Assembly (NCBI RefSeq): GCF_001598795.1
Contig: NZ_BCZP01000004.1
Location: 240,001 to 272,000 of the forward strand
Source: Delftia acidovorans NBRC 14950
GTDB lineage: Bacteria; Pseudomonadota; Gammaproteobacteria; Burkholderiales; Burkholderiaceae_C
DNA length: 32,000 bases
Reading direction: 5' to 3'
Shown: positions 1 to 32,000 of the stretch, one piece after another
Numbering within the stretch: position 1 is the stretch's first letter
How the letters are laid out: each line of letters opens with the position of its first letter
The notes under the pieces: model-generated
The model's database searches: none
What the model was told of the DNA's origin: nothing
What the model saw: only the letters and a program-made list of their open reading frames with translations
Made by a program: the position numbers and the translations under genes

Positions 1-805
1 AACGGCGCCATCCTCATGGCGGGCGCCTCCTTCGCCACCGAGCTCAACAACCCGGCCAAGTACCCGAACCAGTTCCTCGTGGGGCCCGACTACACGGAGA
101 TGTTCGGCATCCTGCTCAAGCACATCGCCAAGGAGAAGCCGGGCGCCAAGGTGGCCTTCGTCTACTCCGACTCCGAATTCGGCCGCGACCCCATCGAGGC
201 CAGCGAGGCGGCCGCCAAGAAGCTGGGCCTGAACGTGGTGGCCAAGCTGATGACGCCGCCCGGCAGCGTGGACGTGTCCACCGAAGTCATCAAGCTGCGC
301 CGCGCCCGACTACACCATCTTCCACGGCTACATCCTCGCGCCCATTCCCGAGTTCATCCAGCAGGGCAAGCAGATGGGCATGACCAGCCAATGGATGGGC
401 ACCTTCTGGACCATGGACAGCTCCACCGTCATGAAGATGGGCGAGGCCGGCGACGGCTTCATGGGCGTCATGCCCTACCGCTACTACTACGACACCTCGG
501 CCAAGGCGCCCATGCTGGACAAGATCCGCGCGCTGCGCCCCGAGTACCAGAGCACGGCCTATATCCAGGGCTTCCTGGCGGCCATGCTGTTCGTGGAATC
601 GGCCAGGCGCTGCCTGGACGCTGGCAAGCCGCTCACCGGCCCCAACCTCAAGGCCGCGCTCAACTCCATCAAGGACTTCGACACGGGCGGACTGATCGGC
701 GTGCCCATCACCATCAAGGGCAATTCGATTCCTGTGGGCCGCGTCTACAAGGCGGATATGAAAGCGCAGAAGATGCTGCCCGCCTCTGACTGGATAGCGC
801 TTTGA
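1..805 (+). pseudogene. Leu/Ile/Val-type ABC transporter periplasmic substrate-binding protein. The 5' end lies outside the window and the reading frame is broken near 300-310.
   Basis: Frame 1 (NGAILMAGASFATEL...STEVIKLRRA) reads as a type I periplasmic binding protein up to about 306, then becomes Arg/His/Pro-rich nonsense. From about 305, frame 2 continues sensibly (PDYTIFHGYILAPIPEFIQQGKQMGMTSQWMGTFW...GRVYKADMKAQKMLPASDWIAL, stop at 803-805). One protein is therefore split across two frames. Confidence 0.6.
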
Positions 806-815
806 CGAAACGCAT

Positions 816-911
816 CCCCCTGAGCGGCTTCGCCGCTGCCCCCTTCTCTCGCACCGCTTCGCGTTGCGGGAAGGGGGACGGCACCCTCGCGGCGGGGCGG
901 CCCTTGCTTGG
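816..911. repeat. REP-like GC-rich hairpin repeat, copy 1
   Basis: CCCCCTGAGCGGCTTCGCCGCTGCCCCCTTCTCTCGC...GGGAAGGGGGAC...CTTGCTTGG. It contains an internal inverted repeat (CCCCCTTC / GAAGGGGG) and is homologous over about 96 bp to 17299-17397. Confidence 0.7.
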
Positions 912-956
912 TGCCCCGCGCCTGATGCACGCCATAACCAACGTCGCGGGCTCCAC

Positions 957-1802
957 ATGCGCAGTGAAATTTTGAAGGCAATCCCAACCAAAGCAGAGAC
1001 TGCAAGCGTCCTCGAAATCAACAACATCGAGGTCATCTACAACAAGGTCGTGCAGGCCCTGCGGGGCCTGTCGCTGGCCGTGCCGCGCGGCCAGATCGTG
1101 GCGCTGCTGGGCAGCAACGGCGCGGGCAAGAGCACCACGCTCAAGGCCGTCTCGGGGCTGCTGGCGCTGGAGGACGGCCTGCTGGCCAGCGGCAGCGTGC
1201 GCTACAACGGCCAGTCCACCGCGCAGTACGCGCCCCAGCAGCTGGTACGCCTGGGGCTGTCGCATGTGATGGAGGGCCGGCGTGTGTTCGAGGACCTCAC
1301 GGTGGAGGAAAACCTCGTGGCCGCCACCTACGCGCTCACGGGCCGCAATCAAGTCAAGCCCGACTTCGACCTGGTCTACAGCTACTTCCCGCGCCTGCAT
1401 GAGCGACGCAAAGGCCTGGCCGGCTACCTGTCGGGCGGCGAGCAGCAGATGCTGGCCATTGGCCGCGCGCTGATCGCCGAGCCCCAGCTCATGCTGCTGG
1501 ACGAGCCCTCGCTGGGCCTGGCGCCGAAGCTGGTGGAGGACATCTTCACCATCATCGCGCGCATCAATGCCGAGCGCGGCACCTCCATGCTGCTGGTCGA
1601 GCAGAACGCCACCGTGGCCCTGGCCGTGGCGCACAGCGGCTACATCATGGAGAACGGCAAGATCGTCATCGACGGCCCGGCCGAACGCCTGGCCCAGGAT
1701 GCCGACGTGCGCGAGTTCTACCTGGGCATGGGTGGCAGCGGCGAGGCGAAGAGCTTCCGCGATCTGAAGCACTACAAGCGCCGCAAGCGCTGGTTGTCCT
1801 AG
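957..1802 (+). CDS. Branched-chain amino acid ABC transporter ATP-binding protein (LivF-like)
   Basis: Walker A GSNGAGKST, ABC signature LSGGEQQ and Walker B LMLLDEPS are present. The ORF opens at 864, but its first 31 codons run through the REP-like repeat, so ATG 957 (MRSEILKAI...) is preferred. Confidence 0.85.
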   Translation: MRSEILKAIPTKAETASVLEINNIEVIYNKVVQALRGLSLAVPRGQIVALLGSNGAGKSTTLKAVSGLLALEDGLLASGSVRYNGQSTAQYAPQQLVRLGLSHVMEGRRVFEDLTVEENLVAATYALTGRNQVKPDFDLVYSYFPRLHERRKGLAGYLSGGEQQMLAIGRALIAEPQLMLLDEPSLGLAPKLVEDIFTIIARINAERGTSMLLVEQNATVALAVAHSGYIMENGKIVIDGPAERLAQDADVREFYLGMGGSGEAKSFRDLKHYKRRKRWLS

Positions 1803-1815
1803 CCTGGGAACGCAC

Positions 1816-3645
1816 ATGCAAGCCCTTCCCGAACTCACCCTGCCCCAGATGCTGGCCGAACGCGCGCGCAGCGATGCCCAGCGCGTGGCCATACGGCAAA
1901 AGGACTTCGGCATCTGGAAGCCCACCAGCTGGGCACGCTACCACGAGCGTGCCAGCCACTTCGGGCTGGGCCTGGCGCAGCTGGGCCTGGCGCCAGGCGG
2001 CCACATGGGCGTGATCTCCGAGAACCGCATCGAGTGGGTGCTGGCCCAGATGGGCGCGGGCCTGATCGGCGCCATCACCGTGGGCGTGTACCCCACCAGC
2101 CCCACGCCCGAGGTCGCCTATGTGGCGGGCCATGCCGATGTGGACATCATGGTCTGCGAGGACCAGGAGCAGACCGACAAGCTGCTGGCCGCCCTGCCCC
2201 AGCTGCCGCGCCTGAAGAAGATCATCGTCATGGAGACCAAGGGCCTGCGCAGCTTCGCGCCGGAGGTCCGCGCCCTGATCGCCACCTTCGACGAGGTCGA
2301 GCGCCTGGGCGCCCAGGCCGCCAGCCGCGCCCCCATCGAACAGGCGCTGGCACGCCAGACCCTGGATGACGTGGGGCTGATGATCTACACCTCGGGCTCC
2401 ACCGGCAAGCCCAAGGGCGCCATGATCACCTACCGCAACATCCGCGGCGTGGTGCCCGGCATTGCCGAGCGGCTGGGGCTGGACGGCGGCACGCGCCACC
2501 TGTCCTACCTGCCGCTGTGCCACGTGGCCGAGCAGATGCTGACCAGCTTCGTGCCGGTCTACCTGGGCTCGCAGGTGCACTTCGGCGAGTCCATCCGCAC
2601 GGTGCAGGAAGACCTGCGCGAAGTCGCGCCCAACATGTTCCTGGGCGTGCCGCGCATCTGGGAGAAGCTGCACGCGGCCATCAGCATCAAGATGCAGGAG
2701 ACCGGGCCGCTGCGCCGCGCGCTCTACCGGCGCGCCATGGCGGCCTGCGCGCCGCTGGCCGAAAAGCCCCGCAGGCAGTGGAGCCTGGCCGAGCGCCTGG
2801 CCTGGGCGGCCAGCTACTGGAGCGTGCTGCGCGCGCTGCAGAACTTCATCGGCCTACGCGAGGCGCGCGTGGCGCTCACCGGCGCCGCGCCCATACCGCC
2901 CGACGTGGTGCGCTTTTTCCGCACGCTGGGCGTGCCGCTGATCGAGGTCTACGGGCTGACCGAATCCACGGGAATGGTTACCGGTCACCGCCTGGACGAC
3001 GTGGCCGTGGGCAGCGTGGGCGTGGCCACCGAAGGCGTGCAATGGCGCATTGCCACCCATGCCGGCCCCGATGAGGGCGACGGCAGCGGCGAGCTCCAGA
3101 TCAGGGGCGACATGGTCTTCGCGGGCTACTACAAAAACCCCGAGGCCACGGCGCAAAGCCTGCAGGACGGCTGGCTGCACACGGGCGACGTGGTGCGCGT
3201 GCAGGGCGGCCAGCTGCGCATCGTGGACCGCCTCAAGGACATCATGATCACCGCCGGCGGCAAGAACCTCACGCCCTCGGAGATCGAGAACACCATGAAG
3301 TCCAGCCCCTTCATCAAGGAGTGCATCGTCGTCGCCGAGGGCCGCAAGTTCGTGGGCGCGCTGGTGCAGATCGACTACGAGACCGTGGGCCAATGGGCCC
3401 AGGCGCGGCGCATCCCCTTCACGCATTTCCGCTCCCTGGCCGAGATGGCCGAGGTGCGCGCGCTGATCGATGCCGAGATCGCGCAGGGCAATGCGCGCCT
3501 GGCCCAGGTCTCGCATGTGCGGCGCTTCCATCTGCTGACCAAGGAACTGGACCACGACGATGGCGAAGTCACGGCCACGATGAAGGTGCGCCGCTCGTCC
3601 ATCTACAAGACCTACGCCGCCGAAATCGACGCCCTGTACCACTGA
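1816..3645 (+). CDS. AMP-dependent synthetase / long-chain fatty acid-CoA ligase
   Basis: 609 aa with the AMP-binding motif YTSGSTGKPKGA, then GYYKNPEAT...DGWLHTGD and a C-terminal KVRR motif. Third-position GC is high, matching the neighbouring genes. Confidence 0.9.
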   Translation: MQALPELTLPQMLAERARSDAQRVAIRQKDFGIWKPTSWARYHERASHFGLGLAQLGLAPGGHMGVISENRIEWVLAQMGAGLIGAITVGVYPTSPTPEVAYVAGHADVDIMVCEDQEQTDKLLAALPQLPRLKKIIVMETKGLRSFAPEVRALIATFDEVERLGAQAASRAPIEQALARQTLDDVGLMIYTSGSTGKPKGAMITYRNIRGVVPGIAERLGLDGGTRHLSYLPLCHVAEQMLTSFVPVYLGSQVHFGESIRTVQEDLREVAPNMFLGVPRIWEKLHAAISIKMQETGPLRRALYRRAMAACAPLAEKPRRQWSLAERLAWAASYWSVLRALQNFIGLREARVALTGAAPIPPDVVRFFRTLGVPLIEVYGLTESTGMVTGHRLDDVAVGSVGVATEGVQWRIATHAGPDEGDGSGELQIRGDMVFAGYYKNPEATAQSLQDGWLHTGDVVRVQGGQLRIVDRLKDIMITAGGKNLTPSEIENTMKSSPFIKECIVVAEGRKFVGALVQIDYETVGQWAQARRIPFTHFRSLAEMAEVRALIDAEIAQGNARLAQVSHVRRFHLLTKELDHDDGEVTATMKVRRSSIYKTYAAEIDALYH

Positions 3646-3654
3646 TCCGCTCCC

Positions 3655-4443
3655 ATGACCGACACGCAAGACACCCCGCTGCTGCTGCACCGCGAAGGCG
3701 CCATCGCCACGCTGACCTTCCACCGCCCCGCCGCCCTCAACGCCATCGACGTGCCCATGGCGCTGGCACTGCGCGACGCCGTGCGCACCCTGGCCCAGGA
3801 CCGCGCGCTGCGCTGCGTGGTGCTGAATGGTGCAGGCCGCGCCTTCATGGCGGGCGGCGACCTGGACACGCTGGCCGCCGACCCCGTGCGCGGCGCGGCC
3901 GAGCTGCTGGCGCCGCTCAACGAGGCCGTGGCGCTGCTGGGCCAGCTCGATGCGCCCGTCATCGCCAAGGTGCATGGCGCGGCGGCAGGCGCAGGCCTGT
4001 CGCTGATGCTGCAGGCCGACTTCGTCTACGCGGCCGAGGGCACGCGCTTCAACCTGGCCTACATCAACCTGGGCGCCAGCTGCGACGTGGGAGCCTCCTG
4101 GGCGCTGCCGCGCATCGTGGGCCTGCGCAACGCGCTGGAGATCGCCATGCTGGGCGAGACCCTGGACTGCGCCCAAGCGCAGCGCCTGAGCCTCATCAAC
4201 CGCGTCCTGCCGCCCGCCGAACTCGACGCCGCCGTGCTGCAGCTGGCCCAGCGCCTGGCCGCCGGCCCCACGGTGGCGCTGGGCCATATGCGCCGCCTCA
4301 TGCGCGCGGGCCTGGACCGCAGCCTGCGCGACCAGCTGGCCGCCGAGGCCTGCGCCTTCGATGCCTGTGCCCGCACGGCCGACCTGCCGCGCGGCATTGC
4401 GGCGTTCCACGCCAAGCAGGCACCGCAATTCGAGGGACGTTGA
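3655..4443 (+). CDS. Enoyl-CoA hydratase/isomerase (crotonase family)
   Basis: 262 aa with a crotonase-fold pattern (LTFHRPAALNAID...GRAFMAGGDL...VHGAAAGAGLSLML). It sits 9 nt downstream of the ligase gene. Confidence 0.85.
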   Translation: MTDTQDTPLLLHREGAIATLTFHRPAALNAIDVPMALALRDAVRTLAQDRALRCVVLNGAGRAFMAGGDLDTLAADPVRGAAELLAPLNEAVALLGQLDAPVIAKVHGAAAGAGLSLMLQADFVYAAEGTRFNLAYINLGASCDVGASWALPRIVGLRNALEIAMLGETLDCAQAQRLSLINRVLPPAELDAAVLQLAQRLAAGPTVALGHMRRLMRAGLDRSLRDQLAAEACAFDACARTADLPRGIAAFHAKQAPQFEGR

Positions 4444-4542
4444 CCTGCGCCCGGAACTGACGCCGAGGCGGCTGCGCTGCCTGCCGCCTGCCCGGCACAA
4501 TGCACTCCATCCCCCGTGTTCATCGCTTCGAGGAGCTTCACC

Positions 4543-5730
4543 ATGACCCCACGCGACGTCTTCGTCGTCGGCACTGCGCGCACCGCCATCGGCACCTTCG
4601 GCGGCAGCCTCAAGGACGTACCCAACACCCAGCTGGCCACCACGGCCGTCAAGGCGGCCATCGAGCGCGCGGGCCTGGCGCCCGACGCCGTCGGCCACGT
4701 GGTCATGGGCAATGTGATCCCCACCGATACCAAGGACGCCTACCTCTCGCGCGTGGCCGCCATCGATGCGGGCTGCCCCATCGAGACGCCGGCCTTCAAC
4801 GTCAACCGGCTGTGCGGCTCCGGCCTGCAGGCCATCGTCTCCGCCGCCCAGGCCATTGCGCTGGGCGACTGCGACGTGGCCATCGGCGGCGGCAGCGAGT
4901 CCATGAGCCGCGGCCCCTACTTCGACCAGGCCGCCCGCTGGGGCGCGCGCATGGGCGACGCAAAGAGCATCGACTACATGCTGGGCATCCTGCACGACCC
5001 CTGGCAGAAGATGCACATGGGCATCACGGCCGAAAACGTGGCCGAGCGCTACCACATCAGCCGCGAAATGCAGGACGAACTGGCGGCAGCCAGCCACCAG
5101 CGCGCGGCCGCTGCCATTGCGGCAGGCCACTTCAAGGAGCAGATCGTTCCTGTGGAAATCACCACGCGCAAGGGCGTCGTGGTCTTCGACACCGACGAGC
5201 ATGTGCGTGCCAGCACCACCATCGAATTGCTGTCCACCATGAAGCCCGCGTTCCGCAAGGAAGGCGGCAGCGTGACGGCCGGCAATGCCTCGGGCATCAA
5301 CGACGGCGCCGCCGCCGTGGCCCTGGCCGCAGGCGATCGCGTGGCCGCCCTGGGCCTGAAGCCCCTGGCGCGCCTGGTGGGCTACGCCCATGCCGGCGTG
5401 GACCCCGCCTACATGGGCATAGGCCCCGTGCCGGCCACGCAGAAGGTGCTGCAGCGCACGGGCCTGAAGATTGCAGACATGGACGTGATCGAGGCCAACG
5501 AGGCCTTCGCGGCCCAGGCCTGCGCCGTGATCCAGCAGCTGGGCATGGACCCGGCCAAGGTCAACCCCAACGGCTCGGGCATATCGCTGGGCCACCCGGT
5601 CGGCGCAACGGGCGCCATCATCACCACCAAGGCCATCGCCGAGCTGCAGCGCACGGGCGGCCGCTATGCGCTGGTGACCATGTGCATTGGTGGCGGCCAA
5701 GGGATCTCGGCCATCTTTGAAAGAGTCTGA
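4543..5730 (+). CDS. Acetyl-CoA C-acyltransferase (thiolase)
   Basis: Active-site motifs NRLCGSGLQA, GNASGINDGAAA and CIGGGQG. ATG 4543 (MTPRDVFVVGTARTAIG) has a GAGGAG Shine-Dalgarno about 8 nt upstream. The track ORF opens at 4516. Confidence 0.9.
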   Translation: MTPRDVFVVGTARTAIGTFGGSLKDVPNTQLATTAVKAAIERAGLAPDAVGHVVMGNVIPTDTKDAYLSRVAAIDAGCPIETPAFNVNRLCGSGLQAIVSAAQAIALGDCDVAIGGGSESMSRGPYFDQAARWGARMGDAKSIDYMLGILHDPWQKMHMGITAENVAERYHISREMQDELAAASHQRAAAAIAAGHFKEQIVPVEITTRKGVVVFDTDEHVRASTTIELLSTMKPAFRKEGGSVTAGNASGINDGAAAVALAAGDRVAALGLKPLARLVGYAHAGVDPAYMGIGPVPATQKVLQRTGLKIADMDVIEANEAFAAQACAVIQQLGMDPAKVNPNGSGISLGHPVGATGAIITTKAIAELQRTGGRYALVTMCIGGGQGISAIFERV

Positions 5731-5743
5731 GCGCCGCCTGGGC

Positions 5744-5773
5744 GTGGCGATGTTTCACATGAAACATCGCCAC
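5744..5773. terminator. 30-bp near-perfect palindrome / hairpin between the convergent thiolase and rdgC genes
   Basis: GTGGCGATGTTTC-ACAT-GAAACATCGCCAC gives a 13-bp stem and a 4-nt loop. Neither side has a clear U-tract, so a terminator role is only inferred from position. Confidence 0.4.
5751..5766. promoter_or_regulatory. parS-like centromere site (15 of 16 match to TGTTTCACGTGAAACA)
   Basis: The sequence reads TGTTTCACATGAAACA. Its only difference from the universal ParB-binding consensus TGTTNCACGTGAAACA is the central G to A change. Confidence 0.6.
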
Positions 5774-5790
5774 CGCAGCCGCCTGCCGGC

Positions 5791-6828
5791 TTAGAACGGC
5801 GCTTCTTCAGGCGCAGTATCCACGGGAGCCAGGGCCGGCCCCGTCAGCGCACCACGGCCCGAGGCCGCTGCACGCGGTGTCGCTGCGGGAGTCTGGGCAG
5901 CGGGTGTCTGCAGCGATGCCGGCAGATCCTGGCCCAGGCCCGTGCGCCCTTCCCCACCCAGCGCCTCGATCAGATCGGGGATGAGCTTGGACAGCTCGCC
6001 CGTGGCAATCGCCACATCGGCATCGAAGCCGCCGTCGTCCTGCGACTGGCCTTCCATCACGGCATCGAGCAGCGCGATCTTGCGGATCTGCAGACCCTCG
6101 GTCAGCACAAAGCTCACGCGGTCATCCCAGGTCAGCGCCAGGCGCGTGGGCAGCTTGCCGTGCTCGATATGCTGGCGCACCTCGTCGATGTCCAGCGGAT
6201 GGCGCGCATAGCGCACCACGGCCTTGGATTCGTCGGCGGCCTTGAGCTCGCATTCACGGTCAATCGAGAAGCCGGCCGGGCTTTCCTGCGTGGTCAGCCA
6301 GTGCGCCATGGCAGCCTGGGCGCTGGTCTGCGTATCGACCAGGGCCAGCGCAAAGCCAGTGAGGCCCTCCACCAGCGCGCTGACCACCTCGTCGGCGCGC
6401 GCCTGGCTGCCCGTGTCCAGCACCAGGGTGCGGGCCTGCGGGTCCAGCCAGACCCACATGGCGCCCTGCTTGGTGAAGGCCATGGGCAGCAGGTCCAGCT
6501 TGGCCTCGTCCTTCAGTTCCTTCTTTTCCTTCTTGCCCGGCTTGCGGCCTTCGGTGGCCTCGATGTGGGCAGCCTTTTCGTTGACGCGGCGGTTGAGCAC
6601 GCTGGCCGGCAGCATCTTGGCCTCGGTCATGAAGCGCATCACCCACTGATTGGCCACGGACTCGGCCAGCGGGCCATGGGGCTCGCCGCGCGGCGGCACC
6701 CAGCCGGCGCTGCGCTCCTGCGTGGCGCCGCACTCGGCAAACGGGCTCTTGCCCAGGGCTTCTTCAAGCTGCTGCAAATCGCCCTGCCAGCTCTCGGCAA
6801 TGCGATAGACGATCATGTTTTTGAACAT
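5791..6828 (-). CDS. rdgC: Recombination-associated protein RdgC
   Basis: MFKNMIVYRIAESW...SAGWVPP...LALTWDDRVSFVLTEGLQIRKI is the RdgC family pattern. The start is moved to ATG 6828, because the upstream 79 codons of the track ORF are Cys/Arg-rich nonsense. The last ~45 aa form an Ala/Pro/Thr-rich tail. Confidence 0.85.
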   Translation of the reverse strand: MFKNMIVYRIAESWQGDLQQLEEALGKSPFAECGATQERSAGWVPPRGEPHGPLAESVANQWVMRFMTEAKMLPASVLNRRVNEKAAHIEATEGRKPGKKEKKELKDEAKLDLLPMAFTKQGAMWVWLDPQARTLVLDTGSQARADEVVSALVEGLTGFALALVDTQTSAQAAMAHWLTTQESPAGFSIDRECELKAADESKAVVRYARHPLDIDEVRQHIEHGKLPTRLALTWDDRVSFVLTEGLQIRKIALLDAVMEGQSQDDGGFDADVAIATGELSKLIPDLIEALGGEGRTGLGQDLPASLQTPAAQTPAATPRAAASGRGALTGPALAPVDTAPEEAPF

Positions 6829-6911
6829 AGCGAACCTTTGCTCGGACGGACTGCGGCTGCGCCGCAGCAGGGGTGTGCAACACCGGGCTGCGTCGCCTCC
6901 ATCCAGAGGGA

Positions 6912-6953
6912 GAAAACAGAAAAAACAGCAGGGGCGCCATGCCTTGGCGCCCC
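6912..6953 (-). terminator. Terminator-like hairpin on the minus strand, in the rdgC upstream region
   Basis: 9-bp GC stem GGGGCGCCA-TGCCT-TGGCGCCCC (6931-6953). On the minus strand it is followed by TGCTGTTTTTTCTGTTTT. The U-run begins 5 nt after the stem, which is not ideal. Confidence 0.3.
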
Positions 6954-7138
6954 GCCCGGTCATTGTGCATGCCTGGCACCGGACGGCGCTGCACAAGCTT
7001 GTCAATTCTTTACAAGCCGTGCGCAAAACCTCACTGCCCCGATACATCGGACGACCACACTTCAATCATCCGCTGCACAGGGCTCGCCAAGTGCCTTGAC
7101 GGCGGCCTTCAGTCACCCTCTCCAGAAAGGATTTTGGA

Positions 7139-7684
7139 ATGACCACCACCTTCCGCCGCACCCTCGCCAGCGCCGCTGCTACCACCGCCTTGCTGGCATC
7201 GTTCGCCCTGCCCTCGTACGCCCAGACCGCCGCGCCGGCAGCCCCCGCCGCCGCCACGGCACCCAAGCCCGATCGCGCCATGCACAAGCACGGCGACCGC
7301 ATGGAGCACATGCAGCAGCGCATCGCCAAGCTCAAGGCCGACCTCAAGCTCACGCCGGCCCAGGAAACCGCATGGAACACCTATGCGGCCACCTTCAAGC
7401 CCGGCGAGCGTCCCCAGCGCATGGAGCGCGAGGACTTCGCCAAGCTGACCACGCCCCAGCGCATCGACAAGATGCGTGAAATGCGCGCCCAGCGCGCGGC
7501 CGATGCCGATCGCCGCGGCGAAGCCACCAAGGCCTTCTACGCCCAGCTGGACGCCAGCCAGCAAAAGACCTTCGATGCCGCCACGCTGCACAAGGGCCAC
7601 CCCGGCCACCACGGCATGGACCACGGCCCGCGCCATGACCACAAGAGCGGCCAGGCCCGCCCTGCCCCGGCACCCGCCCAGTAA
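7139..7684 (+). CDS. Spy/CpxP-family periplasmic protein (LTxxQ motifs) with a His-rich C-terminus
   Basis: Signal peptide MTTTFRRTLASAAATTALLASFALPSYAQ, two LTxxQ motifs (LKLTPAQETAW, LTTPQRIDKM) and the C-terminal HKGHPGHHGMDHGPRHDHK. Confidence 0.8.
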   Translation: MTTTFRRTLASAAATTALLASFALPSYAQTAAPAAPAAATAPKPDRAMHKHGDRMEHMQQRIAKLKADLKLTPAQETAWNTYAATFKPGERPQRMEREDFAKLTTPQRIDKMREMRAQRAADADRRGEATKAFYAQLDASQQKTFDAATLHKGHPGHHGMDHGPRHDHKSGQARPAPAPAQ

Positions 7685-7735
7685 GCAGCCACCTGGCCTG
7701 CCCGCCACCAGCGGGCAGCCGGATTGCTTGCGCCA

Positions 7736-7785
7736 GCCCTTGCACGGACGCCTTGTCAGGCGGCCGACAGTGCAAGGGCTTTTTT
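7736..7785 (+). terminator. Rho-independent terminator after the Spy-like gene
   Basis: 10-bp stem GCCCTTGCAC ... GTGCAAGGGC followed directly by TTTTTT. A smaller hairpin, CTGCCCGC-CACCA-GCGGGCAG, lies at 7698-7718. Confidence 0.7.
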
Positions 7786-7860
7786 GCTGACTCCCCGATC
7801 TTCACCAGCCTCCCTAGAGTGTTACAGGCACAGCAACGTGTGCCGCCCCCGGAGAAGATC

Positions 7861-8493
7861 ATGGCCCTCAAAATCATTCAAACGACGCCATCCAGCTACC
7901 AGAGCCTCGCCAAGGCACGCATCCATCCGCCAGCACGCCTGGCAGCGACCGTGGTGCTGGCCTGCGCAGGCGCTGTCCTGCCGATGGCGACCCAGGCGCA
8001 ATCCTTGGCGCCGGAATCCTCCCCTTCCATGTACCTGCAATATGGCGCGGCCGAGCACAGCGCCGACAGCTGGACCCTGGGCGTTACTGTGCCCTGGCGC
8101 AACTGGCGCCATGCGCTGTGGGGCGGCCAGCTCAGCGGCTACTGGGATATCTGGGGCGCCCGCTGGTCGGCGCCGCTGGAGGGTCGCGATCGCGGCACCT
8201 GGGTCATCGGCGTGAATCCCACCGTGCGCTGGCGCCCCAGCAACGGGCAGTCACCCTGGTTTGCAGAAACCGGCGTGGGCCTGAGCTGGGCACTGAACCG
8301 GCGCTACATCACGGACGAGAAGGAATTCCCCACGCGCTACAACTTCGCCACCCATATCGGCGTGGGCTATCTGTTTGGCAGCCAGGGCCAGCATGAGCTG
8401 GTGCTGCGGCTGGAGCACCATTCCAACGCAGGCATCAAGAAACCCAACCCCGGCGAAAACTTCCTGCAGCTGCGCTACGCCCACCATTTCTGA
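7861..8493 (+). CDS. pagL: Lipid A 3-O-deacylase (PagL family outer-membrane acyloxyacyl hydrolase)
   Basis: Signal sequence, beta-barrel-like alternation, a catalytic-type HHSNAG...NPGEN motif and a C-terminal aromatic residue (AHHF). ATG 7861 is preceded by GGAGAAG. The track ORF opens at 7753, inside the upstream terminator. Confidence 0.75.
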   Translation: MALKIIQTTPSSYQSLAKARIHPPARLAATVVLACAGAVLPMATQAQSLAPESSPSMYLQYGAAEHSADSWTLGVTVPWRNWRHALWGGQLSGYWDIWGARWSAPLEGRDRGTWVIGVNPTVRWRPSNGQSPWFAETGVGLSWALNRRYITDEKEFPTRYNFATHIGVGYLFGSQGQHELVLRLEHHSNAGIKKPNPGENFLQLRYAHHF

Positions 8494-8513
8494 TCACGGT
8501 TGCGGATCCCGGC

Positions 8514-8541
8514 AAGACCACCTTCGAGGTGGTCTTTTTTT
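8514..8541 (+). terminator. Rho-independent terminator after pagL
   Basis: AAGACCACC-TTCGA-GGTGGTCTT followed by a T-run through 8541. Confidence 0.75.
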
Positions 8542-8595
8542 GTCCTCAGCCGCCCTGTGGAAAAACCTGGGCATAAAAATCTCGTAAATCCCTGC

Positions 8596-8604
8596 TTATC
8601 CACA
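8596..8604 (+). promoter_or_regulatory. DnaA box, perfect consensus TTATCCACA
   Basis: Exact 9-mer read in the sequence. Confidence 0.8.
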
Positions 8605-8714
8605 AGGAGGATGCGCCATGGAAAGTTGTGCCCAAAACGGGTGCAGCAGCGGAGCAGCATCCACCACAGGGTTTGGAGTGTCTTAAGTTGTTGATTTTTA
8701 TAAGACAAATTCAG

Positions 8715-8752
8715 TTATCAACAATTAAGCACTTCACTTACTACTACTACTA
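8715..8752 (+). promoter_or_regulatory. Origin module 1: DnaA box TTATCAACA, 14-nt spacer, five trinucleotides TTA-CTA-CTA-CTA-CTA (DnaA-trio-like)
   Basis: Box at 8715-8723 and trinucleotide array at 8738-8752. The bottom strand reads 3'-AAT GAT GAT GAT GAT-5'. ATTAAAAAATAAGAGAGAT follows. Confidence 0.55.
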
Positions 8753-9023
8753 ATTAAAAAATAAGAGAGATAGGAATAACAGCCAAGGGCGGTTTTTCAC
8801 AGCGGCAAGACCGTTCTGGATAAAAAAAGGCAGCCGGTCCGTCAGGAAAAACGGCCTGTCAACAGGTCACAGCACTGCCAGACCATGTGCTCATCCATGT
8901 CCGGCAAGCCTCATTTTTATCTGGATAAACTGAAAAATCCTTATAGATCAATAACTTGAAGTTCAATAAAGGAAAAAATGCACCTCGCACAAAACTGTGG
9001 ATAGATGAAGACCAACTCAACAG

Positions 9024-9032
9024 TTATCCACA
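9024..9032 (+). promoter_or_regulatory. DnaA box, perfect consensus TTATCCACA, paired with the inverted TGTGGATAG at 8996-9004
   Basis: Exact 9-mer. Its inverted partner is 19 bp upstream. Confidence 0.8.
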
Positions 9033-9142
9033 GAAAAAATCGAAACAGGCAAACTATCCCCGTTCGGGAGACACCGGGAACAGGGCTTTGATCACATGTT
9101 TTTCAATCGGGCAAGACATTGTTTTTTTTGAGGAATAGTGAG

Positions 9143-9180
9143 TTATCCACAGAGATGTCATGCCTCTACTACTACGACTA
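9143..9180 (+). promoter_or_regulatory. Origin module 2: perfect DnaA box TTATCCACA, 14-nt spacer, CTA-CTA-CTA-CGA-CTA (DnaA-trio-like)
   Basis: Box at 9143-9151 and array at 9166-9180, followed by TTCTTTATAAGAAGAT. It aligns with module 1 as AGTTATCnACA-N15-TACTACTACnACTA-...-ATAAGA. Confidence 0.55.
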
Positions 9181-10042
9181 TTCTTTATAAGAAGATCAAA
9201 GAACAACCGAAGGCGAAGTCACGCGGGAAGCGAAGGCCGAACGGGTTTTCAAAAAAACAGACGTGCCAGGTTGTCTGGAGCCTGGGCATGTCCAGACGAG
9301 GGACTGCTCCAGCGAAATTGGCGCGCCTGTGTTCAAAAAATTCCGGATCGGTTCGCGCGCCATGGCCGTATGCACGAAGACAAGACTTCTTCGCGGCCTC
9401 GCAGGAACGCTGTGGAACGGGCGCTTTTCCACAACGGGCTGTGCACTGGACGTGGAAGACTTCAGGAAAGCGCGGCCTGCCAGGCGGACGCAAGCGGATG
9501 CGCCAGAGGCAGTGTTCGGTCATTCAAAAAAATTCAACCCCTTGTTGCCGGCCTGCAAGAGCACTGCGCATCCAGATCAGGAGCAGCCGATCCAGTCCAG
9601 GCAAGGGCAATCACGAAAAGTGATGGCTGCTGACGCGCCGGGGCAAGAGGACGTGAATCAGCCCGAGCGCTTCAGCGGCCTGCAGAGGACCGTGGGGGCT
9701 TGGCAGCTGTCAGGCCCTGGGTTGCATGCGCAAGCGCGTCCTGGGCGTTCTGCAGGCCTGTTGGCGAGGTATGTTGGCGGGTATGGCCGGGCCGGGGAGC
9801 AGGCACGGTCTGCGAGATCCAGCGGTATCCCGCGGGATCCGGGGACCGTGCTGCACAGGCATGCAGGGAGATGCGGGAGCCGGGAAATACGGTTGCCCAC
9901 AGGCTGTGTGCAAGTGGCCTGTGGGCAATCGGCAAGCTCGCTGATTGAAAAAATCAGCCGTGATCAATCACTTGCGTATGCAAGGGAATGCAGTGGCGAC
10001 AGGGCGCGGCCTGTTTTTCGCATGCTTTCCACAGGGTCCGGT

Positions 10043-12217
10043 TCAGCGTGCCGGGCGGCGCTGCAAGGCAAAGGGCGGCAGGCCCTTGAGCAGCTGCTGG
10101 CCATAGCTGGTGTTCACCAGGCGCCGGTCATAGCAATACACATGGGCCTGGTCTTCCTCGGTGCGGATGGCGCGGCCCACCCACTGGGCCAGGCGGATCG
10201 CCGTGGCCGGCACCACCAGCTCATTGAAGGGGTTGCGGCCGCTGCTGCGCAGCCATTCGGCCCGGGCCTCGCCCACGGGGTCATCGGGCGGGGCAAAGGG
10301 CAGCTTGGTGATGAACAGGGACTCGCACAGCGCGCCGGGCAGGTCCAGGCCCTCGCCGAAGGACTGCATGCCGAAGATGATGGAGGGCTCGCCCATCTCC
10401 ACGGCATCGCGGTGGCGGGCCAGCAGCAGGGCGCGGGGCATGGCCGTCTGCACCAGCACCTGCGAGCGCATGGCCGTGGACAGCGCATCCACCGCCAGGC
10501 GCATCTGTTCGCGCGAGGTGAACAGCACCAGGGCGCCGGCCTGCACGTGGGACAGGTCGCCCAGCAGCGCGTCCACCATCTCCTGGGTGAAGCGGGCGGC
10601 CTCCTTGGGGTCGGCCACGGTTTCGCGCGCCACCAGGGTGCCCTGGCGCGCGTAGTCGAAGGGGCTAGGCACTTCCAGCGTGGTCACGGCCGCATCGTCG
10701 TGCAGGCCTGCTTCGCGCAAAAAGAAGTCGAATTGTCCACAGCTGGTCAGGGTGGCCGACGTGAGCACGGCACCGCGCACCTGGGACCACAGATGGTGGC
10801 GCAGCGTGGCTCCGGGCAGGATGGGGCTGGCATGGGCCTTGACCACGATGTACTCGCCATCTGTCTCCAACGTGAACCATTTGGCATTGGGAACGCGGCT
10901 ACTGTCGTCATCCTGCGCTGGTTGCTGCATCAGCAGCTGGGCCGTGTCATAGACGGATTCCAGGCGGGGTGCCAGTGCGCCAACCTGTGCATAAGCTGTA
11001 GACAGCCTGCGTGCTTCCTCTGGATTGTCCTTGATGGCGGCGCGCAGTGCCTTGGAGATGGCACGCAGCGCGTCCAGAAAGCTGTTGGCATGGTGGGCGG
11101 CCTTGCCCAGAGGCTCCAGCAAGGGCTCGGGCAGCATGCCGCGCGGTGCACGCACCCGCGCCGGCCCCCAGCTGTCCTTTTGCGACTTGAGCGTGTCGCC
11201 GTACAGCTCCATCACCAGGCGCGCCAGTTCCAGCAACTGCTGGCGCAGCTGGCTGGCATGGGCTGGAAGGTCTGCCAGCTCTTCGACCTCGACCATAGTG
11301 TTCACGCGCAGGGCGCGGCTGGTCAGCTTGTCTATCCAGCCCAGGCGGCTCAGGTCCATCTCGCCAGCGAATTGGCCCAGCGCCGTGGCGGGCAAATGGT
11401 GGGCTTCGTCCAGCACCAGCAGGCAGTTGTCCAGCTCGGGCAGCAGCCGCGCGCCCAGGGAGGACAGCAGCAGATCGTGGTTGGCCACGATGACCTGGGC
11501 GGCCACCAGGTCCTTGCGGCGCTCGTAGTAGACGCAGTTGCTGAAGGCCGGACAGTGCTTGCCGGTGCAGGACGAGGATTCGGCCGCCACGGGGCTCCAG
11601 GCCTCGGCCTCGGGCGGGGTCTCCAGAGAGTCGCGGTCGCCGTCCCAGGCCTGGGACGCCAGCGCGTTGGCCATGCTTTTGTAGAACTGCATGCGCGCCT
11701 CTAGCTCCTGGGCCGGGCGTGCCACGCGGCTTTGGGCCTGCGCCTTTTCTTCGGCGAACAGATCGTCCAGATCCTCGTCCTGGGCCTCGCCGGTGCTGGC
11801 CAGCCGCTCCAGCTTGAGCTTGCAGACAAAGCGGCCCCGCCCCTTGGCCAGCGCGAATTTGAAGGGCTGCTCCAGTTGCTGGGCCAGCGCGGGCAGATCC
11901 TTGTTCACCAGCTGTTCCTGCAGGGCGACGGTGGCCGTGGAAATCAGCACCCGAGTGCCGCGCGCCAGCGCCATCGAAATGGCGGGAATGCTGTACGCCA
12001 GCGATTTGCCCACCCCCGTTCCGGCCTGCACCACGGCAATGGACCGGGTGGGCTCCGGTGCGCCCTCATCGATTTTTCCCAGCTGGGCCTGGCTGAAGGT
12101 CTGCGCGATCTGGGCCGCCATTTTTCGCTGCCCCTCACGATTTCGGAACCCTGGGATGGCCCCGACCACGTCATCAAAGGATTTCAGGGCCTGATCAGCC
12201 CATTTTTTTTCATGCAT
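10043..12217 (-). CDS. dinG: ATP-dependent DNA helicase DinG (XPD/Rad3-like, Fe-S cluster)
   Basis: 724 aa with Walker A AGTGVGKS, DEAH box (VLDEAHHL) and a Cys cluster (FVCKLK...SSSCTGKHCPAFSNCVYY) typical of DinG-family helicases. Confidence 0.85.
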   Translation of the reverse strand: MHEKKWADQALKSFDDVVGAIPGFRNREGQRKMAAQIAQTFSQAQLGKIDEGAPEPTRSIAVVQAGTGVGKSLAYSIPAISMALARGTRVLISTATVALQEQLVNKDLPALAQQLEQPFKFALAKGRGRFVCKLKLERLASTGEAQDEDLDDLFAEEKAQAQSRVARPAQELEARMQFYKSMANALASQAWDGDRDSLETPPEAEAWSPVAAESSSCTGKHCPAFSNCVYYERRKDLVAAQVIVANHDLLLSSLGARLLPELDNCLLVLDEAHHLPATALGQFAGEMDLSRLGWIDKLTSRALRVNTMVEVEELADLPAHASQLRQQLLELARLVMELYGDTLKSQKDSWGPARVRAPRGMLPEPLLEPLGKAAHHANSFLDALRAISKALRAAIKDNPEEARRLSTAYAQVGALAPRLESVYDTAQLLMQQPAQDDDSSRVPNAKWFTLETDGEYIVVKAHASPILPGATLRHHLWSQVRGAVLTSATLTSCGQFDFFLREAGLHDDAAVTTLEVPSPFDYARQGTLVARETVADPKEAARFTQEMVDALLGDLSHVQAGALVLFTSREQMRLAVDALSTAMRSQVLVQTAMPRALLLARHRDAVEMGEPSIIFGMQSFGEGLDLPGALCESLFITKLPFAPPDDPVGEARAEWLRSSGRNPFNELVVPATAIRLAQWVGRAIRTEEDQAHVYCYDRRLVNTSYGQQLLKGLPPFALQRRPAR

Positions 12218-13020
12218 TTCGGCGTGTTTTGACCAAATGGATCATCTTGGTCCATCTGTTTATAAAGATTCGTACAGTGATATGTATTAAATAAGATGCG
12301 AAATCTTATGAAATACAGCGCACAAAGCGCGTTTTTCGTATGCCGTACAGCCTACAAGCTGCCCGTCATATGGATCACTGAACCCGCCAATCGCATGTAT
12401 GCACAGGTGGGTATCGGTCACCGGGATGGACATCTGTCCACCGGCTGTTCCTGGATTGTTCCCATGGCCGTTGATGGCCATGCGCGTGGCCACATCCACA
12501 GTCTTGCCCACAGCAGCCAGGGCGTTCGGCCTGTGATCAATCCTGTGTGCATGTTGTTGGCATGCTTGTGGATTGATTGGGTGATTGTCGCCATTCACCG
12601 TTGATTTGCAACGGATTTTTCATGGGTTCAGGTTCCCCGCGATTTCCAGAAGATGGTGGAAGTTGTCACCACTGTGGAAAACAGGGCCTGTGCAGATCTT
12701 TGGCTTTGCAGAGCACGCTTTTCCCCGGGATATCCACAGATCTGCGGCCGCTGCAGCTGCTGCGGCTGGGGCCTTGGTGCACCGCCAGGCGGCAGGTCCG
12801 CGGCGGCGCAGCGGATCGCGCTGGTTCTCGAAAAAGCGCAGGCGATCCCTGCCAGGGATCGGCCCCGGGCGCCGGCCCAGGTACGCGAATGTCTTACCAA
12901 ACGGTAATGAAGGCTTCACGCACGCAGGAAGATGCGTTTTCTAGCATCTGTTTCATCTCAGGAGACAAGGGTCGGCTCGCTGCAGTCCCTGCGCTCCAGG
13001 CATGGATTGAAGGGGCAAGA

Positions 13021-14169
13021 ATGATCAAGACATTTGCGGGCCTGCCCAAGGCAGCCCGGTTTCCGGCGGCATCGGCATGCGCTGTCATCGCCGTGGCCTG
13101 CCTTGTGGCGGGCTGCGATGCATCCAAGGCATCGGCACAGAACGAACCTGCCGTGCAGGCGCCCGCGCCGGCCGGCGTGGTGCGGGTCAAGCCCGAGTCG
13201 CTGAAGATGCTGGACATCGCCGTGGTGGCCGATCCGCAGGGCACGCAAATGGCCTGGGCGCCCGCGCGCGTGGCCTTTGCCGAGGACCGCGTGGCCACCG
13301 TCTCGGTGCCGCTGGCCGCGCGCGTGGTGTCGGTTCGTGCCCACGTGGGTGACATCGTCAAGGCCGGCGACGAGCTGGCCACCCTGGTCAGCCCCGAGGC
13401 GCTGCGCGTGCGCTACGAGGTGGAAGCTGCCCGCAGCGCGCATGACGTGGCAACCGTGGAAGTGCGGCGCCAGCAGACCATGGTGGACAAGGGCGTGGGC
13501 GTGGAAGTGGATCTGCGTGCGGCCCAGGCCAAGCTGCGCGAGTCGGCCCAGGAGCTGGCGCGTGCCCAGGGCACGTCGGCGCTGCTGGGGCAAGGCGGCG
13601 GCGACCGGCTGGTGCTGCGTGCGCCGCGCGCCGGCGTGGTGGCCGAGCGCAAGGCCGTGGTCGGCGCCTCGGTCGAGCCCAGCGGCGAGCTGTTCCTGAT
13701 CGGCGATCCCGCCGCCATGAACGTGGTGGCCGATGTCTTTGAAAGCGATCTGCCCGGCATCCGCCTGGGCAGTGCCGTGCAGGTCGATGTGCCGCAGCTG
13801 CCCAAGCCCCTGACCGGCACGGTGCGCCACCTGGGCGCCACGCTGGACAAGGAGTCGCGCCGCGCCTCCGTCATCGTGCAGCTCGATGCGCAAAACCCCG
13901 TGCTGCGTTCCGGCATGCAGGCGCGCGTGGGCCTGCAGGTCTCCAACGAGCACGAGATGCTGATCCCCGTGACGGCCGTGCTTATCAAGGATGAAAGCCG
14001 CAGCATCGTCTTCGTACAGACCGGCGAGCAGCAGTTCGAGGCCCGCACCGTGGTGCTGGGCCGGCCCTCGCGCGGCATGGTGCCCGTGGTGTCGGGCCTG
14101 AAGTCGGGTGAAAAGATCGTCGTGCGCGGTGGCCTGCTGCTCGATGGCGCAGCCAGCCAGCTGCTCTGA
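13021..14169 (+). CDS. Efflux RND periplasmic adaptor subunit (HlyD/CzcB-like membrane fusion lipoprotein)
   Basis: ATG 13021 gives MIKTFAGLPKAARFPAASACAVIAVACLVAGC, a lipobox (LVAGC). Coiled-coil and beta-barrel MFP features follow. The upstream part of the track ORF (12577-13020) is non-coding-like. Confidence 0.85.
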   Translation: MIKTFAGLPKAARFPAASACAVIAVACLVAGCDASKASAQNEPAVQAPAPAGVVRVKPESLKMLDIAVVADPQGTQMAWAPARVAFAEDRVATVSVPLAARVVSVRAHVGDIVKAGDELATLVSPEALRVRYEVEAARSAHDVATVEVRRQQTMVDKGVGVEVDLRAAQAKLRESAQELARAQGTSALLGQGGGDRLVLRAPRAGVVAERKAVVGASVEPSGELFLIGDPAAMNVVADVFESDLPGIRLGSAVQVDVPQLPKPLTGTVRHLGATLDKESRRASVIVQLDAQNPVLRSGMQARVGLQVSNEHEMLIPVTAVLIKDESRSIVFVQTGEQQFEARTVVLGRPSRGMVPVVSGLKSGEKIVVRGGLLLDGAASQLL

Positions 14170-14190
14170 TCGCGGCCAGGAGACTCATCA

Positions 14191-17100
14191 ATGCTGCGTT
14201 CCCTGATAGCGTTTGTGGTGCACCGGCGGCTCGTCGCCCTGTGTGCCACCCTGATCATCGCCATCTATGGCGTGTATTCATACCTGCACACGGCCATCGA
14301 GGCCTATCCCGATGTGACCAATGTGCAGGTCGGCGTGATTGCCCAGGCGCCGGGCCTGGCCCCCGAGGAGGTGGAGCGCCAGATCACCCAGCCGCTGGAG
14401 CGCGAGCTCAACGGCACGCCGGGCCTGGTGTCGCTGCGCTCGGAGAGCTACTTCGGCCTGGCTATGATCAACCTCGTCTTCAATGACGATGCCGACAGCT
14501 TCCATGCGCGCGCCGAGGTGTCGCAGCGCCTGCCCCAGGCCAATCTGCCCGACGGCGTCACGCCCGAGATGGCGCCCGACTACACGCCGCTGGGCAAGAT
14601 CTTCTACTACCGCCTGAAGAGTGACCGCCACACGCTGGCACAGCTGCGCACCGAGCAGGAATGGCGCGTGGTGCGTACCCTCAAGCAGGTGCAGGGCGTG
14701 GCCGACGTGGTCAGCATCGGCGGCTTCGTCAAGGAGTACCACGTCGAGGTGGATCCCGAGAAGCTGTATGCGCTGGGCCTGTCGCTGGAAGACGTGAGCG
14801 ATGCCCTGTCCAAGTCCAACCGCAACGTGGGCGGCGGCCTGATGCGCCGCGGCGAGCAGTCGCTGATCATCCGCGGCATCGGCCTGCTGCGCACGCCGCA
14901 GGAGATCCAGGGCGTGGTCGTGGCCATGCGCGGCAGCGCGCCCGTGACCATTGGCGACGTGGCGCGCGTGGTGCAGTCGCACACGCCGCGCCAGGGCTCG
15001 GTGGGCATGGACGATGCCGACGACGTGGTCCAGGGCATCGTGCTGCTCAAGCGCGGCGAGAACCCCTCGGTGGTGCTGGACCAGATCCATGCCAAGGTGG
15101 CCGCGCTCAATGACGGCGGCCTGCCCGAGGGCATGCACATGGAGACCAACTACGACCGCTCCGATCTGGTCGGCCACACGCTGGGCACGGTGCAGCACAA
15201 CCTGCTGTTCGGCGCCACGCTGATCGTGGGCGTGCTGTGGCTGTTCCTGCGCAGCCTGCGCGGCTCGCTGATCGTGGCCACGGTGATCCCGCTGTCGCTG
15301 CTGGTGGCCTTCATCGGCCTGCACCTGCTGGGCATGCCGGCCAACCTGATCTCCATGGGCGCCATCGACTTCGGCATCATGGTGGACGGCGCCGTGGTGC
15401 TGGCCGAGAACATCATCCGCAACGCCCGCCTGCGCAAGCCGCAGACGCAGGCGGACATGCGCCACATCATCATCGACTCGGCCGTGGCCGTGGCCAAGCC
15501 CACGCTGTTCGCCATGGCCATCGTGATCGCGGCGCTGATCCCCGTGTTCTCGCTGGAAAGCATCGAGGGCCGCATCTTCCGTCCGCTGGCCATGACCTAC
15601 AGCTTCGCGCTGCTGGGCGCCCTGGTCTTCGCCATGGGCCTGGTGCCGGCGCTGTGCGCGCTGTTCCTCAAGCCCCAGCACGTGATGGTGGAAGAGCCCA
15701 AGATCTTCGACCGCGCGCACCACGGCTACCAGCACTGGATCGGCACCCTGCTGGGCGCCGGGCGCCGCCGCGTCATCGTCATCGTCGGCTCGCTCGCCAT
15801 CCTGGTGGCGGCCGGCCTGTCGGCGGCCTGGCTGGGCACGGAATTCCTGCCCGAGCTCGATGAAGGCGATGCCTATGTGCTGGTGCAGATGCCCGCATCG
15901 ATCTCGCTTGAGAAGGGCCAGGAAGTGCTGCGCGACGTGCGCCTGCGCCTGAAGACCTTTCCCGAGGTGATCACCGTCACCACCGAGCAGGGCCGGCCCG
16001 AATCGGGCACCGACAACGAGACGCTGAACCTGGCCAAGGTGCTGGTGCGCCTGAAGGGCCACGGCGAATGGCGCAAGGGCCTGACCAAGCCCCAGCTCAT
16101 CGAGCAGATGCGCGCCACGCTGGGCGAGATTCCGGGCGTGTCGTTCAACTTCGCTCAGCCCATCCGCGACAGCGTGGAGGAATCGACGTCCGGCGCGCGC
16201 GGCCAGGTGGTGCTCAAGGTCTTCGGCCCCGACATTCCGCAGCTGCGCGCCATCCTGCAGCAGACCGTGGACTTGGTGAAGGACATCGACGGCGTGGTCG
16301 ATCTGGGCCTGTACCGCGATGCGCCTGCACCCCAGGTCCACGTGGAGTTCGACCGCCAGTCGCTGGCGCGCCAGGGCATTGCCATGGAGACCGCGCAAAA
16401 GACGCTGGAGGCGGCGCTGGCCGGCAACATCTCCACCACGCTGTGGGAGGGCGAGTACCCCGTGCCCGTGCGCGTGCGCCTGCCCTATGTGGACCGCATG
16501 GATGAGGAGCGCATCCGCAACATCGCCATCCCCCTGCCCAACGGCGGCTCGGTGCCGCTGCATTCGGTGGGCCAGGTCGCCATCAAGATCGGCAACTCCT
16601 CCATCTTCCGCGAAGGCAATGCGCGCTACATGGCGCTCAAGTTCAACGTGGAAGGCCGCGACATCGGCTCCGTGGTCAAGGACACGCTGGCCACGTTCAA
16701 GAAGAACGTGAAGATCCCCGAGGGCTACCAGGCCGTCTGGGGCGGCGAGTGGGAGAACCAGCAGCGCGCGGCCGCACGCCTGAAGATCGTGGTGCCGCTG
16801 TCGCTGATCATCGTCTACGCCCTGCTGTTCGGCGCGCTGGGCCAGGCGCGCAGCGCCGGCATCATCTTGCTGTGCGCGCCCTTCACCATGGTGGGCGGCA
16901 TCGCGGCCCTGCACTTTGCGGGCATCGAGCTGTCCATCAGCGCGGCCATCGGCTTCATCGCGCTGCTGGGGCAGGTGGCGCTGGCCGGCCTGCTGGTGAT
17001 CTCGGCCGTGGAGGAATTGCGACGGCAGGGCATGCCCATGATGCAGGCCCTGGTAGAGGGCGCTGCAGAACGCATGCGCTCCATCGTGCTCGTGGCGCTG

Positions 17101-17295
17101 CTGGCGCTGCTGGGCCTGCTGCCCATGGCGCTGTCCACGGGCGTGGGCAGCGAGACGCAAAAGCCCTTCGCCTCCGTGATCGTGGGCGGCATGGTGGTGC
17201 TGCCCCTGGTGGCCCTGGTGCTGCTGCCCGTGCTCTATGCGCTGCTGGGCCCCAAGAACATGTTGACGCAGGAAGAACTCGATGAAAAAGAGTAA
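14191..17295 (+). CDS. czcA: Heavy-metal efflux RND permease (CzcA/CusA family)
   Basis: 1034 aa. The N-terminus (AYPDVTNVQV) and the TM4 motif GAIDFGIMVDGAVVLAEN follow the HME divalent-cation DFG-DGA pattern. An AGGAGA Shine-Dalgarno precedes ATG 14191. Confidence 0.9.
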   Translation: MLRSLIAFVVHRRLVALCATLIIAIYGVYSYLHTAIEAYPDVTNVQVGVIAQAPGLAPEEVERQITQPLERELNGTPGLVSLRSESYFGLAMINLVFNDDADSFHARAEVSQRLPQANLPDGVTPEMAPDYTPLGKIFYYRLKSDRHTLAQLRTEQEWRVVRTLKQVQGVADVVSIGGFVKEYHVEVDPEKLYALGLSLEDVSDALSKSNRNVGGGLMRRGEQSLIIRGIGLLRTPQEIQGVVVAMRGSAPVTIGDVARVVQSHTPRQGSVGMDDADDVVQGIVLLKRGENPSVVLDQIHAKVAALNDGGLPEGMHMETNYDRSDLVGHTLGTVQHNLLFGATLIVGVLWLFLRSLRGSLIVATVIPLSLLVAFIGLHLLGMPANLISMGAIDFGIMVDGAVVLAENIIRNARLRKPQTQADMRHIIIDSAVAVAKPTLFAMAIVIAALIPVFSLESIEGRIFRPLAMTYSFALLGALVFAMGLVPALCALFLKPQHVMVEEPKIFDRAHHGYQHWIGTLLGAGRRRVIVIVGSLAILVAAGLSAAWLGTEFLPELDEGDAYVLVQMPASISLEKGQEVLRDVRLRLKTFPEVITVTTEQGRPESGTDNETLNLAKVLVRLKGHGEWRKGLTKPQLIEQMRATLGEIPGVSFNFAQPIRDSVEESTSGARGQVVLKVFGPDIPQLRAILQQTVDLVKDIDGVVDLGLYRDAPAPQVHVEFDRQSLARQGIAMETAQKTLEAALAGNISTTLWEGEYPVPVRVRLPYVDRMDEERIRNIAIPLPNGGSVPLHSVGQVAIKIGNSSIFREGNARYMALKFNVEGRDIGSVVKDTLATFKKNVKIPEGYQAVWGGEWENQQRAAARLKIVVPLSLIIVYALLFGALGQARSAGIILLCAPFTMVGGIAALHFAGIELSISAAIGFIALLGQVALAGLLVISAVEELRRQGMPMMQALVEGAAERMRSIVLVALLALLGLLPMALSTGVGSETQKPFASVIVGGMVVLPLVALVLLPVLYALLGPKNMLTQEELDEKE

Positions 17296-18721
17296 GCACC
17301 CCCTGAGCGGCTGCGCCGCTTCCCCCGTGTGCACGGCGCCCTCTCTCGCTTCGCGGGAGGGGGACGACGCCATCGCCGCGAGGCGGCTCTTGCTTGGCGT
17401 CTCTGGTTTGGGCCGTGCCGGCTTTGCGGGTCGTTCACCTTATCGGGCCCTGTTTGTGGCTGTGGCGCTGTGCTGGGGGGCGGGTTCTGCGCTTGCGCAG
17501 CAGGCTGTGCCCGCTGTGCCGGCCATCACTGCGGCGCCTGCCTCCGAGGTGGCTCCGGCGGCTGCGCCGCAGCAGCCGGTGGGGATGCAGGAGTATCTGC
17601 AGATGGTGGTGCGCAACCAGCCCCAGCTGGCGGCGCAGCGGCTGCAGATCGGGATTGCGCAGGCGGACAGTCGCACGGCGGCGGCGTTTCCCAATCCCAC
17701 GGCGTCGTACAGCAGCAAGCCGGGCGAGAAGCAGTGGGGCATAGAGCAGCCGCTGCCCATCTTCGGCCAGCGGCGTTTGCGCATGGAGAACGCGCGCAAG
17801 GGCGAGACGGCGGCGCGTGCCAATGTCGAGGTGGCCGTGGCCACCACGCTCAACGATGCAGCCACGGCCTTCATCGACCTGCTGATGACGCAGCAGCGCC
17901 TGAAGGTCTGGGAAGAGGCGCAGGAGTCGCTGAACGGCGCAGGCAATATCGTGCGCGGCCAGATCGAAGCAGGCGCGCGCAGCCGCTATGACGGCGCACG
18001 CCTGAGCCTGCAGCAGGCCCAGATGGCCATGCAGGTCAGCCAGGCCCAGTCGGACTGGCAGGACGCCGCCTCGCACGCCGCCGCCCTGGCCGCCCTGCCC
18101 CAATGGGCGCCGCGCGCCACGGGCAGCCTGCAGGCCGTGCCCGTGGGCCAGCTGCTGCACGAGCAGGAGCTCTGGGAGGCCGCGCGCCAGCGCCTGCCGG
18201 CCCTGGTCGCTGCCCAGGCCGAGCTGGACCAGCTGCGCCACAAGGTCGAGCTGGAACGTCGCGAAGCCCTGCCCACGCCCAGCGTGAGCGTGGCGCGCGT
18301 GCGCAACCGCCTTGACGGCAACTACAACCAGATCGGCGTGTCGGTGGAGCTGCCGCTGTTCGATCGCCGCGAAGGCCCTATCGCGCGTGCCCAGGTGGAG
18401 GCCGAACAGGCCCAGCTGCGCTACGACGCCGCGCTGATCGAGGCGCGCACTGAGCTGCAGCGCGCCATCAAGCAACTGAAGCTGCGCCGCGATGCCGTGC
18501 GCGCCTACGAAAAGCAGGGCCTGGCCCAGATCGCGCCGCTCAACCAGATGGCCCAGGACGCCTACAAGCTGGGCCAGGGCTCCATCCTGGAGCTGATCGA
18601 TTCGCTGGGCTCCATCAACGAGCACCGCCTGGAGCACCTGGACCTGGTCAAGGAAATGATGCTGGCCGAGTGGCAGGTGCGCGTGGCCAGCGGCGATCTG
18701 CCGATGTGGGCAGCGCCCTGA
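17282..18721 (+). CDS. Outer-membrane efflux protein (TolC/CzcC family). The start codon is uncertain.
   Basis: TolC-family repeats (LQ...AQAD..., LPTPSVSV, ELPLFDRREG). Codons 6-39 of the ORF run through REP-like copy 2. A signal-like segment RSPYRALFVAVALCWGAGSALAQQ follows, so in-frame TTG 17390 or TTG 17408 are alternative starts. Confidence 0.75.
   Translation: MKKSKHPLSGCAASPVCTAPSLASREGDDAIAARRLLLGVSGLGRAGFAGRSPYRALFVAVALCWGAGSALAQQAVPAVPAITAAPASEVAPAAAPQQPVGMQEYLQMVVRNQPQLAAQRLQIGIAQADSRTAAAFPNPTASYSSKPGEKQWGIEQPLPIFGQRRLRMENARKGETAARANVEVAVATTLNDAATAFIDLLMTQQRLKVWEEAQESLNGAGNIVRGQIEAGARSRYDGARLSLQQAQMAMQVSQAQSDWQDAASHAAALAALPQWAPRATGSLQAVPVGQLLHEQELWEAARQRLPALVAAQAELDQLRHKVELERREALPTPSVSVARVRNRLDGNYNQIGVSVELPLFDRREGPIARAQVEAEQAQLRYDAALIEARTELQRAIKQLKLRRDAVRAYEKQGLAQIAPLNQMAQDAYKLGQGSILELIDSLGSINEHRLEHLDLVKEMMLAEWQVRVASGDLPMWAAP
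17299..17397. repeat. REP-like GC-rich hairpin repeat, copy 2
   Basis: CCCCCTGAGCGGCTGCGCCGCTTCCCCC...CCCTCTCTCGCTTCGCGGGAGGGGGAC...CTTGCTTGG. It is homologous to 816-911 and lies at the pump / outer-membrane-factor gene junction. Confidence 0.7.
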
Positions 18722-18770
18722 GGCGCTTCGCGCCCTTCCCCTCCTGCTGTGCGGGAGGGGCGGTCGGACC
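18716..18770. repeat. REP-like repeat, shorter copy 3
   Basis: CCCTGAGGCGCTTCGCGCCCTTCCCCTCC-TGCTGTGCG-GGAGGGGCGG. The TGA within CCCTGAG is the stop codon of the outer-membrane factor gene. Confidence 0.5.
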
Positions 18771-18952
18771 CTGGGTGGCACCTCCCGGTGTGCCTGGTCA
18801 GGATCACGCCAGTTTCATGCGGTGCGATGCCGCGCAGCGCAGCCCAAGGCTGAAAAGAGGTGGTAAACATGCCGGCACCCCCACCGATCTCGGCGGAGTC
18901 TGGCGCGCCGTATAGTGTCTGCCTCAGTTTCGAGTCAGGCCCTGCCGCCCGC

Positions 18953-19657
18953 ATGTACCGCTATCTCATCATCGAAGACGACGCGCTGAACGCGCGCTAC
19001 ATCGCCGAAGGCCTGCGCCAGCAGGGCGCGCAGGTGGCGGTGTGCAGCGATGGTGTGCAGGGCATCGCCATGGCCGTGGGCGAGAGCTGGGATGTGATCA
19101 TCCTCGACCGCATGCTGCCCAACGGCTTCGACGGCCTGCAGATCCTGCAGACGCTGCGCTCCATGGGCAAGCAGACGCCGGTGCTGGTGCTCAGCGCCCT
19201 GTCGGCCACGGACGAGCGCGTGCGCGGCCTCAAGGCCGGCTGCGACGACTACCTGACCAAGCCCTTTGCCTTCTCCGAACTCTCGGCGCGCCTGGAGGCC
19301 CTGGTGCGCCGCGCCCAGATCCCGGCCCCTGCGCGCGAGATGCGCCTGGCCGACCTGCGGCTGAACCTGCTCACGCGCAGCGCCGAGCGCGCGGGCCAGC
19401 CGCTGGCGCTGCAGCCGCGCGAGTTCCGCCTGCTGGCCTTTCTGATGCAGCACGCGCACCAGATCGTCACGCGCACCATGCTGCTGGAGTCGGTGTGGGA
19501 CTACCGGTTCGACCCGCAGACCAATGTCATCGACGTGCACATCAGCCGCCTGCGCGGCAAGGTGGACAAGGGCTTCGAGCCCGCGCTGATCCACACCGTG
19601 CGCGGCGTGGGCTACAGCCTGTCGGACCGGCCGCAGGACCTGCCGCAGGTGGCCTGA
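18953..19657 (+). CDS. OmpR/PhoB-family response regulator
   Basis: MYRYLIIEDD...ILDRMLP...LTKPF receiver domain plus a winged-helix output domain (VHISRLRGKV...TVRGVGY). The start is set at ATG 18953; the track ORF opens at 18860. Confidence 0.9.
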   Translation: MYRYLIIEDDALNARYIAEGLRQQGAQVAVCSDGVQGIAMAVGESWDVIILDRMLPNGFDGLQILQTLRSMGKQTPVLVLSALSATDERVRGLKAGCDDYLTKPFAFSELSARLEALVRRAQIPAPAREMRLADLRLNLLTRSAERAGQPLALQPREFRLLAFLMQHAHQIVTRTMLLESVWDYRFDPQTNVIDVHISRLRGKVDKGFEPALIHTVRGVGYSLSDRPQDLPQVA

Positions 19658-19661
19658 TCCG

Positions 19662-21062
19662 ATGTCGCTGGCCAAGCCCTGGAGCTCCACGGCCTTCCGG
19701 CTGGCGCTGACCTACGGCGTGCTGCTGGTGCTGACCATGTCCATCGTGCTGTCGGTGTTCTACGTGCAGACCGTGGGCGTGCTGCGCATGCGCATGGACC
19801 GGCAGGCCGAGAACCACATGCGCCGCCTGGTCGAGCACCGCGACAAGTACGGCGAGCCCGCGCTGGAGGCTGAGATCCAGCAGACCCTGCTGGACGGCGT
19901 CAACACCGATACCGAAATCCTCATCCTCATGGATGGCGACGGCAATCCCATCATCGGCAACGCCGACGTGGTGCCCGCACGCCGCCTGACGGAGATGGGC
20001 GTGCGTGATCTCAAGGTGCGGCGCAACGGCCGCATCATCGCGGGCCGCGTGGCCGTGGCGCAGCTGTCCGACGGCAAGCTGCTGGCCGTGGGCAGCGACA
20101 TGCAGGTGCAAAGCGATGTGGAGGAACTGTTCGGCCGCGCAAGCCTGCTGGCCGGCCTGGTGGCCCTGGGCATGGCCGTGCTGGGCGCCGGGGCCTTCCG
20201 GCGCGTGGTGGAAGAGCGTGCCGCCGACATCCGCAGCACCATGGCGCGCGTGGCCACGGGCGACCTGCGCCAGCGCATTCCGGTCACGCGCCGCGACGAT
20301 GAGTTCACGCTGCTCAACCGCGACATCAACACCATGCTGGACCGGCTCGAACTGCTGATGGACGGCATACGCCATGTCTCCAACACCATCGCCCACAACC
20401 TGCGCACGCCGCTGACGCGCATCCTGCTGCGCCTGCGCAATGCTCAGCAGGCCACGCCCGAGGAAAAGAACGAGACGCTGGCGCTGGTGGCCCAGGAAGT
20501 GGCCGAGCTGGGCGTGGTCTTCGACAAGCTGCTGCAGATCGCCGAAGTGGAAAGCGGCGCCAGCCGCAAGAACTTCGCGCCCGTGGACCTGCGTGCCCTG
20601 CTGGTCGACGTGGTGGAGTTCTACGAACCGCTGGTCGAGGACGCAGGCGGCGTGCTGCGCCTGGAGGTCGAGGGCACGCCCATGGCGCTGGGCGACGGCG
20701 ACCTGCTGGCCAGCGCCGTGGCCAACCTCGTGGACAACGCCATCAAGTACGGATCACTGCCCGACAGCGACCACGGCGCCGACATGCTGCTGCGCGCGGG
20801 CGTGGCCCACGAGCACGGCATGGACGGCGGCGCCTGGGGCGTGGAAATCATCGTGCAGGACCGAGGCCCCGGCGTGGACGCGCAGACGCGCGAGAAGATG
20901 AGCACCCGCTTTTACCGAGCCGAATCGGACCGCGAAGGCTATGGCCTGGGCCTGGCCAGCGTGTTGGCCATCGTGCAGCTGCACGGCGGCAAGCTGGGCT
21001 TCGAAAACATGCATCCGGGCCTGCAGGCAAGGATCTGGCTGCCCGGGTTGCCCACGGCCTGA
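19662..21062 (+). CDS. Sensor histidine kinase (two TM segments, HAMP, HisKA, HATPase)
   Basis: H-box SNTIAHNLRTPLT, N-box VDNAIKY and G-boxes DRGPGV / GLGLA. It lies 4 nt downstream of the regulator gene. Confidence 0.9.
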   Translation: MSLAKPWSSTAFRLALTYGVLLVLTMSIVLSVFYVQTVGVLRMRMDRQAENHMRRLVEHRDKYGEPALEAEIQQTLLDGVNTDTEILILMDGDGNPIIGNADVVPARRLTEMGVRDLKVRRNGRIIAGRVAVAQLSDGKLLAVGSDMQVQSDVEELFGRASLLAGLVALGMAVLGAGAFRRVVEERAADIRSTMARVATGDLRQRIPVTRRDDEFTLLNRDINTMLDRLELLMDGIRHVSNTIAHNLRTPLTRILLRLRNAQQATPEEKNETLALVAQEVAELGVVFDKLLQIAEVESGASRKNFAPVDLRALLVDVVEFYEPLVEDAGGVLRLEVEGTPMALGDGDLLASAVANLVDNAIKYGSLPDSDHGADMLLRAGVAHEHGMDGGAWGVEIIVQDRGPGVDAQTREKMSTRFYRAESDREGYGLGLASVLAIVQLHGGKLGFENMHPGLQARIWLPGLPTA

Positions 21063-21069
21063 AGCCGTT

Positions 21070-21468
21070 TCAGCGGTCCTTGTGACCGTAGGCGCAAAAG
21101 CCGGGCTTGGGCCCCTTCTTGGGGTGCAGACGACAGGTTTCGGGCCGCTTGTCGTATACCGTGCAGCGCCGCGACTTGGCATCCAGGAAATTGCAGTCCC
21201 CGCTGGCGCGCCGCGCCATGGTGAAGATGTTGTGCTTGGGGTTGTAGTGGTCGATCAGCCGCATCTTCATCAGCCGTTTGGCGATGAGCTTGGGCTCCAC
21301 GTTGTCCACCTCGAACGGATCCACCAGCTCCAGCCGCACCAGATCGGGCAGCTGCACCTCCAGCGGCATGGTGCAGCAGTTGGCCGCACAGCTGTCGCAC
21401 ATGCCGGGCTTGTATTTGCTCCAGGAGTCGAGGCGGTCGACGTCGACGATGCTGATGGGGGATCTCAT
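21070..21468 (-). CDS. YkgJ-family cysteine-cluster protein (UPF0153, CxxCxxCC)
   Basis: 132 aa with CDSCAANCC and further Cys residues (GDCNFL...RRCTVY...ETCRLHP). Confidence 0.7.
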   Translation of the reverse strand: MRSPISIVDVDRLDSWSKYKPGMCDSCAANCCTMPLEVQLPDLVRLELVDPFEVDNVEPKLIAKRLMKMRLIDHYNPKHNIFTMARRASGDCNFLDAKSRRCTVYDKRPETCRLHPKKGPKPGFCAYGHKDR

Positions 21469-21597
21469 GGTGGGGGATGGGCGTGTGCAGGGCCGCTATT
21501 TTTCGCCAGAAAGCCCGGCGGCGGTTGCCGCGCCGGCGTAGCCAAGCGAGGGGGCGGGTCTTTGGGGGACGCTGCCCCTGCATCCATCCCCTGGCCT

Positions 21598-22062
21598 TCA
21601 GGCCGGCCGCTTCCTCAACAGGTATTTCTGAAACCCGTCCGACACCCGCTCGTCGCGCTGGTTCAGCACCTCGGTGGCCAGGGTCAGCACGCCCGTGGTG
21701 TTGCCGGGCTTGAGCTCGGACACCGTCAGCGTGCAGTACAGCGTGTCGCCCACATAGACGGGGGCCAGGAAGCGGCTGCCCTGCTCCAGAAAGCCCTTGA
21801 GCGATTCCTCGACCATGTGCGGGAACAGGCCGGCGCCTGCCGCCGTCTGTATGGCCACTTGGTAGCCGTGGGCCAGCATATGGGGCATGCCGCGCGCACG
21901 GCAGTACTCCACGTCGTAGTGCACGGGATGGTTGTCGCCGCTGGCCAGCTGGAAGGCGGCGAACAGGGCATCGGTCATGGTGCGCGAGGGCAGGGCGAAG
22001 ACCTCGCCCAGCGCGAAGTCTTCAAAGTAGCGCTGGGCGCACAGGGATGGGTGGCGTGGCAT
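21598..22062 (-). CDS. MaoC-family (hot-dog fold) dehydratase
   Basis: FAAFQLASGDNHPVHYD...AHGY motif. ATG 22062 is preceded by an AGGAGA Shine-Dalgarno. The track ORF opens at 22116. Confidence 0.8.
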   Translation of the reverse strand: MPRHPSLCAQRYFEDFALGEVFALPSRTMTDALFAAFQLASGDNHPVHYDVEYCRARGMPHMLAHGYQVAIQTAAGAGLFPHMVEESLKGFLEQGSRFLAPVYVGDTLYCTLTVSELKPGNTTGVLTLATEVLNQRDERVSDGFQKYLLRKRPA

Positions 22063-22073
22063 GGCGACTCTCC

Positions 22074-23045
22074 TCAGTTCGCGCTCATGTGGGCGGCCCG
22101 GGCGACCTTGCCCCATTTGTCCAGCTCCTGCTTGAGGAAGGTGGCCAGCGCCTGGGGGCGCGGCTGCTTTTCCAGCACCAGGCCCATGTCGTAGGCCTTT
22201 TTCTGCAGCCCGGCATCGTCCACCGTGGCCTGCAGGCTGGACTGCAGGCGGGCAATCAGCGCTGGCGGCGTGCCTGCGGGGGCGAACACGGCGTTCCAGG
22301 TATAGGCCTCGTAGCCGGGCACCTGCTCGGCAATGGCAGGCGTGTCGGGTGTCTGCGGCAGGCGCTGGGCCATGGTGGTGGCCAGCAGGCGCACCGTGCC
22401 CGCCTTGACCTGGGCCAGGCCCGTGGGAGCGCTGTCCAGCATGAAGGCCAGGTGCCCGCCGATGAGGTCCTGTATGGCCGGCGCACTGCCCCGGTAGGGC
22501 ACATGCTGGGCCCGGGTGCCCGCCATCAGGTTCAGCAGCTCCGCGCCCAGGTGCGGTGCGCTGCCCACGCCCGCCGAGGCATAGCTGACCTGGCCGGGCC
22601 GCGCCCGCAGATAGGCCAGGAAATCCGGCAGGCTCTGCACGGGCAGCCGCTTGTCCACCACCAGCACCAGCGGCGCCCTGGCGAGCAATCCCACGGGCGC
22701 GAAGTCTTCCTCCGTGCGGTAGCCCAGCTTGTCGTGGATGTAGGGATTGACGGCATGCGCCACCGTGGTCAGCAGCAGGGTGTAGCCGTCAGGGGCTGCC
22801 TTGGCAACCGCCTCCGTGCCCACCAGGGTGCCGGCACCCGTGCGGTTCTCGATCACCACGGGCGTGCCCAGCTTCTGGCTCCAGACATCGGCCATGGCGC
22901 GGCCAAAGGTGTCGGTGGGGCCGCCTGCCGCATAGGGAATCACCAGCTTGATGGGGCGCGCCGGATAGTCCTGCGCTGCGGCCGCGCCGGCGGCCAGAAG
23001 CAGGGCGGTGAGAAGGGTTTGGCGTCTTGCCGTCTTGAAGTCCAT
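22074..23045 (-). CDS. Bug-family tripartite tricarboxylate transporter substrate-binding protein (TctC-like)
   Basis: MDFKTARRQTLLTALLLAAGAAAAQDYPARPIKLVIPYAAGGPTD is the classic Bug/TctC N-terminus. ATG 23045 has a GGAGA Shine-Dalgarno. The 586-aa track ORF is an upstream read-through. Confidence 0.9.
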   Translation of the reverse strand: MDFKTARRQTLLTALLLAAGAAAAQDYPARPIKLVIPYAAGGPTDTFGRAMADVWSQKLGTPVVIENRTGAGTLVGTEAVAKAAPDGYTLLLTTVAHAVNPYIHDKLGYRTEEDFAPVGLLARAPLVLVVDKRLPVQSLPDFLAYLRARPGQVSYASAGVGSAPHLGAELLNLMAGTRAQHVPYRGSAPAIQDLIGGHLAFMLDSAPTGLAQVKAGTVRLLATTMAQRLPQTPDTPAIAEQVPGYEAYTWNAVFAPAGTPPALIARLQSSLQATVDDAGLQKKAYDMGLVLEKQPRPQALATFLKQELDKWGKVARAAHMSAN

Positions 23046-23121
23046 AATTTTCTCCGTTGTCTCCTGGCGCCGACTATAGAAATGCGCGGCCAATGCAGCC
23101 AGTCGAATCATTGATAGGCCG

Positions 23122-23138
23122 GTTAGAAACCGTCTAAC
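23122..23138. promoter_or_regulatory. LysR-type operator candidate (T-N11-A inverted repeat)
   Basis: GTTAGA-AACCG-TCTAAC has perfect 6-bp arms. It lies in the divergent TctC/LysR intergenic region, just upstream of the LysR ORF. Confidence 0.4.
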
Positions 23139-23147
23139 ACCAAGGAA

Positions 23148-24092
23148 ATGCTCCCGGCGGGCATGCAACGAATGCGATATGAATTGACGGATCTCAGGGT
23201 TTTCCTTGCCATTGCCCAGGCCAAAAGCCTCAGCGCAGGCGCGGCTGAAATGCATTTGACGGCGCCATCTGCCAGCTACCGGCTCAAGAATCTGGAGCAG
23301 GCCATGGGTGCATCGCTGTTTGAAAGAACGTCCAAAGGCATGGTGCTCACGCCGGCGGGAATGACGGTCAAGAAATACGCCGATTCCATTTTCGGCAGCG
23401 TGGACCGCTTGCACGGAGAAATGCAAAGACACATCAACGGAATATCGGGCCATATCCGCGTCTTTGCCAACAGCAGCACGCTGACGGGAATCGCGCCCGT
23501 GCTCAGCCGCTATCTGGCCCATTATCCGAACGTCAATGTGGACTTGGAGGAGCGCCTGAGCGAAGACACGGTGCGCGCCGTGCTCGACGGCAGTGCCGAT
23601 GTGGGCCTGGTGGCCGGCCAGATCGATCTGCATGGCCTGCATGCCATCACCTATGGCCACGATGAACTGGTGTTTGTGGTGCCCGCTGGCCACCCCTTGG
23701 CCGCCAGCAGCAGGGTGCCGCTGGAAACCGCGCTGACCTACGACCTGGTCTCGATCGGCCGCAAGACCAGCAACTTCCTCTACCTCCAAGGTATGGCTTC
23801 CAAGCTGGGAATGAATCCCAGGGTACGTGTGCACACACCAACATTCGAGGCCGTGCTGCAGTGCGTGCAGGAAGGCGTGGGCATTGCGCTGGTGCCACGC
23901 TCCATTGCCCGGCCGGCGCTGCAGGCGCGCAGGCTGGCTGCCGTGGGCCTGGACGAGGCCTGGGCGCAGCGCGAGCAGAAGGTGGTCACGCGCGAACCCG
24001 AAACCCTGCCCGCCTATGCCCGCGATTTCGTGGCCTATGTGGCGGCCCAGCCTTTGCCCGAGGAAGGCGCCGTGCAGGAATCCCTGCCTTAG
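23148..24092 (+). CDS. LysR-family transcriptional regulator
   Basis: N-terminal HTH (LTDLRVFLAIAQAKSLSAGAAEMHLTAPSASYRLKNLEQAMGASLFER) and a LysR substrate-binding domain. The true start may be ATG 23163 or 23172 (MRYELTDL...). Confidence 0.85.
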   Translation: MLPAGMQRMRYELTDLRVFLAIAQAKSLSAGAAEMHLTAPSASYRLKNLEQAMGASLFERTSKGMVLTPAGMTVKKYADSIFGSVDRLHGEMQRHINGISGHIRVFANSSTLTGIAPVLSRYLAHYPNVNVDLEERLSEDTVRAVLDGSADVGLVAGQIDLHGLHAITYGHDELVFVVPAGHPLAASSRVPLETALTYDLVSIGRKTSNFLYLQGMASKLGMNPRVRVHTPTFEAVLQCVQEGVGIALVPRSIARPALQARRLAAVGLDEAWAQREQKVVTREPETLPAYARDFVAYVAAQPLPEEGAVQESLP

Positions 24093-24186
24093 AAGATTTG
24101 AAATTCCGCTTAGAAAATGCCGACTGGCTGGGTGATGGTCGCACTTCTAGAATGCGGCGAATCGAATATTCGCCTCGTTCAAGAAA

Positions 24187-25332
24187 ATGCAGACACGCCC
24201 ATTGGATGGTTTGACGGTATTGGCCATGGAACACGCCGTGGCAGGGCCTTTTGCCAGCCGGCAGCTGGCGGACCTGGGGGCCAGGGTCATCAAGCTGGAG
24301 CGATTGCCCGATGGGGATTTTGCACGGGGCTATGACGACAAGGTCCATGGTGAATCATCCTTTTTTATCTGGGCCAATCGGGGAAAGCAAAGTCTGGCTG
24401 CGGATATCAAGACCGCCGAAGGGCAGCATATCGTCGGGAAAATACTGGAAAACGCCGATATCCTGATCCAGAACCTGGCCCCGGGTGCCATGCAGAGAAT
24501 GGGCATGGATTTCGACAGCCTGCATGAGAAATATCCGCGTCTCATCGTCTGCGATATATCGGGTTATGGCGAGGGCGGCCCGCTCAGCGACAGGAAGGCC
24601 TATGACCTGCTGATCCAGGCGGCAGCCGGCCTGATCTCGGTCACGGGCACGCCTGATCAGCCCGCGCGCGTGGGCATTTCCATCGCCGACATCGCAGCCG
24701 GCATGTATGCCTACTCAGGCATTTTGTCCGCCCTGCTGCAGCGCGCCCGCACCGGCCGGGGCCTGCGCGTGGAGGTGTCCATGCTGGAGGCGCTGGCCGA
24801 ATGGATGTCCTACCCGCTGAACTTCGCCCATTACGGCGGCACGGCGCCTGCGCGCAGCGGGCTGACCCATCCTTCCATCGCGCCCTATGGCCAGTACACG
24901 GCCGGTGACGGCCAGAGCCTGATCTTCGGCCTGCAGAACGACCGCGAATGGCACAGCTTCTGCACCCATGTGCTGCAGCAGCCCGCGCTGGCGCAGGACA
25001 CGCGCTTTGCCACCAACGTGCAGCGCGTGGCGCACCGTGCGGAACTCGATGCGGTGATCGCATCGGTGCTGGCCCACCTGAGCCGCGAACAGGCCATGCA
25101 GCGCCTGGATGCAGGCGGCATCGCCAACGCGCCGCTCAACGACATGCACGCGGTCTGGAACCATCCGCAATTGCAGGCGCGCCAACGCTGGCGCGAAGTC
25201 GCCACGCCGGCCGGCAGCATCCAGGCCCTGCTGCCCCCGGCCACGCTGTCGGATGCCGAAGCCGCCATGGGCGCCGTGCCCGCGCTGGGCGAGCATACGC
25301 AGGCGCTGTGGGAGGAGTTTGGCGGGCGGTGA
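24187..25332 (+). CDS. Family III CoA-transferase (CaiB/BaiF)
   Basis: MQTRPLDGLTVLAMEHAVAGPFASRQLADLGARVIKLE is the typical family III N-terminus; the GxxD and ISGYG regions are also present. Confidence 0.85.
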   Translation: MQTRPLDGLTVLAMEHAVAGPFASRQLADLGARVIKLERLPDGDFARGYDDKVHGESSFFIWANRGKQSLAADIKTAEGQHIVGKILENADILIQNLAPGAMQRMGMDFDSLHEKYPRLIVCDISGYGEGGPLSDRKAYDLLIQAAAGLISVTGTPDQPARVGISIADIAAGMYAYSGILSALLQRARTGRGLRVEVSMLEALAEWMSYPLNFAHYGGTAPARSGLTHPSIAPYGQYTAGDGQSLIFGLQNDREWHSFCTHVLQQPALAQDTRFATNVQRVAHRAELDAVIASVLAHLSREQAMQRLDAGGIANAPLNDMHAVWNHPQLQARQRWREVATPAGSIQALLPPATLSDAEAAMGAVPALGEHTQALWEEFGGR

Positions 25333-25363
25333 GCATGGCCAGGGGGGCCAGGGTCCGGCCATG

Positions 25364-25392
25364 AAAAAAGCGCTCCTTGCAGAGCGCTTTTT
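25364..25392. terminator. Bidirectional rho-independent terminator between the CoA-transferase gene and gyrB
   Basis: AAAAAAGCGCTC-CTTGCA-GAGCGCTTTTT has an A-run on one side and a T-run on the other, and sits between convergent genes. Confidence 0.75.
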
Positions 25393-25413
25393 GCAGTGTG
25401 CCGTTCGGCTGGA

Positions 25414-28167
<2,754 letters not shown>

Positions 28168-28195
28168 TCAGGCATCGGTGTCGTGTGGCGCGCGG

Positions 28196-29314
28196 TCAGA
28201 TGCGCATGGGCATCACGACGTACTTGAAGCTGTCGTTCTCGGGGATGGTCAGCAGGGCCGAGCTGTTGCCGTCCTGCAGGTCGATCCTGATCATGTCCTG
28301 GCTCATGTTGGACAGGGCGTCGATCAGGTAGGTGACGTTGAAGCCGATCTCGATGGTGTCGCCACCGTAGTCGATGTCCAGCTCGTCCATGGCCTCTTCC
28401 TGCTCGGCGTTGTTGGACGCCACGCGCAAGGTGCCGGGCTCCACCGTCAGGCGCACGCCCTTGAACTTGTCGCTGGTCATGATGGCCGTGCGCTGCAGGC
28501 TGGCCAGCAGCGGGGCGCGGCCCAGGGTCACGCTGTTGGTGTGGTTGCGCGGGATGACACGGTTGTAGTCGGGGAACTTGCCCTCGACCAGCTTGGTCAC
28601 GAACTCCATGCCGCCAAAGGTGAACTTGGCCTGGTTGTTGGCGAACTGCATCTCGATATGGGGCTGGTTCTCGCCACCGGCATCCGACAGCAGGCGCTGC
28701 AGCTCCAGCACGGTCTTGCGCGGCAGGATCACTTCCTGCTTGGGCACTTCCACGTCCAGCTGGCTGCTTGCGAACGCCAGGCGGTGGCCGTCGGTGGCCA
28801 CCAGGGACAGCTGCTTGCCTTCGGCCACGAACAGGATGCCGTTGAGGTAGTAGCGGATGTCCTGCACGGCCATGGCGAAGGAGACCTGGCCCAGCAGGTC
28901 CTTGAGCACCTTCTGCGGCACGCTGAAGGAAGGGCCGAAGGCCGCAGCCTCCTGCACCAGCGGGAAGTCCTCGGCCGGCAGGGTCTGCAGCGTGAAGCGG
29001 CTCTTGCCGCCCTTGAGCACCATCTTGGCCTGCTGGGTCTCCAGGCTCACGGTCTGGTCGCCGGGCATGGTCTTGAGGATGTCGATCAGCTTGCGCGCGC
29101 CCACGGTGGTGGTGAAGTCGCCGGTGTCGCCGCCGAGCTCGGCGGTGGTGCGGATCTGGATTTCCAGGTCGCTGGTGGTCAGCTGCAATGCGTTGCCGGT
29201 CTTCTTGATCAGCACGTTGGCCAGGATGGGCAGCGTGTGGCGGCGTTCGACGATGCCGGACACCGATTGCAGGACCGCGAGAACTTTGTCTTGTGTGGCT
29301 TTCAGGACGATCAT
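28196..29314 (-). CDS. dnaN: DNA polymerase III beta subunit (sliding clamp)
   Basis: 372 aa: MIVLKATQDKVLAVLQSVSGIVERRHTLPILANVLI...YVVMPMRI. It holds the canonical position between dnaA and gyrB. Confidence 0.95.
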   Translation of the reverse strand: MIVLKATQDKVLAVLQSVSGIVERRHTLPILANVLIKKTGNALQLTTSDLEIQIRTTAELGGDTGDFTTTVGARKLIDILKTMPGDQTVSLETQQAKMVLKGGKSRFTLQTLPAEDFPLVQEAAAFGPSFSVPQKVLKDLLGQVSFAMAVQDIRYYLNGILFVAEGKQLSLVATDGHRLAFASSQLDVEVPKQEVILPRKTVLELQRLLSDAGGENQPHIEMQFANNQAKFTFGGMEFVTKLVEGKFPDYNRVIPRNHTNSVTLGRAPLLASLQRTAIMTSDKFKGVRLTVEPGTLRVASNNAEQEEAMDELDIDYGGDTIEIGFNVTYLIDALSNMSQDMIRIDLQDGNSSALLTIPENDSFKYVVMPMRI

Positions 29315-29435
29315 GTCAACCTCTGATTTAAGGATGCGGGTCTCGGTAGGAGCGGCGGCTCACAAATGAGCCCCCTCTTGCCGCTCGAATCCCCCATTTT
29401 GCCGCGTACATACGACCAGAACGGGGGAGTTTTCA

Positions 29436-30842
29436 TCAACCTTTGAGAGTTTGCTCCAGCACGTGCAGCTGCTGGTTCAGCTCGGTCAGTTGCTGGCGTT
29501 CGCCGGCGATCTTGCGCACCGCGTGCAGCACGGTGGTGTGGTCGCGCCCGCCGAACAGCTCGCCGATCTCGGGCAGGCTCTTCTGGGTCAATTCCTTGGC
29601 CAGGTACATGGCAATCTGGCGCGGCCGGGCGATGCTGGCCGGGCGCTTCTTGCTGTACATGTCGGCCACCTTGATCTTGTAGTAATCGGCCACCGTCTTC
29701 TGGATGTTCTCCACACTGATCTGGCGGTTCTGGATGGACAGCAGATCACGCAGGGCCTCGCGGGCCAGCTGGATGGAGACTTCCTTCTGGTTGAAGCGCG
29801 AATAGGCCAGGATCTTGCGCAGCGCGCCTTCGAGCTCGCGCACGTTGGAGCGCACGTTCTTGGCCACGAAGAAGGCGACTTCCTCGGGCATCTCGGCGTT
29901 CTCGGCGCGGGCCTTGTTGATCAGGATGGCCACGCGCATCTCCAGCTCGGGCGGCTCGATGGCCACCGTCAGCCCGGAGTCGAAGCGCGATACCAGCCGC
30001 TCGTGGATGTTCGCCAGACCCTTGGGATAGGTGTCCGAGGTCATCACGATGTGGCTCTTCTTGGCCAGCAGCGCCTCGAAGGCGTTGAAGAACTCCTCCT
30101 GCGTGCGGTCCTTGTTGGCGAAGAACTGCACGTCGTCGATCAGCAGCAGATCCAGCGAGTGGTAACGCTCCTTGAATTCGTCAAAGGTGCGGCGCTGGTA
30201 GGCCTTGACCACATCCGAGACGAACTGCTCGGCATGGATGTAGAGAACTTTGGCGTCGGGCTTGTCGGCCAGCAGCTTGTTGCCCACGGCATGCACCAGG
30301 TGGGTCTTGCCCAGGCCCACGCCGCCGTAGATGAACAGCGGGTTGTACAGGTGTCCGGGCGAGCCCGCCACATGCATGGCGGCCGAGCGTGCCATGCGGT
30401 TGGCCGTACCTTCCACCAGGGTCTCGAAGGTCAGCGCGGCGTTCAGGCGCGTGCGAAAGACGGGCGCTGCCGCGTCTTCGCTGGTGACCGTGGGCACCGA
30501 GGTGACGATGGTTTCCGGCGGGGCCGAGCGCTCGCTGGAGGAGGGGCGGACGTAAGTCCGCACAACGCTTTCCCGCTGAGCAAGTGCCAACTCAAGCGTC
30601 ACCGGCTGGCCATAGAGCGACTCCAGCATGGCCGAGATGCGGCCTGCATATTGGGCGCGGATCCAGTCGAGCTTGAAGCGGTTGGCCACGTAGACGGTGA
30701 CTTTGGAGAAGTCTTCGGCGACGTGCGCGGTCAGGGGCTTGATCCAGGTGTTGAACTGCTGTTCGGGCATTTCCTGCCCCAGTTGCTCAACGCAGACTTG
30801 CCACAGGCCCTGGCCTGCATCGTTCGTAGGTTCCTCTGTCAT
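29436..30842 (-). CDS. dnaA: Chromosomal replication initiator protein DnaA
   Basis: Walker [19 protein letters not shown], and the domain IV DNA-binding helix ([15 protein letters not shown]). Confidence 0.95.
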
Positions 30843-30856
30843 TGTCGAAGTCTAGT

Positions 30857-30865
30857 TGTGGATAG
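30857..30865 (-). promoter_or_regulatory. DnaA box (TGTGGATAG, one mismatch) in the dnaA upstream region
   Basis: Read directly, 15 nt upstream of the dnaA start codon. Confidence 0.6.
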
Positions 30866-30906
30866 GAGGAACTGTTGCGAGGCTGCCATTGTAGCTTTTG
30901 CGGAAG

Positions 30907-30915
30907 TTATCCACA
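30907..30915 (+). promoter_or_regulatory. DnaA box, perfect TTATCCACA, in the dnaA/rpmH intergenic region
   Basis: Exact 9-mer. Probably a dnaA autoregulation site. Confidence 0.7.
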
Positions 30916-31256
30916 AAATATCAGGAGCTTGTCCTCCGCCTTGTCGCAAAATGGGCAGGCATCCTTCGGGTTCGAAGGGCATTGCATCAAGTGGACAACG
31001 CTGTGATAATCGCGGGTTTCCCTGAATGTGTTCAGGGTGATATGTCCCGCCCGTCTGCATCGGGTCTGCATGCTGCCGCTGGCGGCCTTGGGCGAAACCT
31101 CTCGGGGTTGCTCCTTGGGCTGCACATGGCAAGTGCATCGTGCAGATTTTTGGCAGGTGGCCTGGCGGTTTGCCTTTGTGGCGGCTGCTGGCTGCACTGC
31201 GTGTAGCGTGCCGGATACGGGACCGGTGCAAAACTGAACCTTCTCTAGGAACCAAC

Positions 31257-31391
31257 ATGAAACGTACTTACCAACCCTCCAAGACCCGTCGCGCCCGCAC
31301 CCACGGCTTTCTGGTCCGCATGAAGACCAAGGGCGGCCGCGCCGTGATCAACGCTCGCCGCGCCAAGGGCCGCAAGCGTCTGGCCGTCTAA
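31257..31391 (+). CDS. rpmH: 50S ribosomal protein L34
   Basis: [44 protein letters not shown], 44 aa. Confidence 0.95.
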
Positions 31392-31449
31392 GGCCAGCCA
31401 TTGCTGGGCGGTTTGCTCGCTGCACTGAACCCCTGAACGGGGTGCTGGC

Positions 31450-31959
31450 ATGCAACGGCTGAAAACACGTCCGCAGTTTCAGGCCGCCATGGCTGCCGGT
31501 ACGGTATCGCGTACCGCGCATTTCGCCCTGCACCGTCTCGTTCTGACGGAGCAGGGCGGCGCCATGGCGCCACCGACAGGGCCCGGGTCGCAAGACCCGC
31601 AGGCCCTGTTCGGCGTTGGCGCCGTGCGCCAGGATGCTTGGCTGGGCGCCATGGTGCCCAAGCGCTGGGCGCGCCGCTCGGTGACGCGACACACCATCAA
31701 GCGGCAGATCTATGCCGTGGGCAGCGAGCATGAGACCCTGATGCTCCAAGGCGCCCATGTGGTGCGGCTGCGCTCGGGCTTTGACCGGCGCCAGTTCGTG
31801 AGCGCCACTTCTGATGTGCTCCGGCAGGCCGTGCGCGCCGAGCTGCAGCAGTTGTTCGCCTATGCGGCGAAACGCCTGTCGCAGCCTGCGCCCGAGCTCC
31901 CGCAGCCCGCACAGGAGCGCGCCGCAGCCGCTGGCGAGAGCATCGGGGTTGCGCCATGA
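31450..31959 (+). CDS. rnpA: Ribonuclease P protein component
   Basis: Conserved position after rpmH, with RNase P protein motifs (LKTRPQFQ, KRWARRSVTRHTIKRQIY). At 169 aa it is longer than the usual length. Confidence 0.85.
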   Translation: MQRLKTRPQFQAAMAAGTVSRTAHFALHRLVLTEQGGAMAPPTGPGSQDPQALFGVGAVRQDAWLGAMVPKRWARRSVTRHTIKRQIYAVGSEHETLMLQGAHVVRLRSGFDRRQFVSATSDVLRQAVRAELQQLFAYAAKRLSQPAPELPQPAQERAAAAGESIGVAP

Positions 31960-32000
31960 TGCAGCGGCTGCTGATGGCGCTGGTGCGCGGCTATCGGCTG
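31956..32000 (+). CDS. yidD: Membrane protein insertion efficiency factor YidD (5' fragment, continues beyond the window)
   Basis: ATG 31956 overlaps the rnpA stop (ATGA). MMQRLLMALVRGYRL matches the YidD N-terminus and the conserved rpmH-rnpA-yidD order. Confidence 0.7.
   Translation, partial: MMQRLLMALVRGYRL

Follow-up and report, generated by a model that had tools for sequence, protein, structure and literature searches.

The region between pagL and dinG is predicted to be the chromosomal oriC of a Delftia acidovorans-group genome, and we consider it somewhat probable (about 0.55) that this oriC consists of two tandem paralogous cores of ~230 bp, followed by a right-hand DnaA-box cluster, and that both cores are functional for DnaA assembly and unwinding. 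At the heart of each core lies a module of the basal unwinding system (BUS) type, a term that covers the DnaA box(es), DnaA-trios and AT-rich region of a bacterial oriC (Pelliciari et al. 2021, PMC8287927). The origin call and the first module, M1, have already been published as predictions for the same species (DoriC ORI92220055; Pelliciari 2021). What appears to be undescribed is the duplication of the origin core: in the open-access literature and bioRxiv, we found no earlier account of Comamonadaceae with a BUS or oriC core in tandem or in duplicate. While the anatomy of the sequence with its statistics, the switch of the skew and the conservation are observations, we infer that DnaA would bind and unwind the DNA here, and how far M1 and the second module, M2, would each be used.

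The features on which the argument draws are listed below, with positions counted within the window, i.e. the whole stretch of 32,000 nucleotides (32 kb) that was analysed.

8514..8536, plus strand: intrinsic terminator of pagL, a 10-bp stem and then a T run; left boundary of the origin region
8556..8564, minus strand: distal DnaA box of unit 1, reverse, TGTGGAAAA on the top strand, 1 mismatch
8596..8604, plus strand: perfect forward DnaA box of unit 1, 119 bp upstream of the M1 box
8625..8633, plus strand: weak box-like site of unit 1, TTGTGCCCA, 3 mismatches, inside the conserved AAGTTGTNCCCAAA (17-species alignment)
8684..8696, minus strand: IHF-like site of unit 1, AATCAACAACTTA = WATCAANNNNTTR, 19 bp upstream of the M1 box
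8715..8723, plus strand: proximal DnaA box of M1, TTATCAACA, 1 mismatch, equal to the upstream box of the published SPH-1 BUS
8724..8737, plus strand: 14-nt spacer of M1, composed of A, the degenerate box TTAAGCACT (3 mismatches) and TCAC
8738..8755, plus strand: predicted DnaA-trios of M1, top TTA CTA CTA CTA CTA ATT, bottom 3'-AAT GAT GAT GAT GAT TAA-5'
8756..8782, plus strand: AT-rich tail of M1, candidate DNA unwinding element (DUE) 1, AAAAAATAAGAGAGATAGGAATAACAG
8905..8985: AT-rich inter-unit spacer of variable sequence, containing TCTGGATAA as a reverse box at 8920; another copy of this box lies further left, at 8815
8996..9004, minus strand: distal DnaA box of unit 2, reverse, TGTGGATAG on the top strand, 1 mismatch
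9024..9032, plus strand: perfect forward DnaA box of unit 2, 119 bp upstream of the M2 box
9054..9062, plus strand: weak box-like site of unit 2, CTATCCCCG, which reads TTATCCCTG in Comamonas; conserved alignment block
9113..9125: unit 2 counterpart of the IHF-like site, AAGACATTGTTTT, which differs from the IHF core at one position (minus strand)
9143..9151, plus strand: proximal DnaA box of M2, a perfect TTATCCACA
9152..9165, plus strand: 14-nt spacer of M2, GAGATGTCATGCCT, without a recognisable second box
9166..9180, plus strand: predicted DnaA-trios of M2, top CTA CTA CTA CGA CTA, bottom 3'-GAT GAT GAT GCT GAT-5'
9181..9207, plus strand: AT-rich tail of M2, candidate DUE 2, TTCTTTATAAGAAGATCAAAGAACAAC, with conserved ATAAGA and AAAGAACAAC
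9411..9460: third, right-hand DnaA-box cluster with TTTTCCACA at 9425, degenerate in Delftia and TTATCCACAGAATGTTATGAACAGCTGGGGGTAA in Comamonas
9523..9537, plus strand: conserved TTCAAAAAAATTCAA motif, probable right boundary element

The origin region shares the window with the dnaA-dnaN-gyrB cluster, ~20 kb away (rpmH, dnaA, dnaN and gyrB at 25414-31391), and its left-hand neighbour was identified as pagL through Pfam PF09411. Within these 32 kb, the cumulative G-C reaches its minimum at 9061, between M1 and M2 and not at dnaA-rpmH; left of this position, the G-C skew amounts to -0.066, and right of it to +0.040, remaining positive through the dnaA cluster as far as the window end. In the 32-kb window, the region hence lies where Weigel expects an oriC, namely near the cumulative GC-skew minimum (bioRxiv 10.1101/2025.08.05.668638, section 2.2.12). 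A further criterion of the same author is answered by the DnaA boxes of the region, eight with at most one mismatch in 600 bp, together with conserved weak boxes at fixed positions. In the whole window, TTATCCACA occurs 17 times at ≤1 mismatch where 1.68 matches are expected, and 8 of these 17 fall within 8556-9151. In line with the original count of three perfect and at least five one-mismatch boxes, three of them are perfect (8596+, 9024+, 9143+) and five carry one mismatch (8556-, 8715+, 8815-, 8920-, 8996-), a number to be compared with a mean of 0.18 and a maximum of 2 boxes in 2000 dinucleotide-preserving shuffles of 8545-9200. With box enrichment, skew minimum, BUS rules and conservation all being favourable, the initial reading of the region as an oriC is supported by the follow-up.

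Some details of that reading need to be adjusted. The GC content is 0.45 at 8501-9000 compared to ~0.67 elsewhere, but the region is not the only strongly AT-rich DNA, as had been stated, for 12201-12400 in the dinG-czc gap is also low (41% GC). Likewise, the region had been taken to end at 9200, whereas the conserved origin continues to the box cluster at ~9411-9460 and the motif at 9523-9537. The latter motif, TTCAAAAAAATTCAA, is present once per locus, on the strand that corresponds to the window's plus strand, in 23 genome loci and 9 Comamonas-like metagenome contigs, i.e. in carriers of the Delftia/Comamonas type, and follows the M2 box after 300-380 bp where both could be located; it is missing from the Acidovorax-like loci with two units.

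The genes flanking the region are less typical. pagL and dinG are convergent, both being transcribed towards the origin region, with dinG on the minus strand and its 3' end facing the region. Weigel's criterion that the DUE-side gene be transcribed away from oriC is thus at odds with dinG, which points towards the origin. In the C. aquatica group, other genes take the place of dinG at this gap, and the origin-adjacent one also points inward. A hidden outward gene between M2 and dinG was looked for, and just short, unconserved ORFs were found there. Over the window, Rfam and ARAGORN returned no structured RNA and no tRNA, and a promoter scan gave a single weak match that was not above chance. 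The dnaA operon is oriented head-on to the fork expected from an origin in this region.

One could imagine that the region is instead a datA- or DARS-like locus that titrates or recycles DnaA, and that the true oriC lies elsewhere, for example beside dnaA. The distance of ~20 kb from dnaA, the converging flanking genes, which are atypical among confirmed origins, and the head-on course that dnaA, dnaN and gyrB would take relative to the fork could be read in this way. We consider this scarcely credible, given that the sign of the G-C skew switches at 9061 and remains positive through the dnaA cluster to the window end, and given that the dnaA-rpmH gap has 2 boxes, ~60% GC and no BUS candidate, trios or AT-rich element. 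An origin at dnaA-rpmH was rejected because of the skew, the few boxes and the negative BUS search. The E. coli loci datA and DARS are not known to carry trios of the BUS type next to an AT tail. Further, DoriC places the oriC of D. acidovorans SPH-1 at this locus, with a similar placement in other Comamonadaceae: the orthologous module carries both the DoriC entry ORI92220055 and the BUS of Pelliciari 2021 (Table S1), and M1 is identical to the Table S1 module of SPH-1 except for 1 nt. BUS predictions with a spacer of 14 nt are also given for C. testosteroni, Acidovorax citrulli, Polaromonas, Ramlibacter and Alicycliphilus (Pelliciari 2021, Table S1), and for C. testosteroni, A. citrulli, Ramlibacter and Alicycliphilus, the oriC of DoriC is situated at a distance of ~23-37 kb from position 1. 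A plasmid replicon or mobile origin was rejected too, as a blastn search of 8500-9260 against PLSDB gave no match.

Within the origin, the pattern TTATCMACA-N14-YTACTACTAC has two exact matches in 32 kb (8715 and 9143, both on the plus strand and 428 bp apart), where 0 are expected, so that the two same-orientation modules of box, 14 nt, CTA trios and AT tail are confirmed as proposed. A repeat search that was independent of the BUS search came upon a 33-nt direct repeat with the same spacing of 428 (D1, 8691-8723 and 9119-9151, 73% identical). The BUS concept is reportedly also to be attributed to Richardson et al., in 2016 and 2019. When the rules of Pelliciari et al. 2021 were re-implemented and applied to both strands of the window, M1 and M2 were the only candidates, M1 with a spacer of 14, six trios (AAT GAT GAT GAT GAT TAA) and a score of 20, and M2 with a spacer of 14, the trios GAT GAT GAT, then GCT, then GAT, and a score of 12. 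Two candidates scoring ≥12 were seen in 0 of 2000 shuffles.

Seen rule by rule, both boxes lie within the two mismatches to TTATCCACA that are allowed, and it is correct that one is degenerate and one perfect (TTATCAACA of M1 with 1 mismatch, TTATCCACA of M2 with 0). The orientation of the trios had also been read correctly: in both modules, the CTA repeats are found on the strand that reads 5'-TTATCCACA-3', to the 3' side of this box, and the B. subtilis and E. coli rows of Table S1 show this arrangement too, with boxes written as AATAGGTGT and then GAT trios, i.e. as the complement of the top strand. Both spacers measure 14 nt, within the range of 0-16 nt of which 13 is the commonest; the N15 given earlier was an artefact of reading in the TAC register. 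Both modules also show at least three consecutive NAN trios with the preferred GAT/AAT nearest to the box. M1 has six such trios; in M2, three are uninterrupted and the fourth trinucleotide is GCT. The trios of M1 are identical to the Table S1 entry, the information content of the trios exceeds 1 bit (27 sequences), and DnaA-trios between box and DUE, which Weigel names as an optional criterion, are present. A second, weaker tandem box in the spacer is optional and found in 57% of BUS predictions (Pelliciari 2021, PMC8287927); the candidate in M1, TTAAGCACT, has 3 mismatches here and 4 in SPH-1, and the M2 spacer has none with ≤4 mismatches. That M2 is not listed in Table S1 is due to the published program, which keeps only the best-scoring candidate per genome.

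While the two copies of the module are thus real, the duplication extends further than had been noticed, as each module is part of a unit of ~230 bp that is made up of a reverse box, a forward box at -119, weak boxes, an IHF-like site, the module box, trios and tail. The reverse box of unit 1 is found at -159 from the M1 box in 20/20 Delftia and Comamonas genomes and in distant double-unit contigs, that of unit 2 at -147 from the M2 box in Delftia and Comamonas genomes and several distant doubles, and the spacing of -119 for the forward box (118-119) is constant across genomes. In the window, this spacing is also seen as a repeat family of its own (D4, AGTTATCCACAGA at 9022 and 9141, spacing 119). 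The weak site at 9054 of unit 2 is collinear with that at 8625 of unit 1, a position which is occupied by a 1-mismatch box at -88/-89 in the relatives L103, L140 and L080. The IHF core consensus has a single match in 32 kb on either strand, and this match is the site upstream of M1. The motif reads AAGTnnTTGAT in Delftia and Comamonas; because it reads CAAGTnCTTG in GC-rich relatives, the IHF assignment is uncertain, with support in Delftia and Comamonas only.

Aligned pairwise within this genome, the two units score only weakly above shuffles (26 vs 18 +/- 2.4), and the alignment was replaced by a comparison of profiles built from 27 sequences. At offset 0, the profiles of the units are collinear, the z value being 19, or 15 when boxes and trios are masked. 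Homology of the units is hence to be regarded as clear at the profile level only, and convergence on a common functional layout may be an alternative. Since the box positions are rigid (-159 or -147, -119, 0) and the profiles collinear, the duplication is best read as covering whole units and not just the modules.

The comparison with related genomes, in which both modules are indeed present, speaks for a function of both units. More than 20 species genomes of Delftia and Comamonas, the dinG proteins of which are 78-99% identical, have kept both units, as have 25 high-GC metagenome contigs; many of these loci show the same rdgC-pagL flank, and in one group of contigs the trios are those of the A. 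citrulli BUS. From unit to unit, the distance ranges from 417 to 646 bp, and the spacing within the units is fixed; the spacer sequence is variable among species, with its length always 14 (same trio register), and the trios are unvarying. For M2, YTACTACTAC(G/C)ACTA is conserved across genera, the C. aquatica group having one extra nucleotide behind the third trio. Because of this conservation in genomes and contigs, the fixed intra-unit spacing and the constancy of the trios next to variable spacers, we regard both units as being under selection. Relatives with one unit of the same layout also occur (L080, L088, L096, L113 and L185), and a single unit can, as it seems, be the whole origin core. 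The reverse box is at -159 in L080 (in L088, a 2-mismatch box at -158) and at -147/-146 in L096, L113 and L185, and since single-unit relatives show a box of either the -159 or the -147 type, this suggests that either layout can serve as the sole core.

It could be argued that M2 is merely what is left of a local duplication, without a function, or that it resembles M1 by chance, given the low pairwise similarity of the units inside this genome and the imperfect fourth trio of M2. The conservation data contradict this, as the M2 box, the spacer length, trios, tail and the boxes at -119 and -147 are all kept in the >20 species genomes and the 25 metagenome contigs, next to spacer DNA that diverges freely, and two BUS candidates arose in 0/2000 shuffles. 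Moreover, the units are nearly identical in the lineages L148, L110 and L164, a sign of concerted evolution or renewed duplication and not of decay. We therefore consider a relic or a chance resemblance to be very unlikely.

A more serious question is which of the modules would be opened by DnaA. We addressed it with a simplified model of stress-induced duplex destabilisation (SIDD) that uses copolymer energetics and allows at most two open runs. In this simplified SIDD, the opening probability in the window is 0.3-0.8 around M1 compared to <=0.01 at the M2 tail, and the M1 tail region is the most destabilised of the window. Across species, the top site of the simplified SIDD differs, being located upstream of the M1 box, in the M1 tail, in the inter-unit spacer or in the M2 tail. 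In L064, opening is predicted foremost at the M2 tail, and so it is in L020 when the superhelical stress is lower; in this window, the M2 tail does not rank first. The base composition is more uniform, with an AT peak of ~0.8 at +30..+49 from the box (0.65 at +50..+69) in unit 1, unit 2 and single-unit relatives, and the only AT-rich feature common to all units is that of trios and tail. Weigel's criterion of one DUE about two helical turns from a correctly oriented consensus DnaA box would accordingly apply to two sites, with an AT peak at +23..+70 at each module box.

The AT-rich spacer between the units (8905-8985), with the 8996 box in an R1-like role, was also considered as DUE and is unlikely. 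It is often the top site in the simplified SIDD, but it is poorly conserved and has no trios, and it precedes unit 2 alone, there being no such AT-rich stretch in unit 1 or in the single-unit relatives.

Taken together, M1 is the more probable primary opening site in this genome under the model, because it combines five to six uninterrupted trios with the most easily destabilised DNA. It is possible that the origin has in fact a single unwinding site, M1 (the choice of the published BUS program) or M2, and that the other unit is an array for DnaA recruitment or oligomerisation, the spare trio-like sequence of which is kept for anchoring or regulating the DnaA filament and not for opening. Such an array would have its counterparts in the second box cluster of bipartite origins or in the right half of the E. 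coli oriC. We see this as a serious, if less favoured, option. It would agree with the trio scores (20 for M1, 12 for M2), with the preference of the simplified SIDD for M1 here, and with the M2 trios being broken after the third (by CGA, or by the 1-nt insertion in some Comamonas); one DUE per oriC is what published criteria expect, and DnaA boxes that flank the DUE on both sides are common. Both units also have the same orientation and would free the same strand; therefore, a division of labour for loading two helicases is not obvious, and a gain for bidirectional helicase loading would be hard to see. However, the trios, 14-nt spacing and AT tail of M2 are as strongly conserved across genera as those of M1, which is unexpected for a plain array of double-stranded DnaA boxes, and the three trios of M2 equal the functional minimum reported in B. 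subtilis. That single-unit relatives use either the -159 or the -147-type layout, and that the M2 tail is most destabilised in L064 (and in L020 at lower superhelical stress) in the simplified SIDD, also speaks against it.

In both cores, a reverse box (-159 in unit 1, -147 in unit 2) comes first and a high-affinity forward box stands exactly at -119; weak forward boxes follow and, near -30, an element that is IHF-like or an A-tract. Next are the forward box at 0, a 14-nt spacer with G/C as its last base, three to six DnaA-trios (bottom strand 3'-GAT/AAT-5') and an AT-rich tail of ~30 bp. If, as we prefer to think, both cores are functional, DnaA-ATP on the proximal box would, by analogy with the BUS, nucleate an oligomer that extends along the trio strand, stretches it and melts the adjoining AT tail, and the upstream boxes of each unit would provide the remainder of the DnaA assembly. 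M2, with its perfect box and three in-frame trios, would then also be competent for opening, either as a backup for M1 or in cooperation with it.

Bacterial chromosomes are usually assumed to have one origin with one unwinding element, and a second module goes unreported because origin-prediction pipelines keep a single BUS candidate per genome. The tandem duplication of the core offers a comparison of two BUS variants inside one genome, as M1 and M2 differ in box affinity (weak vs perfect), in the number of uninterrupted trios (six vs three) and in their AT tails, and the single-unit relatives could serve as natural controls. It should thereby be possible to address what sets the site of opening by DnaA, whether unwinding sites that are redundant hinder or stand in for one another, and how origins evolve through duplication and loss. 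Two rules of thumb are broken as well, given that the neighbouring genes converge on the origin and that the dnaA operon lies head-on to the fork. The practical value is modest and concerns the annotation of Delftia and Comamonas origins and the design of minichromosomes.

Among known systems, the BUS shares with the Delftia modules the 5'-TTATCCACA-3' box with trios 3' on the same strand, the 14-nt spacer, at least three trios and the AT tail; unlike it, the Delftia origin has two complete modules in tandem, and the M2 spacer is without a recognisable second box. The DoriC entry ORI92220055 and the other Comamonadaceae entries agree in the locus, in M1 and in an origin ~20-37 kb off dnaA, while ORI92220055, in the part of the entry accessible to us, is a location prediction that does not describe a two-unit architecture.

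Each Delftia unit also resembles a compact version of the E. coli oriC with its DUE, R1, IHF site, low-affinity sites and R4, in that a proximal box faces the DUE, an IHF-like site lies on the far side of this box, weaker boxes are present, and a distal box in opposite orientation follows ~150-160 bp away. Different from E. coli, transcription of the flanking gene does not lead away from the DUE, GC-rich relatives do not bear out the IHF assignment, and the unit is present twice. Of the set that marks an E. coli-type oriC (IHF site, GATC/SeqA and 13-mers), we found one IHF match, no 13-mer repeats and no enrichment of GATC (3.9 per kb in the origin vs 5.4 per kb in the whole window).

In bipartite origins, the clusters flank the dnaA gene, and DUE and trios are found in only one cluster. 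In Delftia, by contrast, only 200-400 bp without any gene separate the clusters, which are paralogous and have trios and an AT tail each. What they have in common with H. pylori oriC1/oriC2 and B. subtilis incAB/incC are two cooperating DnaA-box clusters within one origin (PMC8235120).

The closest parallel in terms of number is that of P. aeruginosa oriC1/oriC2 and the predicted dual origins of Halomonadaceae, where more than one origin-like element with an R1-type box and DUE is present on one chromosome (Weigel, 10.1101/2025.08.05.668638). These lie at separate genomic locations and are not tandem paralogues, and P. aeruginosa is, according to Weigel (bioRxiv 10.1101/2025.08.05.668638), the only known chromosome with two functional origins; Comamonadaceae and tandem units are not mentioned in this preprint. 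One could tentatively speculate that many Comamonadaceae (Delftia, Comamonas and Acidovorax-like) carry a tandem dual origin in which both cores can be opened by DnaA, either may fire and both are selected, with gene conversion in some lineages. If true, this would be a second kind of dual-origin bacterial chromosome after that of Pseudomonas with its separated origins.

The gap between pagL and dinG holds a predicted oriC, best read as two tandem paralogous origin cores. Each core (units 1 and 2, ~230 bp) combines upstream DnaA boxes with a module, namely a DnaA box, 14 nt, trios reading 3'-GAT/AAT-5' on the bottom strand and an AT-rich tail; module 1 (M1) has its box at 8715 and module 2 (M2) at 9143. 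Since a third box cluster and TTCAAAAAAATTCAA lie to the right of M2, the origin runs over ~8550-9540, and the originally predicted region 8545-9200 was origin-like as claimed, with its right end set too short.

Features of the origin and its neighbourhood
5791-7065, minus strand: rdgC
ending at 8493, plus strand: pagL
8494-10042: pagL-dinG gap, 1.55 kb, no called gene
8514-8536: clear pagL terminator
~9411-9460: third box cluster, right of M2
9523-9537, plus strand: TTCAAAAAAATTCAA, TTCAA repeated at 10-bp spacing
10043-12217, minus strand: dinG
beyond dinG: czc-type RND efflux cluster
25414-28116, minus strand: gyrB
28196-29314, minus strand: dnaN
29436-30842, minus strand: dnaA
30857-30915: DnaA boxes immediately 5' of the dnaA start codon (CTATCCACA at 30857, minus; perfect TTATCCACA at 30907, plus)
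31258-31391, plus strand: rpmH
31450-31959, plus strand: rnpA

DinG shares 99% identity with its counterpart in Delftia acidovorans MMO-42; a simple scan detected no dinG terminator, and 9560-10042 holds no conserved ORF. The cumulative G-C minimum of the window falls at 9061, between M1 and M2, with a skew of -0.066 to its left and +0.040 to its right that stays positive through the minus-strand dnaA-dnaN-gyrB genes and past rpmH. As rpmH, dnaA, dnaN and gyrB lie inside the window, the alternative site between dnaA and rpmH could be examined directly. That gap has ~60% GC and two boxes only, near the dnaA start, and our re-implemented search for basal unwinding systems (BUS) returned no unwinding-module candidate in it; together with the skew minimum elsewhere this speaks against an origin at dnaA-rpmH and for the predicted origin next to pagL. 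Two boxes near the dnaA start are typical of dnaA autoregulation, and the pair at 30857-30915 probably serves the dnaA promoter in this way rather than an origin.

Two properties speak against the oriC reading or are left unexplained by it. The flanking genes pagL (plus) and dinG (minus) are both transcribed towards the origin, which thereby departs from a criterion on neighbouring-gene direction that held in all confirmed origins (Weigel preprint, bioRxiv 2025.08.05.668638), and dnaA, dnaN and gyrB likewise point at the origin, so that their transcription runs head-on into the rightward fork. The reading of the locus as a non-origin site for DnaA titration nevertheless fits the data poorly and is extremely improbable. 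The origin is separated by ~20 kb from the rpmH/dnaA-dnaN-gyrB cluster on its right (25414-31391), and an equivalent layout is implied for Delftia sp. PS-11 (L003, with its origin at ~52 kb) and for D. acidovorans SPH-1 (28 kb); the head-on cluster in Comamonadaceae suggests an old inversion or an origin relocation.

The excess of DnaA boxes over chance holds. With at most one mismatch, TTATCCACA occurs 17 times in the window versus 1.68 expected, and eight of these boxes, three of them perfect, lie within 8556-9151, whereas 2000 dinucleotide-preserving shuffles of 8545-9200 gave a mean of 0.18 and a maximum of 2. The GC content is 0.45 in the origin region versus ~0.67 elsewhere; to call it the only AT-rich DNA was slightly overstated, since 12201-12400, in the divergent gap between dinG and the czc-efflux genes, has 41% GC. 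Slightly beyond this second patch are two one-mismatch boxes (12673, minus; 12730, plus; span 12673-12738).

The pattern TTATCMACA-N14-YTACTACTAC has exactly two matches in the window (8715 and 9143; zero expected), on one strand and 428 bp apart, and an independent repeat search found a 33-nt direct repeat at the same spacing. An imperfect inverted repeat (9123-9139/9177-9193; 17 nt, 76% complementary) brackets the M2 box, spacer and trios. The BUS rules of Pelliciari et al. 2021 (PMC8287927), who searched the DoriC origins of 2070 species, allow the box up to two mismatches and the spacer a length of 0-16 nt (most often 13), and they ask for three or more NAN trios on the strand complementary to the one reading 5'-TTATCCACA-3'. 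Both modules fit this scheme, as their resemblance to the trio motif had suggested: with trio scores deduced from Table S1 of that paper, M1 (one mismatch, spacer 14, six trios, score 20) and M2 (no mismatch, spacer 14, three uninterrupted trios followed by GCT and GAT, score 12) are the only candidates scoring at least 9 on either strand of the whole window. None of the 2000 shuffles had two candidates scoring at least 12, and none reached 20.

The same Table S1 lists AATAGTTGT-T-AATTCGCGA-AGTG-AATGATGATGATGATTAA at 28227-28186 for SPH-1 (NC_010002, ORI92220055), which, apart from a single base, is complementary to window 8715-8755, and spacer-14 modules also for C. testosteroni, Acidovorax citrulli, Polaromonas, Ramlibacter and Alicycliphilus. 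The origin call and M1 were thus already public predictions, and the part that appears to be new is the tandem duplication; the published program retains the highest trio-score candidate alone, so M2 would have been discarded by design.

Among 79 dinG-anchored loci from Delftia, Comamonas, Acidovorax and relatives, those of over 20 Delftia/Comamonas species genomes and of one further Burkholderiales MAG carry both modules downstream of dinG, always in the same orientation, with spacer 14 and 417-438 bp apart, so that both are kept in close relatives. Owing to their different gene order, the Acidovorax-type loci lack them near dinG. In an alignment of 17 species, boxes, trios and tails stand out as sharp footprints, while the 14-nt spacers and inter-unit DNA diverge freely; that the second unit is a decaying relic fits these data poorly and is very unlikely.

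The duplicated module is real, and its extent had been understated, as upstream boxes and further elements are duplicated as well. Every genome compared has, ahead of each module box, a forward box at a distance of 118-119 bp (8596 to 8715; 9024 to 9143) and a reverse box at -159 in unit 1 and -147 in unit 2.

Further elements collinear in both units (positions relative to the module box)
~-89: weak box
~-55: CACA
~-30: AAGTnnTTGAT
also: A tract; ATAAGA in the tail; (G)AAYAACAAC or AAAGAACAAC

The AAGTnnTTGAT element at 8684-8696 is the sole IHF core consensus match in the 32 kb; it reads CAAGTnCTTG in GC-rich relatives, which makes the IHF label uncertain. Ungapped stacks of 27 sequences per unit, aligned at the module box, gave profiles that scored 52.2 against each other at offset 0 versus 1.7 +/- 2.65 at other offsets (z = 19; z = 15 with boxes and trios masked). 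Pairwise similarity is weak within the window's own genome, so either the duplication dates far back or shared constraints maintain the units. Further right, TTCAAAAAAATTCAA occurs once per locus, in the window's plus-strand sense, in 23 Delftia/Comamonas genome loci and nine Comamonas-like contigs, 300-380 bp beyond module 2 in the loci with positions for the two. Acidovorax-like double origins do not carry this motif, which may mark the right boundary or act as a regulator site.

A single scan of metagenome contigs with the exact pattern gave 120 stretches, 25 of which, all with at least 55% GC, carry two tandem modules 379-646 bp apart. A stricter score search passed 21 of them (428-646 bp) and failed four Comamonas-like ones (L171, 439 bp; L184, 584 bp; L186, 379 bp; L194, 439 bp). 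Where present, rdgC, pagL and dinG flank the doubles as in the window. The 16 doubles checked mostly keep the -159/-147 and -119 boxes, and some are without one or more upstream boxes (L148, L110 and L164 unit 1). In L168 and L177, the trios known from the published A. citrulli module are joined by a second module 620 bp downstream. Unlike the highly diverged Delftia units, those of L148 (4734/5253), L110 (1053/1699) and L164 (113/734) are nearly identical over more than 100 bp, which supports true homology of units and suggests gene conversion between them or independent re-duplication.

Five high-GC relatives (L080, L088, L096, L113, L185) have a single unit of the same layout, with a forward box at -118/-119 and a reverse box at -159 (L080), -158 (L088, two mismatches) or -147/-146 (the others); the L088 unit adjoins pagL, and coding DNA begins ~90 bp past its box. 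One unit can thus apparently form a whole origin core, which makes these relatives natural single-unit controls, although single-unit contigs may reflect assembly collapse of a repeat. The arrangement box-14 nt-AAT GAT GAT GAT also recurs in many freshwater and marine contigs of unrelated lineages (40-47% GC, among L081-L199; e.g., L101, L114, L129, L141, L174), mostly adjoining dnaA or dnaN, or between them where both are present, and with a DnaA that shares only ~43% identity with that of the window; spacers of 14 nt are therefore widespread far beyond Comamonadaceae. In two low-GC contigs (L102, 2564; L149, 2825), a long (CTA)n microsatellite (15-19 units) begins 2 nt past a TTATCAACA box and scores as an enormous trio array; it may have arisen by chance or may represent a trio tract that has expanded.

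By analogy to the BUS (PMC8287927), DnaA-ATP on the proximal box would extend onto the bottom-strand trios and melt the adjacent AT tail, with the upstream boxes of each unit holding the remainder of its DnaA oligomer. The only AT-rich feature common to unit 1, unit 2 and the single-unit relatives is +23 to +70, i.e. trios and tail (AT ~0.8 at +30 to +49), whereas the AT-rich inter-unit spacer is specific to unit 2. A simplified model of stress-induced duplex destabilisation (copolymer energetics, at most two open runs) puts the easiest opening in the window around M1 (8683-8772), with hardly any at the M2 tail; across species, the favoured site shifts among four AT patches, one of them being the M2 tail, which is preferred in L064 and L020, so passive thermodynamics does not decide the opening site. 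As trios, exact spacing and tails are equally conserved in both units across genera, and as single units apparently suffice in relatives, we judge both units to be functional opening modules, with M1 preferred in this genome and M2 providing an additional site, as a backup or in cooperation (probability roughly 0.55). The main rival, in which opening is confined to one site and the other unit serves as an array that recruits DnaA, draws on the shared orientation of the units, which would expose the same strand; against the equal conservation of both modules, we consider it possible yet doubtful.

Searches of open-access papers and bioRxiv preprints found no account of a tandemly duplicated BUS or origin core in Comamonadaceae. 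According to the Weigel preprint, P. aeruginosa has the only chromosome known with two functional origins; there, the two origins reside at separate loci, whereas in Delftia two origin cores lie in tandem.
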